NCBI GenBank assembly: GCA_009993585.1
Contig: JAACTG010000114.1
Coordinates: forward strand, 8,372-72,371
Direction: 5' to 3'
Origin: Sphingomonadales bacterium
GTDB lineage: Bacteria; Pseudomonadota; Alphaproteobacteria; Sphingomonadales; Sphingomonadaceae
DNA length: 64,000 nucleotides
In this document: in pieces, positions 1 through 64,000 of the stretch
Position numbering within the stretch: the stretch's first letter is position 1
Layout: the number at the start of each line of letters is the position of its first letter
Translations under genes and position numbers: made by a program
Notes under the pieces: model-generated
What the model was told of the DNA's origin: nothing
Databases searched by the model: none
Seen by the model: only the letters and a program-made list of their open reading frames with translations

Positions 1-431
1 CCGAACTGGTGCGCAGCGGCAGCGACCCCGGCGCGCCGCTGGCAACCAGGCTTGAAAGCCGCGCGAACCTGCATTTCCGGCTCGTCGAGGTGGTGACGAT
101 GTTCCTGCTGCCGTTCCTTGCGCTGGCACTCGCGATCCCGCCCAAGCGATCGACCTCGGCGCTCGGCATATTCCTGTCGATCGTGATCATCGTGACCTAT
201 CACAAGGTCAATGAATATGCCGAAACGCTCGGGGCGCAGGGGAAGGTTGATCCCATCCTCGCCCTGTGGGTGCCGTTCGTCCTGTTCACGTGCCTGGTGC
301 TGTGGATGTACCGGACGATCGCCTTCGTCCCCGGCGGACAGCCGATCGGCGCGCTCGAACGCGTCGCCGCCAAGCTGGGCAAACGGCTGCGCACGTTGCT
401 GCGGCTGAAGCGCACGGCGTTGCAGCCATGA
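1..431 (+). CDS. lptF: LPS export ABC permease LptF, C-terminal fragment (5' end lies outside the window)
   Basis: The ORF runs off the left edge. It has a hydrophobic YjgP/YjgQ-type C-terminus. Its stop overlaps the start of an LptG-like paralog (ATGA at 428-431). Confidence 0.7.
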   Translation, partial: ELVRSGSDPGAPLATRLESRANLHFRLVEVVTMFLLPFLALALAIPPKRSTSALGIFLSIVIIVTYHKVNEYAETLGAQGKVDPILALWVPFVLFTCLVLWMYRTIAFVPGGQPIGALERVAAKLGKRLRTLLRLKRTALQP

Positions 432-1528
432 TCCAGCAGCTGCATTTCTTTCCCTCCAAAACGCTGGCGCTCTATGTCGGGCGCCTGTTCCTCGTGCGCA
501 CCTTTGCGATCCTGATCATGCTGGTGCTCGTCCTGCAGGCGCTCGATCTGCTCGGCGAATCGGGCAAGATCCTGGGCGTCGCGGGCAACGGGCAGGAGGA
601 TATCGTGCGCTATCTCGGTCTGCGCGTGCCGCAGATCATCTCCCGGTTCCTGCCCTTTTCGGTCCTGCTCGGGACGATCGTCACGCTCGCGACACTCAAC
701 CAGAACAGCGAGGTCGTCTCGATGAAGGGCGCGGGCATGTCGGCGCACCAGGTACTTGCCCCGCTGGTGCTCGCCAGCCTGCTCGTCGCGGCGCTGTCGT
801 TCACCTTCAACGAACGCGTCGTCACGCGCGCCAATACCGCGCTCGGCCAATGGCAGAAGGTGGATTACGGGCAGATTCCCAAGGACAGCAATATCAAGAC
901 CAACATCTGGGCGAAGGACGGCGAAAACCTGATTCGCGCGGGCGAGGTCGTCTTGCGGGGCGGCGGCGTCGAGCTGCGCGACGTGCGCGTCTTCGAACGC
1001 AGCGACAATGCGATGGTGGCCGAGATCACCGCCACCCGCGCGGTGCCGAGCGGCGATGGCTGGAGGATCGAGGGCGCGCGCCGGTTCGACCTGGCGACCG
1101 GCAAGGTCAGCGAGCTGGGCACTTATGTCGCAGGCAAGGGCATTTCGCCCGATCGCTTTACGATGGCGAGCGTCGATGGCGACGAAATGGCGTTCATGCC
1201 GCTCCGCGCGGCGATCGATCAGCTCGAAGCGGCGGGCCGTCCGACCGATGGGCTGCGCGCGGCGCTGTGGCACAAGATTTCGGGGCCGCTATCGGCGGTG
1301 CTGATGCCGTTGCTCGGCGCGGTCGCCGCCTTCGGCCTGGCGCGGTCGGGCCAGCTCGTGCTGCGCGCGGTGCTCGGCATGGCGCTCGGTTTCGCCTATT
1401 TCGTCGCCGACAATTTCGGCATCGCGATGGGCAATCTCGGCGTCTATCCGCCGCTGCTCGCCGCGTGGGGACCGTTCGTCCTGTTCTTCCTCATCGGCGA
1501 GGCGGTGCTCGTCCGCACCGAGGAATAG
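428..1528 (+). CDS. lptG: LPS export ABC permease LptG
   Basis: The N-terminus MIQQLHFFPSKTLALYVGRLF is typical of the YjgP/YjgQ permease family. The protein has multiple TM segments and is translationally coupled to lptF. The track ORF 266..1528 is an upstream over-extension. Confidence 0.8.
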   Translation: MIQQLHFFPSKTLALYVGRLFLVRTFAILIMLVLVLQALDLLGESGKILGVAGNGQEDIVRYLGLRVPQIISRFLPFSVLLGTIVTLATLNQNSEVVSMKGAGMSAHQVLAPLVLASLLVAALSFTFNERVVTRANTALGQWQKVDYGQIPKDSNIKTNIWAKDGENLIRAGEVVLRGGGVELRDVRVFERSDNAMVAEITATRAVPSGDGWRIEGARRFDLATGKVSELGTYVAGKGISPDRFTMASVDGDEMAFMPLRAAIDQLEAAGRPTDGLRAALWHKISGPLSAVLMPLLGAVAAFGLARSGQLVLRAVLGMALGFAYFVADNFGIAMGNLGVYPPLLAAWGPFVLFFLIGEAVLVRTEE

Positions 1529-1536
1529 GGCACGCG

Positions 1537-2649
1537 TCAGTTGCGCGGCGTGCGATCGCCCCGCGAACTGCGCACCAGTCCCGCTACCAATACACGCAGC
1601 GACGCATGGTTGGCGCGGTAATAGCTCGATTCCTCCGGTAGCGCGGCGGCCAGGCGGCGATGGGCCTCGCCCAGCGCATGATAGGGCAGCCCCGGCAGTA
1701 GGTGATGGAGCGCGTGATAGCGCAGCCCGACGGGCGCCCACAGCGCCGGCAGCGTCGCCGGCGGCGGCACGTTGACGCTGTCGAGATATTGCGCGGTGAC
1801 GCTCATCGCCTCGCCGTCATTCTCCCACAGATGCGCGACCAAGGTTCGCACCTGGTTGATGACGACCGATCCCGACATCACGCCGAGAAAAATCAGGAAG
1901 GCGCGCAGCGGCACGATGCCCGTCGCGGTCATCGTCAGCAGCGCGATCGCCCAGGCGCTCGCGGCGAGTTCCTGCGCGAGCCATTGCCGCTTGAGCGCGC
2001 CATCGGCGGCGCGGCGGCGGAACACCGGGTTGATGACCAGCCCCGAATAGCGTTCGACGACGATCCGGCGCAGCGGCGGGATCAGAAACGACAACGGCGT
2101 CAGCACGGCGAAGCGGAACAACAGCGCGATCGGCGCGAGCGCGGCGACGACGACGAACAGCGGCACCGTCCACGGCTTCATCAGCGCGAGCGGGAGATAT
2201 TCGGGGTCCTCGACGGTGCCATAGCGGGTCCGCGCATGGTGCAGGTTGTGCACGCCCTCGTACATGAACGATGGCAGCAGCAGGGGCACGCCGACCAGCG
2301 CGTTCCAGCCGAAGCGGAAGCCCGGCACCGCGCTATGCTTGATATGGGTCAGCTCGTGAATGAAACTGCCGGCGCGATAGAGGCCGAGGATCGCGACGAT
2401 CATCGCCGCGATCATCCAGCCGCTCGACGGCGCCAGGATAGCGGCGGCGAGGGCGCCATAGCCGACGACGACCGAGGCGATCAGATCGGCCCAGTAAATG
2501 GCGGGCTTGGCCTGGTTGAGATCGCGCGTGACCGTCGCCGCGGCGCGGATCAGCACCTTGTCGTCGGCGACCGCCGCGCGCGCGGGCGCGCCGGCGGACA
2601 CGGCACCGGTGACGGAAGTATCGCGATCGAGGGAGAGGCTATGAGTCAT
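1537..2649 (-). CDS. Membrane fatty-acid desaturase family protein
   Basis: Three histidine boxes are present: HELTH, HNLHH and HALHH. There are TM segments. ATG at 2649 is preceded by GAAGG 5 nt upstream; the track start at 2655 is a GTG. Confidence 0.8.
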   Translation of the reverse strand: MTHSLSLDRDTSVTGAVSAGAPARAAVADDKVLIRAAATVTRDLNQAKPAIYWADLIASVVVGYGALAAAILAPSSGWMIAAMIVAILGLYRAGSFIHELTHIKHSAVPGFRFGWNALVGVPLLLPSFMYEGVHNLHHARTRYGTVEDPEYLPLALMKPWTVPLFVVVAALAPIALLFRFAVLTPLSFLIPPLRRIVVERYSGLVINPVFRRRAADGALKRQWLAQELAASAWAIALLTMTATGIVPLRAFLIFLGVMSGSVVINQVRTLVAHLWENDGEAMSVTAQYLDSVNVPPPATLPALWAPVGLRYHALHHLLPGLPYHALGEAHRRLAAALPEESSYYRANHASLRVLVAGLVRSSRGDRTPRN

Positions 2650-2798
2650 AAACACCTTCGTTTGTGCAGCGCACCATTATCCGCATAAAGGTGGCGACAT
2701 CATGGCATGGCGGTGGCGGCGACCGCGCCACCGGTTGACAAATCGGCCCGTCGCGCGCCACTGCGGCAGCGTCGCCAATCGTCCCGGAACGTCCCTTA

Positions 2799-3956
2799 AT
2801 GGCCGAAAATACGCTGATCCTCCATCCCGTCCGAACCAAGTCTGAACGGCGCGAGTTCGTCCAGCTGGCCTATCGCCTCAATCGCGGCGATCCCAATTGG
2901 GTTCCGCCGCTGAGGAACGAGATGGCGGGATTGATCGATCCAAGCGAAAATCCCTGGTTCGGCCATGGCGAGGCGCAATTGTTCATCGCCCTGCGCGACG
3001 GCCGCTGCGTCGGCCGCATTTCGGCGCATATCGACGCGCTCGCGCTCGCCCAGCCGCCAGAGAACGGGTTCGGGCCGGGTACCGGCAGCTGGGGCCTGAT
3101 GGAAGCCGAGGACGAGACGACGGCGCACGCGCTGATCGCCCGCGCCGAGGACTGGCTGCGCGACCACGGCACGACGCGGATCGTCGGTCCGCTCAGCATC
3201 TCGGTATGGGACGAACCGGGCCTGCTGACCTTCGGTTTCGATCATCCGCCGACGGTGATGATGGGACATCACCGGCCCGAATATCAGGCCTGGATCGAGG
3301 CGGCTGGCTATCACCCGGTCAAGTTGCTCAAGACCTGGGAGCTCGACATCACCAAGCCGTTCCCGCCGCTGGTCCGGCGGATCATCGCGGCGGGCGAACG
3401 CAACGATCGTATCGCCATCCGCACCGTCGACAAATCGCGGTTCGATGAAGAGGCGGCGCTGATCCTCGGCATCCTCAACGATGCCTGGTCGGACAATTGG
3501 GGTTTCGTGCCGCTGACCGATCGCGAAATCGCCTATGCCGGCAAGAAGCTGAAGGCGATCGTCTATGCCGATCTCGTGCGCATCGCCGAATATGACGGCG
3601 AACCCGTCGCCTTCATGATCACGCTGCCCGATCTCAACGAGAAGCTGATCGACATGGACGGCAGCCTGTTTCCGTTCGGCTGGGCACGGCTGCTGTGGTG
3701 GCTGCGCAAGCCCAGTGTGCGTAACGTGCGCGTGCCGCTGATGGGGGTGGTCAAGCGGCTCCAGGGGTCGCGCATGGCGAGCCAGCTCGCACTGATCCTG
3801 ATCGACCAGATCAAGCAGGCTGCGGTCGCCAGATACGGCGCCTCGCGCGGCGAGATCGGTTGGATCCTCGAGGATAATCAGGGCATGAACGCGATCGCCG
3901 AAACGCTCGAATGCCGGGTCAACAAGATCTACACGCTCTACGAAAAGACGCTTTAG
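2799..3956 (+). CDS. Conserved hypothetical protein, probably a GNAT-fold acyltransferase-like protein
   Basis: 385-aa ORF with genome-typical coding composition. The N-terminal motif PNWVPPLRNE...NPWFGHG...RISAHID recalls an alphaproteobacterial N-acetyltransferase-like family, assigned from memory only. Confidence 0.55.
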   Translation: MAENTLILHPVRTKSERREFVQLAYRLNRGDPNWVPPLRNEMAGLIDPSENPWFGHGEAQLFIALRDGRCVGRISAHIDALALAQPPENGFGPGTGSWGLMEAEDETTAHALIARAEDWLRDHGTTRIVGPLSISVWDEPGLLTFGFDHPPTVMMGHHRPEYQAWIEAAGYHPVKLLKTWELDITKPFPPLVRRIIAAGERNDRIAIRTVDKSRFDEEAALILGILNDAWSDNWGFVPLTDREIAYAGKKLKAIVYADLVRIAEYDGEPVAFMITLPDLNEKLIDMDGSLFPFGWARLLWWLRKPSVRNVRVPLMGVVKRLQGSRMASQLALILIDQIKQAAVARYGASRGEIGWILEDNQGMNAIAETLECRVNKIYTLYEKTL

Positions 3957-4726
3957 CGTAGTTCCACCCAGACCGGCGCATGGTCGCTGGCCTTTTCGCG
4001 CCCGCGATAGGCCTTGTCGACCTGGGCGTCGGTCATGCGGTCGGCGGCCTGCGGCGACAGCAGCATATGGTCGATGCGAAATCCGGCATCGCGCGGCCAG
4101 GCACCCGCCTGGTAATCCCAATAGGTCCAGACGCCGCCCGCGGGGTAGCGCAGCCGCAGCGCGTCGGTCCAGCCGTCGCCGAGCATGCGCGCATAGGCGG
4201 CGCGCGATTGCGGCTGCATCAACGCGTCGTCGGCCATCGCCGCGACGCTGTAGGTGTCGTCGTCATAGGGGATGACGTTGTAATCGCCGATCATCAGCGC
4301 GGGGACTTCCTCGGCCAGGATCTCCCGTCCGCGCTGGCGCAGCCGCTCCATCCAGCGCAGCTTGTAATCGAATTTGGGGCCGGGCTGCGGATTGCCGTTG
4401 GGCAGATAGATCGACGCGACGCGCACGCCCATCACGTCGGCCTCGAGATAGCGGCTGTGGTCGTCTTCGGTCTCGCCCTCCAGCCCGCGCCGGACCTCGA
4501 CCGGCTTGTCGTCGCCGCGCGCGAGGATGGCGACGCCGTTGAAGCCCTTTTGACCGTGCCAGATCGCCTGATAGCCGATGTCGGTGAAGGCGCTCTCTGG
4601 AAAGCCCTCGTCGGCGGTCTTGATCTCCTGCAGGCAGGCGATGTCCGGCCGGGTTTCCTCGAGCCATTCGATCAGACGCGGCAGCCGCGCCTTGATCCCG
4701 TTGATGTTGAAACTGGCGATCCGCAT
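3953..4726 (-). CDS. xthA: Exodeoxyribonuclease III
   Basis: MRIASFNINGIKARL...CLQEIK and the C-terminal SDHAPV motif are typical of the ExoIII/APE1 family. Confidence 0.9.
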   Translation of the reverse strand: MRIASFNINGIKARLPRLIEWLEETRPDIACLQEIKTADEGFPESAFTDIGYQAIWHGQKGFNGVAILARGDDKPVEVRRGLEGETEDDHSRYLEADVMGVRVASIYLPNGNPQPGPKFDYKLRWMERLRQRGREILAEEVPALMIGDYNVIPYDDDTYSVAAMADDALMQPQSRAAYARMLGDGWTDALRLRYPAGGVWTYWDYQAGAWPRDAGFRIDHMLLSPQAADRMTDAQVDKAYRGREKASDHAPVWVELR

Positions 4727-4791
4727 GGGTCGTGCCTAGGCGGCGGGGGCCGTGTAATCAATCGCCAAGCTGCCAAGGGCTGGGTGGCGCC

Positions 4792-5139
4792 TCAGACCGA
4801 AAAGCTCGATCCGCAGCCGCAACCGGCGGCGGCATTGGGATTGGTCACCCGGAACGACGCGCCGCCCAGGTTCTCGACATAATCGACGACCGATCCCTTG
4901 AGCAGGTCGAGGCTGATCGCATCGATCGCGAGCCGGGCATCGCCGGTCTCGCTGACGTTGTCGTCCTCGTCCGGGGCGTCGGCGAGCTCGAACTTATAGG
5001 TGAAGCCCGAACAGCCGCCGCCTTCGACCGACAGGCGCAGCAGCGCCGGCTTGCCCTGCTTGGCGGCGATTGCGGCGATCCGCGCTGCGGCGGATTCGCT
5101 CAGCATGACGGTTGCGGAAGGGGGCGCGGCGGTGTTCAC
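4792..5139 (-). CDS. erpA: Iron-sulfur cluster insertion protein, HesB/IscA/ErpA family
   Basis: Contains GGGCSGFTYKF and the C-terminal CGCGSSF cysteine motif. The start is GTG at 5139, or alternatively ATG at 5106. Confidence 0.85.
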   Translation of the reverse strand: MNTAAPPSATVMLSESAAARIAAIAAKQGKPALLRLSVEGGGCSGFTYKFELADAPDEDDNVSETGDARLAIDAISLDLLKGSVVDYVENLGGASFRVTNPNAAAGCGCGSSFSV

Positions 5140-5193
5140 ACGCGCGAGATAGGAGGTCGCCCGGTCGCGGGCAAGGGAGGCTTTGGAATTGGC

Positions 5194-5952
5194 TCAGTCG
5201 TTCGACGGGCCGCCGACGGCGCTTTCGTCGCGCGCGGCGAGCATGATGTCGCGCGGCGGAACGAACGAGAGCGGGTTCACGGCATCGCCGTCGATCCGCA
5301 CTTCGTAATGGAGATGGCTGCCGGTCGAACGGCCGGTCGAACCCATGAAGCCGATGATCTGGCCCTTGCGGACGCGGTCGCCGGCCTGGACGTTGAGGCG
5401 CGACATGTGGCCGTAGCGCGTTTCGATCGAATTGCCGTGGGCGATCTGGATGAAGTTGCCGTAACCGCCGAACCATTCGGCCTTGGCAATGATGCCGTCG
5501 GCGGTGGCATAGATCGGGGTGCCGATGGCACCGGGAATGTCGATGCCCTTGTGCGCCTTGGCGCGGCCGGTGAACGGATCCGAGCGCGTTCCGAAGTGCG
5601 AGGTCAGGCGCATCGCGGCGACCGGCTCGAGCGAGGGAATGGCGATCGTCGCGGCGACCGGCTGAACGCCGTCCATGCGTTCCCAAGCGTTGAACAGGCG
5701 TTCGTATTTCTGGTCGGGGGCGCTTTCCTTGAGGCGGGCGGCGGCGGCGGTAAACGATGCGGCGAGGATGGTATCGGAAGCGTCGACGGCGTTGGCACTG
5801 TCATCGGCCAGGGCGGGGCTGGCGGCTCCGGTCAGCAACGAAAAAATTGCGACAGCGCGGAACCATTTTTTGATGAAGATGTTCACTAACCCAATACCCC
5901 ATAACTTGCCCGTTGCGGCAGGACCGGATCCTGCGGGCTCCTCGATCATCAT
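5194..5952 (-). CDS. M23 family metallopeptidase (exported)
   Basis: Contains HKGIDI...GTPIYA...HGNSIETRYGHM...GSTGRSTGSHLHYEV (LytM/M23 motifs) and the signal-like segment KKWFRAVAIFSLLTGAASPALA. The start is ambiguous (5997, 5952 or GTG 5886). Confidence 0.8.
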   Translation of the reverse strand: MMIEEPAGSGPAATGKLWGIGLVNIFIKKWFRAVAIFSLLTGAASPALADDSANAVDASDTILAASFTAAAARLKESAPDQKYERLFNAWERMDGVQPVAATIAIPSLEPVAAMRLTSHFGTRSDPFTGRAKAHKGIDIPGAIGTPIYATADGIIAKAEWFGGYGNFIQIAHGNSIETRYGHMSRLNVQAGDRVRKGQIIGFMGSTGRSTGSHLHYEVRIDGDAVNPLSFVPPRDIMLAARDESAVGGPSND

Positions 5953-6154
5953 GGGCGAATATTTTCGTCCCCGCTCGCCGTCGGTTGTGCGGGGCAATGG
6001 TCAAGCTGGCAACCAACGCCGGCCATTCTTGCGTTCAGTTGCAACATGTGTGCGTTGAATGGATGAAAACGCGCTTCGTCGTCGGGCCGAGAGCCACCGA
6101 ACTCCCTAACAAAGCGTAAAAACAGCGCGCTGCCGCATGGGCGATTCAGCGCGG

Positions 6155-6616
6155 CTAGGACAAAGCTCGTACTGCCTCGATGACGGCGTCGGCATGGCCC
6201 TTGACGCGAACCTTGCGCCATTCGCGGGCGAGGTTCCCCTGCGCGTCGAAGAGGAAAGTCGCGCGTTCGATCCCCATATATTTGCGTCCGTAGAGCGATT
6301 TTTCGACCCAGGTGCCGAATGCTTCGCAGGCGCGGCCGTCTTCGTCGGACAACAGGCGCACCGACAGGTCGTGTTTGGCGGAAAATTTCGCGTGTTTGGC
6401 GACAGTATCGCGCGAGATGCCGATGACGGTTGCGCCTTCCGCCCCGAAGGCTTCGGCGAGTGCGCTGAAATCCTTGGCTTCGGTAGTGCAGCCGGGGGTA
6501 TCGTCCTTGGGGTAGAAATACACCACCAGCTTTCGCCCCTTGAACGAGGTGAGATGCTGGGGTTCGCCGCTGGCGTCGGGCAGGGCGATGGCGGGAATCG
6601 GTGCGCCGGTTTGCAT
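6155..6616 (-). CDS. bcp: Thioredoxin-dependent peroxiredoxin Bcp
   Basis: Contains the peroxidatic Cys motif FYPKDDTPGCTTEA. ATG at 6616 lies 4 nt after the glnE stop. The track ORF to 6709 is an over-extension. Confidence 0.9.
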   Translation of the reverse strand: MQTGAPIPAIALPDASGEPQHLTSFKGRKLVVYFYPKDDTPGCTTEAKDFSALAEAFGAEGATVIGISRDTVAKHAKFSAKHDLSVRLLSDEDGRACEAFGTWVEKSLYGRKYMGIERATFLFDAQGNLAREWRKVRVKGHADAVIEAVRALS

Positions 6617-6620
6617 CAGG

Positions 6621-9329
6621 TCAGTCTCCTTCGATTTTCGCAGCTTCGGTCTCGCCGACCTCGGCCCACCAGTCGGCCACCAATTGCCGGGCGGCGCGAT
6701 ACTGCGCAACCAGCGTGTCCCAGTCGTCGACGCGGCAGGCGCGCGCGATCAGGGTGCGGCGCGCGGCATTGGGCGCAATCAACCCGGGCGCGACAAGGCG
6801 TAACGTCACGAGCAGCCGGGTGAGGAAATCGTGCGCCCGGGGCATGTCGGCGGGGGCGAGCCCGGCCTGCGCAAGTGCTTGAACGGCGGCTTGAAGATCG
6901 GGGTCGAGTCCTCGCCGTTCGGCCAACTGGGTTACGTGCACCGCGAATTCGAGATCGACGAGGCCGCCGGGGACGAGCTTGGCGTCGAACGGGCCGCGGG
7001 GAGGCTTTGCGGCGGCGATATCGCGACGCATCTTGACCGCATCGGCGATCAGCGTGGCGCGATCGCGCGGGCGCGACAGGATCGCGTGGATTGCGCTGTC
7101 GATCGCGTCGCGCGCGGCGTCCGATCCATATACGGTGCGCGCGCGCGTCAGCGACATATGCTCCCACGTCCAGGCATTGCCGCTTTGATAGTCCAGGAAA
7201 CTGTCGACCGAGACCGATAGCGGCCCCTGTTCGCCCGAGGGCCGCAGGCGCACGTCGACATCGTAAAGGCCGCCGGTCGCGGTCGGAACCGACAGGGCGG
7301 CGATGATGCGCTGCGCCAGGCGATTATAATAGCGCGTCGCACCGAGCGGGCGAGGCCCGTCGGACTGTGCCGAAAACGTCCCGGTGAACAAGAAGATGAG
7401 GTCGAGGTCGCTGGCGTGGGTCAGCGCCCCGCCGCCGAAGCGGCCGAGCGCGAGGATCGCCAGCTCGCTGTCGGCGATCAGGCCATGTGCGCGGCGGTGT
7501 TCGGCGATCGCCGTGTCGGCGAGCAGTCGCACCGCCTGTTCCGCAATCGCGGCATAATCGTGCGCGGCATCGATCGGATCGCAGCCGTCGATCAGCCGGG
7601 TGCCGGTGGCGAAGCGATATTCGCCGACGACCGCGCGGACCCGGTCGAGTACGGTTTCGTAATCGGGCGCGCCCGCCGCCCAGGCGAGGCGCGCGGCGAG
7701 CTCTTGGGGGGCGAGCCGGTCGCCCGCGACATGGCGATCGATCAGCCCGTCGAGCAGGTCGCTGCGCTTGCCAAGGTCGTGCGCCAGCGCCGGCGCGAAC
7801 GAGAGGATGTCGGTCAGCACCTCCAGCACGCGCGGACGTGCGTCGAGCAGGCGGAACAGGTTGAGCGAGCTCGGCACCTTGGCGAGCACCGCGTCGAGAC
7901 CGAGCAGCGCGGCGTCGGGATCGGGCGCTTCGGCGAGGCGGCCGACGATATCGTCGAGCATCGTTTCAAGCGCATCCTGCGCCGCGCGGCTGCGCAGTGA
8001 AGGATAGCGACCCGATCGCCAGCTTTCGACGATCCGTCGCGCCTTATCGATGTCGGCGAAGCCCGCGTCGTCGAAATGATCGGCCAGCGTCGCGGGCGCG
8101 GCTGGCAGGCGGCGATAGTCGTCGGGTTCGATCAACCGGTCGTAAATCGTGCCGATCGCCTCGACCGGTTCCGCGAGCGCCGCGATGAGGCCATCGCCGT
8201 CCTCGATGCCGTGCAACCGTGCGACCCGGTCGAGCGCGGCGGCCCGATGGGGCAGGCTGTGCGTCTGGCGGTCGTCGATCATCTGCACGCGATGTTCGAT
8301 CGTGCGCAACAGCCGATAGCCGTTCGCGAGCACATCGGCCTCGTCGCGCGAAACGATCCCCGCGCCGGCAAGCGCGTCGAGCGCGGGGACTGTCGCGGGC
8401 TGGCGCAATGCCGGCTGGCGTCCGCCATGAATCAGCTGGTGCGTCTGCGCGAAAAACTCGACCTCGCGGATACCGCCGCGCCCCCGTTTGAGGTCATAGC
8501 CCGGGCCGAATGCCTGGCCCGAGGCGTAATGATCGCGAATCCGGCTGCTCACGTCGCCGATCGCGCGAATCTGGCCGAAATCGAGCGCACGGCGCCATAT
8601 GAACGGCTGGATCGTAGCCAGGAAGTCGCCGCCAAGTCGAGCATCGCCGGCGGCGGCGCGGGCGCGGATGAACGCTGCCCTCTCCCACGCCAGCGCCTGC
8701 GATTCATAATGCGAAATCGCCGCGTCGACGGGCAGCGCGATCGGCGTGATATCGGGGGTCGGCCGCAGTCTCAGGTCGACGCGAAAGACGCGCCCATGCT
8801 CGGTCTGTGCGCCGATGACATCGACCAGTTCGCGCGCCAGGCGCTGCGCGCCCTGCGCCGGTTCGTCGCGCGCGCGGCGCGGTACGCGGTCGGGGTCGTA
8901 GATGAGGATGAGGTCGATATCGGACGAATAATTGAGCTCGCGGCTGCCCAGCTTGCCGAGCGCAATGACCGCGAACCCGTCGCGCGACGGCGATCCGGCG
9001 ATCTTTTCGCTGCACCAGGAAAGCGCGGTATCGAGCGCGGCGTCGGCGAAGTCGCTGAGCGCCGCCGTGACCCGTTCGAGCGTCAGTTCGCCGGCAAGAT
9101 CGCCCAGCGCAACGGCGAGCGCGAGGCGTTGGCGACGGAGGCGCAGATCGACCGGGACAGGACCGGGGGTCGCATTGGCCTCGCTCTTGTCGGCGGCGAT
9201 GAGAGGGGCCGCGCCGTGAGCGAGAAAGGCGTCGACGAGGTCGCCGTGGCGCCGGATCAGCCCGGCAAGAAACGGCGCATGGCGGCTGGCCCTTTCGAGG
9301 GCGTCAAGGCGCGGATCGTCCATCAGCAT
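6621..9329 (-). CDS. glnE: Bifunctional glutamine synthetase adenylyltransferase / adenylyl-removing enzyme
   Basis: About 900 aa with two nucleotidyltransferase repeats (GKLGSRELNYSSDIDLI and GRFGGGALTHASDLDLIF). The start is probably M19 (9329); the track start is 9383. Confidence 0.9.
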   Translation of the reverse strand: MLMDDPRLDALERASRHAPFLAGLIRRHGDLVDAFLAHGAAPLIAADKSEANATPGPVPVDLRLRRQRLALAVALGDLAGELTLERVTAALSDFADAALDTALSWCSEKIAGSPSRDGFAVIALGKLGSRELNYSSDIDLILIYDPDRVPRRARDEPAQGAQRLARELVDVIGAQTEHGRVFRVDLRLRPTPDITPIALPVDAAISHYESQALAWERAAFIRARAAAGDARLGGDFLATIQPFIWRRALDFGQIRAIGDVSSRIRDHYASGQAFGPGYDLKRGRGGIREVEFFAQTHQLIHGGRQPALRQPATVPALDALAGAGIVSRDEADVLANGYRLLRTIEHRVQMIDDRQTHSLPHRAAALDRVARLHGIEDGDGLIAALAEPVEAIGTIYDRLIEPDDYRRLPAAPATLADHFDDAGFADIDKARRIVESWRSGRYPSLRSRAAQDALETMLDDIVGRLAEAPDPDAALLGLDAVLAKVPSSLNLFRLLDARPRVLEVLTDILSFAPALAHDLGKRSDLLDGLIDRHVAGDRLAPQELAARLAWAAGAPDYETVLDRVRAVVGEYRFATGTRLIDGCDPIDAAHDYAAIAEQAVRLLADTAIAEHRRAHGLIADSELAILALGRFGGGALTHASDLDLIFLFTGTFSAQSDGPRPLGATRYYNRLAQRIIAALSVPTATGGLYDVDVRLRPSGEQGPLSVSVDSFLDYQSGNAWTWEHMSLTRARTVYGSDAARDAIDSAIHAILSRPRDRATLIADAVKMRRDIAAAKPPRGPFDAKLVPGGLVDLEFAVHVTQLAERRGLDPDLQAAVQALAQAGLAPADMPRAHDFLTRLLVTLRLVAPGLIAPNAARRTLIARACRVDDWDTLVAQYRAARQLVADWWAEVGETEAAKIEGD

Positions 9330-9473
9330 CGGCTGTAGGGCGCCCGTCGCGCAGAAACAATTTTTGTGTCGCGACTCGCCCAATTGCAGGCGAAGACGAT
9401 GTGCAATGATCGAAAAGGGGCAGGAAAAGGCCGCTGTTCGGCAACCGTGCGGGCGATGATGCGTTATAAGGTT

Positions 9474-9659
9474 ATGGTTAGTCCTAGTGCAACGATCCCC
9501 GGCTCAGCCGATTTCCGTCCGAAGGTGCCGCGCTATGTCGCATTGCCCTCGCGCCAGGACGGCATTTCGCGTGCCTTGCGCAAGACCTTCGGTCGCGGAA
9601 CGGACCTGCCGACCGACATTGCCGATCTGATCGAGCGGCTGAAGCGAATCGACCGCTGA
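9474..9659 (+). CDS. NepR-like small protein (candidate second anti-sigma factor)
   Basis: The C-terminus ISRALRKTFGRGTDLPTDIADLIERLKRI follows the NepR pattern L-R-x-x-[YF]-x4-5-[LI]-P-x-[DE]-x3-L-[LI]-x2-L. It converges on ecfG. The start is uncertain (in-frame candidates at 9366, 9399, 9456 and 9474). Confidence 0.45.
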   Translation: MVSPSATIPGSADFRPKVPRYVALPSRQDGISRALRKTFGRGTDLPTDIADLIERLKRIDR

Positions 9660-9683
9660 TGCGATGCAAGGGCCAATACGCCG

Positions 9684-10334
9684 TCAATTGCGACTGAGGT
9701 CGTCGACTTCCTGTAAAATCTGCGCGAGGGCGCTCTCGCTGTTCTGATCGCCGCGTGTCCGCGCCGGCAGCTTCCCCGATTCCATCAGATCCTCCAGCGC
9801 GGTGCGACCGCGCGCGACCCGGCTCTTGATCGTGCCGACCGCGACGCCGCAGATTTCGGCCGCCTCTTCATAGGCGAACCCGCCGGCGCCGACGAGGATC
9901 AACGCTTCGCGCTGCGTTTGCGGCAGCATCAGCAGCGCGCGCTGCATGTCGGTCAGGTCGACATGGCGGCCCTGCGGCGCCGGAGCGGCGAGTGTCCGTT
10001 CGGCGACGAGGTCGTCCCATTCGCCCGAAAAACGCGCGCGACGCATCTGCGAAAGGAACAGGTTCCTGAGGATGATAAAGGTCCAGGCGCGCATGTTCGT
10101 GCCCGCGCGGAAGCGCTTTCGCGCCGCCCAGGCCTTGAGCAGCGTTTCCTGGACAAGATCGTCGGCGGTGTCGCGATTGCCCGACAACGAGCGGCCGAAA
10201 GCGCGCAAATGCGGGATGACCGTACCCAGTTCGACACGGAAACTATCGTCGTCGAGCGTTTCGAACGGCTCAGCGGCGGCGTCTTGCGTCTTGGCGTCGT
10301 TCTTGTCTGCTTTGCTCACACCGTTCGTCCGCAA
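9684..10334 (-). CDS. ecfG: ECF sigma factor, EcfG-type (general stress response)
   Basis: Region 2 reads DLVQETLLKAWAARKRF...AWTFIILRN. Region 4 reads REALILVGAGGFAYEEAAEICGVAVGTIKSRVARGR. It sits in the phyR/nepR locus. The track start is a TTG, so the start is uncertain. Confidence 0.85.
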   Translation of the reverse strand: MRTNGVSKADKNDAKTQDAAAEPFETLDDDSFRVELGTVIPHLRAFGRSLSGNRDTADDLVQETLLKAWAARKRFRAGTNMRAWTFIILRNLFLSQMRRARFSGEWDDLVAERTLAAPAPQGRHVDLTDMQRALLMLPQTQREALILVGAGGFAYEEAAEICGVAVGTIKSRVARGRTALEDLMESGKLPARTRGDQNSESALAQILQEVDDLSRN

Positions 10335-10420
10335 GATGGGCGCGACCCCGGTACGGCGTCGGCTCGTCTCTCTAAGCGCTTAATCATTTTTGGAGAATGA
10401 CTAATTTCGCTCGGGCCCGA

Positions 10421-10552
10421 TCAGCGCGCAAGAACCATGAAGCCCAGCGCCAATACCGCCAGCACAGTTGAAATTCCAAGGACGTAGCGCACGATGTGCG
10501 GGGTGCTTCCGGCGCGGGCGTCGGTATCGGTCTTGCGCACTTCGGGATCCAT
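10421..10552 (-). CDS. Small (43-aa) predicted single-pass membrane protein between phyR and ecfG; below the ORF-track length cutoff
   Basis: My own translation gives MDPEVRKTDTDARAGSTPHIVRYVLGISTVLAVLALGFMVLAR. AGGAAG lies 6 nt upstream of the ATG. It is on the same strand as phyR (stop 10593) and ecfG (start 10334). Confidence 0.4.
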   Translation of the reverse strand: MDPEVRKTDTDARAGSTPHIVRYVLGISTVLAVLALGFMVLAR

Positions 10553-10592
10553 AACGGCTTCCTAGATGATTGGGCGTCGATGACGCGAAGGG

Positions 10593-11393
10593 TTAGGCGG
10601 GCAGCGTTGCCCGGTCAAAGAACAACGCCTGCGAAATCGCCGCCTTGACCGTCGCCCGCTGGAACGGCTTGGTGATGAGGAAGGTCGGTTCAGGCCGTTC
10701 ACCGGTCAACAGGCGTTCGGGGAACGCGGTGATGAAGATTACCGGCACGTCGATTTCGGACAGGATGTCGCTGACCGCATCGATGCCCGAGCTGTTGTCG
10801 GCGAGCTGGATATCGGCGAGCACGAGGCCGGGGCGGCTTTCCTTGGCCTGAGCCACGGCCTCGTCGCGCGTCACGGCGATGCCGGTCACGTCATGGCCGA
10901 GATCGCGGACGATCGTTTCGAGATCCATCGCGATCATCGGTTCGTCCTCGATGATCAGGACGGCGGCACGCGTCTGGTTTTCGATCTCGCTGAGCGCTTC
11001 GTCGACGAGGTCGTCGACGCGTTGCGCGCTTTCGGCGATCAGATAGCCCGCATCCTCCGAAGAAAATCCTTCCATCGCCGTCAGCAGCAACGCTTGGCGG
11101 CTCACCGGGGTGAGCTTGGCCATGCGGCCTTGGGCGATCGCCTCGGACCCATCGTTGGCGCCGCTGTCGGCGCTATCGCCGCGTCCGTCGTCGGTCGATT
11201 GCCAGATCGTCTGAAAGGTCTTGTACAAACCCAAACGCGGTTCGACGTCGGCGGGAAATTCGTCTGGCGCGGCGACGATCGCCTCCAACGTCGCGCGGAC
11301 GAAGTTGTCGCCGTGATTCTGGCTGCCGGTAAGCGCGCGAGCATAGCGCCTGAGAAACGGAAGGTGCGGCGCAAGTTGCTGACCCAATGACAT
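10593..11393 (-). CDS. phyR: Anti-anti-sigma response regulator PhyR
   Basis: The N-terminal sigma-like domain begins MSLGQQLAPHLPFLRRYARALTG. The C-terminal receiver contains VLIIEDEPMIAMDLE...LVLADIQL...ITKPF. The track ORF to 11543 is an over-extension. Confidence 0.9.
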   Translation of the reverse strand: MSLGQQLAPHLPFLRRYARALTGSQNHGDNFVRATLEAIVAAPDEFPADVEPRLGLYKTFQTIWQSTDDGRGDSADSGANDGSEAIAQGRMAKLTPVSRQALLLTAMEGFSSEDAGYLIAESAQRVDDLVDEALSEIENQTRAAVLIIEDEPMIAMDLETIVRDLGHDVTGIAVTRDEAVAQAKESRPGLVLADIQLADNSSGIDAVSDILSEIDVPVIFITAFPERLLTGERPEPTFLITKPFQRATVKAAISQALFFDRATLPA

Positions 11394-11508
11394 TTTCTTG
11401 TAATCTCCCCAAAAGCGTACGCTGGCGCACGCATCGCCACGTGGCTCTACCGCCACTGTACCATCTCGCGACGTGTGCGAAACCCGTTTCGTAAATCCAA
11501 TAACGTTC

Positions 11509-11533
11509 GGAACAAACAAGGCCGAATTTGGTT
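11509..11533 (+). promoter_or_regulatory. Candidate EcfG-type promoter (GGAAC-N16-GGTT) upstream of nepR
   Basis: GGAAC at 11509-11513, a 16-nt spacer, then GGTT at 11530-11533. It is a near match to the GSR consensus GGAAC-N16-17-CGTT and fits the looser GGAAC-N18-19-TT form. It lies 70-100 nt upstream of the possible nepR starts. Confidence 0.4.
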
Positions 11534-11601
11534 TCGCAGCCATCGATATAATTCCCGGCTCGTGACCGGGCCACAGGGGTGTTTGTGCAAAAATCTATCG
11601 C

Positions 11602-11838
11602 TTGGCTAACATGGGTGAAACAGGCAAAGGGGAGACCGTGCACGACAATGGCGCGCGCCGAAAAGAGCATTTGATGACCAATTCGAAAGCATCGCAGCCG
11701 AAAGCCAAGCCCGCAGCAGCGGCAAAGGACCAGGGCAAGCATGACAATGTTTCGCACAATTTGCGCAAGGTCTATCAAGCCACCGTCGCCGAGGACATCC
11801 CCAAGGAAATGCTGGACCTGCTGAAGAAGCTGGGGTGA
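11602..11838 (+). CDS. nepR: Anti-sigma factor NepR
   Basis: The C-terminus reads NLRKVYQATVAEDIPKEMLDLLKKLG (NepR signature). It is divergent from phyR. The start is ambiguous (TTG 11602, ATG 11611, GTG 11638 after AAGGGGAG, ATG 11674). Confidence 0.8.
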   Translation: MANMGETGKGETVHDNGARRKEHLMTNSKASQPKAKPAAAAKDQGKHDNVSHNLRKVYQATVAEDIPKEMLDLLKKLG

Positions 11839-11857
11839 AGCCGATCGGCTTTGCCTT

Positions 11858-13552
11858 GTGGTCCCGCGGGCGGAGAAGCCAGTGACCGAGGCGATGCAAA
11901 ACACAGCGGACGAACCGCTTGTCGAAGCGCTCTCGCCGAACAGGCGGTGGCAGGACTTTTCGACCGAAATCAAGATTCTGCTGGCGCTGGTGATCGGCCT
12001 GGCGCCGCTTGGCATCCTCGGCGTGATGGCGACCGTCAAGGGCAATGCGAATGCCGAGCGCGACCGCGCCGCGCTGATTCGCGTCGCGGGCAACGAGCTG
12101 ACGCGCAATCTTGGCGTCGAACTTGCCTCGGATCGCGCGATGGTGCGTCGCAGCCTCGTCGGCGTTCCCGTCGCCGACCTGTTTCCGGAGGAAGCGCAGC
12201 GAATCTGCACCGATATTCGCTTTTCCATGACGCAGCCCGAGATCCCGCCGCCGCAGATTTTTATCGTCGACGGTCGCTTTACCCGCGAACTTTGCCCCGA
12301 TGAATCGAAGAGCTATTTTGCCACCGACCGGGTGGCGCAGGTCCCGATCGAGGGCCTGCTCGCGATCGACGCGGACAACCAGTTGCTGCTGTCTTCGGTA
12401 CGTTTCGACGAGCAGGACGAACCTTATGCGGCCGTGCTTGCCTATCGCCCCGAAACGCTCGCGGCGCTGGCTGGCGACAGCGAGATCGACCTGCCCGCGC
12501 ACAGCCTTACCGTCGTCGGGCGCGGCGGCGATCTGCCGATCATCGACAATAGTCGCGCGCTGCTCGCCGGATCGACCCTCGAAATCCGTCGTCCGATCGG
12601 GCAAACCGCACACGAGCTGTCGATTACCGTCCAGCAAGCGGCGATTTCGCGCAACGAACTCGTATCGCTGCTCGCCCCGATCGGCAACTGGCTGCTCGGC
12701 GCGGTGCTGGCCTGGGGCATGCTCAGCTTTTTCATCATGCGTCCGCTCAGTCGCCTGCACCGCAGCGTTGCGGCCTATCGCCCCGGTGCGGTGTTCCTGC
12801 GCCCGCGCAAACGCCATGCAACCGCCCGCGAGATCGTCCAGCTCGAGGCCGATTTCAGCGCGCTGTCGGAAACCGTCGCCGCCGACAAGGCAGAGCTTGC
12901 CAAGAGCCTCGAGCGGCAGACCTCGCTGACGCGCGAAATCCATCACCGGGTGAAGAACAACCAGCAGATTATCGCCAGCCTGATCAACCTCCACAGCCGC
13001 GCCGCGCCGCCCGAGACCGAGGGCGCCTATCTGACCATCCAGCGCCGCGTCGATGCCTTGTCGGTGGTGCACCGCAATCATTCGGCCGACGAACCCGCGA
13101 CCGGCGTCGCGGTGCGACCGCTGATGGCGGAGCTGACCGCAAGCCTGCGTTCGAGCGGGGAACGTTCGGTCGGCTTTCCGGCGATATCTCTTGCCGTCGA
13201 TCCGCTCGACATCACGCAGGACGTCGCGGTCTCGCTGTCGTTCCTGGTGACCGAACTCGCCGAGCTGTCGTCGGTGTGCGATCCGGCCGCCGAAATCGCG
13301 GTGACGGTGGAGAAGGTCGACGACGTCGGCGATGCTTCGGGCGGCGGCAGTCTGGCACGGCTGACGGTGCAGTCGCGCGGGCTGATCGCCGGCGACGCGC
13401 ACGACGGCTGGGTTGCCGAACGTTATGGCCGCGTCATCACCGGCCTTTCGCGCCAGCTACGTCAGGCGATGGTCTATGACGGCGAGACGGGCCGCTATTG
13501 TATCGTGTTTCCGGTCCTCGACGTCCCGGGCGAAGACGACGCCGCGCTGTAA
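11858..13552 (+). CDS. Membrane HisKA_2/HWE-type sensor kinase-like protein (PhyT/PhyP-like)
   Basis: H-box [20 protein letters not shown]. Two TM segments flank a ~230-aa periplasmic region. It lies directly downstream of nepR. No clear N-box Asn or G-boxes are visible by eye in the C-terminal domain. Start is GTG 11858 or GTG 11882 (GGAG 6 nt upstream). Confidence 0.75.
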
Positions 13553-14670
13553 TCGGCGCGGAAGCGAGCGGCGAAGGCGGCGAGTTCACCGGCGGCAATA
13601 GCGTCGCGCAACGCCTGCATCAGTGCCTGGTAGAAATGCAGGTTGTGCTGCGTCATCAGCATCGCGCCGAGCATTTCCCCCGATTTGACGAGATGGTGGA
13701 GATAGGCGCGGCTCCACGTCGCACAGACCGGGCAGGCGCAGCGCTCGTCGAGCGGCTCCTGGTCTTCGTTATGGCGCGCATTGCGAATGTTGACCGGCCC
13801 ACCCCAGGTGAATGCCTGGCCATTGCGTCCCGATCGCGTCGGCAGGACGCAATCGAACATGTCGACGCCGCGCAGCACCGCCCCGACGATGTCGTCGGGC
13901 TTGCCGACCCCCATCAGGTAGCGCGGGGCATCGGCGGGCAATTGGCCGGGGGCGTAATCGAGCACGCCGAACATCGCCTCCTGACCTTCGCCGACGGCAA
14001 GGCCGCCGATCGCATAGCCGTCAAAGCCGATATTGGTCAGCGCATCGGCCGAGGCCTTGCGCAGCCCCTCGTCGAGCGCGCCCTGCTGGATGCCGAAGAT
14101 CGCCCCGCGCGGCCGCCCGGTGTCGATCGTGTCGAACGCGTCGCGCGATCGCCGCGCCCAGCGCATCGATCGCTCCATCGCCGCCGCCTGCGCCTCGTGC
14201 GAGCTATCGGTGCGGACGAGTTCGTCGAACGCCATGACGATGTCGGAACCGAGCAGGCGCTGGATCTCGATCGAGCGTTCGGGCGTGATCATGTGCCGGG
14301 CGCCGTCGAGATGGCTCTTGAACGACACGCCGTCCTCGCTGACCTTGGCGAGATCGGACAGGCTCATCACCTGGTATCCGCCGCTGTCGGTCAGGATCGG
14401 GCGATCCCATGCCATGAAGGCGTGGAGCCCGCCGAGCCGCGCGATACGCTCGGCGCCGGGGCGCAGCATCAGGTGATAGGTATTGCCCAGGATGATGTCG
14501 GCCCCGCTGGCACGCACTTCGGCGGGGCGCATCGCCTTGACCGTCGCGGCGGTGCCGACCGGCATGAAGGCGGGCGTGCGGATCTCGCCGCGCGCCATGT
14601 GGATCGCGCCCGTGCGCGCGGCGCCGTCGGTCGCGGTGATTTGAAAGGCGAAAGGCGGCGGCGCGGTCAT
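13495..14670 (-). CDS. tgt: tRNA-guanine(34) transglycosylase
   Basis: Contains [15 protein letters not shown]...[15 protein letters not shown], plus the zinc-site motif CACPVC...H. ATG at 14670; the track ORF to 14787 is an over-extension. Confidence 0.9.
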
Positions 14671-14740
14671 GCCAGCGGCTCGTAGCGGCTGCGACGGACC
14701 ACGCAAGGGGGGAGGCGCACCGCCGCTTCGCAGGGGAGAC

Positions 14741-14775
14741 AAAGCAAAAGGGCCGGCGCGTTGCCGCGCCGACCC
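14741..14775 (-). terminator. Rho-independent terminator downstream of the OMP gene
   Basis: The minus strand reads GGGTCGGCGCG-GCAA-CGCGCCGGCCC followed by TTTTGCTTT. Confidence 0.65.
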
Positions 14776-14802
14776 TTCATGCGTCATCGACTGGCGTCGA
14801 AA

Positions 14803-15363
14803 TCAGAACTTGAAGCCAAGGCCGACAGTGCCGCGAACGGTGTCGAACGAAACCGTATCGAGACCGACGCTCAGCATCGCATTGTTGCCGACGTCGAACT
14901 GGCCACCGACACCGACGAGATAATCGTCGACGACGGTGCTCTGGCCAGCGGCCTTGAACGCCGCCTCGGTCAACAGGCCGCCAGTCAGCTGATCGACGTC
15001 GAGGTCGACCCACTGATAGCCGCCCTTGACGAAGACCATGCCGCCGCCGATCTTGTAGCCGAGCTTGGTCGCGACACCATAATCGGCGTCAATCGCGTCG
15101 CTACCGAAATGGTAGTTGCCTTCCAAGCCGAGCGTCACGCCGCCGTCACCGACGGGAATGTCCACCCCGGCCTTGGCGCCGTAGATAAAGCCGCCGTCTT
15201 CGGGATTGGTGATGCCGATCGCGGTCAGCTCATCGCCGATGCCGAGATCGTGATAGCCGCCCGAAGCAGCGATATAGACGGTGGGCTGCGCAGCGTCCTG
15301 CGCCATCGCCGGAGTGGCGAAGGCGGCAACCGCCGCAGCGGCGAGAAATGCGATTTTCTTCAT
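14803..15363 (-). CDS. Outer-membrane beta-barrel protein (small OmpA-like/opacity-porin-type barrel)
   Basis: Signal peptide MKKIAFLAAAAVAAFATPAMAQ, alternating beta-strand pattern, and a C-terminal GLGFKF ending in Phe. Confidence 0.8.
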   Translation of the reverse strand: MKKIAFLAAAAVAAFATPAMAQDAAQPTVYIAASGGYHDLGIGDELTAIGITNPEDGGFIYGAKAGVDIPVGDGGVTLGLEGNYHFGSDAIDADYGVATKLGYKIGGGMVFVKGGYQWVDLDVDQLTGGLLTEAAFKAAGQSTVVDDYLVGVGGQFDVGNNAMLSVGLDTVSFDTVRGTVGLGFKF

Positions 15364-15523
15364 GCTTAATTCCTGTGCTTGAGTGCGCTGGATATCAGCG
15401 TACCGCCGGTTAGATAGGTTCGCGCGATTGCGCTGCAATGAACAAATCAAGTTAGATTTCTGAATGCGTGTGACTGTGTCGTCTCGGCAACACACATGAT
15501 CGGTGGTTTTCCGCGCCATTTGG

Positions 15524-16984
15524 CTAGGATACGCGTTGCGCTGCCGCACGAAGATCGTCCACGAACGCCCGATAGGCATCATGTTTTTCCGCGTCGGGAA
15601 GCCGCAATAGATAGCTGGGATGAACGGTCACCCAGGCTTCGGCACGTTCGGAGAGCGCGAAGGGGCGGCTCCGCGATTTGCCAATCGCCATCGCCTTGCC
15701 GAATATCGCGCGCGCCGCCGTCGCGCCCAGCGCAACGGTGACGCGCGGCAGGACCAACGCGCGCTCCTGGTCGAGCCACCAGCGACAGGCGTCGATTTCG
15801 CCGACTGCCGGCGACTGGTGAATACGCCGCTTGCCGCGGGCGACGAACTTGAAATGCTTGACCGCGTTGGTAACGTAAGTTGCACCGCGATCGATACCGG
15901 CATCGATCAATGCGCGGTCGAACAATTGTCCGGCGGGTCCCACGAACGGTCGCCCGGCAAGATCTTCCTGGTCGCCCGGCTGCTCGCCGACGAACATCAG
16001 CGCGGCATCGACCGGCCCTTCGCCGAACACCGTTTGCGAGGCACAGCGGTGGAGCGGGCAGCGCGTACAGCCCTGCGCTTCCCGACGGAGCGCCTGCCAT
16101 GCGCCGGAGCGGTTCGATCCGGGGGCTGCGGCACTCTGCTGCGCCTCGGCAATCATCTCGGCCTCGCGGGCCTGGGCGCCTGCGACCAGCGCGGGAATGA
16201 GCGCGGTCTCGGGCATGTTCTTCCAGTATTTGCGCGGCATTTCCTTCATCATCGCGCCGATCTTTACGCGCGCCGGATTGAAAATGCTGGCATAATAGCT
16301 TTTCCAGACGTCCTCGATCGGGTCGCCGCCCGGCGCATCGCCGCGGATCGCGCCCGCGGTCTCGGACAGCGTCTCGCCATCCCAATGGATCGACAGGTCG
16401 GGGGTCAGGATCGACCAGCGCATATTGGCGAAACGCTCGACGAAAAAGCGCGCATTGGCGCGCACGATATGATGTTCGGGCTCGAACCATGCGACGAAAC
16501 GCTGCGTGCCGTCGTCGTCCTCGATCTCGCGAAAGCGGACGAAGGCGCGCATCTTGTGGATATCGCGCCGGACCGCCTTGGCGAGACCCTCGATCCGCTG
16601 CATCAGCGGGTCGGCGCGGTCGCTTGCGAAACCGGGGTTGCGCTGGATACGCCACAGCGCGGTATACAGCAGCGCGAAGCGTTCGGGATCGCGATGGCAC
16701 GCCGCCTGGCGGGCGAGATCAATGAAGTGCCTCGGCGCAGTCAACGCCCGGCTGCGCGCCGTCACCGGCGGCGGCTCGACTGTTTCGCCGAACAGGTCGC
16801 CGACATCGCCATCGACCCGCCATTCGACGCGATCGGGGGCGATATCCGCAATCGCGAGCGCGCGGGCGGCGCTGCGCCAGCCATCGAAATCGTCGGTCGC
16901 GGCGAGCGTGATCGTCCTGATCGCGCCCGCCGGAGGTCCGCTCAGGCCGCTGCGGTCATTCCCTGTCGTCGCCGGGGTCGACAT
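15524..16984 (-). CDS. DUF4130 domain fused to a family-4 uracil-DNA-glycosylase-like domain
   Basis: The C-terminal half has UDG family-4 motifs (VFGEGP...FVGEQPGDQED and VTVHPSYLLR). The N-terminal ~250 aa resembles the partner protein of the DNA-repair radical SAM family (TIGR03915/03914 as recalled). The start overlaps the hemerythrin gene by 29 nt. Confidence 0.8.
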   Translation of the reverse strand: MSTPATTGNDRSGLSGPPAGAIRTITLAATDDFDGWRSAARALAIADIAPDRVEWRVDGDVGDLFGETVEPPPVTARSRALTAPRHFIDLARQAACHRDPERFALLYTALWRIQRNPGFASDRADPLMQRIEGLAKAVRRDIHKMRAFVRFREIEDDDGTQRFVAWFEPEHHIVRANARFFVERFANMRWSILTPDLSIHWDGETLSETAGAIRGDAPGGDPIEDVWKSYYASIFNPARVKIGAMMKEMPRKYWKNMPETALIPALVAGAQAREAEMIAEAQQSAAAPGSNRSGAWQALRREAQGCTRCPLHRCASQTVFGEGPVDAALMFVGEQPGDQEDLAGRPFVGPAGQLFDRALIDAGIDRGATYVTNAVKHFKFVARGKRRIHQSPAVGEIDACRWWLDQERALVLPRVTVALGATAARAIFGKAMAIGKSRSRPFALSERAEAWVTVHPSYLLRLPDAEKHDAYRAFVDDLRAAAQRVS

Positions 16985-17438
16985 CTTTCGCCTTGGCCTT
17001 TTCCTTCGGCTTGCGATTTTCGAATACCTTGGTGATGCGCGCCTTTTCGGTCTCGCTCAGGCCTTCGGCCGCGGCCGGGAACATCTCTTCCTCTTCCTCG
17101 TCGATATGGTGGAGGTAATCGTGCTTGAGCGTCTTGAAACGCGTCAGCCAGCCCGACGAAGACATATCCATCTCGAACAGTTCGGCGATGATGTCCTCGA
17201 TCTCCTTGTGTTCGGATACGCTGTGCTTGGCGTCCTGGTTGAGATCGGGCTTGGCGAGCATGGAAGCATAAAGAGACTCTTCCTCGGCGGCTGCGTGCGC
17301 GCGCACCTCGACCTGGAAGCGTTCGAACAGTTCGCGCCGCCCCTCGCTGTCGCCATGCGTCTTTTCGATCAGGTCGAGCAGCGTGCGGTGGGTTTCGTGG
17401 TCGTCGATGAGGTCCTGGAATATTTCGGCCTGCGCCAT
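16956..17438 (-). CDS. Hemerythrin (HHE cation-binding) domain protein
   Basis: His/Glu ligand pattern: DDHETHR...EVRAHAAAEEE...SEHKEIED...HDYLHHIDEEEEEMF. SD AGGGAG lies 7 nt upstream of the ATG. Confidence 0.75.
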   Translation of the reverse strand: MAQAEIFQDLIDDHETHRTLLDLIEKTHGDSEGRRELFERFQVEVRAHAAAEEESLYASMLAKPDLNQDAKHSVSEHKEIEDIIAELFEMDMSSSGWLTRFKTLKHDYLHHIDEEEEEMFPAAAEGLSETEKARITKVFENRKPKEKAKAKDVDPGDDRE

Positions 17439-17469
17439 GTCTTTGCTCCCTGTTTCGTTTCACCCTGCC

Positions 17470-17494
17470 AACGAGTGCCGCGCGACTTCGTTTC
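17470..17494 (-). promoter_or_regulatory. Weak candidate EcfG-like promoter (GAAAC-N16-CGTT) upstream of the hemerythrin gene
   Basis: The minus strand reads GAAAC-gaagtcgcgcggcact-CGTT, 31 nt upstream of ATG 17438. The -35 element matches 4 of 5 positions. Confidence 0.25.
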
Positions 17495-17506
17495 ATCGCT
17501 CTCGCC

Positions 17507-18754
17507 TCAGCCGGCGAATAATTCCAGTTGCTCGCTTTTCGGCGCGAGCAGGACGCGCAGATCGGCCCGGTCGGCCAGCAGCGTCGGTCGCCAGTCGGGG
17601 GTGACGATGAACGGTCGGATCTTCGCCACCGACACCGTCAGCCGCGCGACGTCGTCGAGCCGCAGCATGCGCCAGCGGCGCGCCGACACGATGCCCTGTA
17701 CGGCGCGCACGCCGAGGCCGGGCACGCGCAGCAGCATCGATTTCGACGCGCGGTTGATATCGATGGGGAACTGCGCGCGATGCTGCAGTGCCCAAGCGAG
17801 CTTGGGATCGATGTCGAGCGGCAGCATGCCGGTCGCGGTATCGGTCGCGCCGACGATTTCATGCGCGGCAAAGCCATAGAAGCGCATCAGCCAGTCGGAC
17901 TGGTAGAGGCGGTGCTCGCGCATCAGCGGCGGACGTTTGAGCGGCAGCACGCTGCTGGCGTCGGGAATCGGGCTGAACGCGCTGTAATAGACGCGCTTGA
18001 GCGCATGGTCGTCGTAGAGGCCGCGTGCGCGCAGGATGATATCGCCGTCGTTCGCGCTGTCGGCGCCGACGATCATCTGCGTCGATTGCCCGCCCGGCGC
18101 GAAGCGCGGCGCGTGCCGGTATTTCTTTCGCGCATCCTTGGTGTCGATGATATCCGATTTCATCCGCGCCATCGCGCCGTCGATCCGGGCCGCCGATTTT
18201 TCGGGCGCGAGCCGGGCAAGACCACCGACCGTCGGCAGCTCGACGTTGATCGAGACGCGATCGGCATAGAGGCCGGCCTGATGGACCAGCTCGGGATCGG
18301 CGTCGGGGATCGTCTTCAAATGAATATAGCCGCGATAGTCGTGGACCTCGCGCAGCTGCCGCGCGACCTCGACGAGCTGTTCCATCGTGTAATTCGACGA
18401 GCGGATGATGCCCGAGGAGAGGAACAGCCCCTCGATATAATTGCGCTTGTAGAAATCGAGCGTCAGCGCGACGACTTCCTCGACGGTAAAGCGCGCGCGC
18501 CGCACATTCGAAGATTTGCGGTTGATACAGTAATGGCAGTCGAAGACGCAGCTGTTGGTCAGCAGGATTTTGAGCAGGCTGATGCATCGCCCATCGGGCG
18601 CATAGGCGTGGCAGATGCCGCTGCCGGTGACCGAACCGATGCCCTTGCCGCCCTTCGACGTCCGCTTGGTCGAGCCCGAAGAGGCGCACGACGCGTCGTA
18701 TTTTGCCGCATCGGCAAGAATTTCGAGTTTTTGCTGGACGTCGAGCCGGGCCAT
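17507..18754 (-). CDS. Putative DNA modification/repair radical SAM protein
   Basis: Has the CxxxCxxC cluster motif (SCVFDCHYC) and the N-terminus MARLDVQQKLEILADAAKYDASC. The C-terminal helix-hairpin-helix-like region reads LLRVPGLGVRAVQGIV. It is adjacent to a DUF4130-UDG gene (TIGR03916-type as recalled). Confidence 0.85.
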   Translation of the reverse strand: MARLDVQQKLEILADAAKYDASCASSGSTKRTSKGGKGIGSVTGSGICHAYAPDGRCISLLKILLTNSCVFDCHYCINRKSSNVRRARFTVEEVVALTLDFYKRNYIEGLFLSSGIIRSSNYTMEQLVEVARQLREVHDYRGYIHLKTIPDADPELVHQAGLYADRVSINVELPTVGGLARLAPEKSAARIDGAMARMKSDIIDTKDARKKYRHAPRFAPGGQSTQMIVGADSANDGDIILRARGLYDDHALKRVYYSAFSPIPDASSVLPLKRPPLMREHRLYQSDWLMRFYGFAAHEIVGATDTATGMLPLDIDPKLAWALQHRAQFPIDINRASKSMLLRVPGLGVRAVQGIVSARRWRMLRLDDVARLTVSVAKIRPFIVTPDWRPTLLADRADLRVLLAPKSEQLELFAG

Positions 18755-18756
18755 CT

Positions 18757-18771
18757 GTTCTTGCTACGTTC
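18757..18771 (-). promoter_or_regulatory. Perfect GTTC-N7-GTTC direct repeat (alphaproteobacterial LexA/SOS-box type)
   Basis: The plus strand reads GTTCttgctacGTTC, beginning 3 nt upstream of the radical SAM ATG. On the gene strand it overlaps a TAGAAC -10-like hexamer, with TTGGTC 18 nt upstream. Confidence 0.55.
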
Positions 18772-18799
18772 TATCTCGCGGCAAGTCCATTGACCAAGG

Positions 18800-19756
18800 T
18801 TAGTCTGGCATTTTTTCCGTCGATTCGAACAGTTCGCTCTTGAACCGGCGCGGACGGGGCGGCTTGTCCCCCGCCGGCCAGCCTTCGCGCTGGCGGGTGC
18901 GATCGCCGTCGCTTTCTTCGGTCTGGTCGTGGAACAGCATGACCTGCGTGGGAAAGGGCAGGTCGATGCCATGCGCCTTGGCGGTTTCGTAAATCGCGAG
19001 GATGATTCGCGAACGGACGTGGACCTGGTCGGTGCGCGGCGACGCCGTCCACCAGCGCGCCTTGAGGTCGACGGTCGAATCGCCGAGCGCCCAGGGCAAG
19101 ACCTCGGGTGCGGGTTCGCTCTCGACGCCCTCGACGCCTGCGATCGCGGCGAGGAAATAGTTCGCTGCTTGCGCCGGCGAATCGGCGTAGCCGATGCCGA
19201 TGTCGATCTCGTCGCGGCGCAGGTCGTAGGCGGTGTTGACGACGACCGGCGAGGTATAGACGTCGCTATTGGGAATGATCACGCGGCGCCCGTCATACGT
19301 GCGGATCAGCGTCGCCCGGCTTTCGATATGTTCGACGCTGCCCTCGAAGCCCTTGACCACGATCTGGTCGCCGCGGCGATAGGGGCGGCGGATCAGCAGC
19401 AGCAAGCCGGCAAGCAGGTTCTGCAATATGTCCTTGAAGGCGAACCCGATCGCGACCGACCCGATGCCGAGCGCGGCGACGATATCGCCGGGATGAACGG
19501 TGGGAAAGACGATCGCCGAAGCGAACAGCAGCGCCATCACCATGAAGCCGCCGAAGACGAGGCTGCCGATGACGCTGCCAAGATCGGGCCGCCGGCGGCG
19601 CACCGCGAGCGCGATGACGGCGCGCTTGACCAGGCGGCCGACGATATAGGCGATGACGAGAAAGCCGATCGCGGCGACGACGAACGGGACGCGTTCGATC
19701 AACCCCGCAGTCATGACGCCGATCTGCTGCTGGATGATCGAGGCGGGTTGTTGCAT
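18800..19756 (-). CDS. Mechanosensitive ion channel family protein (MscS-like)
   Basis: Three N-terminal TM helices followed by the MscS core motif GSVAIGFAFKDILQNLLAGLLLLIRRPYRRGDQI. Confidence 0.85.
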   Translation of the reverse strand: MQQPASIIQQQIGVMTAGLIERVPFVVAAIGFLVIAYIVGRLVKRAVIALAVRRRRPDLGSVIGSLVFGGFMVMALLFASAIVFPTVHPGDIVAALGIGSVAIGFAFKDILQNLLAGLLLLIRRPYRRGDQIVVKGFEGSVEHIESRATLIRTYDGRRVIIPNSDVYTSPVVVNTAYDLRRDEIDIGIGYADSPAQAANYFLAAIAGVEGVESEPAPEVLPWALGDSTVDLKARWWTASPRTDQVHVRSRIILAIYETAKAHGIDLPFPTQVMLFHDQTEESDGDRTRQREGWPAGDKPPRPRRFKSELFESTEKMPD

Positions 19757-19797
19757 GTAGATCGAACCCGCGAACCGCCGCTACGGTTCCGAAACGA

Positions 19798-20823
19798 TCA
19801 CGGTATCAACAGGCTCGCATCGCCATAGCTGTAGAAACGATAATCCTCGGCGATCGCATGCGCGTAGGCGGCGACCATCGTCTCGCGGCCCATCAGCGCC
19901 GACACCAGCATGAACAGCGTCGATTTGGGCAAATGGAAATTGGTCATCAGCCCGTCGATGCCGCGAAAGCGATATCCCGGGGTAATGAAAATGTCGGTGT
20001 CGCCTTCGAAGGGGGTGATCGTGCCGTCTTCCTGGCTCGCGCTCTCGATCAGGCGCAGGCTCGTCGTGCCGACCGCGATGACGCGCCCACCCGCCGCGCG
20101 GACCGCGTTGAGGCGCGCCGCCGTCGCGGCATCGATCGTGCCCCATTCGGCGTGCATGACATGGTCGTCGGTATCGTCGGCCTTGACCGGCAGGAAGGTA
20201 CCGGCGCCGACATGGAGCGTCAGCGTCTCATGGCCGATGCCCGCCGTCGCCAGAGCGGTCATCAGCGAGGGGGTGAAATGCAGCGCCGCGGTCGGGGCGG
20301 CGACGGCACCGTCCTTGTCGGCGAACATCGTCTGGTAGTCGCTCGCGTCCTGCGCGTCGGTCGGGCGCTTGCCCGCGATATAGGGCGGCAGCGGCATCGT
20401 GCCGGCGCGTGCGAGGAGCACTTCGACGGGCTCGTCGCCGGCAAAGCTGAGCGTCATGCTGCCGTCGGCGGCGCGATCCGATGCAGTGGCGCTGACGCCG
20501 GCGGCGAAGTCGATGCGATCGCCAGGGCGCACGCGCTTGGCATTGCGTACGAACGCCTGCCAGTCGCGTGGGCCGATGCGCTTGTGCAGCGTTGCGCCGA
20601 TCCTCGCTTCGCCGCGCCGCCCGTCGAGCTGCGCCGGGATCACGCGGGTGTCGTTGAACACGAGGCAATCCCCCGCGCGCAGCAGCTGCGGCAGGTCGCG
20701 GACGATGCGGTCGGACAGCGTCTCGCCGGTCACGCAGAGCAGGCGCGCGGCATCGCGCGGCACGGCGGGGCGCAGCGCGATGCGGTCGGCGGGAAGGTCG
20801 AAATCGAACAGGTCAACACGCAT
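19798..20823 (-). CDS. queA: S-adenosylmethionine:tRNA ribosyltransferase-isomerase
   Basis: Contains [19 protein letters not shown]...PPYI...HAEW...GTTSLR...FHLPKSTL. Confidence 0.9.
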
Positions 20824-20875
20824 GGTGCGCGTGCCCGTGCCGGATTATTGCGAGGCGGGCAAGCCGCTGCCGGGC

Positions 20876-21598
20876 CTAGCGTGCGCCAGGATTATCACTG
20901 CCTTGCGGCGTTTGCGGCTCCAGCATGAACGGCGCGGGCGTCGGCTTGGGCGCTTGCTCGACGAGCATGGCGGCCGGGGGGAGCGGCTTGTTGTCGGCGG
21001 CGACCGATGCCTGAACGATCCGCGAGGGCGTCGCCGGCGGTTCGCCGCGATGGATCGCATCGACATATTCCATGCCCGACACGACGCGTCCGAAGACGGT
21101 ATATTCGCGGTCGAGCGCAAGCCGCGGCTGGAGGACGATGAAGAACTGGCTGTTGGCACTGTCATAGCTTGCCGCGCGCGCCATCGACACGCTGCCGCGC
21201 AGATGCGGGTAAATCGACAGTTCCGCGGGCAGGTTGGGCAGGGTGCTGCCGCCATTGCCGGTCCCGGTCGGGTCGCCGGTCTGCGCCATGAAGCCCTCGA
21301 TCACGCGGTGAAAGACGATCCCGTCGTAAAAGCCGCTGCGCGCCAGTTCCTTGATCCGCGCGACATGGTTGGGGGCGAGGTCGGGGCGCAGCTGGATGAC
21401 GACGCGGCCGCCGGTCGACAGGTCGAGATTGAGCATCCATTCGGGATTGGCGAGATATTCTTCCGCCGGATTGATCGAAATCGTCGACTTGACCGCTGGC
21501 TTGACGTCCGCCGCAGGCGCGTCCTGCGCGACGACGGGGGCGCTCGCGAGAAAGGCAGCGGCAAGGGCAAAAGCGGGGAGAATCTTGGGAAGGCGCAT
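20876..21598 (-). CDS. Periplasmic cyclophilin-type peptidyl-prolyl isomerase
   Basis: Signal peptide MRLPKILPAFALAAAFLASAPVVAQ. Cyclophilin core FHRVIEGFMAQTGDPTGTG...FFI. ATG 21598 is preceded by AGGA 5 nt upstream. Confidence 0.85.
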   Translation of the reverse strand: MRLPKILPAFALAAAFLASAPVVAQDAPAADVKPAVKSTISINPAEEYLANPEWMLNLDLSTGGRVVIQLRPDLAPNHVARIKELARSGFYDGIVFHRVIEGFMAQTGDPTGTGNGGSTLPNLPAELSIYPHLRGSVSMARAASYDSANSQFFIVLQPRLALDREYTVFGRVVSGMEYVDAIHRGEPPATPSRIVQASVAADNKPLPPAAMLVEQAPKPTPAPFMLEPQTPQGSDNPGAR

Positions 21599-21677
21599 GG
21601 TCATCCTAATGGTATGATCGATGGGTCGGACGGCGGTGAGCCGGAGCCGGTCGTATGCAGGGCCGTCGATTAACGGC

Positions 21678-22178
21678 TCATGACCCTTTTCGTCCAATCT
21701 TTTCGACGCGTGCCGCGACCTCGGCGCGCACCGTCGGCATGACGAAGGGAGCGATGTCGCCGCCGTACATCGCGATTTCCTTGACCAGGCGCGACGCGAT
21801 CGGCTGCAGCGCGACGTCGGCCATCAGGAAGATCGTCTCGATCTCGTCGTTGAGCTGCTGGTTCATCCCCGCCATCTGATATTCATACTCGAAATCGGCG
21901 ACCGCGCGCAGGCCGCGGACGATGACGCGGGCATTTTCGCGCTCGGCGAAATCCATCAGCAGCGAATCGAACGCGGTGACGCGGACATGATCGCCGATAT
22001 CGGCGACCTCGCGCGTCACCATCGCCAGCCGTTCGTCGATGTCGAACATCGGCGACTTGCTGGGGTTGGTGGTGACGCCGATGACGAGCTGATCGACCAG
22101 CCGCGCGGCGCGGCGGATGATGTCCATATGGCCAAGGGTCACGGGATCGAACGTCCCTGGATAAACGCCCACCAGCAT
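21678..22178 (-). CDS. coaD: Phosphopantetheine adenylyltransferase
   Basis: Contains MLVGVYPGTFDPVTLGHMDII. The protein is 166 aa. The ATG overlaps the ispA stop by 1 nt. Confidence 0.9.
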   Translation of the reverse strand: MLVGVYPGTFDPVTLGHMDIIRRAARLVDQLVIGVTTNPSKSPMFDIDERLAMVTREVADIGDHVRVTAFDSLLMDFAERENARVIVRGLRAVADFEYEYQMAGMNQQLNDEIETIFLMADVALQPIASRLVKEIAMYGGDIAPFVMPTVRAEVAARVEKIGRKGS

Positions 22179-23116
22179 TATCGGTCCCTTTCGACGACGA
22201 AGCGCGCGATCGCCCGCAGCAGGTCGGCTTCCTTGCCGAAGCCGGAAAGATGGGCGATCGCCTGGTCGACGAGCGCCCGCGCCTGTTCGCGCGCCCGATC
22301 GAGACCCATCAGCGAGACATAGGTTTGCTTGCCGGCCTCCGCGTCCTTGTGAAGCGCCTTGCCCGCGCGATCCTCGTCGCCCGCGACATCGAGAATGTCG
22401 TCTGCGATCTGGAACGCAAGGCCGATATCGCGGGCATAGCCGCGCAGCGGCGTGCGGCCCTCGGGCGGCAATTTCGCCATGATCGCGCCCGCCTCGACGC
22501 AAAATCCGATCAGCGCGCCGGTCTTCATCTGCTGCAAGCGGGTGATGGTGGCGAGGTCGAAGGCGCCGTCGCCGGCGGCAAGGTCCATCATCTGCCCGCC
22601 GGCCATGCCCGACTGGCCGCTGGCGCGGGCGAGCTCGGCGACGAGTTCGCTGCGGACATGCGGATCGGGATGGGTGGCGTCGTCGGTCAGAATTTCGAAG
22701 GCAAGCGCGTGCAGCGCATCGCCCGCGAGCACTGCGGTCGCCTCGTCGAACGCCTTGTGCACCGTCGGCTTGCCGCGGCGCAGGTCGTCATCGTCCATGC
22801 ACGGCAGGTCGTCGTGGACGAGGCTGTAGACGTGAATCGATTCGATCGCGGTGCCGACGCGCAGCGCGCGGTCGCGGTCGATGTGGAACAGGTCGCACGA
22901 TGCGACGACGAGGAGCGGGCGCAGCCGCTTGCCGCCGCCCATCGCCGCGTGGCGCATCGCCTCGATCAAACGGCTGCGGGGATCGTCGGGAATGGCGAGC
23001 AGGCTATCGAAATGGCGGTCGACCGCGTCGGCGACCTCGTCCATCACCGGCTGGATGAAGCTCGTCGCGTCGCCATCGTTGGCGGCATCAAGGATGTCTC
23101 CGTCAGGCATCGGCAT
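22178..23116 (-). CDS. ispA: Polyprenyl (farnesyl/geranylgeranyl) diphosphate synthase
   Basis: First DDxxD motif in LVHDDLPCMDDDDLRRG and second in FQIADDILD. The start overlaps the xseB stop. The track ORF to 23392 is an over-extension. Confidence 0.85.
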   Translation of the reverse strand: MPMPDGDILDAANDGDATSFIQPVMDEVADAVDRHFDSLLAIPDDPRSRLIEAMRHAAMGGGKRLRPLLVVASCDLFHIDRDRALRVGTAIESIHVYSLVHDDLPCMDDDDLRRGKPTVHKAFDEATAVLAGDALHALAFEILTDDATHPDPHVRSELVAELARASGQSGMAGGQMMDLAAGDGAFDLATITRLQQMKTGALIGFCVEAGAIMAKLPPEGRTPLRGYARDIGLAFQIADDILDVAGDEDRAGKALHKDAEAGKQTYVSLMGLDRAREQARALVDQAIAHLSGFGKEADLLRAIARFVVERDR

Positions 23117-23364
23117 CAGCCATCGGCATCGAGCGGCCTGGTTCCGGCTGCCGCGCCGTCCGGACCGACGGTGATCAGCTCGATCCGTGCCTGCGCTGCC
23201 GCCAAACGCGCTTCGCAATGTTTCTTGAGCGCTTCGCCGCGGGTATAAAGGTCGACCGACGCGTCGAGCGGCGCATCGCCGGCTTCGAGCTGGCGGACGA
23301 TCGCTTCGAGCTCGCTCATCGCGGCTTCGAAAGACAGCGTGGCAACGGGGGCGGGATCGGTCAT
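23116..23364 (-). CDS. xseB: Exodeoxyribonuclease VII small subunit
   Basis: 82 aa containing LSFEAAMSELEAIVRQLEAGDAPLDASVDLYTRGEALKKHC. It lies upstream of ispA, as in many bacteria. Confidence 0.85.
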   Translation of the reverse strand: MTDPAPVATLSFEAAMSELEAIVRQLEAGDAPLDASVDLYTRGEALKKHCEARLAAAQARIELITVGPDGAAAGTRPLDADG

Positions 23365-23495
23365 GGGGCAGCAATGACGCTGCGACCGGCACCGGTCAAG
23401 ACCGGGTCGGGGCGGGGCGCGTTGCGTAGCGGGCGATGTCGCTCAGCAGTCGATGCTTGACGCACGCGTTCACTCGCGCGAAAGACCGCCGCATC

Positions 23496-23897
23496 ATGAC
23501 CAAGATCATCACCATCACCGCCATGGCCGCCAGCGCGCTCGCGCTCGCCGCTTGTAACAACAAAGCCGACGATGCCGCCGCCGATCAGGCCGCCGCGAAC
23601 GAAGTCGCGGCCAACGAAGCCGCGCCGAGCACCCTGCCGCCGCCGGTCGTCGCTTCGAAAACCTATCGCTGCGCCGACGGCAGCGTCGTCTATGTCGATT
23701 TCCTATCGGCAACGGGCAAGCTCGAAGACAGCACGATGGCGAACATCCGGACCGACAACGTCGCCGGCACCGCGACGCAGCTGAGCAAGGCCGACGCCGA
23801 CGCGCGTTTCGCAGCCGAAGGCTATTCGGTCGCCACGTCGGGCGACAGCACGACGATCGAGGTGCCCGGCAAGAACGCGCAGCTGTGCAAGGCCTGA
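23496..23897 (+). CDS. Hypothetical lipoprotein
   Basis: Lipobox MTKIITITAMAASALALAAC, followed by an Ala/Asn-rich linker and a small C-terminal domain. A strong terminator follows. Confidence 0.65.
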   Translation: MTKIITITAMAASALALAACNNKADDAAADQAAANEVAANEAAPSTLPPPVVASKTYRCADGSVVYVDFLSATGKLEDSTMANIRTDNVAGTATQLSKADADARFAAEGYSVATSGDSTTIEVPGKNAQLCKA

Positions 23898-23929
23898 TCG
23901 CCCAAGCGATCTTTCCCTACGTTTGACAA

Positions 23930-23954
23930 GGGGCCGGGCGACCGGCCCCTTTTT
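23930..23954 (+). terminator. Rho-independent terminator
   Basis: GGGGCCGG-GCGA-CCGGCCCC followed by TTTTT. Confidence 0.75.
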
Positions 23955-23980
23955 CATTGGCCTGACGGCCCCCGCGCTTT

Positions 23981-26239
23981 ATGGCGCGGCCCATGACCGA
24001 TCCCGTTACCGATACGCCCGCCATCACGCCGCAGATCGTGGCCGAACACGGCCTCAGCGAGGCGGAATATGCCCGCGTGCTCAAGGCGCTTGGGCGTCAG
24101 CCCAATATCGTCGAGTTGGGTATCTTCTCGGTGATGTGGTCCGAGCATTGCAGCTACAAGAGCTCGCGCCTCCACCTCAAGAAACTCCCGACGACGGGCC
24201 CGCAGGTCATCTGCGGCCCCGGCGAGAACGCGGGCGTCGTCGATATCGGCGCCGGGCCCAATGGCACCAAGCTCGCCGCGATCTTCAAGATGGAGAGCCA
24301 CAACCACCCGAGTTACATCGAGCCCTATCAGGGCGCGGCAACCGGCGTCGGCGGCATCCTGCGCGACGTCTTCACGATGGGCGCGCGCCCCGTTGCCAAC
24401 ATGAACGCGCTGCGCTTCGGCTCGCCCGACCACCCCAAGACGCGCCACCTCGTCGCCGGCGTCGTCCACGGCATCGGCGGCTACGGCAATTGCGTCGGCG
24501 TGCCGACCGTCGGCGGCGAGGTCAATTTCCACCCCGCCTACGACGGCAACATCCTCGTCAACGCAATGACCGTCGGCATCGCCGATCAGGACAAGATCTT
24601 CTATTCGGCCGCGAGCGGCATCGGCAATTCGATCGTCTATGTCGGCTCGAAAACCGGCCGCGACGGGATCCACGGCGCGACGATGGCGAGCGCCGATTTC
24701 GCCGAGGATGCCGAAGCCAAGCGCCCGACCGTCCAGGTCGGCGATCCGTTCACCGAGAAGCTTTTGATCGAGGCGTGCCTCGAGCTGATGGCGACCGACG
24801 CGATCGTCGCGATCCAAGACATGGGCGCGGCGGGCCTTACCAGCTCGAGCGTCGAGATGGCCTCGGCCGGCGGCGTCGGCATCCGGCTCGACATGGACGC
24901 GGTGCCGCAGCGCGAAACGCACATGACCGCCTACGAAATGATGCTGTCCGAAAGCCAGGAACGCATGCTGATGGTGCTGAAGCCCGGCCGCGAGGCAGAG
25001 GCCGAGGCGATCTTCACCAAATGGGAACTCGATTTCGCGGTGATCGGCGAAGTCACCGATACGGGGCGCATGGTCCTCGAACACCACGGCGAGGTCGTCT
25101 GCGACATCCCGCTCGCCCCGCTCGCCGACGACGCGCCGCTCTACGACCGGCCGAGCATGAGCGAGGCCGAGTACAAGGCCTGGGCCAACATCAAACCGCT
25201 CGGCGACATTCCGCAGAGCACCGACATCGGCGCCGACCTGTTGAAGCTGATGGCCAGCCCCGACATCGCCAGCCGCCGCTGGATCTGGGAACAGTACGAC
25301 ACGCAGGTCGGTGCCGACACGCTGCAGCGTCCCGGCGGCGACGCCGCAGTCGTGCGCATCCACGGCACAACCCGCGCGCTCGCGATCACCACCGACTGCA
25401 CCCCGCGCTATTGCTATGCCGACCCCTATGAAGGCGGCAAGCAGGCGATCGCCGAGGCCTATCGCAACCTCAGCGCAGTCGGTGCCATGCCGCTCGCGAC
25501 GACCAACTGCCTCAACTTCGCCAACCCCGAGCGCCCCGAGATCATGGCGCAGCTGACCGGCTGCCTCAAGGGCATGAGCGAGGCGTGCATCGCGCTCGAC
25601 ATGCCGATCGTGTCGGGCAACGTGTCGCTTTACAACGAGAGCAAGGCGACCGGCGGCGGCAGCGCGATTTTGCCTACGCCAGCGATAGGCGCGATCGGGG
25701 TGCTCGAAGACATCGACAAGATGGCAACGATTGCGTTCAAGAATGAAGGCGATTCGATATTCGTCATCGGTGAAAGAAAAGGCCACCTCGGCCAGTCACT
25801 GTGGTTGCGAGAATGCCATGATAGAGAGGATGGCCCTGTACCTCCCACCTCTCTTTCGGATGAAAAAGAGGCAGGAGACGTAGTGCGGGCACTGATAGAA
25901 CGTGGACGCGTAACTTCGGTTCACGATATCTCAGATGGCGGCTTCCTGATTGCTCTGGCTGAAATGGCCTTAGCCGGAAACATTGGGTGCGAGCTGGATG
26001 AAGTTCTTTCGACTGCATCCGCATTCGGTGAAGATCAAGGCGTCTATATCGTGACCACCGACGACATTGAGGGCCTGCATCACGATTGCGGTTGGTCTTT
26101 TCCTTCATATCGGCGGATCGGGATTGTCGGCGGTAATGCATTGAAGGGGCAGGACGTTAATGTATCCCTCGACGACCTCCGCAAGGCCCATGAAGGCTTC
26201 TTCCCGTCGCTGATGGGCAGCGACGCCGCGCTCGCTTAG
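23981..26239 (+). CDS. purL: Phosphoribosylformylglycinamidine synthase subunit PurL
   Basis: Contains [16 protein letters not shown]...ESHNHPS. About 750 aa. Alternative start ATG 23993. The 3' ~470 bp are compositionally atypical (see findings). Confidence 0.9.
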
Positions 26240-26260
26240 GGCGGTATCGTAGCTTCGTGA

Positions 26261-27345
<1,085 letters not shown>

Positions 27346-27394
27346 TAAGGGCTTAATACAGGCCGTGGGGACGGCCGATGGGAGGGGAAGTATC

Positions 27395-28684
27395 ATGGCC
27401 ACCACGACACCGCCAGAGGTTCGCGAAACCGCGGGCCTTGGAACGCTCGAACGCTATACCGGACTCGACGCGACGCGCGGCTTGGCCGTCATGGGCATCC
27501 TCGCGATGAACATCTATGGCTTTGCCGCGCCCGGCGGGGCCTATTTCAACCCCGCCGCCTTCGGCGGCGATAGCGGCATCGACTGGCTCGTCTGGGCGTT
27601 CAATTTCGTGTTCGTCGATTCCAAGATGCGCGGATTGTTCTCGATGCTGTTCGGGGCCTCGACGCTGCTCGTCATCCAGCGCGCGATGGCCACCGAGCGC
27701 AAGCCAGCGGCCGCCCATTATTCGCGGATGTTCTGGCTGCTGATATTCGGCCTCATCCACTTCTATTTCATCTGGTGGGGCGATATTTTGACGCTCTATG
27801 CGATGTGCGGCGCGATCCTGTTCCTGTTCCGCAACCTGTCGGTCAAGGCGCTGCGCCGCTGGGCGATCGGGTTTCTCGCGGTCTCGTTCCTGTTCATGGG
27901 ATCGCAGGCGGCGTTTCTGCAGATGGCGGCCAATGGACAGCTCCCGCCCGAGGCGATGAATGCACAGATGGAAGAGGGGCTCGAGCAGATCGACGGCTTC
28001 TTCGGCGCTTCGCCCGAACGCGTCGCCCGCGATCTCGATCATTTCAACGGGTCGTACGAACAGATCATGGGGAATCGCCTTTACGACAAGACCTGGCAGC
28101 CGGTCGGTTCGTTCTTCCAAATCGGTCTCGAAACGCTCGGCCTGATGCTGATCGGCATGGCGCTGTTCAAATCGGGCATGCTGACCGGGACATGGGAACC
28201 CGCGCGCTATCGTAAATGGGCGGCGACGTGTTTTGCCATCGCCGTGCCCGCGCTGATCGTGCTGACCTGGTACCAGGTCGGTTCGGGCTATGCCGGAACC
28301 GTAATCTTCGGCAGTTCGATCGCCTGGTCGATGCCGTTCGATGTCGTCATGACGATCGGCTGGGCGGCGCTCGCGATGCTGATGGTCGGCCGTTTCGCAC
28401 GATCGCCTGGGGTGGCGCGCCTGGCCGCCACCGGGCGCATGGCGTTTACCAATTACCTTGCCACGTCGATCGTCATGACGACGGTCTTCTATGGCTATGG
28501 CCTGGGATTATATGGCGATGTCAGCCGCGCCGGTCTCTACCTGTTCGTGATCGGCATGTGGGCGGCGATGCTGGCCTGGTCGAAACCGTGGCTCGATCGC
28601 TTCAATTACGGGCCGCTCGAATGGCTGTGGCGCAGCCTGTCGCGCTGGAGCGTGCAGCCGATGCTGAGGCGCTCGCAGGTTTAA
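27395..28684 (+). CDS. DUF418 (YeiB-like) multi-pass membrane protein
   Basis: Contains RYTGLDATRGLAVMGILAMN...MRGLFSMLFG...GPLEWLWRSL. SD GGAGGGGAAG lies upstream of ATG 27395. Confidence 0.8.
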   Translation: MATTTPPEVRETAGLGTLERYTGLDATRGLAVMGILAMNIYGFAAPGGAYFNPAAFGGDSGIDWLVWAFNFVFVDSKMRGLFSMLFGASTLLVIQRAMATERKPAAAHYSRMFWLLIFGLIHFYFIWWGDILTLYAMCGAILFLFRNLSVKALRRWAIGFLAVSFLFMGSQAAFLQMAANGQLPPEAMNAQMEEGLEQIDGFFGASPERVARDLDHFNGSYEQIMGNRLYDKTWQPVGSFFQIGLETLGLMLIGMALFKSGMLTGTWEPARYRKWAATCFAIAVPALIVLTWYQVGSGYAGTVIFGSSIAWSMPFDVVMTIGWAALAMLMVGRFARSPGVARLAATGRMAFTNYLATSIVMTTVFYGYGLGLYGDVSRAGLYLFVIGMWAAMLAWSKPWLDRFNYGPLEWLWRSLSRWSVQPMLRRSQV

Positions 28685-28687
28685 GGT

Positions 28688-29122
28688 TTAGCCGCGGCCG
28701 AACGCCTGGTTGGCACCGTCGGCGCGGCCAAAGGCGGGGCGTTGGCGCTGGACCAGCGGGTTGGCCTCTTTTTCAAGCGCGTCGAGCGTCGTTTCGAACA
28801 GCGGACGCAGCGCGACGACCTTCTGGAGATATTCGTCGGGGGCGTTGCGATGCTCGACGCATTCGCGCGCGAACATCTCGATGTCCTCGGCCAGCGCGGC
28901 GAGCTGGTCGGCGCCGAACTGCCGCGCCTCGCCCTTCAGCGTATGCGAGGGCAGCACCAGGGCGGCGGCGTCCTGGTGGCGCATCGCGGTTTCGATCGCG
29001 GCGACCGATCTGGCGCCATCTTCGCGGAAATAGCCGAGGATGCGGACGAAGCCGCTGCCCAACCCGGCGCGCGCCGCCCGATAAACGGGCCAATCGACCA
29101 GCGGTTCGGCGTCTTGCGACAT
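28688..29122 (-). CDS. Stand-alone Hpt (histidine phosphotransfer) domain protein
   Basis: Contains the Hpt motif SHTLKGEARQFGA (HxxKG). 144 aa, with no other domain apparent. Confidence 0.7.
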   Translation of the reverse strand: MSQDAEPLVDWPVYRAARAGLGSGFVRILGYFREDGARSVAAIETAMRHQDAAALVLPSHTLKGEARQFGADQLAALAEDIEMFARECVEHRNAPDEYLQKVVALRPLFETTLDALEKEANPLVQRQRPAFGRADGANQAFGRG

Positions 29123-29243
29123 AAGCTACCCTTGCGATCCGGACGCGGTCTGCGCCCCTTATTCATCGCCTGACTAGCCAGATCGAGTTAATTCCCGGTT
29201 ACGAACGGCCAAGTTTCGCGCGGGTTGGCCGCGGCGCGCGCGG

Positions 29244-30683
29244 TCAGCCATGCTTGTCGTCGAATGGGTTTTTCGGCGCGCGCATGGTAAAGCGGATCGG
29301 CACCGCGCCGAGCTCGAGCTCGCGGCGAAGGCCGTTGACGAGGTAACGGCGATAGCTTTCGGGCAGCATGTCGACGCGCGTTCCGAACAGGACGAAGCTC
29401 GGCGGGCGCGTGCTCGCCTGCGTGACGTAGCGCAGCTTGATTCGCTTGCCCTTGGGCGCGGGCGGCGGATTGGCGTCGAGCGCGCGTTCGAGCCAGCGGT
29501 TGAGCCGTCCGGTCGAAATCCGCGTCGACCACGCCTCGCGAGTATCGAACGCGGCCTTGATCAGCGCATCGATACCCTTGCCAGTGGCGCCCGAGACGGT
29601 CAGCAGCGGCACGCCCTTGACCTGGGCCAGGCCCTCGTCGAGTGCGGCGCGCACCCCCTGGTAGAGGCCGCTGCCGTTTTCGGCGACGTCCCATTTGTTG
29701 AGCGCGATGACGAGCGCGCGACCTTCCTCGAGCACGCGGTCGGCAATCTTGAGGTCCTGCAGCTCGAGCCCCTTGGTCGAATCGAGCAACAGCACGACGA
29801 CTTCGGCGAAATCGATCGCGTGGAGCGCGTCGGCGACCGACATTTTCTCGAGCTTTTCGGTCACGCGCGCGCGCTTGCGCATGCCGGCGGTGTCGATCAG
29901 CCGGACCTCGCGCGATTCGCCGTCATGCTCCCACAGCCAGTCGATGCTGATCGAATCGCGCGTGATCCCGGCCTCGGGGCCGACGAGCAGCCGGTCCTCG
30001 CCGAGGATGCGGTTGATCAGCGTCGATTTGCCGGCATTGGGGCGGCCGACGATGGCGAGTTTGAGCGGGCCGTTTTCGAGCGGCCCTTCGTCTTCGGGTT
30101 CCTCGTCCTCGCGCTCCATATGCGGACGCAGCGCGTCGAACAACTCGACCATCCCTTCGCCATGCTCGGCGCTCAGCGCGACCGGCTCGCCGAAACCCAG
30201 CGCATAGGCTTCGAGCAGGCCGGCATCGCCCGCCTTGCCCTCGGCCTTGTTGGCGACGAGGATCACCGGCGTGTCCGAGGCGCGCAGCCAGCGGGCGATT
30301 TCCTCGTCGAGCGGGGTTACGCCGACGCGGGCATCGATCATGAACATCGCGGTGTCGGCGCCGGCGACCGCGGCCTCGGTCTGCATCCGCATGCGACCGG
30401 GCAGCGTTTCCGCATCGAGGTCTTCGTAACCGGCGGTATCCATGACGCGGAACTTGAGCCCGATCAGGTCGGCCTCGCCCTCGCGGCGATCGCGCGTCAC
30501 GCCGGGCTGATCGTCGACCAGCGCCAGTTTCTTGCCGACCAGCCGGTTGAACAGCGTCGACTTGCCGACATTGGGCCGGCCGACGATGGCGAGCATGGGG
30601 GGGCGCCGCAGCGGCGCGCGCGGCGCGGCTTCATCGGGTCGGCGCGTGTCATCCTCGCCAGGCATGGCGATCGGTCCTTTCAT
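29244..30683 (-). CDS. der: Ribosome-associated GTPase Der/EngA
   Basis: Two G domains ([14 protein letters not shown] and [14 protein letters not shown]) plus a KH-like C-terminus. Alternative start ATG 30665 (AGGA 9 nt upstream). Confidence 0.9.
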
Positions 30684-30714
30684 CGCGGCCGCGGTGCGGC
30701 CTCATGTAACGGGC

Positions 30715-32043
30715 TTAGCGGTAGGCGGTCAGACGCCCATCGTCGTCGAGCAAATAGAGCATGTTGTTGGCCACGACCGGCGAGAGGGTGAACGACTTGC
30801 CCGCCTCGCTCTGCGCGTAAATGGCGCCGTCGGCGGGATTGACCTGCGCCATCTGCCCCAGCGTGCTGACCAGAATCAGGCGACCGCCGGCAAGGACGGG
30901 TCCCGACCAGCGGATCGGGCCCTTTTTGTCCTCTTCGTTGCGATAGCGCGGCAGCTGGCTGATCCAGCGCACCTTGCCGGTGGTCCGCGCGATGGCGAGC
31001 AGCTTGTCGTCGTCGGTAACGACGAACACCCATTCGCCCGCGACCCAGGGCGTCGATACGCCGGCGATCGCGAGTTCCCACAGGCGCTGGCCGGTCACGA
31101 GCTCGTAGGACGCCATGCGACCGCCCTTGCCCAGGGCATAGACGCGACCGCGATCGATCACGGGATCGGCATCGACGTCGGTCAGCGTCTCGACCGCGAC
31201 CGAAATGCGCGTGCGCGACAAGGCGTCGCTCCACAGATTGCGGCCGTTCTCATAGCGATAGGCATTGATTTCGCCCGAGGAAAAGCCCGCGACGACGGTG
31301 CCCTGGCCGGCCGCCGGCGCGCCGACGCCGAACACGCTGCCGGCTTCGTAAGCTGCCGATTCCTGCCAGATGATCGCCCCGTCGGCCTCGCCCAGCGCAA
31401 ACAGCTGATTGTCCTGCGTCATCGCATAGATCTGCCCATTGGCGATCGTCGGCGCGCCGCGCAGCGGTCCCGAAGGCCGCACTTTCCACACCTGACCGCC
31501 GTTGCTGGCATCGAGCATGGCGACGTCGCCGGCGCCATTGGTCGCGAAGACGCGACCGCCGACGGCGCTGACGCCGCCGCCGAACAGCGCGTTGCGGATA
31601 TCCGAATCCTCGCCCGCGATCGATGCCGACCACAGTTGCGCGCCGCTCGACGCGTCATAGGCATGGACGGTCGCATCGACGTCGATGACGAACAGCTTGC
31701 CGCCTTCGACCACCGGTGCGGCGGCCAGCTTGACGCGGTTGGTGCTGCCCCCGATCTGAACGCTCCATGCGGGCGTGACGGTGCTGGGGAGGGCAAGGTG
31801 GCCCATCGCCTTTTGCGCGTTGCCGCCGGGTTGGCCCCAGGCGGCGTTGGCGGTCTCGGCGGGCAGCACGACGGCGACGCCGGCCAGCGACGGATCGACG
31901 GTGGCGCCATCCTGCCCGGTCAGGATGTTGACGCGATCGCCGAGCGTCGGCGTATCCGAATCAGGTGCCTTGAAAATGCTGCATCCCGCCAGAAGCCCGG
32001 CGGCGGCGACGGAAACGGTGAGGAGGCGAAAGGGATTGTTCAT
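30715..32043 (-). CDS. bamB: Outer membrane protein assembly factor BamB
   Basis: Lipobox LLAGC, repeated PQQ-like beta-propeller blades, and the conserved yfgM-bamB-der gene order. Confidence 0.85.
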   Translation of the reverse strand: MNNPFRLLTVSVAAAGLLAGCSIFKAPDSDTPTLGDRVNILTGQDGATVDPSLAGVAVVLPAETANAAWGQPGGNAQKAMGHLALPSTVTPAWSVQIGGSTNRVKLAAAPVVEGGKLFVIDVDATVHAYDASSGAQLWSASIAGEDSDIRNALFGGGVSAVGGRVFATNGAGDVAMLDASNGGQVWKVRPSGPLRGAPTIANGQIYAMTQDNQLFALGEADGAIIWQESAAYEAGSVFGVGAPAAGQGTVVAGFSSGEINAYRYENGRNLWSDALSRTRISVAVETLTDVDADPVIDRGRVYALGKGGRMASYELVTGQRLWELAIAGVSTPWVAGEWVFVVTDDDKLLAIARTTGKVRWISQLPRYRNEEDKKGPIRWSGPVLAGGRLILVSTLGQMAQVNPADGAIYAQSEAGKSFTLSPVVANNMLYLLDDDGRLTAYR

Positions 32044-32046
32044 GGA

Positions 32047-32778
32047 TTATCCTGTCGGTTCGGCCGACTTGGCGGCTTCTTTGGACGAATCGTTGACGGC
32101 ATCGACGCCGAGCATGCCCGCCATTTGCAGTGAACGCTGTTTGAGGGTCGGCGCGGTATCGTCGCGCGCGGCGATGTCGGCATAGATGCGCCCGGCCTCG
32201 CTCCGTTCACCCTTGCGAAGATGCGCGATGGCAGTCATTTCCGCTGCGCTGGCGAACCATGGCGATGCCGGGTCGGTCAGCGGCTTGAGCCGCGCGATGA
32301 TCGCGTCGGGCTTGAGCGTGTCGAATTCGATGCCGGTGCGGCGGAGCGTCGCGAGATCGCGATAGCTTTGCGGGACGTCGCTATCGCCGGCGATCGCGCC
32401 CAGCATGGCGACCGCGCGCTTGGTATCGCCCGCCTTTTGCGCGACGTTGGCGCGGGTGAATCGCGCCGCTGCGGCATAGGCCGGACTGCCCTCGTCGCTA
32501 AGCTCGCCGAGCGCATCGGCGGCGCCCGCAGGATTGCCACCCTCGACGCGGTCGAGCGCCTGGACATAAAGTTCGCCCTGTTCGCCGGCCTGGTTCGCCT
32601 GGTGCTCGCCATACCACAGCCAGACCGCGAACGCGGCCAGCGCCAGGACGACGACGCCGACGACGACCGGCCCGTAGCGTCTGGCGAAGTCGGCCAACCG
32701 GTCCTCGCGGACCGCGTCGTCGACTTCGCGAAGGAAGACATCGTCCTGTTCGGGCGTGCGTGCCAATGTCGTCTCCAA
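32047..32778 (-). CDS. YfgM-like TPR membrane protein
   Basis: One TM helix (VVVGVVVLALAAFAVWLWY) followed by a TPR-like region. It lies 3 nt upstream of bamB. The start is TTG (32778, or 32766 with GGAG 6 nt upstream). Confidence 0.7.
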   Translation of the reverse strand: METTLARTPEQDDVFLREVDDAVREDRLADFARRYGPVVVGVVVLALAAFAVWLWYGEHQANQAGEQGELYVQALDRVEGGNPAGAADALGELSDEGSPAYAAAARFTRANVAQKAGDTKRAVAMLGAIAGDSDVPQSYRDLATLRRTGIEFDTLKPDAIIARLKPLTDPASPWFASAAEMTAIAHLRKGERSEAGRIYADIAARDDTAPTLKQRSLQMAGMLGVDAVNDSSKEAAKSAEPTG

Positions 32779-32876
32779 AGAATATCGGTCCGGGCGAATT
32801 CCGGGCCGCCGGTTTCCTTAGCGGCGGGCCCGGCAAAGGGAAAGACCCAGCGGCACCGGTGCGTCAGCGTCGAGCT

Positions 32877-33749
32877 TCAGCTCTTTGGCCGATAGGTCTG
32901 ATCGGCAGTCGGGAATGAACGCGACCTGACTTCGTGCGCATAGCCAGCGACTGCGCCGGAAATGCGTTCGGCCATATCGTCGAAGCGCTTGACGAAGCGC
33001 GGCACGCGCTCGAACAGGCCGAGCATATCCTCCGTCACGAGAATCTGGCCGTCGCATTTGGCCGACGCGCCGATGCCGATGACGGGGCATGCAAGCGCTT
33101 CGGTCAGACGATCGGCGATCGATTCCATCACGCCCTCGGCGACGACGGCGAAGGCGCCGGCCTCTGCGATGGCGCGTCCGTCGGCGATGATCTTGTCGCT
33201 TTCGGCTTCGGTCTTGCCGCGCGCGCGATAGCTGCCCAGCGCGTTGACCGCCTGCGGCGTCAATCCGACATGGCCCATCACCGGGATGCCGCGCCCGGTC
33301 AGGAAGGCGACGGTTTCGGCCATCGCCTCGCCGCCTTCGAGTTTCACCGCGGCGGCGCCGGTTTCCTTGAGGATGCGCGAGGCGCTCTCGAACGCCTGCC
33401 CGGGCGACGCCTCATAGCTGCCGAACGGCATGTCGACCGCGACCACCGCGTGATAGCTGCCGCGCACCACGGCGGCGCCGTGCGCGCACATCATGTCGAG
33501 CGTGACGGGCACCGTCGAGGGCAGGCCGTAGATCACCTGGCCAAGCGAATCGCCGACCAGCAGCAGGTCGCAATGCGGATCGAGCAATTGCGCCATTCGC
33601 GCGGTATAGGCGGTCAGCATGACGAGCGGCTGCTTGGTCTCGCCATCGGCCTTGTGCGCCTGGATCTTGGGAACGGTGAGCCGCTTCATCGGCGCCGGCG
33701 TGGGATTGGCGCGGCTGGTCGCGGTGTCGAGCTGGAAGGTCGTGGACAT
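32877..33749 (-). CDS. panB: 3-methyl-2-oxobutanoate hydroxymethyltransferase
   Basis: Contains [14 protein letters not shown]...LLVGDSLG...[11 protein letters not shown]...KLEGG...GHVGLTPQ. The track ORF to 34064 is an over-extension. Confidence 0.9.
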
Positions 33750-33796
33750 GGGCGATGTGCTAACGCGGCGGCGCGGCAAACGCCAGCCCGTCGCGC

Positions 33797-34078
33797 CTAG
33801 CCGACCGCGACGCCCTTCCAGAAGGCGATGCGATCCTTGATCTCGGCCGCCGCCTCCTTGGGATCGGGATAATACCAGGCGGCATCGCCGTTGCGTGCGC
33901 CGCCCGCTTCGATATCGTAATAATGCGCGGTGCCCTTCCACGGACAATGGCTTATCGTCGCGCTGTCGCGCAGATATTCGTCGCGCACGCTCTCGCGCGG
34001 GAAATAGTGATTGCCCTCGACGACGATCGTATCGTCGCTGGCGGCGATGACGGTGCCGTTCCATGTCGCCTTGACCAT
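33797..34078 (-). CDS. DUF427 domain protein
   Basis: 93 aa containing [22 protein letters not shown]...[12 protein letters not shown]. Confidence 0.8.
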
Positions 34079-34173
34079 CGCCGTCCTCCTTGCCCCGAAC
34101 CGGCGGTCAGCTTGCGCGGTGCCCCGCGCTTTGGCAAGAGGCGCGCAGCTCCCACCAACAGCAGCGGAAACCC

Positions 34174-35274
34174 ATGTCCGACCCTCACGACCAGCCCGCC
34201 CTCGCCGTCGAGCCGCACCCCGCGAGGATGAGCGACGACGATCGCCACGCGGCGATCGCCGATCCCGGCTTCGGCCGCGTGTTCACCGATCACATGGCAT
34301 CGGCGCTGTGGACGGCCGAACGGGGCTGGCACGACGCCAAGATCATGCCGCGCGGCCCGCTCTCGGTCGATCCGGCGATGTCGGTGTTGCATTACGCGCA
34401 GGAAATCTTCGAAGGAATGAAGGCCTATCGCACCGAGGACGGCGCGATGGCGCTGTTCCGCCCGGGCGAGAATGCCAAGCGCTTCAATGCCTCGGCGCGG
34501 CGCATGGCGATGCCCGAACTGCCCGAGGCGCTGTTCCTCGAATCGGTCCGGCGGCTGGTCGCGACCGACGCCGACTGGTTCCCCGGCGTCACCGGCGGCG
34601 CGCTCTATATCCGCCCCTTCATGTTCTCGTCCGATGTCCGCCTCGGCGTGCGTCCCGCATCCGAATATCGCTTTCTCGTCATCCTCTCTCCGGTCGGCGC
34701 CTATTTTCGCGGCGATCCCAAGGCGATCTCGCTGTGGGTCAGCCGCGACTATGTCCGCGCCGCGCCCGGCGGCACCGGAGAGGCGAAATGCGGCGGCAAC
34801 TACGCCGCCAGCCTCGTCGCCCAGGCGCAATCGATCGACCATGGCTGCGATCAGGTCGTCTTCCTCGACGCGGTCGAACGCAAATGGGTCGAGGAGCTCG
34901 GCGGCATGAACCTGTTCTTCGTCATGGCCGACGGGACGCTCGTCACCCCGCCGCTCGGCGGCACGATCCTGCCCGGCATCACGCGCGACAGCCTGATCGC
35001 GATCGCGCGCGACGAAGGGCTGAGCGTGCGCGAAGAGCGTTATTCGATCGACCAGTGGCGCGACGATGCGGCCAGCGGCGCTCTCGTCGAAAGCTTCGCC
35101 TGCGGCACCGCCGCCGTCGTCACCCCGGTCGGCGAAGTGCGCGATGGCGACGATCGCTTCACCATCGGCTCGGGCGGTCCCGGCCAGATCACCGAACGCC
35201 TGCGCCGCCGCCTCGTCGATATCCAGTACGGCCGCGCGCCTGACCAGCACGGTTGGGTCGAACGCATCGGCTGA
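34174..35274 (+). CDS. ilvE: Branched-chain amino acid aminotransferase
   Basis: Contains FTDHM...LHYAQEIFEGMKAYR...GEAKCGGNYAAS. ATG at 34174. Confidence 0.9.
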   Translation: MSDPHDQPALAVEPHPARMSDDDRHAAIADPGFGRVFTDHMASALWTAERGWHDAKIMPRGPLSVDPAMSVLHYAQEIFEGMKAYRTEDGAMALFRPGENAKRFNASARRMAMPELPEALFLESVRRLVATDADWFPGVTGGALYIRPFMFSSDVRLGVRPASEYRFLVILSPVGAYFRGDPKAISLWVSRDYVRAAPGGTGEAKCGGNYAASLVAQAQSIDHGCDQVVFLDAVERKWVEELGGMNLFFVMADGTLVTPPLGGTILPGITRDSLIAIARDEGLSVREERYSIDQWRDDAASGALVESFACGTAAVVTPVGEVRDGDDRFTIGSGGPGQITERLRRRLVDIQYGRAPDQHGWVERIG

Positions 35275-35374
35275 AGCAGCGCCGCACGAACCGGCGAGTG
35301 GCCGTTGCCATCGCCCGACGGCCGCGATATGGGGCCGTCCACGGTCGCTTTTCCGAAGCGGCGACAAAGCGCGT

Positions 35375-35449
35375 TGGGGCGTAGCCAAGCGGTAAGGCAC
35401 CGGTTTTTGGTATCGGCATGCGCAGGTTCGAATCCTGCCGCCCCAGCCA
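35375..35449 (+). tRNA. tRNA-Gln (anticodon TTG)
   Basis: Hand-folded cloverleaf. Acceptor TGGGGCG/CGCCCCA, anticodon stem CCGGT/ATCGG, loop TTTTGGT, T-loop GGTTCGAATCC, CCA encoded. Confidence 0.9.
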
Positions 35450-35513
35450 CGCGATAGCGGACCCGGCCCCCCGGGGCGCGCGCATCACGAAGCGGCGGCG
35501 CGCGATCGGAGGT

Positions 35514-36089
35514 TCAGGCGGCCGCCCCGCCGAGCTGGCGCAGCGTATCGAGCCATTCGGCGCGGCTCTTTTCGTCACCCTCGACATTGCCGACCAGGCT
35601 GTGCGCGACCGGCTTGATGCCGACCAGCTTGAGGATGTTGCGCTCGAAACTCTTGACGCTATGGGCGCCGAAATAGAATCGGTAGAAGAAGGCGGGCATG
35701 CCCATCGTCACAACCAGCCGCGCCGAACGACCCTTGAGCAGCGGTTTCGGCATCGTGCCGGGGGCCAGCGCGAAGCCGGGCCGCGCGACCTGCTCAAGGA
35801 ATGCCTTGAGCAGGGCGGGAACGTCCCCGAGCCAAAGCGGATAGAGAAACACGACATGCTCGGCCCAGTCGATCGCGTCCTGCGCCTCGGCGATATCGGG
35901 GGCGGGGGTCCCGTCGGTCCAATCGGCGCGCGAGCGCAGGATCGGCACGTCGATCGTGGCGAGGTCGACGCGGCGGACCGCATGGCCGCCGAGCGTGGCG
36001 CCGTCGGCATAGGCATCGGCAAGCGCGTGGACGAAGCGACCGCGGTCGGGATCCGGGTGGCCGTCGACGATCAGGACTTTCTTGCTCAT
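35514..36089 (-). CDS. Flavodoxin-like-fold NAD(P)H oxidoreductase (quinone reductase-like)
   Basis: Contains MSKKVLIVDGHPDPDRGRF...HVVFLYPLWLGDVPALLKAFLEQV, typical of the Flavodoxin_2 / NAD(P)H dehydrogenase (quinone) family. Confidence 0.75.
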   Translation of the reverse strand: MSKKVLIVDGHPDPDRGRFVHALADAYADGATLGGHAVRRVDLATIDVPILRSRADWTDGTPAPDIAEAQDAIDWAEHVVFLYPLWLGDVPALLKAFLEQVARPGFALAPGTMPKPLLKGRSARLVVTMGMPAFFYRFYFGAHSVKSFERNILKLVGIKPVAHSLVGNVEGDEKSRAEWLDTLRQLGGAAA

Positions 36090-36226
36090 GGCACCAGTCT
36101 GCTCGGTCGCCCCGGGATGCGAAATACGTAGCTATCCTAGGTCGCGAGCGAAGCCGGCGCGGGGTCTGGCGATAGGCCGCGCGCATGATCACGATCAGGC
36201 CGCCACCCTCATATCGCGGCTCGTTC

Positions 36227-37474
36227 CTATTCGCTTCGCAGCGCCTCGATCGGCGACAGGCGCGATGCGCGGATTGCCGGCCAGCCACCGAAGACGAGGC
36301 CGATGACCGCCGAAAACACGATCGCGCCGATCGCGGTGCCGATGCCGATCGGAGCGGGGAAATCGACCGCATTCTCGAATACGACCGCCGCAATTTTGGC
36401 AAGCGCGAGGCCGATCGCGCCGCCGATCATGCACAGGACGGCGGCCTCGACGAGGAACTGGTCGCGAATGTCGCGTTTCTTGGCGCCCAACGCCATTCTG
36501 AGGCCGATCTCGCGCGTGCGTTCGGTGACGCTGACGAGCATGATGTTCATGATGCCGATGCCGCCGACGAGCAGCGAGATCGACGCGATCGCGACGAGCA
36601 CCGCCTGGAAAATCGCGGTCACCTCCGCGGTTTCCTCCATGAACTCCTCGGTGGTGCGGATGGTGAACGGGTTGATGTCCTTGCCGCGGACGCGATAGCG
36701 GTCGCGCATCAGCCGCGTCATGTCGCGTTTCGCCTGGCGCAGGCTGAAGCCGTCCTGAAAACCGACGAACAGCATGTGGAGATCGTCGGGCCCCGCCAAT
36801 GTATCGCCCGCGAAGCGCTGACGCGCGGTGCTGATCGGGACGATCGCGATGTCGTCATTGTCGTTGCCGAAGCTCGACCCCTTCGATTCGAGCACGCCGA
36901 TGATCGTGAACGGCACGCGGTTGACGCGCACGCTTTCGCCGACCGGATCGTAATCGCCGTAGAGCTTCTCGGCGACGGTGGGGCCGAGGACGATGACGCG
37001 CGATGCCGAATTGACGTCGGCGTCGGTGATGAAGCGCCCGCGTTCGGCGGTGATGTTCGACACGACGCCATAGCCAGGCGTCGCGCCGATCGCGGCGGTC
37101 GACGTATTGCTGCCCTGCGCCACCAGCTGAACCGATGTTCGCAGCTGCGGCGCGATCGCGCTGACGCCGTCGACCTCGCGCTCGATCGCGCGCGCGTCGC
37201 GCATCGTCAGCCGCCCTCGATCCTCGGTGCCGCGCCCGCCTTCGGTATCGGGGCGGGGAAAGACCAGCGCCATGTTCGATCCCAGCGAATTGATCGATTC
37301 CATGACCGACACCTGGGCTCCCGACCCGACAGCGACCGCGAGCGTGACGGCGAGCACGCCGATCATCACGCCAAGCGTGGTCAGGATCGATCGCATCAGG
37401 TTGGTCCTGAGCGCGGTCAGCGCGATCGCGACGTTGATGCCGTAATTGGCGACGCGGGTGGCGAGACGGGTCAT
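36227..37474 (-). CDS. ABC transporter permease, FtsX/MacB-type
   Basis: MacB-like periplasmic domain between TM1 and TM2, and a C-terminal FtsX domain (GIMNIMLVSVTERTREIGLRMALGA). The start overlaps the ATPase stop (ATGA). Confidence 0.85.
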   Translation of the reverse strand: MTRLATRVANYGINVAIALTALRTNLMRSILTTLGVMIGVLAVTLAVAVGSGAQVSVMESINSLGSNMALVFPRPDTEGGRGTEDRGRLTMRDARAIEREVDGVSAIAPQLRTSVQLVAQGSNTSTAAIGATPGYGVVSNITAERGRFITDADVNSASRVIVLGPTVAEKLYGDYDPVGESVRVNRVPFTIIGVLESKGSSFGNDNDDIAIVPISTARQRFAGDTLAGPDDLHMLFVGFQDGFSLRQAKRDMTRLMRDRYRVRGKDINPFTIRTTEEFMEETAEVTAIFQAVLVAIASISLLVGGIGIMNIMLVSVTERTREIGLRMALGAKKRDIRDQFLVEAAVLCMIGGAIGLALAKIAAVVFENAVDFPAPIGIGTAIGAIVFSAVIGLVFGGWPAIRASRLSPIEALRSE

Positions 37475-38187
37475 GCCGCGCGCCCCTTGCGACGGTCGCG
37501 CACGGGTGTGTCCTCGATCACCTTGCCGTCGCGAAACGCGATCCGCCGCGCGGCATATTGCGCGATCTCCGCCTCGTGCGTCACCAGGATGATGGTGATG
37601 CCCTCGTCGTTGAGCGTCTGAAAGATCGTCATGATGTCTTCGGAGGTCTGCGTGTCGAGCGCGCCGGTGGGTTCGTCGGCGAGCAGCATCAGCGGCTGGG
37701 TGACCAGCGCGCGCGCGATCGCGACGCGCTGCTGCTGGCCGCCCGACAGCTTGGCCGGACTATGGTCCAGGCGGTCGCCAAGGCCCATTTGCGCGAGCGT
37801 CGCACGCGCCCGCGCCAGACGCTCCTCGCGGCCGAGGCCGGCATAGATCAGCGGCACCGCGACATTGTCGAGCGCGCTCGTGCGCGCGAGCAGGTTGAAC
37901 TGCTGGAAGACGAAACCGATCTTCGAATTGCGCAGCTCGGCGAGCGCATCGCCGCTCATTTCGCGCGTCGCGATCCCGTCGATCAGCACCTCGCCCGACG
38001 ACGGCACGTCGAGGCAGCCGACCATGTTCATGAAGGTCGACTTGCCCGATCCGCTCGCGCCCATGATCGCGACGAATTCGCCGCGCGCGATGTCGAGCGT
38101 GACGCCGTTGACGGCATGGACAGTCTCGCCGCCGATGACGTAGTCCTTGACGAGGTCGCGGGTCGAAACGAGCGGAACGGACATCAC
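37471..38187 (-). CDS. ABC transporter ATP-binding protein (MacB/LolD-like)
   Basis: Walker [10 protein letters not shown], signature LSGGQQQR, Walker [12 protein letters not shown]. Confidence 0.9.
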
Positions 38188-39464
38188 TCGGCGCTGGCGT
38201 CGGCGTCGTCTTCGTCGGCGTCGTCGCCGGTCAGCGTCTTCGACCGCACGAGGACCTTCTCGCCGGGCTTCAGCCCCTTGACGATCTCGACATGATCCTC
38301 GCCTTCGAGGCCGATCATGACCTTGCGCGGCTTGGGCTTATAGGGATCCTCGCCGACCACCCAGACTTCGCCGCCGCGCGTCTGGCGCGCGCCCTTGGCC
38401 GCCTTGGCCCGGGCTTCCTGCGCCTTGTCATAGCCGTCGGGGCGGTCGCTCGCACGAGGACGAAAACGCATCGCGGCGGCGGGCACGCGCACCACCTTGG
38501 TGCGGCGCCCGGTGACGATCTCCACATTGGCGGTCATGCCGGTAAGCAGCTTGCCGTCCTTGTTGTCGACATCGAGGATGACGAGATAGCTCACGACATT
38601 GGCGGTTTCGTTCGCCGATTTGCGGACCTGGCCGACGATCGCTTCGAACTTCTCGTCGGGATAGCTGTCGACGGTAAAGCGGACCGGCTGGCCGGTGCGG
38701 ATCTGGCCGATATCGGCTTCGTCGACCGCCGCTTCCACCTGCATATGCGCGGTGTCGGCGGCGATTTCGAACAGGTTGGGCGTCTGGAAGCTGGCGGCGA
38801 CGGTCTGGCCGGGCTCGACCAGCTTGTCGATGACGACCCCGCTCGCCGGCGCGACGATGCGCGTGCGGCTGAGGTCGAGCTGGGCCGACGACAGTTCGGC
38901 ATTGCTCTGCGAAATCTGTGCGCGGGCGCTTGCTGCCTGGGCAAGCGCGGTGCTCAGCGCGGCGCGCGCGGTGCTCAGCGCGTTCTGCGCCTGATCGAGC
39001 GCGGCCTTCGATACGAATCCCTGTTTGATCAGTTCCTGGCTGCGCGCATATTGCCGCTGCTGGACCTCGACATCGGTGCGCGCGCGGATGATCGCGGCAT
39101 CGGCCTGCGCCAGGGCGGCGCGCGCGACGCCGACCTGCGCCTGCGCCTGCTGGACGCGCGCGCGCGGGCGCGTCGCGTCGATTTCGGCGAGCACCTGCCC
39201 GGCGGTCACCGGCGTGTTGAAATCGACATAGACGTTGGTCACCTGGCCCGAGATTTCGGAACCCACCTTGATCGTGTTGAGCGCGCGCAGCTTGCCGCTC
39301 GCCGACACCGTCCGCACGACCTCGCCGCGATCGGCGGCCTCGACCTCATATTCATATTCGGGCGGCGTGGGGACCAGGATCTTATAGGCGACGAAGACGA
39401 CCAAAAGGCCGATGACCGCCGCCCAAATCGGGTGTCGTTTGATCCATGGTCCGAACTTGTTCAC
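38184..39464 (-). CDS. Efflux periplasmic adaptor subunit (HlyD/MacA-like)
   Basis: N-terminal TM anchor, long coiled-coil (AQAQVGVARAALAQADAAI...), and barrel-sandwich and beta-barrel segments. GTG start is preceded by GGGAGG 5 nt upstream. Confidence 0.85.
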   Translation of the reverse strand: MNKFGPWIKRHPIWAAVIGLLVVFVAYKILVPTPPEYEYEVEAADRGEVVRTVSASGKLRALNTIKVGSEISGQVTNVYVDFNTPVTAGQVLAEIDATRPRARVQQAQAQVGVARAALAQADAAIIRARTDVEVQQRQYARSQELIKQGFVSKAALDQAQNALSTARAALSTALAQAASARAQISQSNAELSSAQLDLSRTRIVAPASGVVIDKLVEPGQTVAASFQTPNLFEIAADTAHMQVEAAVDEADIGQIRTGQPVRFTVDSYPDEKFEAIVGQVRKSANETANVVSYLVILDVDNKDGKLLTGMTANVEIVTGRRTKVVRVPAAAMRFRPRASDRPDGYDKAQEARAKAAKGARQTRGGEVWVVGEDPYKPKPRKVMIGLEGEDHVEIVKGLKPGEKVLVRSKTLTGDDADEDDADASAE

Positions 39465-39667
39465 CGACGCCTCCCGCTGTTATCGCGACCGCATTGCCAC
39501 AGGTGTATCATGAATACAATACACTTATCATGTGCCTCGTCGGACGAAGGTTGAGGACGGCGAGCGGGAGTTGCTAGATCAACCCCGTGCCGGTTGATCG
39601 GGTGAAAAGAAATGACATTGCGCGGCGCATGCGAGGCAGACCGGCGCGGTTCTCTGCGATGTGGAAA

Positions 39668-39742
39668 TGGTGACCCCTACGGGAATCGAACCCGTGTTTC
39701 AGCCGTGAGAGGGCCGCGTCCTAACCGCTAGACGAAGGGGCC
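39668..39742 (-). tRNA. tRNA-Glu (anticodon CTC)
   Basis: The reverse complement is GGCCCCTTCGTCTAGCGGTTAGGACGCGGCCCTCTCACGGCTGAAACACGGGTTCGATTCCCGTAGGGGTCACCA. Anticodon loop CT-CTC-AC. CCA encoded. Confidence 0.9.
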
Positions 39743-39776
39743 GTGGCATCGCGCCCGAGGGACGATGCGGCCGCGA

Positions 39777-39851
39777 TGGTGACCCCTACGGGAATCGAAC
39801 CCGTGTTTCAGCCGTGAAAGGGCCGCGTCCTAACCGCTAGACGAAGGGGCC
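39777..39851 (-). tRNA. tRNA-Glu (anticodon TTC)
   Basis: Identical to the copy at 39668-39742 except for one base (A at 39818 versus G at 39709), which changes anticodon position 34. Confidence 0.9.
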
Positions 39852-39874
39852 ACGCGTCGCTGCGTGCGGAGCGC

Positions 39875-39903
39875 GCTTTAGGTGGGCGTGCGGATTCGGT
39901 CAA
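39875..39903 (-). promoter_or_regulatory. Candidate sigma70 promoter for the tRNA-Glu pair
   Basis: The minus strand reads TTGACC-N17-TAAAGC, ending about 24 nt upstream of the first tRNA 5' end. Confidence 0.45.
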
Positions 39904-39935
39904 CCCGTTGCCGAGGCTTTGCCGCACATGGCGCT

Positions 39936-41705
39936 TCATTCGGCCCAGGCGGCGTCTTCGAGAAGCAGCTCGGCGGCGGGGCGCGTGCCCCAGTCGTCGA
40001 TCTTGGCGCGCCCCGCGATCCACAGTTTCCGGTCGCGCGGCGCGTGGAGTAGTGTCTGGCCGAGTTGGCTTTCGGCGGCGCCGAACGCGATGCCCTTGAT
40101 GCTGCGCCCGTCCTCGCCGGCAAAGATCGCGCGGACATGGCCGTTACCGACGATATCGCATTTGACGAGCCGCACCGGCCCGGTGGCGATGCGCGGCGCC
40201 GGCCAGCCCATGCCATAGGGGCCGCCCGCCTCGATCGCGGTGACATAATCGGGATTGACGCCGCGCGGCGCGAGCACCGCGTCGAGCACCAGCGACTTGT
40301 TGCCGCTTGCGGCGGCGACGTCGTTGCCGAGCCGCGCTTCGAGGAAGCTCGACAGTGCGGCGACCTGGTCGCCCATCACCGTCAGCCCCGCCGCCATCGC
40401 ATGGCCGCCGCCGGCGACGAGCAGCCCTGCCTCCTTTGCGGCCAGGATTGCGGCGCCAAGGTCGACGCCCGCGATCGAGCGCCCCGAACCCTTTCCGCTT
40501 CCGTCCTCGTCGAGCGCAACGACGATCGCGGGCTTGCCGAGCTTTTCCTTGAGGCGCCCGGCGACGATGCCGATGACGCCGGGATGCCAGCCGCACCCGG
40601 CGACGAGCGCGACCGCGTGGTTGTGCGTCGCCTCGGCAAGCGCCTCCGCCTGCTCCTGCACCTGCGCCTCGATCGCGCGGCGTTCTTCGTTCAGCCGGTC
40701 GAGTTCGGCGGCGATCTCGCGCGCCTCGTCGGCGTCCTCCGTAATCAGCAGGCGCACGCCGAGATCGGATTTGCCGACGCGCCCGCCGGCGTTGATTCTC
40801 GGGCCGAGCGCAAAGCCGAGATCGCGGCATTCGACGTCGCGTTTCAGCCGCGAGGCATCGATCAGCGCGGACAGGCCGGTGTTGCGACGTTCGCGCATGA
40901 CCTTGAGGCCCTGCGTCACGAAACACCGGTTCAATCCGACCAGCCTCGCGACATCGGCGACCGTGCCCAGCGCGACGAGGTCGAGCAGCGCGAGCAGATC
41001 GGGAGCGGGCCGATCGTCGCCGAAAAATTCGCGGGCGCGCAATTCGCGCACGACGGCGACGGCGAGGACGAACGCCATGCCGACGGCGGCAAGATGGCCC
41101 TGCGCCGCGCCTTCGTCACTTTCGTCGAGGCGGTTGGGATTGACCATCGCCAGCGCTACCGGGAGCGTCGCGAGGCATTTGTGGTGATCGACGACGATCA
41201 CCTCGACGCCGGCCGCCTGCGCGGTCGCGAGCGCCTCATATGCCTGCGCCCCGCAATCGACGGTGATGACGAGATCGGCGCCGCTCTCACCGATCGCCAC
41301 CAGCGCTTCGCCGCTCGGGCCATAGCCTTCCATCAGCCGGTCGGGGATGTAATAGCCCGCCGCCAGGCCGAGGGCGCGCAGCAGCCGGATCAGCAGCGCC
41401 GCCGATGTGGCACCGTCGACGTCGTAGTCGCCGAAGACGGTGACCGCCTCGCCGCGTTCGACCGCGTCGGCGATCCGCACCGCCGCCGTGTCCATGTCGC
41501 GGAATACGGAGGGATCGGGCAGGAAATCGCGCAGCCGCGGGTTGCGATAGCGGTCGAGTTCGTCGCGTGCGCAGCCGCGCGCGAGCAGGATCTGGGTGAC
41601 GAGGTCGTCGGGCAGGAAGCCATCGTCGCGACCGTCGGCCGACCCCATGCGCCAGGTCCATGGCTGGCCCGAGATCGACCGTTCGACATTGAGGACAAAG
41701 CTCAT
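39936..41705 (-). CDS. recJ: Single-stranded-DNA-specific exonuclease RecJ
   Basis: DHH motifs (VTVFGDYDVDGATS, ITVDCG, VVDHH) and a DHHA1 region. The ATG overlaps the upstream stop (ATGA at 41702-41705). The track ORF to 42023 is an over-extension. Confidence 0.9.
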   Translation of the reverse strand: MSFVLNVERSISGQPWTWRMGSADGRDDGFLPDDLVTQILLARGCARDELDRYRNPRLRDFLPDPSVFRDMDTAAVRIADAVERGEAVTVFGDYDVDGATSAALLIRLLRALGLAAGYYIPDRLMEGYGPSGEALVAIGESGADLVITVDCGAQAYEALATAQAAGVEVIVVDHHKCLATLPVALAMVNPNRLDESDEGAAQGHLAAVGMAFVLAVAVVRELRAREFFGDDRPAPDLLALLDLVALGTVADVARLVGLNRCFVTQGLKVMRERRNTGLSALIDASRLKRDVECRDLGFALGPRINAGGRVGKSDLGVRLLITEDADEAREIAAELDRLNEERRAIEAQVQEQAEALAEATHNHAVALVAGCGWHPGVIGIVAGRLKEKLGKPAIVVALDEDGSGKGSGRSIAGVDLGAAILAAKEAGLLVAGGGHAMAAGLTVMGDQVAALSSFLEARLGNDVAAASGNKSLVLDAVLAPRGVNPDYVTAIEAGGPYGMGWPAPRIATGPVRLVKCDIVGNGHVRAIFAGEDGRSIKGIAFGAAESQLGQTLLHAPRDRKLWIAGRAKIDDWGTRPAAELLLEDAAWAE

Positions 41706-43216
41706 GCGAACCGCTGTAGCAAATCCTCTCGCAGCGCATAGGCCTTTGCGCTCGGCAGCGCGGCGACCTCGTGCGTGGCAAAGCCGCTGCCGCCCGCGAC
41801 GCCGAAGGTCACCGAGGATACGCCGAGCGCCCGGTCGACGAAATTGCGCGCGACGTCGATCGACTGGATATTGCCGATCGGCAGGACGATCAGCCGCTGG
41901 CGCCAGAAGCCGCGCCGGATCAGCACGCGCTCGCCATCGCTGGCATATCGATAGCGTCGCCATGCCAGCCAGCGCCCGGCGATGGCGATGGCGAGCGCGC
42001 CGGTGCCGATCAGCGCCGGCCACACGCCGACGGCCGCGACCGTCAGCGTGATGGCGATCGGCAGCGCCAGCCAGCAGGAGAATTCGATGGCATAGGCGCT
42101 GTCGATCCGTAGCCAGCGTGTATCGGGAGCGGGCAAGGCCATGCCCGCTTCGGCCAGGATCGGCGCGATCTCGTCGAGTTGCGCGAACGGCGCGACCTCG
42201 TGATCGCCTTGGCGGGCCTCGTCGCGGGCGAGCGATTGCAGCTTGAGCGAATGCCAGCCCGATCGCGCCCGGATCGGTCCGGTGCCGATGATCGCCGCCT
42301 GAACGCGGCGCACAGGGATGATGACGTCGGTCAGCGTCAGCAGGCCGCGTTGGCGGCGCAGCCCGGTCTCGGTCCGCGTCAGCCGGAAATTCCAGTCGCG
42401 CAGGATCGTCGTGACGACGCCGGTGGCGACCCCGACCGCGATCAGCGTCAGCAATCCGGCGACCGCGCTGATCCAGCGATGCGACAGGATGAGCTGCGCC
42501 AGCGGCGACCCGGCATCGAGCAGCTGATTCCAGAACAGGCGTTTGAACGGGTCGATCCCGAACATGTCGCCGCCGAACTGAAACAGGCCGCCGATCGCGG
42601 CGAATATGGCGAGCGAGAAATTGTATACGCCCGAGCGCAGGACGCGCGCCGGGGCCATCGCGAACAGCGATTGATCGCCGGCTTCGCTCGTGGGCGATGC
42701 GACTGCTCCGTCGGCCCCCACAGCGGCGATCGCGCCACCGCCGCGATAGGCGCGGATCGTGTCGCGCAGGCGGTTGGCGCGGTCGAGCCCGATCGCCTCC
42801 AGCACGCCGTCATCGCCGCCCTTGCCGGCCGATGCGCCGGTTTCGAGTTTGACCCGCGCCACGCCGATCAGGCGCGCGATCGGCCCCTGTTCGATATTAA
42901 CGTCCTGGATGCGGGCAAACGGGATCGAGCGGTGCTGCGTGCTGATCAGGCCGCTTTCGATGACGATGCCCTCGTCGGACAGGCGGTACGAAAAGCGCAG
43001 CCAGCGCAACCACAGGCCGACCAGGGTGATGACGATATAGGCGACCACCATCAGGCCGAGCAAAAGCCAGCGTCCCGACAGGCTGAAATAGGCGCCTGCC
43101 GCAAGGACGCCGAACGATCCCTTGGCAGCCTGGCCGAGGCCGGTCAGGAAATAGGCGGGATGAAGCCGCTCTGGCGGTTCGGCGGCGTCGGCGGCGGCGG
43201 GTGGGGTCGCCTTCAT
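41702..43216 (-). CDS. YdbT-like membrane protein with repeated bacterial PH (bPH_2) domains
   Basis: TM hairpins are each followed by motifs such as YRLSDEGIVIESGLISTQHRSIPFARIQDVNIEQGPIARLIGVARV, repeated three times with variation. Confidence 0.75.
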   Translation of the reverse strand: MKATPPAAADAAEPPERLHPAYFLTGLGQAAKGSFGVLAAGAYFSLSGRWLLLGLMVVAYIVITLVGLWLRWLRFSYRLSDEGIVIESGLISTQHRSIPFARIQDVNIEQGPIARLIGVARVKLETGASAGKGGDDGVLEAIGLDRANRLRDTIRAYRGGGAIAAVGADGAVASPTSEAGDQSLFAMAPARVLRSGVYNFSLAIFAAIGGLFQFGGDMFGIDPFKRLFWNQLLDAGSPLAQLILSHRWISAVAGLLTLIAVGVATGVVTTILRDWNFRLTRTETGLRRQRGLLTLTDVIIPVRRVQAAIIGTGPIRARSGWHSLKLQSLARDEARQGDHEVAPFAQLDEIAPILAEAGMALPAPDTRWLRIDSAYAIEFSCWLALPIAITLTVAAVGVWPALIGTGALAIAIAGRWLAWRRYRYASDGERVLIRRGFWRQRLIVLPIGNIQSIDVARNFVDRALGVSSVTFGVAGGSGFATHEVAALPSAKAYALREDLLQRFA

Positions 43217-43729
43217 TTATGAATCGGAACCGATGTGGCGGCGGATATCGTCGCGAATCTCGGCCGCGCGATCGGGCGACAGGCCGGGCAGAGTGACGAT
43301 GCTGTTGTGCGTGCCTGCGGTGTGGATGACGAGCGAGGCGACGCCGAACAGGCGTTCGACCGGGCCGCGCGCGACGTCGATATGCTGGACGCGGACGAAC
43401 GGGACGACGGTGTCGACATGGAACATGAAACCGCGGACGATGCGGATCGTGCGCGGCGCGAGGCGATAGCCGACATGGCGATATTTGCGCGCCGGCACGA
43501 CGACGATCACCAGCAGCGCCAGCAGCCAGGCCGCGACCGTCGGCAGCCAGTGGATCGAGGCGGGCCCGAGCAGCGCAGCGTCGGCGATCGTGACGGCGAT
43601 CGCAATCGGTAGACACGTCAGCGCGAACTGGATCCGAAGGACGTGGCGATAACCCGGCTCGACCGGCTGCAAATCGGTCGATAGCGAGGACTCTGGAATG
43701 ATTTCGGGCGGGGCCAGATCAGCTGTCAT
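43217..43729 (-). CDS. YdbS-like membrane protein with a single bPH_2 domain
   Basis: Two TM helices followed by YRLAPRTIRIVRGFMFHVDTVVPFVRVQHIDVARGPVERLFGVASL. Its stop directly abuts the next ATG. Confidence 0.75.
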   Translation of the reverse strand: MTADLAPPEIIPESSLSTDLQPVEPGYRHVLRIQFALTCLPIAIAVTIADAALLGPASIHWLPTVAAWLLALLVIVVVPARKYRHVGYRLAPRTIRIVRGFMFHVDTVVPFVRVQHIDVARGPVERLFGVASLVIHTAGTHNSIVTLPGLSPDRAAEIRDDIRRHIGSDS

Positions 43730-43788
43730 GAGTCGCTAATACAGCTCGCGACGCCCCTCGGCCAGTCCGAATGCGCGAAACCGCGCGA

Positions 43789-44787
43789 TCACCGGTTGCG
43801 ATGTTCGCCGCGGACCCAGCGAACCGTGCCCGACGATGCGCGCATGACGACGCTTTCGGTCGTGATCGTGCCGTTGCGCAGCCGCTTGACGCCGTCGAGC
43901 AGGCTGCCGTCGGTGACGCCGGTCGCCGCGAAAATGCAGTCGCTGCGCGCGAGTTCGACGAGGTCGTACTGGCGGTCGAGATCGTCGATGCCCCATTTCG
44001 CCGCGCGCGCGCGTTCGTCGTCGTTGCGGAACACCAGCCGGCCCTTGAACTGGCCGCCGACGCAGCGCAGCGCCGCCGCCGCCAACACGCCTTCGGGGGC
44101 GCCACCCTGGCCCATGTACATGTCGGTGCTGGTTTCCTCGTCGGTCACCGCGATCACGCCGGCGACGTCGCCATCGGGGATCAACTGGATGCCGCAGCCC
44201 AGACCGCGCAGCTCGGCGATGATCGCGTCATGGCGGGGGCGGTCGAGGACGCAAACGATGATCTCGGACGGATCGACGCCCTTTTCCTTCGCCACCGCGG
44301 TGACGTTTTCGGTCACCGATTTGTCGAGATCGACGATCCCGGGCGTATAGCCGGGGCCGACCGCGATCTTGTCCATATAGACGTCGGGCGCATTGAGCAG
44401 GCCGCCTTTTTCGGCGATCGCGAGCACGGCGAGCGCATTGGCGCCAGCCTTGGCGGTGATCGTCGTGCCTTCGAGCGGGTCGAGCGCGATGTCGATCTTG
44501 GGACCGTCGTCGCCCGCGCAACCGACCTTTTCGCCGATATAGAGCATCGGCGCCTCGTCGCGCTCGCCCTCGCCGATGACGACGGTGCCGCAGATCTCGA
44601 GTTCATTGAGCGCGGCGCGCATCGCCTCGACGGCGGCGGCGTCGGCGGCCTTTTCATCGCCGCGACCGATGAGCCGCGAGGCCGATATGGCAGCCGCTTC
44701 GGTAACGCGCACCATTTCTAGGACGAGGACGCGATCGAGCGCGTTACCCACTGCTGGGCTGGCGGAATCGGAATCGGCAGCGGACAT
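43789..44787 (-). CDS. glpX: Class II fructose-1,6-bisphosphatase
   Basis: Contains LEMVRVTEAAAISASRLIGRGDEKAADAAAVEAMR...DPLEGTT. Confidence 0.9.
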   Translation of the reverse strand: MSAADSDSASPAVGNALDRVLVLEMVRVTEAAAISASRLIGRGDEKAADAAAVEAMRAALNELEICGTVVIGEGERDEAPMLYIGEKVGCAGDDGPKIDIALDPLEGTTITAKAGANALAVLAIAEKGGLLNAPDVYMDKIAVGPGYTPGIVDLDKSVTENVTAVAKEKGVDPSEIIVCVLDRPRHDAIIAELRGLGCGIQLIPDGDVAGVIAVTDEETSTDMYMGQGGAPEGVLAAAALRCVGGQFKGRLVFRNDDERARAAKWGIDDLDRQYDLVELARSDCIFAATGVTDGSLLDGVKRLRNGTITTESVVMRASSGTVRWVRGEHRNR

Positions 44788-44895
44788 GGAAACCCCTTTG
44801 GCGAAAAGACGACGTTGCCGTTCGCTTAGGGAAGCGCGTCGCGCAAGTCGAGACTGCGCGCACCGCGCGGCGGCAGGACGGCGCTCCGACGACCG

Positions 44896-45762
44896 TCAGG
44901 GCTGCCGGGTACGTCCGCACGGACCCAGGCGGGCGAGGACAAAGCGATAGTCGGCGCGCGCCGCCAGCGACTGTGGCGGGTTCAGGCCACCGAGGCTTGC
45001 GGGCGGGAGTTCGGGCGGCAGGCCGCAGGCGAGGCGATGCCAGCCAAGCGTCTGCGGCGACGGGGTCCGGGCCGATTCGTCGAGGATCTCGCCGAACGAC
45101 ACCGCCCATTCGGGGGCGATGCCGGGACGCCTCAAGACATTGAGCGACGCGGGCTCGCCGCTTTGCGTTTCGAGAAAGATCTGCGTCTCGCTCTCGCCCG
45201 GCAGCGCGCCGGCGACGTTGAAGGCGCCAGAGACGCCGCGAATTCTGGGCGGGGCGCCGGGCGCCAGTGCGTCGCGCTGGATCGTTCGAACGCGGGCCTC
45301 GATCTCTGGCGACCAGGCGATTTGGGCGTCGGGCGCTGCCAGTTGCAACTGGCCGCCGGCGGCAGCCGCGGCGAAGATGACGACGCGCTGCCGCTTCAGC
45401 CTCGGCGCGCGGCCGCGCGAATCGCGGGGAACATCGACAAGATAGGCGATTTCCTCGGGCAATCCGCTCGTGCCGCGAATCACATTGTCGACATCGGCCT
45501 CGATATACAGGCGGATGCGACCCGCCGCGAGACCGGGCGAACGCTCGGGTTCGAGTGCGACCGACGACCGGATCGTGGCGATCGCGACCAGATGAGCGGC
45601 ATCAGACAGATCGACGAGGTCGGCATAGGACAAGGGCGAATCGGGCACGGTCGCGCGCATGCCGACGCGCATATCCTGGCTGGCCGCGGCTGCCGCGGCG
45701 TCGTTCGGGGCGGGCTGGGGTTGCACGGCAAGGGCGAGACCGGCGATGACGGGAATGAGCAT
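44896..45762 (-). CDS. Hypothetical exported protein (no family recognised)
   Basis: 288 aa from ATG 45762, with the signal-like N-terminus MLIPVIAGLALAVQP. Composition is genome-typical. It is divergent from tonB. Confidence 0.5.
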   Translation of the reverse strand: MLIPVIAGLALAVQPQPAPNDAAAAAASQDMRVGMRATVPDSPLSYADLVDLSDAAHLVAIATIRSSVALEPERSPGLAAGRIRLYIEADVDNVIRGTSGLPEEIAYLVDVPRDSRGRAPRLKRQRVVIFAAAAAGGQLQLAAPDAQIAWSPEIEARVRTIQRDALAPGAPPRIRGVSGAFNVAGALPGESETQIFLETQSGEPASLNVLRRPGIAPEWAVSFGEILDESARTPSPQTLGWHRLACGLPPELPPASLGGLNPPQSLAARADYRFVLARLGPCGRTRQP

Positions 45763-46032
45763 GATCTTATTATCGTCCTGATACTTTGGCCAAGTTGGCG
45801 AGAGCCGCCCTTCGAGCCGGGCAATTGAAATCGTGGCGCCTGCGTAACCGTTCCAAGCTGAACCTCGGATAAAGCGTTTGCGAACTGTCACCGCTGGCGA
45901 TAGGAACCATGGCTGACCTGTCGGAACGGTTGGTTACGGATTCCGATCCTTGGGACGGTTAACGGAAACTTACTGCGGGTTCGAGGCGTTGTACCTCAGA
46001 CCCGTCCGACTCTGTGAGGAGAATTCTGAAGT

Positions 46033-46695
46033 ATGGCTTATGGAGATCGCGTAGACCCGAAGAGCCGCGCGGCTTCGATCGTCCTGATGGCGGCATTCGT
46101 GTCGCTGGTCATCTGGGGTCTTGCTGTCGGTCTTGACGTTAGTGTCGTCAAGAAGATCGCCGAGAAGCTCGACGTGGTCGATGTCACCGAAGAACCGCCG
46201 CCGCCCGAAGAACCGCCGCCGCCGCCGCCGCCGCAGGAATTGCCGCCGCCGCCGCAGGTCGTCATTCCGCCGTCGCCGATCTCGCGACCGACGCCCAACG
46301 TGCTGCGCGATACGACGCCGCGACCGCCTGCTGTCTTTATTCCCACACCGGTCGTCTCGCCGCCGGCCCCGCCGGCACCGCCGGCACCGCCACCGCCGCC
46401 CAAGGTGAACCGCTCGAAACCGGTCAGCCTGCAGCGCGGGGCGCCGACCAATGGCGATTATCCCTCGGCCGCGATCCGGCGGGAATCGGAAGGTACGACG
46501 CGTGTTCGCCTGTCGATCGATGCCAGTGGCCGAGTATCGAGCTGTAGCGTCACCGGATCGAGCGGCGATTCCGCCCTCGATAGCACGACGTGCAGCATCT
46601 TCGAACGGCGGACTCGCTTCAATCCTGCACTCGACGCAGACGGCAACCCGACTTCGACGACCTACAACACCAGCGTCAAATGGACGCTCGACTGA
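46033..46695 (+). CDS. tonB: Energy transducer TonB
   Basis: N-terminal TM anchor, a Pro-rich spacer (EEPPPPEEPPPPPPPQELPPPPQ), and a C-terminal TonB domain (YPSAAIRRESEGTTRVRLSIDASGRV). Confidence 0.9.
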   Translation: MAYGDRVDPKSRAASIVLMAAFVSLVIWGLAVGLDVSVVKKIAEKLDVVDVTEEPPPPEEPPPPPPPQELPPPPQVVIPPSPISRPTPNVLRDTTPRPPAVFIPTPVVSPPAPPAPPAPPPPPKVNRSKPVSLQRGAPTNGDYPSAAIRRESEGTTRVRLSIDASGRVSSCSVTGSSGDSALDSTTCSIFERRTRFNPALDADGNPTSTTYNTSVKWTLD

Positions 46696-46740
46696 CCGTA
46701 ATTCATTGCACCATTTTATTTACCTGAGAGGGAATGCATA

Positions 46741-47544
46741 ATGTTCACCACCATCCTTACCGCAGCCGCGACTGCCGGAGCAGAAGCTCCGGAGTACGGC
46801 CTCCTTCCCGCACTTGAGGAGGGCGGCCCGGTCGCCTGGACGACGTTCGGCGTCCTCGTCATCATGTTTGCCGGTTCGCTCTACGTGCTGTTCACCAAGC
46901 TGTTCGAACAGAACAAGATCATGCGCCAGGGCAATCAGGTGCAGCAGAATTTCTGGCGTGCGCCCAACCTTCGCGAGGGCGCATCGAAGCTGGAAAAGGA
47001 CAGCGCCTATCGCCAGGTCGTCGACGACGGCCTGCGCGCCGAGCAGGAGCACACCAAGCTGACCGATCCGGTCGAAGCGCATGACTGGATGCACAACAGC
47101 CTCGAACGCTCGCAGAACCTCGTCAATTCGAAACTCAATGGCGGCCTGTCGTTCCTCGCCACCGTCGGCTCGACCGCACCGTTCGTCGGTCTGTTCGGCA
47201 CCGTCGTCGGTATTCTTCGCGCGCTCGTGAAGATCGGTGCCAGCGGCCAGGCGTCGATCGACACCGTTGCCGGTCCCGTCGGCGAAGCGCTGATCATGAC
47301 CGCCGTCGGCCTGATCGTCGCGGTTCCCGCGGTGCTCGCGTTCAACTGGCTGCAGGCGCGCAACAAGAAGATCGCACGCGATTTGTCGACCTTCGCCAAC
47401 GACGTCCAGGGCAGCATCATGTCGGGCGGCGAAGTCCGCCCGGTGGTCGCCACCAAGGGCGCGGCTCCCGCCCGCCCCGCAGCCGCCACCGCCAAGCCGG
47501 TCGGCCAGGCGACTGCCGGCGGTGTCCAGACGAAAAAGGTCTGA
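46741..47544 (+). CDS. exbB: MotA/TolQ/ExbB proton channel protein
   Basis: Contains LSFLATVGSTAPFVGLFGTVVGILRAL...GPVGEALIMTAVGLIVAVPAVLAFNWL. Confidence 0.9.
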   Translation: MFTTILTAAATAGAEAPEYGLLPALEEGGPVAWTTFGVLVIMFAGSLYVLFTKLFEQNKIMRQGNQVQQNFWRAPNLREGASKLEKDSAYRQVVDDGLRAEQEHTKLTDPVEAHDWMHNSLERSQNLVNSKLNGGLSFLATVGSTAPFVGLFGTVVGILRALVKIGASGQASIDTVAGPVGEALIMTAVGLIVAVPAVLAFNWLQARNKKIARDLSTFANDVQGSIMSGGEVRPVVATKGAAPARPAAATAKPVGQATAGGVQTKKV

Positions 47545-47654
47545 CCGAACGAGATATCGGGACGGCGGCGCGTGCCGTCGTCCCGAATGCGTACAGAACT
47601 GTGCTGGGCGGATATGTCCGCCAAGGCGCGATACAAGAATAGGATAGTTAGCTC

Positions 47655-48170
47655 ATGGGAATAAGTACCGGATCCGGCGGTGATGACGCCCCGATGTCGG
47701 ACATCAACACGACGCCGCTCGTCGACGTCATGCTGGTGCTGCTCATCATCTTCCTCATCACTATTCCGGTCGTGCTCGAGACGGTCGACCTGAGGCTTCC
47801 CGACGTCGCGTTCGAACCGACCACGACCAAGCCCGATAACGTGCTGCTTTCGGTACGGACGCCCGATTTGAATGGCGACGGCGTTCCCGACGGAACCGGC
47901 GAATGCCAGGTTTATTGGGGCAACACCCCGATCGATTCGACGACATTGCTCGAACGTGGGCAGAACAAGCTCGAGACGCTGCTCGAAGATATCGGCGGCG
48001 TGGAAAACATCACCGAAGACAACTTTCCCGAAGTGCATATCCGCGGCGACGTCGCGACTCCGTATAAGTGCATCGGCGGCGTGATCTACACGATGCAGTA
48101 TGCCGGCTTTCAGAAGATCGGATTCATCTCGCAGCCGGTCGGCGCCTCGGCGCTGCGTCCGCGCCAGTAA
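47655..48170 (+). CDS. exbD: Biopolymer transport protein ExbD (copy 1, with a longer periplasmic domain)
   Basis: Contains the ExbD TM motif INTTPLVDVMLVLLIIFLIT. Confidence 0.85.
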   Translation: MGISTGSGGDDAPMSDINTTPLVDVMLVLLIIFLITIPVVLETVDLRLPDVAFEPTTTKPDNVLLSVRTPDLNGDGVPDGTGECQVYWGNTPIDSTTLLERGQNKLETLLEDIGGVENITEDNFPEVHIRGDVATPYKCIGGVIYTMQYAGFQKIGFISQPVGASALRPRQ

Positions 48171-48210
48171 CGTCCGTTCAGTTTACGTGATTCCCGAGAG
48201 GATTTAGACA

Positions 48211-48636
48211 ATGGCAATTGCAATGGGCGGCGATCCCGACCAGCCAATGATGGAAATGAACACGACGCCGTTGATCGACGTCATGCTCGTGCTGCTGATC
48301 ATGTTCATCATCACCATTCCGCCGCAGACGCACGCGGTGAAGATCGACCTGCCCACTCCATCGAACGATCCGGCGCCCGAGGTGGATCCGATCAAGAACA
48401 AGCTGACGATTGACGAGGCGAATACGCTGGCCTGGAACGGTACGCCGATCAACCTGCAGCAGCTGGCAGATTACCTTGCCCAGACCAAGCAGTTCCCGGT
48501 CGAGCCCGAACTGCAGTTCCAGCCACATCCGGAGGCCGATTATATCGTCGTCGATCGCGCATTGGCGGTGATCAAGCAGGAAGGCGTCAACAAGCTCGGC
48601 TTTGTCGGCAACGAACAATATGGCCGCGTCTTCTAA
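48211..48636 (+). CDS. exbD: Biopolymer transport protein ExbD (copy 2)
   Basis: Contains MNTTPLIDVMLVLLIMFIIT. SD GAGAGGA lies upstream. Confidence 0.85.
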   Translation: MAIAMGGDPDQPMMEMNTTPLIDVMLVLLIMFIITIPPQTHAVKIDLPTPSNDPAPEVDPIKNKLTIDEANTLAWNGTPINLQQLADYLAQTKQFPVEPELQFQPHPEADYIVVDRALAVIKQEGVNKLGFVGNEQYGRVF

Positions 48637-48663
48637 TCCGAAGATCAGCGCCTGACACGATCG

Positions 48664-48692
48664 GGGGCCGGGAAACCGGCCCCTTTTTCTTT
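48664..48692 (+). terminator. Rho-independent terminator after the tonB-exbBDD operon
   Basis: GGGGCCGG-GAAA-CCGGCCCC followed by TTTTTCTTT. Confidence 0.8.
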
Positions 48693-48759
48693 GCCGCGGC
48701 GCAATGGATCGGAACCGGCTTGGGACCGTTGATCTCTTACACAACCAAGGAAGAACGTC

Positions 48760-49356
48760 ATGAAACCGATCGCCCTAGCCAGCTTTGCGGCCCCGCTCGT
48801 CCTGCTGGCGGCCTGCAATCCGCCCCAGGACGAAACCGTCGCCAATGAAGTCGATGCCAACGAAACCGCGCTCAATGAGGCATCAGCCCCCGGTGCGACG
48901 CCGCTCGCAACCGCCCTGCTCGCGAACGCCGATGGCGACGCGCGCGGATCGGCGGACGTCACCGAATCGGCGGGCGGCCTGACCGTCGCGATCGCCGCGG
49001 CAGGTCTCAAGCCGGGCCGCTACGGCGTGCACGTCCATGCCACCGGCGCGTGCACAGCGCCCGATTTCAAAAGCGCGGGCGGCCACTGGAATCCCGACGA
49101 TCGCGAACACGGTCTCGACAATCCGAAGGGCGCGCATTCCGGCGATCTGCCCAACCTCGTGGTCGGCAGCGACGGTGAGGGCGAGATATCTTACGAGATC
49201 GTCGGCGCCCGGGGGGCGGCTGAAGGCGGCCTGCTCGACGGCGATGGCGCCGCGGTCGTCATCCATGCCGGTCCCGACGACCTCATGACCGATCCCAGCG
49301 GCAACAGCGGCGACCGGATCGCCTGCGGCGTTTTGGCTGCGCCCGCCGACGGCTAG
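48760..49356 (+). CDS. sodC: Cu/Zn superoxide dismutase (lipoprotein-type signal)
   Basis: Lipobox LVLLAAC, metal ligands in HVHATGAC...GGHWNP...HSGDLPNL, and a C-terminal GDRIACGV. Confidence 0.9.
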   Translation: MKPIALASFAAPLVLLAACNPPQDETVANEVDANETALNEASAPGATPLATALLANADGDARGSADVTESAGGLTVAIAAAGLKPGRYGVHVHATGACTAPDFKSAGGHWNPDDREHGLDNPKGAHSGDLPNLVVGSDGEGEISYEIVGARGAAEGGLLDGDGAAVVIHAGPDDLMTDPSGNSGDRIACGVLAAPADG

Positions 49357-51017
49357 ACGTCTTCGCCCGCGGCACGGGCACGGTCGATGATGCTCGCCTC
49401 GACCGCGGGCAGCTTGCGCGCCGAATAGATCAGCAGTCCGATCGTGACCGGGGCCACGAACAGGACCGACAGCATCGCGAAGCGCAGATCGCCGGTGACG
49501 TCGGCGACCAGGCCGACGCAATAGGGTCCCATGCCCAGTCCGATGATGTTGGTGCCAAGAAAGAACACCGCCGCCGCGGTCCCGCGCATGCGCGGCAGCA
49601 CCATGTCCTGCGTCGTCGCGGCAACCGGCGCGAGCCACATGATCTGCAGGAAATTGACAATCCACAGCAAGGTCAGGAACAGCTGGCGCGATTCGGTGGT
49701 GAACTGGAAGTAGAGCAGAATCGCGCTGACGACGAGCGCGGCGATCACCATGTAGAGCCGCCCGGCGGGATGCAGGCGGCGCGCGCGATCCGATGCCCAG
49801 CCGCCGATGAAGACGCCGAGCATCCCGGCGCTGGCCAGGATCCAGCCGAGCGTGCGCCCTTCTTCGGGCCCGACGCCGAACACATTGACCATGTAGACAT
49901 AGACGAACGGCGACAGGCCGTAGCTTGCAAAACTGGCGAGACCGCCGACGAGCGCCAGCGCGCCGAATGTGCGGTTGCCGATCAGGCGATTGGCGACCGG
50001 GTCGCGATGCGCGAGCGATTGCAGCCAGCTGAAGCTGCCATAGACGCCGATTGCGATCGCGCCCCACTGGACCATGTTGGTGGTCAGTTCGAAGCCGCCG
50101 AAGGTGGCGATCGCGGCGCGCTTTTCAGGCGGCAACATGGCGTCGGTCCAGCCGACAAGAGCGACCGCGACGACGATCAGCCCCACGAACATCGCGATAT
50201 TGACGATCAGCGGGCGGCGCTCAGCGGCGCGACCGCGCGCGACGGTGATCATGCTGAACGGCGGGAACATTGCCGCCAACTCGCGCCCGACCGCGGCGAA
50301 CGGGCGCGGCGCGACTGCGGGCGACGGCACGCCGTCCATCGCCCCGCGTATCGGCTCGCGGATCGTGGTCAGGACGAGCACCGCCAGCAACAGGCCGGGA
50401 ATGCCGAATGCGAGAAAGGTCGCCTGCCAGCCGGCGATGCCGAACGGGCGCGTCGCTTCGGTATAGGTCGTGTCCCAATAGGAGATGACCTCGCCGCCGA
50501 GTGCGAGGCTGGCTCCGACGCCAAGGTAGATGCCCGCCGAATAGATCGCGATCGCGGTTGCGCGCTTGGCCTTGGGAAAATAGTCCTGGATCAGCGAATA
50601 AGCTGCCGGCCCGGCGCTTGCCTCGCCAATGCCGACGCCGACGCGCGCGCTGCCGAGCTGTGCGAAATTGGTTGCCAGCCCGCTCACCGCCGTCATCCCC
50701 GACCAGAAGCCGAGCCCGAGCGAGATCGTCCGAACCCGGTGCCAGCCGTCGGCGAGCTTGGCGAGCGGAATGCCGAACAAGGCATAGAACAGCGCAAAGG
50801 CGGTGCCGAACAGCAGCCCCAGCTGCGCATCGCTGAGGCCGAGATCGGCCTTGAGCGAAGGCGCGAGAATGGTGATGATCTGGCGGTCGAGGAAATTGAA
50901 CGCGTAGATCACCATCAACACCGCAAGGACGTAGTAACTGTAAAGCGGTGTGCGCGCGGGCACCGTCGTTTCGTCGCTCGGGGCCATGGCCTCCGTTTGG
51001 TCGGTCTGGTCGGCCAT
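49353..51017 (-). CDS. MFS transporter (Spinster-like subfamily)
   Basis: About 12 TM segments. The N-terminal motif reads NFLDRQIITILAPSLKADLGLSDAQLGLLFGTAFALFYALFGIPLAKLADGW. Confidence 0.85.
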   Translation of the reverse strand: MADQTDQTEAMAPSDETTVPARTPLYSYYVLAVLMVIYAFNFLDRQIITILAPSLKADLGLSDAQLGLLFGTAFALFYALFGIPLAKLADGWHRVRTISLGLGFWSGMTAVSGLATNFAQLGSARVGVGIGEASAGPAAYSLIQDYFPKAKRATAIAIYSAGIYLGVGASLALGGEVISYWDTTYTEATRPFGIAGWQATFLAFGIPGLLLAVLVLTTIREPIRGAMDGVPSPAVAPRPFAAVGRELAAMFPPFSMITVARGRAAERRPLIVNIAMFVGLIVVAVALVGWTDAMLPPEKRAAIATFGGFELTTNMVQWGAIAIGVYGSFSWLQSLAHRDPVANRLIGNRTFGALALVGGLASFASYGLSPFVYVYMVNVFGVGPEEGRTLGWILASAGMLGVFIGGWASDRARRLHPAGRLYMVIAALVVSAILLYFQFTTESRQLFLTLLWIVNFLQIMWLAPVAATTQDMVLPRMRGTAAAVFFLGTNIIGLGMGPYCVGLVADVTGDLRFAMLSVLFVAPVTIGLLIYSARKLPAVEASIIDRARAAGEDV

Positions 51018-51108
51018 CTACATTCCCAAGCCCGCTTCGCGCGGTTCAAGGGCCGGACATGGCAAATTGATTCGAGCTTGGCCAGCGATTAGCTCGCAAG
51101 ATCGCGGC

Positions 51109-51294
51109 TCAGTCGCCCTTTTTGTCGGGCAGACCCTTGCGCTTGGTCTGGGCAAAATCCTTGAGCTCGTCTTCGCTCATCGAAGCGTACATCGATTTCG
51201 ATGCACCTTTCAGTTTCGATTTATCGGTCTCGCCGCGTTTCGCCGAAAGCGCGGCGCCTGCCGCCTTTTGCTGGGCTTTCGATGTTGCCGGCAT
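51109..51294 (-). CDS. DUF3008-like small basic protein
   Basis: 61 aa: MPATSKAQQKAAGAALSAKRGE...GASKSMYASMSEDELKDFAQTK. Strong SD AAGGAGA lies 6 nt upstream. Confidence 0.7.
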   Translation of the reverse strand: MPATSKAQQKAAGAALSAKRGETDKSKLKGASKSMYASMSEDELKDFAQTKRKGLPDKKGD

Positions 51295-51333
51295 GGTGTA
51301 TCTCCTTTGTCCTGCCGTTGGCTACATTGGGAT

Positions 51334-51358
51334 AACCGGAAAGAGGGCACCGCGTTCC
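51334..51358 (-). promoter_or_regulatory. Candidate EcfG-type promoter (GGAAC-N16-GGTT) upstream of the DUF3008 gene
   Basis: The minus strand reads GGAAC-gcggtgccctctttcc-GGTT, ending 39 nt upstream of ATG 51294. The variant is the same as the one upstream of nepR. Confidence 0.45.
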
Positions 51359-51366
51359 CGAGCGGC

Positions 51367-51831
51367 TCAATCGCGCCCCATGCGGGCAACGACGCGGACG
51401 AAAAACGCGGTCGACCAGCCGAGCAGGATGACGCCGTTGACCCCTTCGATCGCAGCGACAAGCTTCCAGCTATTGGCGATGCTCTCGTCGTCGTAACCGA
51501 TGGTCGCATAGGTGATGGTCGAAAAATAGACCGCCTCGCGCAAATCGGGCAGCGCGTCGACGACAAGGTAGAACGCTCCATAGAGCCAGATTTCGAAGCC
51601 GTGCAGCGCGATCAGCCCAAGGACCAGCAGCAATGTTACCGCCATCCCTCGCAGCGACATAGGATGGAGGTGGCCGATCGACTCTTCTCGCGCCTCGATC
51701 CTTAACAGCCGTGCCAGCCCGTATATCCCGCCGCCATGGACGAGGACGGTGAATACCACCATCAGCGTGGCAAAGAAGAGTTCGGTCAGCATGATGGCAC
51801 GGGTTCGACCACCCCGGGCGCGGTCTGTCAA
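51367..51831 (-). CDS. Two-TM potassium-channel-like protein (Ion_trans_2)
   Basis: TM1, pore helix, then the filter-like sequence TYATIGYDD, then TM2. Alternative start ATG 51792. Confidence 0.75.
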   Translation of the reverse strand: MTDRARGGRTRAIMLTELFFATLMVVFTVLVHGGGIYGLARLLRIEAREESIGHLHPMSLRGMAVTLLLVLGLIALHGFEIWLYGAFYLVVDALPDLREAVYFSTITYATIGYDDESIANSWKLVAAIEGVNGVILLGWSTAFFVRVVARMGRD

Positions 51832-51911
51832 TCTGGACGCGTGCGCGCCGTACTCCCGCTTTCTCGATAATCCCCTTTGCCTGCCCCGGCGCGGCTTGCT
51901 ACCCGCCGGGC

Positions 51912-54182
51912 ATGGCCGACAGCACGATCAAAGATAGCGACCACGATCCCTTCGACGCGATCGTCGATGCGCCGTTCGATCGCGCGCTGTCGCAGCGCTA
52001 CCTCGTCTACGCGATGTCGACGATCACCGCGCGCTCGCTGCCCGACCTGCGCGACGGTCTGAAGCCGGTCCAGCGGCGGCTGCTCTGGGCGATGCGCGGA
52101 TTGAAGCTCGATCCGTCGCAGGGCTACAAGAAATGCGCGCGCGTCGTCGGCGAGGTGATCGGCAAATATCATCCGCACGGCGACCAGTCGGTTTACGACG
52201 CGATGGTCCGCCTGGCCCAGTCGTTCGCGCTGCGCTTTCCGCTGGTCGACGGGCAGGGCAATTTCGGCAATATCGACGGCGATGGCGCCGCCGCCTTCCG
52301 CTATACCGAGGCAAAGCTGACGCGCGTCGCGGTCGATCTGATGGCGGGGCTCGACGAAGGCACCGTCGAATTCAAGCCGACCTACAATGGCGAGGAACGC
52401 GAGCCGGAAATCATGCCCGGCCTGTTTCCCAACCTGCTCGCCAACGGCGCGAGCGGCATCGCCGTCGGCATGGCGACGAGCATCCCGCCGCACAACGTCG
52501 CCGAGGTTATCGACGCGGCGAGCCTGCTGATCGACAACGGCGACGCGACCACCGCCGAACTGCTCGAATGCGTCCGCGGACCCGATCTGCCGACCGGCGG
52601 CATCATCGTCGACAGCGCCGCCGCGATCGTCAACGCCTACGCTACCGGGCGCGGGTCGTTCCGCGTTCGCGCGCGCTTCGGCGAGGCTGAAAAGGGGACG
52701 GGCGCGGGCAGTTGGCAGCTGATCGTCACCGAAATTCCCTATCATGTCCAAAAGGGCAAGCTGATCGAACAGATCGCCCAGCTGATCGTCGACAAGAAGC
52801 TGCCGATCCTCGACGATGTGCGCGACGAATCGGACGAGGAGATCCGCATCGTCCTCGTCCCCAAGAGCCGTAACGTCGATCCCGAAATCCTGCAGGAAAG
52901 CCTTTATCGGCTGACCGATCTCGAAACCCGCATCTCGCTCAACATGAACGTCCTCGACGCCAGTCACACGCCGCGCGTCATGGGTCTGAAGGAGGTGCTC
53001 GAACACTGGCTCGCGCACCAGTTCGAGGTGTTGCTAAACCGCGCGCGCCACCGGCTCGGCAAAATCGACGACCGGATGGAGCTGCTCGACGGCTATATCA
53101 TCGCCTTCCTCAACCTCGACCGCATCATCGAGATCATCCGCACCGAAGACGAGCCGCGCCCGATCATGATGGCCGAATTCGCGCTGACCGAGCGCCAGGC
53201 CGAGGCGATCCTCAACATGCGCCTGCGCAGCTTGCGCAGGCTCGAGGAAATGGAACTGCGCCATGAACGCGAGGGGCTCGAGAAAGAGCGTGCCGAGCTC
53301 GTCAAGCTGATCGAAAGCCCCGCACGGCAGCGCACCCGGCTCAAGCGCGACCTGGCAGAAATGCGCAAGGTCTATGCGCCGGATACGCCGCTCGGCGCGC
53401 GCCGCACCACGATCGAGGAAGCCGCGCCGGCGCGCGACATTCCGCTTGAAGCGATGATCGAGCGCGAGCCGGTGACCGTCATCCTGTCGCAGCGCGGCTG
53501 GATCCGTGCGATGAAGGGTCATGCCGATCTTGCCGCGCTCGACGCCGGCAAGTTCAAGGAAGGCGATACGCTTGCCTTTGCGCTTCACGCGCAGACCACC
53601 GATCGCATCGTCTTCGCCTGCGACAACGGGCGGTTCTACACGCTCGGCGCCGACAAGCTGCCCGGCGCGCGCGGTTTCGGCGAACCGCTGCGGCTGATGG
53701 TCGATATCGACAGCGATGCCAATGTCGTCGCCATGACCCGTGCGTCGGCGACCGCAAAACTGCTTGTCGCATCGAGCGACGGGCGCGGCTTCGTCGTGCC
53801 GCTGGCGGCAGCGGTATCGGAAACGCGCAAGGGACGGCAGGTCGTCAACCTCCGGAAGAACGCGCGTCTCAAACGGGTGCGAATGATCGGCACCGCGCAC
53901 GATTACGCGGCGGTCATCGGCGACAACCGCAAGCTCGTCGTGTTCCCGCTGTCCGAACTGCCCGAAATGGTCCGGGGCCAGGGCGTCATGATGCAACGCT
54001 ATCGCGACGGCGGCCTCGCCGATGCGGTCAGTTTCCGGTTCGAGGATGGGCTCAGCTGGGCGATGGGCGGAGACAGCGGCCGGACGCGCACCGAGGTCGA
54101 CCTGACCCCCTGGCGCGTCGCCCGCGGTGCCGCCGGCCGCATGCCGCCGACAGGATTTCCGCGCAACAATCGCTTCGATTGA
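51912..54182 (+). CDS. parC: DNA topoisomerase IV subunit A
   Basis: Contains [21 protein letters not shown]...[20 protein letters not shown]...[10 protein letters not shown] (active-site Tyr region). About 755 aa, without a GyrA box. Confidence 0.85.
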
Positions 54183-54276
54183 TCTCAAATCGAAAGTAAC
54201 CAATATTTTACAGCGCGTACGCTAACGCCTTTCCCAGTGTTGCCGATACCCAGACGGATCGGCAGAAAGAAGGCGT

Positions 54277-55977
54277 GTGCTGGAACAGACAGGCGGACAT
54301 ACCAAGGTCAATAGGTCGTCCGGAGACGCGCGCTGCGCCGAGCCCGAAAGGCTGTCCAGCCTGCTCGATGCGATGCCGATCGCTACCGCCATCGTCGAAA
54401 TCCGCAGCGACGGCCTGTTCGATATTGCCATGGCGAACACGCTGTTCCGCAAGATCGACCTCAGCCGCCACGGCAATGAAAACTTCGCGGTTTTCACCGA
54501 TCGCATCGGCGATTTCGCCGGCAGCGACGAAATGCTGACCCAGTTCGATTGGCGCATGGGCTGCAAGATTGCCGGGCGCGATTTCATCGTCAGCCTGTCG
54601 CGCCTTGCCGGCGAGCCGGCAACGATGGTGCTGGTATCGCTGCTCGATCGAACCAACCAGCTGCAGACGGAAAAGAGCCTGCGCCGCGAAATGGTGTCCG
54701 ATGCGCTGACCGGCCTCCCCAATCGCAGCGGATTTGAAGAGGCCGTCGACAAGGCGCTCAGCCAGCCGGAAATGCAGGAACAGCAATTTGCGATCCTGCT
54801 GATCGACCTGTCGCGGTTCGGACGGGTCAACGAGGCGATCGGGCCGCTTGCCGGTGACGAATTGCTGATCACCGTCGCCCGCCGCCTGCAATCGAACCTG
54901 CGCGCGGGCGACTTCCTCGCGCGGACTGGGGGCAACGAGTTTTCCATTTTCGCCAAGGTGACGAGCGGGCGGCTCGACGTGCACGAGCTGGCGCGACGCG
55001 TACGTGCGTGTTTCGACAATCCTTGCCGCCTGTCAGAGCTCAAGATCAGTATCGACTGCGCGATCGGTTGCGCAATTCAGAAAAATGGCAAAGTCGATGT
55101 CGAGGACGCTATTCGCCATGCGCAGATCGCGCTCAAGCAGGCGAAGCTGTCCGACCGGACCGAAATCTACGAACCCCAGGTCGGAACCGTGACCAGGGAT
55201 CGGTTCAGCATGGAGACTCAGCTGCGCGACGCGATCGAGCGCGACGAACTCTCGTTGGCGTTCCAGCCGCTGATCGACCTCAAGTCCGGGGCGGTCGCAG
55301 GTTTCGAGGCGCTGGCGCGCTGGCATCACGCCGACGGCACGATCGGACCGGCCGATTTTATTCCTATCGCCGAAGATTCAGGGCTGATCGTTCCGCTCGG
55401 TCGCTGGGCGATCCAGACCGCAGCGCAGACGCTGGCCGACTGGGATGCCCGCCTGGGCCAGCTTATCCCGGTATATGTCGGGATCAACGTGTCGGCCATC
55501 CAGCTCGCCCGCGACGATGTTGTCGGGATCGTCCGCAATGCCATGACCGATGCCGGCATCGGCGGCGAGCGGTTGATGCTCGAACTGACCGAAAGCGCCA
55601 TTATCGGCGATCCCGACAGGGCAATGGCGGTGCTCGCCGATCTCAAGACGCTCGCTACGCGCATCGCGATGGACGATTTCGGGACCGGCTATTCGAACCT
55701 CGCCTATCTGCAGCGCCTGCCGATCGACGTTCTCAAGATCGATAGGAGCTTCGTTCAGGCGATGGCCGAGGACAACGACCAGGCGGCGATCCTGCGAACG
55801 ATCCAGGGTCTTGCCGAATCGCTCGGCATGCAAACCACCGCCGAGGGCATCGAGAACAAGGAAACCGAGCGCGCGCTGTCGTTGCTCGGCTGCACCTTCG
55901 GCCAGGGCTATTATTATTCTGAAGCCGTCGATGCCGACGCGGCGTTCGCTTACTGGGAACGCTCGCTCAAACGTTGA
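54277..55977 (+). CDS. PAS-like / degenerate GGDEF / EAL signalling protein
   Basis: GGDEF domain (LTGLPNRSGF...RAGDFLARTGGNEFSIF) and EAL domain (FEALARW...DDFGTGYSNL...KIDRSF). GTG start. Confidence 0.85.
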   Translation: MLEQTGGHTKVNRSSGDARCAEPERLSSLLDAMPIATAIVEIRSDGLFDIAMANTLFRKIDLSRHGNENFAVFTDRIGDFAGSDEMLTQFDWRMGCKIAGRDFIVSLSRLAGEPATMVLVSLLDRTNQLQTEKSLRREMVSDALTGLPNRSGFEEAVDKALSQPEMQEQQFAILLIDLSRFGRVNEAIGPLAGDELLITVARRLQSNLRAGDFLARTGGNEFSIFAKVTSGRLDVHELARRVRACFDNPCRLSELKISIDCAIGCAIQKNGKVDVEDAIRHAQIALKQAKLSDRTEIYEPQVGTVTRDRFSMETQLRDAIERDELSLAFQPLIDLKSGAVAGFEALARWHHADGTIGPADFIPIAEDSGLIVPLGRWAIQTAAQTLADWDARLGQLIPVYVGINVSAIQLARDDVVGIVRNAMTDAGIGGERLMLELTESAIIGDPDRAMAVLADLKTLATRIAMDDFGTGYSNLAYLQRLPIDVLKIDRSFVQAMAEDNDQAAILRTIQGLAESLGMQTTAEGIENKETERALSLLGCTFGQGYYYSEAVDADAAFAYWERSLKR

Positions 55978-57158
55978 GCCATGATCGCGCGCGCGCGTGT
56001 CGCGTCGGGAAAATCATCCGCCACCCATTGCTCTTCGATCTCGCGCAACAGCCGCGCGACTTCTGGCCCGACCGGGACGCCCTGTGCGACCAGCATGCCG
56101 CCCTTGATCGGGAATTGCGGTGGCGTCCAGCCTTCGAGCCGGTCGAGAGCCCGGGCTGCATCATCGGGGTCGGCGGCCAGCAACCAGCGGTCGCGCGCTC
56201 CCTCGATGCCGATCGCATACGCAAGATGGCGGGGATCGGCGGTGCGATCGAGCGGCTCGGTGCGGGCGCACCTGAATCGCCTGCGGATGGCGGTCGACAC
56301 TTTGAGCCGCGTGGCCAGCGCGACCGCCTTCGCCGCATCGACCGGGGCCATGGCGATCAACCGCCGGACCGGGTCGATCGCGAGATCGCACGCACGCTCG
56401 CTGGCGATGAGCCGTGCCAGCCGGTCATGCGACGCCGTGTCGAATTCGGGAATGATCGCGGCGAATATTCCGCGCTCGATCATCAGCAGGACGGTTCCGC
56501 GGGGATCGGGCAAGGCGAGGAGGCGCAGCAGTTCTCCGGCGAGCCGTTCTTGCGAGAGGCTGCGCATTGTCGTCGCTTTTGCGGTGACCGCCGCCAGCGC
56601 CTCGGCGTCGGGCGCGCCCTGGCCGAAACGTGCGTGAAAGCGAAAGAAGCGCAGGATGCGCAGGTGGTCTTCGTCGATCCGCCGGTCGGCATCGCCGATG
56701 AACCGGACGCGCCCCTCGGCGAGATCGGCGAGACCGCCGAAAAAGTCCGTGACCCGTCGGGTCGCGGGGTCGGCATAGAGCGCGTTGATCGTGAAATCGC
56801 GTCGCGCCGCGTCCTCGCGCCAGTCGGTCGAAAACCGGACCGTCGCGCGGCGGCCGTCGGTGGCGACGTCGCGGCGCAGCGTCGTCACCTCGAACGGCCG
56901 TCCGTCGACGACCGCGGTGATCGTGCCATGCGCGATGCCGGTGGGGACCGCCTTGATACCGGCATCCCTCAGGCGGCGCGCGACCTCTTGCGGCAGCAGC
57001 GGCGTGGCAAGATCGATATCGGTTACCGGCAGGCCCGCAATCGTGTCGCGCACCGCGCCGCCGACATAGCGGACCGCGCCGCCATCGGCGCTGAGCGCAT
57101 CGACCAGCGCGGCGAGGCGCGGATCGTCCTGCCATTCGGCGGGCGGCAGCCGCGTCAT
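55950..57158 (-). CDS. cca: CCA-adding tRNA nucleotidyltransferase / poly(A) polymerase family protein
   Basis: Contains VGGAVRDTIAGLPVTDIDLAT...GIAHGTITAV...EVTTLRRD...RRDFTINALY. Confidence 0.85.
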   Translation of the reverse strand: MTRLPPAEWQDDPRLAALVDALSADGGAVRYVGGAVRDTIAGLPVTDIDLATPLLPQEVARRLRDAGIKAVPTGIAHGTITAVVDGRPFEVTTLRRDVATDGRRATVRFSTDWREDAARRDFTINALYADPATRRVTDFFGGLADLAEGRVRFIGDADRRIDEDHLRILRFFRFHARFGQGAPDAEALAAVTAKATTMRSLSQERLAGELLRLLALPDPRGTVLLMIERGIFAAIIPEFDTASHDRLARLIASERACDLAIDPVRRLIAMAPVDAAKAVALATRLKVSTAIRRRFRCARTEPLDRTADPRHLAYAIGIEGARDRWLLAADPDDAARALDRLEGWTPPQFPIKGGMLVAQGVPVGPEVARLLREIEEQWVADDFPDATRARAIMAQRLSERSQ

Positions 57159-57799
57159 GCGCGCGTCCCGCTGCCTAGCACGCGGTTGAAACGCGCCGGC
57201 TCGCGATCGAGCCCCAGCCGCGCGGCGAGGTTGATGACCATCCCCGCGGTCGCGCCCCAGACCGTTTCGTCATGGCCGATGATGCGGAAATAACGCCGGA
57301 TTGCGCCCTCCCATTCGCTTTCCTGCGGCTCGCGATTGGCGGGATCGAACAGGATGTCGGCGCGGATCTCGAACACGCTCGCGACCTCCGCGGGATTGGG
57401 CCGAAGGTCGAGGTCGGGCGGGACCGTGACGATGACCGGGGTGACATGAAAATTGGTCCCGGTCAGGTAGGTCGGCCCCGTCCCGACGACGTCGGCGGCG
57501 GTGCGCGGCAGCGCGATTTCCTCTTCGGCCTCGCGCAGTGCGGCGACGATCGCGTCCTCGCCCGGGTCGATGCGCCCGCCGGGAAAGGCGACCTGCCCGG
57601 CATGGTTGCGCAGCGCTTGGGTCCGCCGCGTCAGGATGACGGTCGGCTCGGCGCGATCGACAAAGGCGACGAGGACCGCCGCCGCCACCGCTGGGCCGTC
57701 GGGATCGCGATTCGACCAGGCGTCGTCGCCGATCAGGGCGACCGGCGCGGCATCATGTTCGGCGAGCGCGCGGGCGAGCGATGCGGCGAGCGTCGTCAC
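57155..57799 (-). CDS. NUDIX hydrolase, CoA pyrophosphatase-like
   Basis: Nudix box GQVAFPGGRIDPGEDAIVAALREAEEEIAL. Start and stop overlap both neighbouring genes. Confidence 0.8.
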   Translation of the reverse strand: MTTLAASLARALAEHDAAPVALIGDDAWSNRDPDGPAVAAAVLVAFVDRAEPTVILTRRTQALRNHAGQVAFPGGRIDPGEDAIVAALREAEEEIALPRTAADVVGTGPTYLTGTNFHVTPVIVTVPPDLDLRPNPAEVASVFEIRADILFDPANREPQESEWEGAIRRYFRIIGHDETVWGATAGMVINLAARLGLDREPARFNRVLGSGTRA

Positions 57800-58386
57800 G
57801 CCGGCGCCAGTGCGAACATGGCGCCGTCGCTCCAGATCGCGGGCGGAGGATCGCCATCGACATCGTCGAGCGCCAGGCCGACGAGCTCGTAATAGACCGG
57901 CCGCACGATCAGCGCCTCGAGGCCGTTGCCGATCTTGCCGCGGACATGGAGATAGGGGTGCGGACCGTCGTCGCGATCCTCGAACCGCAGCGGGTGATCG
58001 CTGCCGGCGACCACGATGTCCCCCGTATTGAGGCGAAAGGCGAGGCGGCGGTTCCGCCCCGCGCCCTCCGCCTTGACCTCGACCGCGGTAAACGGCGCGT
58101 CGTCGACGGCGAGGGCGAGCCTCTCGACCGGCGTGACCAGCACATGGGATCCGTCGGGCTCACGCCGCAACACGGTCGAAAACAGTTTGACCATCGCCGC
58201 GCGACCGATCGGCGTGCCCTGATGAAACCAGGTCCCGTCGGCGGCAATCCGCATTTCGCTGTCGCCGCAATGTTGCGGATGCCATTTTTCGACCGGGGGG
58301 AGCGATCCGTTGTTCGCATAGCGCATCAACTCGGCGAGCGAGGTCGAGGCGAGATCGGGGGCGGGGGGCTGGATCGGTTCGGCCAT
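57796..58386 (-). CDS. DUF1285 domain protein
   Basis: Contains KWHPQHCGDSEMRIAADGTWFHQGTPIGRAAMVKLFSTVL. It is followed by Nudix and cca genes, an arrangement I recall as conserved in alphaproteobacteria. Confidence 0.75.
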   Translation of the reverse strand: MAEPIQPPAPDLASTSLAELMRYANNGSLPPVEKWHPQHCGDSEMRIAADGTWFHQGTPIGRAAMVKLFSTVLRREPDGSHVLVTPVERLALAVDDAPFTAVEVKAEGAGRNRRLAFRLNTGDIVVAGSDHPLRFEDRDDGPHPYLHVRGKIGNGLEALIVRPVYYELVGLALDDVDGDPPPAIWSDGAMFALAPA

Positions 58387-58518
58387 GATGCGTCTTCGAA
58401 TACGCAAAAGCCGTGCTTCACGCAAAGGCGCAAGCGTCGCGCCTCACCGCGCACTCGACCGGGGCGAGCGGCGCGGCTATGCGATGAGGCCAGAGCAACC
58501 GACAGAAAGCGCCGTTCC

Positions 58519-58896
58519 TTGTCCCACACCGACCAGCTGGTCCTCGAAGTCAGCGATCTCGAAATCGACGTGCTTACCGGCATCTATTCGGAGGAGACCC
58601 ACCTGCCGCAGCCGCTGCGCGTATCGGTGCGCGCCGAGCTCAAGATCGCCGACCGCTATGCGCCCGACACCGCTTTGTCGGAATCGAAAAACTATATGGA
58701 CCTCAAGCACGCGGTGACCGAGGCGATCCCGCGCGATTGCCATTTCACGCTGATCGAGGCGGTCGCCGACCATATCATCGAAACGGTCTTCCTGCAGGAC
58801 GACAAGGTGTCGGCGGTAGCGGTTTCGATCGTCAAGCTGGCGATTGCCGAGCGCGGCGAGAAGATCGGCATCACGATGCGGCGAACGCGGCGGTGA
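58519..58896 (+). CDS. folB: Dihydroneopterin aldolase
   Basis: About 125 aa containing LEIDVLTGIYSEETHLPQPLRVSV...DYMDLKHAV...TLIEAVADHI. There is no in-frame ATG; TTG at 58519 is proposed. The track ORF from 57781 is an over-extension. Confidence 0.7.
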   Translation: MSHTDQLVLEVSDLEIDVLTGIYSEETHLPQPLRVSVRAELKIADRYAPDTALSESKNYMDLKHAVTEAIPRDCHFTLIEAVADHIIETVFLQDDKVSAVAVSIVKLAIAERGEKIGITMRRTRR

Positions 58897-59657
58897 CAGA
58901 GCGCGCGGGACCGATCGCGCTGGTGACGGGCGGGCTGCACCGCGTCGGCGCCCAGATTTCGGCGACGCTCGCCGCGGCCGGTTACCGCCTTGCCCTGCAC
59001 GGCCGCAGCGACCCCGCGCCCGACGACGATCTCGCAACGGCGCTGGGCGAACACGCCACCGACTTCGCGGTCTTTGCCGCCGATTTCGCGCTGCCCGATG
59101 AGGTCGACGATCTGGCGCAACGGGTCAGCGCCCATTTCGGGCGCGCGCCGGATCTGCTGGTCAATAATGCGTCGCTGTTCGAACCGGGCGGCTGGGAGGC
59201 GGCCGACGATGCCGCGATGCGCCGCCACATGCAGGTCAACTGCCTCGCCCCGATCGCGCTCGCCCGCGCGGTCGTCGGGCGCGCCGACCAGGGCCAGACG
59301 CAGGCCATCGTCAACATCCTCGATCAGCGCGTCGCAAGTCCGGTTCCCGACCAGTTCGCCTACAGCATCTCGAAACAGGCGCTGTGGCAGGCGACGCGGA
59401 CGCTGGCGATCGCGCTGGCGCCGCGTGTCCGGGTCAACGCCGTCGCCCCGGGCCCGACGCTGCCGAGCGAGGATTACGATACCGACCAATGGGACAAGGT
59501 GGCGGCGATGCTGCCGCTCGGGCGCCATTCGAGCGGGCGCGGGATCGCCGATGCCGTGCGCTATCTCGCGACCGCGAGCGAAGTGACCGGGCAGACGCTG
59601 TTCGTCGACGGCGGCGCCAGCCTGAGGGGCTGGGACCGCGATTTCATGTATTTATAG
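58893..59657 (+). CDS. SDR family oxidoreductase (possibly pteridine/dihydromonapterin reductase-like)
   Basis: Cofactor motif ALVTGGLHRVGAQI and catalytic YSISK. The GTG start overlaps the folB stop (GTGA). Confidence 0.7.
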   Translation: MTERAGPIALVTGGLHRVGAQISATLAAAGYRLALHGRSDPAPDDDLATALGEHATDFAVFAADFALPDEVDDLAQRVSAHFGRAPDLLVNNASLFEPGGWEAADDAAMRRHMQVNCLAPIALARAVVGRADQGQTQAIVNILDQRVASPVPDQFAYSISKQALWQATRTLAIALAPRVRVNAVAPGPTLPSEDYDTDQWDKVAAMLPLGRHSSGRGIADAVRYLATASEVTGQTLFVDGGASLRGWDRDFMYL

Positions 59658-59658
59658 G

Positions 59659-60591
59659 TCAGGCCTTCATCAGGCCGATCTCGACCAGTCGCTCGCGCAG
59701 ATAATCGTCGGCCAGGATCGGCTCGGGATAGCGGTTCGGATGCTCGGCGTCGATGCAGCCGGGCAGTGTGCGAATCGGGAAATCGGACCGCAGGTGGAGG
59801 AAGAACGGCATCGAATAGCGCGCCTTGCTGGCGCGCCCGGCATCGGGATTGCGCACCTGGTGCGTCGTCGATGGCAGGCGGTGGTTGGTCAGCCGCTGAA
59901 GCATGTCGCCGACATTGACGGCGAGCGCTCCCGGCGGCGGATTGACCGGCAGCCAGCTGCCGTCGCGTGCCTTGATCTCGAGTCCCGCCTCTTCGGCGCC
60001 GAGGAGCAGCGTGATCAGGTTGATATCCTCGTGCGCGCCGGCACGAATGCCCGGCGCGCTGCAGTCGACCGGGGGGTAATGGAGCAGGCGCAGGACGCTG
60101 TTGCCGTCGCTGATCGGTCCGTCGAACCAGTCCTCGTCGAGCCCAAGGTAGAGCGCGATCGCCGACAGCAGCTCGCCGCCGACCCGATCGAACTCGTCGT
60201 AGAGCGGGGCGAACGTCTCGCGAAACCCCTCGGGCCGCGTCGGCCAGATGTTGGGCGGCATGCTGTCCGACAGTCTATGGCCTTCGGGCAGGTCGCGGCC
60301 GACGTGCCAGAACTCCTTGAGATCGACGTGCTGCGCATTCTTGGCGATCTCGGTGCCGAACGCGGTATAGCCGCGCGCTCCGGCGCGTCCTTCGAGCAGG
60401 TAGCTCCGCTTTTCCGCCTCGGGCAGCGCGAAGAACGCGCGCGTCAGCTCCCATGCCTGGTCGACGAGCTGCTGATCGAGGCCGTGATCCTTGATCATGG
60501 CAAATCCGAATTGCTCGAACGAGGCGCCGAACGCCTGGGCGAATTCGCGCTTCGGGAGGGTCATCGAGATGACGGGAACCTGATCCGGCAT
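59659..60591 (-). CDS. 2-oxoglutarate/Fe(II)-dependent oxygenase (isopenicillin-N-synthase-like family)
   Basis: Contains HYPP...GAHEDINLITLL (HxD) and ...STTHQVRNP (distal His / Arg). The start is ATG 60591 or 60603. The track ORF to 60987 is an over-extension. Confidence 0.8.
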   Translation of the reverse strand: MPDQVPVISMTLPKREFAQAFGASFEQFGFAMIKDHGLDQQLVDQAWELTRAFFALPEAEKRSYLLEGRAGARGYTAFGTEIAKNAQHVDLKEFWHVGRDLPEGHRLSDSMPPNIWPTRPEGFRETFAPLYDEFDRVGGELLSAIALYLGLDEDWFDGPISDGNSVLRLLHYPPVDCSAPGIRAGAHEDINLITLLLGAEEAGLEIKARDGSWLPVNPPPGALAVNVGDMLQRLTNHRLPSTTHQVRNPDAGRASKARYSMPFFLHLRSDFPIRTLPGCIDAEHPNRYPEPILADDYLRERLVEIGLMKA

Positions 60592-60748
60592 TGGTCTATC
60601 CATTCTGCTGTACGATAAAATCGCGCTACTATATCGTTCAACAACACGAAAGGGCTTGCGATGCATCACGTTTGCCGGAACCTGTACGACCAGCGCGAGT
60701 TGGATCGGCATTGGGCGATCGTCCAAATCTAGGAGTGGGATAATCGAT

Positions 60749-61357
60749 ATGGGTGCAAGATTTTTCAGGGCGGCGCTGCTGGCGGTGCCGATGCTGTTGG
60801 CATCGGCATGCGGTGACAGCACCCTGAACAACGAAGCGGATGCGATCAACGCGACGAGCATCGATGCGCTGCCCGTGCCCGAAGGCCCCGCGAGCGACGA
60901 TCTGTCGAACACGGTCGTCGGAAGCATTCGCAACCTTCCCGATACCGTTCGCTTCATGGCGGCGCTGACCAGTTCGGGCGTCGGCAAAACGCTCGTCGAT
61001 GGCGGTCCCTATACCATTTTCGTTCCCAGCGACTCGGCATTCGACAGCCTGCCCGATGGCGAGCTCGACAAGTTGATGACGCCCGAGAACAAGGCGCGCA
61101 TGGCCGCCATCGTGAACTACCATGTCGTCAAGGGTGCGATAAAAGCATCGGATTTGCGTAGCTTGATTAAAAAGGGCGGCGGCACTGCGGTCATCAAGAC
61201 GCTGGACGGTTCTGACCTGACAGCCAAAGCAGAAGATGATATGATTACGCTGACGGATAACACCGGAAAGGTGGCGACGATTGGGGCCTCGGACATCGCT
61301 GCTGGAAACGGCACGGTCCACCTCATCGACAAACTGCTGCTGCCAAATCCGGGCTGA
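60749..61357 (+). CDS. Fasciclin (FAS1) domain lipoprotein
   Basis: Lipobox LLASAC. FAS1 motifs YTIFVPSDSAF...NYHVV...GTVHLIDKLLLP. Confidence 0.85.
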   Translation: MGARFFRAALLAVPMLLASACGDSTLNNEADAINATSIDALPVPEGPASDDLSNTVVGSIRNLPDTVRFMAALTSSGVGKTLVDGGPYTIFVPSDSAFDSLPDGELDKLMTPENKARMAAIVNYHVVKGAIKASDLRSLIKKGGGTAVIKTLDGSDLTAKAEDDMITLTDNTGKVATIGASDIAAGNGTVHLIDKLLLPNPG

Positions 61358-61544
61358 GATCGGCCGTCAGGCCGTGCGAATGCGGCGCGCGCACATCCCC
61401 CCGCTCACGGCGCGCTTCGCCTGAGGGTCGTTTCGTCCGACGGTTCGCCGAAGGACGGGGCGGCCCTCTTGCCTTGCGGACAGCGAAGACGCTTTCCGCC
61501 GCTGGGCCTTCCAACGTCGATCGCGCTGCGTTAGGCAGGCGGCC

Positions 61545-61979
61545 ATGAGCAAAATCCGATACTGGTTGATGAAGTCCGAACCCGACGCCTATAGCTGGGA
61601 CGACCTGGTCGCCGAGGGCGAAGGCAGGTGGGACGGCGTGCGCAATGCGCAGGCCGCCAATTTCATGCGCGAGATGAGTGTCGGCGATCGCGTCCTGTTC
61701 TACCACAGCATCACCGGCAAGGAAGCGGTCGGGATCATGGAGGTCAGCAAGCCCGCCTATCCCGATCCGACGGCCGAGCAACCCGACAAATGGCCCGACA
61801 AATGGGTCGCCGTCAGCGTCAGGCCGGTGACGAAGCTGAAGCGTCCCGTCACGCTGGCGCAGATGAAGGCCGACGATCGCCTCTCCGAGATGAAGATGTT
61901 GCGCCAGTCGCGGCTGTCGGTCTGTCCGCTGACGACGCGTGAATGGCAGGCGGTCACTGCCATGGCGGAGCAAGGCTGA
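61545..61979 (+). CDS. EVE (PUA-like) domain protein
   Basis: Contains MSKIRYWLMKSEPDAYSWDDL...WDGVRNAQAANFMREMSVGDRVLFYHS, typical of stand-alone EVE proteins. Confidence 0.85.
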   Translation: MSKIRYWLMKSEPDAYSWDDLVAEGEGRWDGVRNAQAANFMREMSVGDRVLFYHSITGKEAVGIMEVSKPAYPDPTAEQPDKWPDKWVAVSVRPVTKLKRPVTLAQMKADDRLSEMKMLRQSRLSVCPLTTREWQAVTAMAEQG

Positions 61980-62017
61980 CCGAAATCCACGCCGAATCGG
62001 TTCGACCGCGCGGGCAT

Positions 62018-62080
62018 TTGCAATTTTGATCCGTTCTGGATATGTTCGTGCAACGGACCATTTGTGTTCCGTTTGGCGTC
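62018..62080 (+). promoter_or_regulatory. Sigma70-like promoter (TTGCAA-N17-TATGTT) overlapped by a perfect GTTC-N7-GTTC box that continues as an 11-bp-phased GTTC-like array
   Basis: The tetramers are GTTC (62033), GTTC (62044), GGAC (62055), GTTC (62066) and CGTC (62077), each separated by exactly 7 nt. The -35 is at 62018-62023 and the -10 at 62041-62046. Confidence 0.5.
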
Positions 62081-62174
62081 GATCGTCGACGCGATTGGGC
62101 CAAAGCGGAACGAGTCGCGATTGTTCGAACGGACGGTATCACCGCAATGGTCGTCCAAAGTCGAGGAGGACGTC

Positions 62175-63200
62175 ATGAGCCCGATGCGAACCGATCAACC
62201 GACGCGGCAATTTCCCGATCTTCACCAGACCACGGTGCTGGCCATTTGCGGCGGCGGATATGACGTCGCGCTGGGCGACGCGACCGGCGGTCATGCCCGC
62301 ATCGTCCGCACCGTGACGATCGACGACGTCGCGCCGCAGGACATGGCGCCACCCGAAACGCGGCTGGTCTGGATCGGTATCGCCGGTCCGCTGGACGACC
62401 AATGGAACGACTGGATCGCCGATCGCATCGCGGCCGATCCCGCCAAGGCCTATATCGTCGATGCGATCGGCGATGCGGCGATCGACAGCGCCTGGGCGTC
62501 GTTCGGGAGCAGTCGCTGCACCGTGCTCGCCGATGCCGACGGCGTCGACCGGCACATCGCGCTGCAATCGGCGATCACCGATCTCGCGCCGGCGGCGTTC
62601 GACAGTCGCGGCGAAAGCCAGCCGAGCGAACTCGACCGGCTGCGCGAGGAGGTGGGGCGCATCGCCCATGCCCTGTCGCGGCTGACCCGATGCGAGGCCG
62701 ACCGGATGCTGGCCCAGCGGCCCGGCGCGGCGGCTCTCGCCGGTCGCGATGCGGCGTCCGGCTGGCCGGTCGATGGCGGCACCCATGGCGTTGCCGACGA
62801 TCGCCACGGCTATGGCTATCAGCCCACGCTCCATCCGCATGGCCAGGGCGGCGTGACCTCGCTCGAGATCCGCAAGATGATCCGCATGCGCCGCTTGCGC
62901 GACAAGCATTTCGATGCTGCGCTGTTCAGCGATCCCGCGTGGGACATGCTGCTCGACCTGATGGCGGCGCGAATCGACCGGCGGCCGGTATCGGTGTCGA
63001 GCCTGTGCATCGCCGCGGCGGTCCCGGCGACGACGGCGCTGCGCTGGATTAAGACGATGACCGAGACGGGCCTGTTCGAACGGCGCAGCGACCCGCATGA
63101 CGGCCGGCGCGTGTTCATCGCGCTGAGCGATCAAGCGGCGAAGGGGCTCGACGCCTATTTCACCGATGTCCGCGCGGTCGGCTCGCTATTGCCGGTGTGA
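62175..63200 (+). CDS. Orphan protein with an unknown N-terminal domain and a C-terminal MarR-like winged-helix domain
   Basis: ATG 62175 follows a strong SD (GAGGAGGA). The C-terminus reads FSDPAWDMLLDLMAARIDRRPVSVSSLCIAAAVPATTALRWIKTMTETGLFERRSDPHDGRRVFIALS. The track start at 62064 (GTG) is less likely. Confidence 0.65.
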   Translation: MSPMRTDQPTRQFPDLHQTTVLAICGGGYDVALGDATGGHARIVRTVTIDDVAPQDMAPPETRLVWIGIAGPLDDQWNDWIADRIAADPAKAYIVDAIGDAAIDSAWASFGSSRCTVLADADGVDRHIALQSAITDLAPAAFDSRGESQPSELDRLREEVGRIAHALSRLTRCEADRMLAQRPGAAALAGRDAASGWPVDGGTHGVADDRHGYGYQPTLHPHGQGGVTSLEIRKMIRMRRLRDKHFDAALFSDPAWDMLLDLMAARIDRRPVSVSSLCIAAAVPATTALRWIKTMTETGLFERRSDPHDGRRVFIALSDQAAKGLDAYFTDVRAVGSLLPV

Positions 63201-63215
63201 TGCCGGCCGGGACGG

Positions 63216-63291
63216 TGGTGGGCGCTGACGGGCTCGAACCGCCGACCCTCTCGGTGTAAACGAGATGCTCTACCAACTGAGCTAAGCGCCC
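63216..63291 (-). tRNA. tRNA-Val (anticodon TAC)
   Basis: The reverse complement is GGGCGCTTAGCTCAGTTGGTAGAGCATCTCGTTTACACCGAGAGGGTCGGCGGTTCGAGCCCGTCAGCGCCCACCA. Anticodon loop TT-TAC-AC. Confidence 0.9.
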
Positions 63292-63339
63292 ATCCCGGCG
63301 GCCCGTGCCCCTAGCGGTCGCCCGCCGGGGGTGCAAGCG

Positions 63340-64000
<661 letters not shown>

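Follow-up and report, generated by a model that had tools for sequence, protein, structure and literature searches.

The DNA between positions 62018 and 62080 of the window (the whole stretch of 64,000 nucleotides analysed here) raises the question of what recognizes a run of similar tetramers that recurs every 11 bp ahead of a regulator gene. The original prediction described the run as a five-unit GTTC-like array lying over a promoter, and proposed either (a) an SOS operator with auxiliary half-sites for cooperative LexA binding, or (b) repeated sites for another direct-repeat-binding factor, such as the winged-helix product of the downstream gene itself. Re-reading of the sequence confirmed its coordinates and letters, with GTTC at 62033, GTTC at 62044, GGAC at 62055, GTTC at 62066 and CGTC at 62077 (exact GTTC therefore only at units 1, 2 and 4), and a spacer of 17 nt from TTGCAA to TATGTT (Table 1). 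The reading that we favour, with a probability of about 72%, is that the element is a composite operator, made up of a LexA box and a gene-specific palindrome, in the promoter of a Sphingomonadales-wide regulator gene. The eye-catching five-unit array is not to be accepted at face value.

Table 1. Positions of the sequence features discussed in the text, numbered from the first letter of the window.
Feature	Positions	Strand	Remarks
Reference LexA box	18757-18771	+	adjoins the start codon of the gene in the next row
TIGR03916 radical-SAM repair gene	17507-18754	minus	reference LexA box lies 2 nt from its start codon
Degenerate palindrome copy GCCGAATCGGT	61991-62001	.	just past the EVE stop codon; GCCAGATCGGC or GCCGGAACGGC in relatives
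Putative -35 hexamer TTGCAA	62018-62023	+	letters as read; promoter predicted only
Palindrome TCCGTTCTGGA, TCC-N5-GGA instance	62030-62040	.	only strict instance in the 64-kb window; predicted operator
LexA-type operator GTTCTGGATATGTTC, units 1 and 2	62033-62047	+	perfect GTTC-N7-GTTC; predicted from sequence
Putative -10 hexamer TATGTT	62041-62046	+	overlapped by the second LexA half-site (predicted)
Unit 3, GGAC	62055-62058	+	half-site not supported; matches GTTC at 2/4; 62044 register 2.7 bits
Unit 4, GTTC	62066-62069	+	semi-conserved TGTTY block in predicted 5' UTR; 62055 register 2.5 bits
Unit 5, CGTC	62077-62080	+	chance; matches GTTC at 2/4; 62066 register -4.4 bits
Degenerate palindrome copy GCCAAAGCGGA	62099-62109	.	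5' UTR; within the relatives' conserved block GGTCCGAAGCGGC
Degenerate palindrome copy ACCGCAATGGT	62141-62151	.	5' UTR; within the relatives' conserved block GCGCCGAAACGGTGGTCCGAAAC
Ribosome-binding site GAGGAGG and ATG start (62175)	62163-62177	+	GGAG-N-ATGGGC conserved in relatives
Regulator gene, 341-aa product	62175-63200	+	Pfam HTH_27, AlphaFold, Foldseek

Units 1 and 2 together form GTTC-N7-GTTC, which is the SOS box defined by experiment in Caulobacter and, more widely, in Alphaproteobacteria (PMC9578287, PMC8565304, PMC3323433). In the window this perfect motif exceeds chance, with six occurrences against 1.8 expected. Only the occurrences at 18757 and 62033 are intergenic; the other four fall in coding sequence, for example in ExbB/ExbD-like ORFs, and the sites at 46906, 47104 and 47952 were set aside because they lie within TonB/ExbB/ExbD-like coding sequence. 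Counts of one-mismatch boxes in the window (59 against 47 expected) were uninformative. Sites were scored with a LexA matrix built from 69 distinct boxes upstream of radical-SAM gene orthologues, which served as a positive control within the lineage, and whose consensus reads TnYGTTC-nnn-ATAT-GTTCY. On this matrix the 62033 box scored 23.1 bits, the second rank among 128,000 window positions; the best score, 25.2 bits, belonged to the box at 18757, the third site, which is the next unrelated one, reached 10.0 bits, and the median of the reference set was 29.8 bits.

The box at 18757 adjoins a radical-SAM repair gene, and in 71 of 76 orthologous metagenomic loci a perfect box was found at the same place, other spacings occurring in 0-2 loci. 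We take the TIGR03916 protein to be the COG4277 partner in the uracil-DNA-glycosylase operon. Such an operon, comprising a uracil-DNA glycosylase and its COG4277 partner, has been reported to be SOS-regulated in Alphaproteobacteria (PMC8565304). That the radical-SAM box adjoins the start codon suggests a leaderless, LexA-occluded transcript in which the internal ATAT serves as the -10 element. The box of this radical-SAM/uracil-DNA-glycosylase cassette shares its motif and its genome with the 62033 box and scores 25.2 against 23.1 bits. In contrast to the 62033 box, it adjoins the start codon, has the opposite orientation and carries no palindrome of the kind described below (0.028/kb in radical-SAM loci).

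Conservation ahead of the regulator gene points in the same direction as the scores. The perfect box was retained in all seven syntenic relatives, at 54-60% protein identity to the window product and with main boxes scoring 20-25 bits, and the block TTGMAA-N6-TCCGTTCYGGATAYGTTC was unchanging across the seven while its flanks diverged. Within a family set of 79 representative loci, in which direct repeats were counted between -300 and +100, the N7 repeat occurred in 17 loci, compared with 0-2 loci for other spacings (N2-N14) and 0-3 for control tetramers. Sites of at least 12 bits were likewise present in 14 of the 79 family upstream regions, as opposed to 6 of 1094 control chunks. Sites of at least 10 bits were absent from 61 of the 79 loci (~77%), and a strong LexA-like site was found in only about 18-23% of the representative loci; either SOS control of this gene family would be patchy, or guessed start codons cause sites to be missed.

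Where LexA-like sites do occur, they are not always placed alike. Relatives with a LexA-like site include Sphingobium (L004, L074), Sphingopyxis (L011) and Sphingomonas xinjiangensis (L077). In the syntenic group and in the Erythrobacteraceae (TTGACA-N12-GTTCN7GTTC) the sites lie over the -10 region; Sphingomonas, Sphingobium and Parasphingopyxis carry them in opposite orientation beside the ribosome-binding site; in Sphingopyxis 4 nt separate the site from a palindrome; and the divergent syntenic locus L088 has its site in yet another place. Such differences in position and orientation among genera indicate that selection for the same regulator has been accompanied by turnover of its sites. 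The match to the extended consensus, the retention in relatives and the enrichment specific to the N7 spacing all support reading (a) as far as an SOS operator over the -10 hexamer is concerned, and the GTTC-N7-GTTC at 62033-62047 can very probably be counted as a genuine LexA operator. When the window and the fetched loci were searched by tblastn with E. coli LexA and RecA as approximate queries, neither gene gave a hit, and literature searches for SOS or LexA in Sphingomonadales found nothing relevant.

The box sits across a predicted -35/-10 pair that is itself conserved, the -35 hexamer being kept as TTGMAA (TTGAAA or TTGCAA) in the seven syntenic relatives and the -10 hexamer as TATGTT or TACGTT. 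To call this a good sigma70-like promoter, as was done originally, overstates the match: the pair agrees with the sigma70 consensus at only 8 of 12 positions, and a promoter scan at a threshold of at least 9/12 found none here. Readings of the sequence by eye as a DnaA box, a CtrA box or an EcfG promoter were rejected, as key positions mismatch.

A second motif overlaps the LexA box, for unit 1 falls inside the palindrome TCCGTTCTGGA, which is invariant in the syntenic relatives. The underlying TCC-N5-GGA motif, with consensus TCCRWWWYGGA, was present in 47 of the 79 family upstream regions. Its strict form occurred at 1.63/kb between -350 and +30, compared with 0.023/kb in the rest of these loci and 0.028/kb in those of the radical-SAM gene, so that it is ~70-fold enriched ahead of the gene family, with 45 of 60 instances between -250 and 0. 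Palindromes are the sites to which MarR proteins bind as dimers, and where a palindrome accompanies a single regulator gene, it is a classic sign of autoregulation; the dimeric MarR-like domain of the product (see below) agrees with this. We therefore read the palindrome as the probable self-operator of the MarR-like product, a binding factor assigned only from the co-occurrence of motif and gene. The palindrome was also considered as a hairpin, but complementarity of its flanks was significant at one position only (p = 0.002) and its inner pairs do not covary, and a protein operator is therefore preferred.

Given this overlap, it could be argued that LexA is uninvolved, the box arising as a by-product of a TCC-N5-GGA palindrome that adjoins a TATGTT -10 hexamer, and the palindrome-binding factor exerting sole control. 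The palindrome is indeed far commoner in the family than the box, most loci lack a LexA-like site (the 61 of 79 noted above), and L002 and L003 carry, as TTTGCA-N7-TCCAAAAYGGATATGTTA, the same promoter and palindrome with TATGTT kept and no LexA box. However, all 8 syntenic members share the core GTTC and the C that follows TATGTT, even though C at the fourth palindrome-core position is rare family-wide (6/64); in Sphingomonas, Sphingobium, Parasphingopyxis and Erythrobacteraceae the N7 repeat recurs away from palindromes, with position and orientation unrelated; and the site fits the extended ATAT-GTTC consensus of independent SOS boxes. We therefore regard this explanation as unlikely, while allowing that the perfect box could in part be a by-product of the TATGTT hexamer beside the palindrome.

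In the composite operator, the reading that we prefer, each motif limits the letters of the other. The rare C at the fourth core position of the palindrome is fixed here because it is part of the GTTC of the LexA box; conversely, G,G at positions 5-6 of the LexA spacer, which few of the reference sites show (6% and 18%), are fixed here because they are part of the GGA of the palindrome. The constraints of LexA and of the palindrome are both visible at once in this predicted site. Elsewhere in the family, four Sphingomonas loci (L021, L044, L064 and L077) share a layout at about -135 to -25 from the start codon, with two TCC-N5-GGA palindromes 51-52 bp apart and a third, degenerate copy CCRTTTCGGAG that is followed by GAAC-N7-GAAC by the ribosome-binding site.

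The gene downstream had been called an orphan, a label that does not hold, since its family has at least 597 loci in Sphingomonadales genomes; literature searches on the protein family, including any SOS role, found nothing relevant. Its start is marked by GAGGAGG 5 nt ahead of the ATG, and homologues begin at the equivalent Met. Indels upstream of 62175 among the relatives are not multiples of three, and the region upstream is therefore taken to be non-coding. The public gene call P0001 (378 aa) begins at GTG 62064, within the regulatory region; given that the ribosome-binding site, the alignment of homologues and the non-triplet indels favour ATG 62175, this start is probably wrong and over-extended.

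AlphaFold models give the product a receiver-like domain at its N-terminus and a MarR-like winged helix at its C-terminus, along with a long helix and a disordered linker. The C-terminal domain matched Pfam HTH_27 (E = 2.7e-7, 31.2 bits against a cut-off of 22.2), with the MarR and MarR_2 models falling below their own cut-offs, and the best 50 Foldseek matches of this domain were all MarR-family structures. The N-terminal domain (residues 1-185, encoded by 62175-62729) is an alpha/beta domain modelled with confidence (pLDDT 82), and weakly resembles receiver domains with a long linker helix, such as those of AmiR, NtrX and KdpE (Foldseek E of 2e-3 or higher). A Pfam search of the N-terminal half returned no family and no receiver domain, and in the alignment strand 3 does not end in a conserved Asp. 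The N-terminal domain may be a pseudo-receiver.

This architecture bears directly on reading (b), according to which the direct repeats would be bound not by LexA but by another factor, such as the downstream product or, as considered here, an OmpR-type response regulator. Direct repeats phased at 11 bp are characteristic of winged-helix response regulators, and the receiver-like matches of the product's N-terminal domain, weak as they are (E = 2e-3 and above), could be taken in its favour. Yet the same motif, with its internal ATAT, precedes 71 of 76 radical-SAM orthologues and is identical to the LexA box of the literature, the N-terminal half gives no receiver match in Pfam, and the DNA-binding domain is MarR-like, not OmpR-like. 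The last point in particular speaks against direct-repeat sites for the winged-helix product, and we consider binding by any such factor in place of LexA very improbable.

Regardless of what binds at units 1 and 2, the remaining units require separate judgement. A functional array of four or five phased tetramers would bind LexA cooperatively, as several dimers or in shifted registers, on a single face of the helix from the promoter spacer to about +25. The exact GTTC units 1, 2 and 4 are in phase, and a box with a third exact phased GTTC arose in 2.3% of simulated 64-kb sequences, a figure that is nominally unusual but comes from a post hoc test. The 11-bp phasing is indel-free in the relatives, and unit 4 is preserved there as GTTC (in four) or GTTT (in three). 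In addition, secondary registers reach 8.1 and 6.0 bits in L001, whose units are GTTC-GTTC-GAAC-GTTC, and one register of L081 reaches 10.1 bits. Phased units occur in other lineages too, as GATC-GTTC-GTTC-ATTC/GTTG in L059 and L080 and as GAAC-GAAC-GGAC in L049 and L074.

On the other side, units 3 and 5 match GTTC at only 2/4 letters, as do 25.6% of all tetramers in the window; unit 3 (GGAC in the window) varies among GAAC, GACC, GGCC and TAAC in the relatives, and unit 5 is not conserved. The shifted registers in the window scored 2.7, 2.5, -4.4 and -30.6 bits, far below both the 23.1 bits of the main box and the reference-set median of 29.8, and the secondary registers of L082, L084, L085 and L087 did not exceed 3.4 bits. 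No excess of phased flanking tetramers was found around 71 reference LexA sites, and the additional units in the family set stem from few related lineages. Because unit 3 is variable, unit 5 unconserved, the shifted registers low and inconsistent, and the reference sites devoid of a phased excess, we find the five-unit array unsupported and its function as a whole decidedly unlikely.

The original claims about the array fare unevenly. Three of its five units are exact GTTC, whereas units 3 and 5 stand at chance level; the phasing persists among relatives insofar as spacing and unit 4 are kept, but unit 3 varies and unit 5 is lost. The auxiliary half-sites suggested for cooperative LexA binding find no backing in unconserved chance matches, in shifted registers of at most 2.7 bits or in reference sites without phased extras. 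Judged by their letters and scores, units 3-5 are not LexA sites, units 3 and 5 being chance matches, although a weak auxiliary LexA contact at unit 4 could occur. Three or four phased GTTC-like tetramers also surround a LexA-like box in L059 (~2640-2685), L080 (~2666-2705, GATC-GTTC-GTTC-GTTG), upstream in L049 and L074, and in L088 (1855-1890), which represent few independent lineages.

Units 3 and 4 might instead act in the RNA, pairing as the two sides of a stem-loop (AACGGA...TCCGTT) at the extreme 5' end of the transcript and being kept for RNA stability or translation, not as DNA sites. RNAalifold does place this helix where the predicted transcript begins; in L001 the inverted repeat is perfect over 7 bp (AACGAAC-N7-GTTCGTT), and in the window, L001, L085 and L087 the stem-loop folds at -5.6 to -8.4 kcal/mol. 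A small 5' hairpin is thus possible in four of seven sequences, but it is missing or weak in L081, L082 and L084, and its energies resemble those of shuffled sequence (Z-scores -2.1 to +0.95). Moreover, there are no compensatory changes, the covariation term is unfavourable (+1.35), and the proposal depends on a transcription start that is itself an inferred position. This explanation too we think improbable, to about the same degree as a LexA-free origin of the box.

Further downstream, the 5' UTR between 62090 and 62160 contains strongly conserved blocks, which in the relatives read GGTCCGAAGCGGC, CTTGTCA and GCGCCGAAACGGTGGTCCGAAAC. RNAalifold pairs CTTGTCA with the start-codon region; all of these pairs are invariant, and covariation therefore argues neither for nor against them. 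A structured 5' UTR was set aside, as the RNAalifold helices come without covariation and single-sequence folds behave like shuffles. An Rfam scan of 61900-63400 found tRNA-Val only and no known RNA element in the leader.

How, then, might a composite operator work? Starting from the identity, conservation and enrichment of the motifs and from the fold of the product, we infer promoter use, LexA binding, product binding and the direction of regulation as follows. A sigma70-type promoter, with its -35 hexamer at 62018 and its -10 hexamer at 62041, would start transcription near 62053. LexA on 62033-62047 would cover the spacer and the -10 hexamer, and would shut the promoter until its RecA-stimulated self-cleavage after DNA damage; once LexA was cleaved, the promoter would fire. 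The dimeric MarR-like product would then provide feedback via the palindrome at 62030-62040 and its copies upstream and in the 5' UTR.

Both halves of such an operator have known counterparts. On the one hand, the core motif and spacing are identical to those of the alphaproteobacterial LexA operator of Rhodobacter sphaeroides, Rhizobium etli, Sinorhizobium meliloti and Caulobacter crescentus; the extended consensus, with ATAT before the second GTTC, is shared as well, and the overlap with the predicted -10 hexamer is what occlusion would call for. In contrast to these operators, the putative operator at 62033 is fused to a second, palindromic one, and the regulator gene differs from known LexA targets in not being described as an SOS gene in the searchable literature. 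On the other hand, MarR-family operators such as those of MarR and MexR are inverted repeats with half-sites ~5 bp apart in the regulator's own promoter, and the palindrome at 62030-62040 likewise lies in the predicted promoter of the regulator gene, over its putative core elements, the DNA-binding domain having a MarR-like fold. It differs from them in the several palindrome copies upstream and in the 5' UTR, and the 341-aa product differs from the MarR family in its extra receiver-like domain, coiled helix and disordered linker.

SOS promoters with more than one box are familiar: E. coli lexA has two, recN three and the colicin genes overlapping ones, and multiple LexA sites tighten repression. 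In those promoters, however, every box is full and scores well, whereas the 62033 site has one scoring register and its extra units are unconserved.

Our verdict is that the regulator gene is a candidate new member of the SOS regulon with a composite operator. A further-reaching proposal, which we hold tentatively and at well below even odds, is that the Sphingomonadales possess, in this receiver-like/MarR-like protein, a second-tier SOS regulator that has gone unrecognised. With its LexA and self operators overlapping, cleavage of LexA would pass control to the protein's own feedback and yield a damage-gated pulse, and the phased GTTC-like units downstream could add weak LexA contacts. If LexA control were confirmed, the Sphingomonadales SOS regulon would gain an order-wide conserved transcription factor of unknown function and, downstream of it, a damage-responsive regulatory layer not seen in the Caulobacter, Rhizobium and Rhodobacter models. 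If the overlap of LexA box and palindrome is what it appears to be, the site would be a compact natural case of two repressors sharing 18 bp.

As to the surroundings of the gene, the order in the closest relatives runs adh_short (a short-chain dehydrogenase), 2OG-Fe(II) oxygenase, fasciclin, EVE, regulator and aconitase. In the window the EVE-domain gene (PF01878, E = 1e-50) occupies 61545-61979 on the same strand directly upstream of the regulator, and is kept in all syntenic relatives. A tRNA-Val(TAC) gene at 63216-63291 on the minus strand begins 16 nt past the regulator stop, in convergent orientation, and lies between the regulator and an aconitase-like ORF that extends on the minus strand from 63340. 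Finally, locus L077 has a LexA-like site of 16.2 bits (4302-4316, minus strand) directly ahead of a gene that encodes an XRE-type HTH protein with Pfam HTH_31 and HTH_3 (3658-4287, minus strand) and neighbours the Sphingomonas xinjiangensis orthologue of the regulator.
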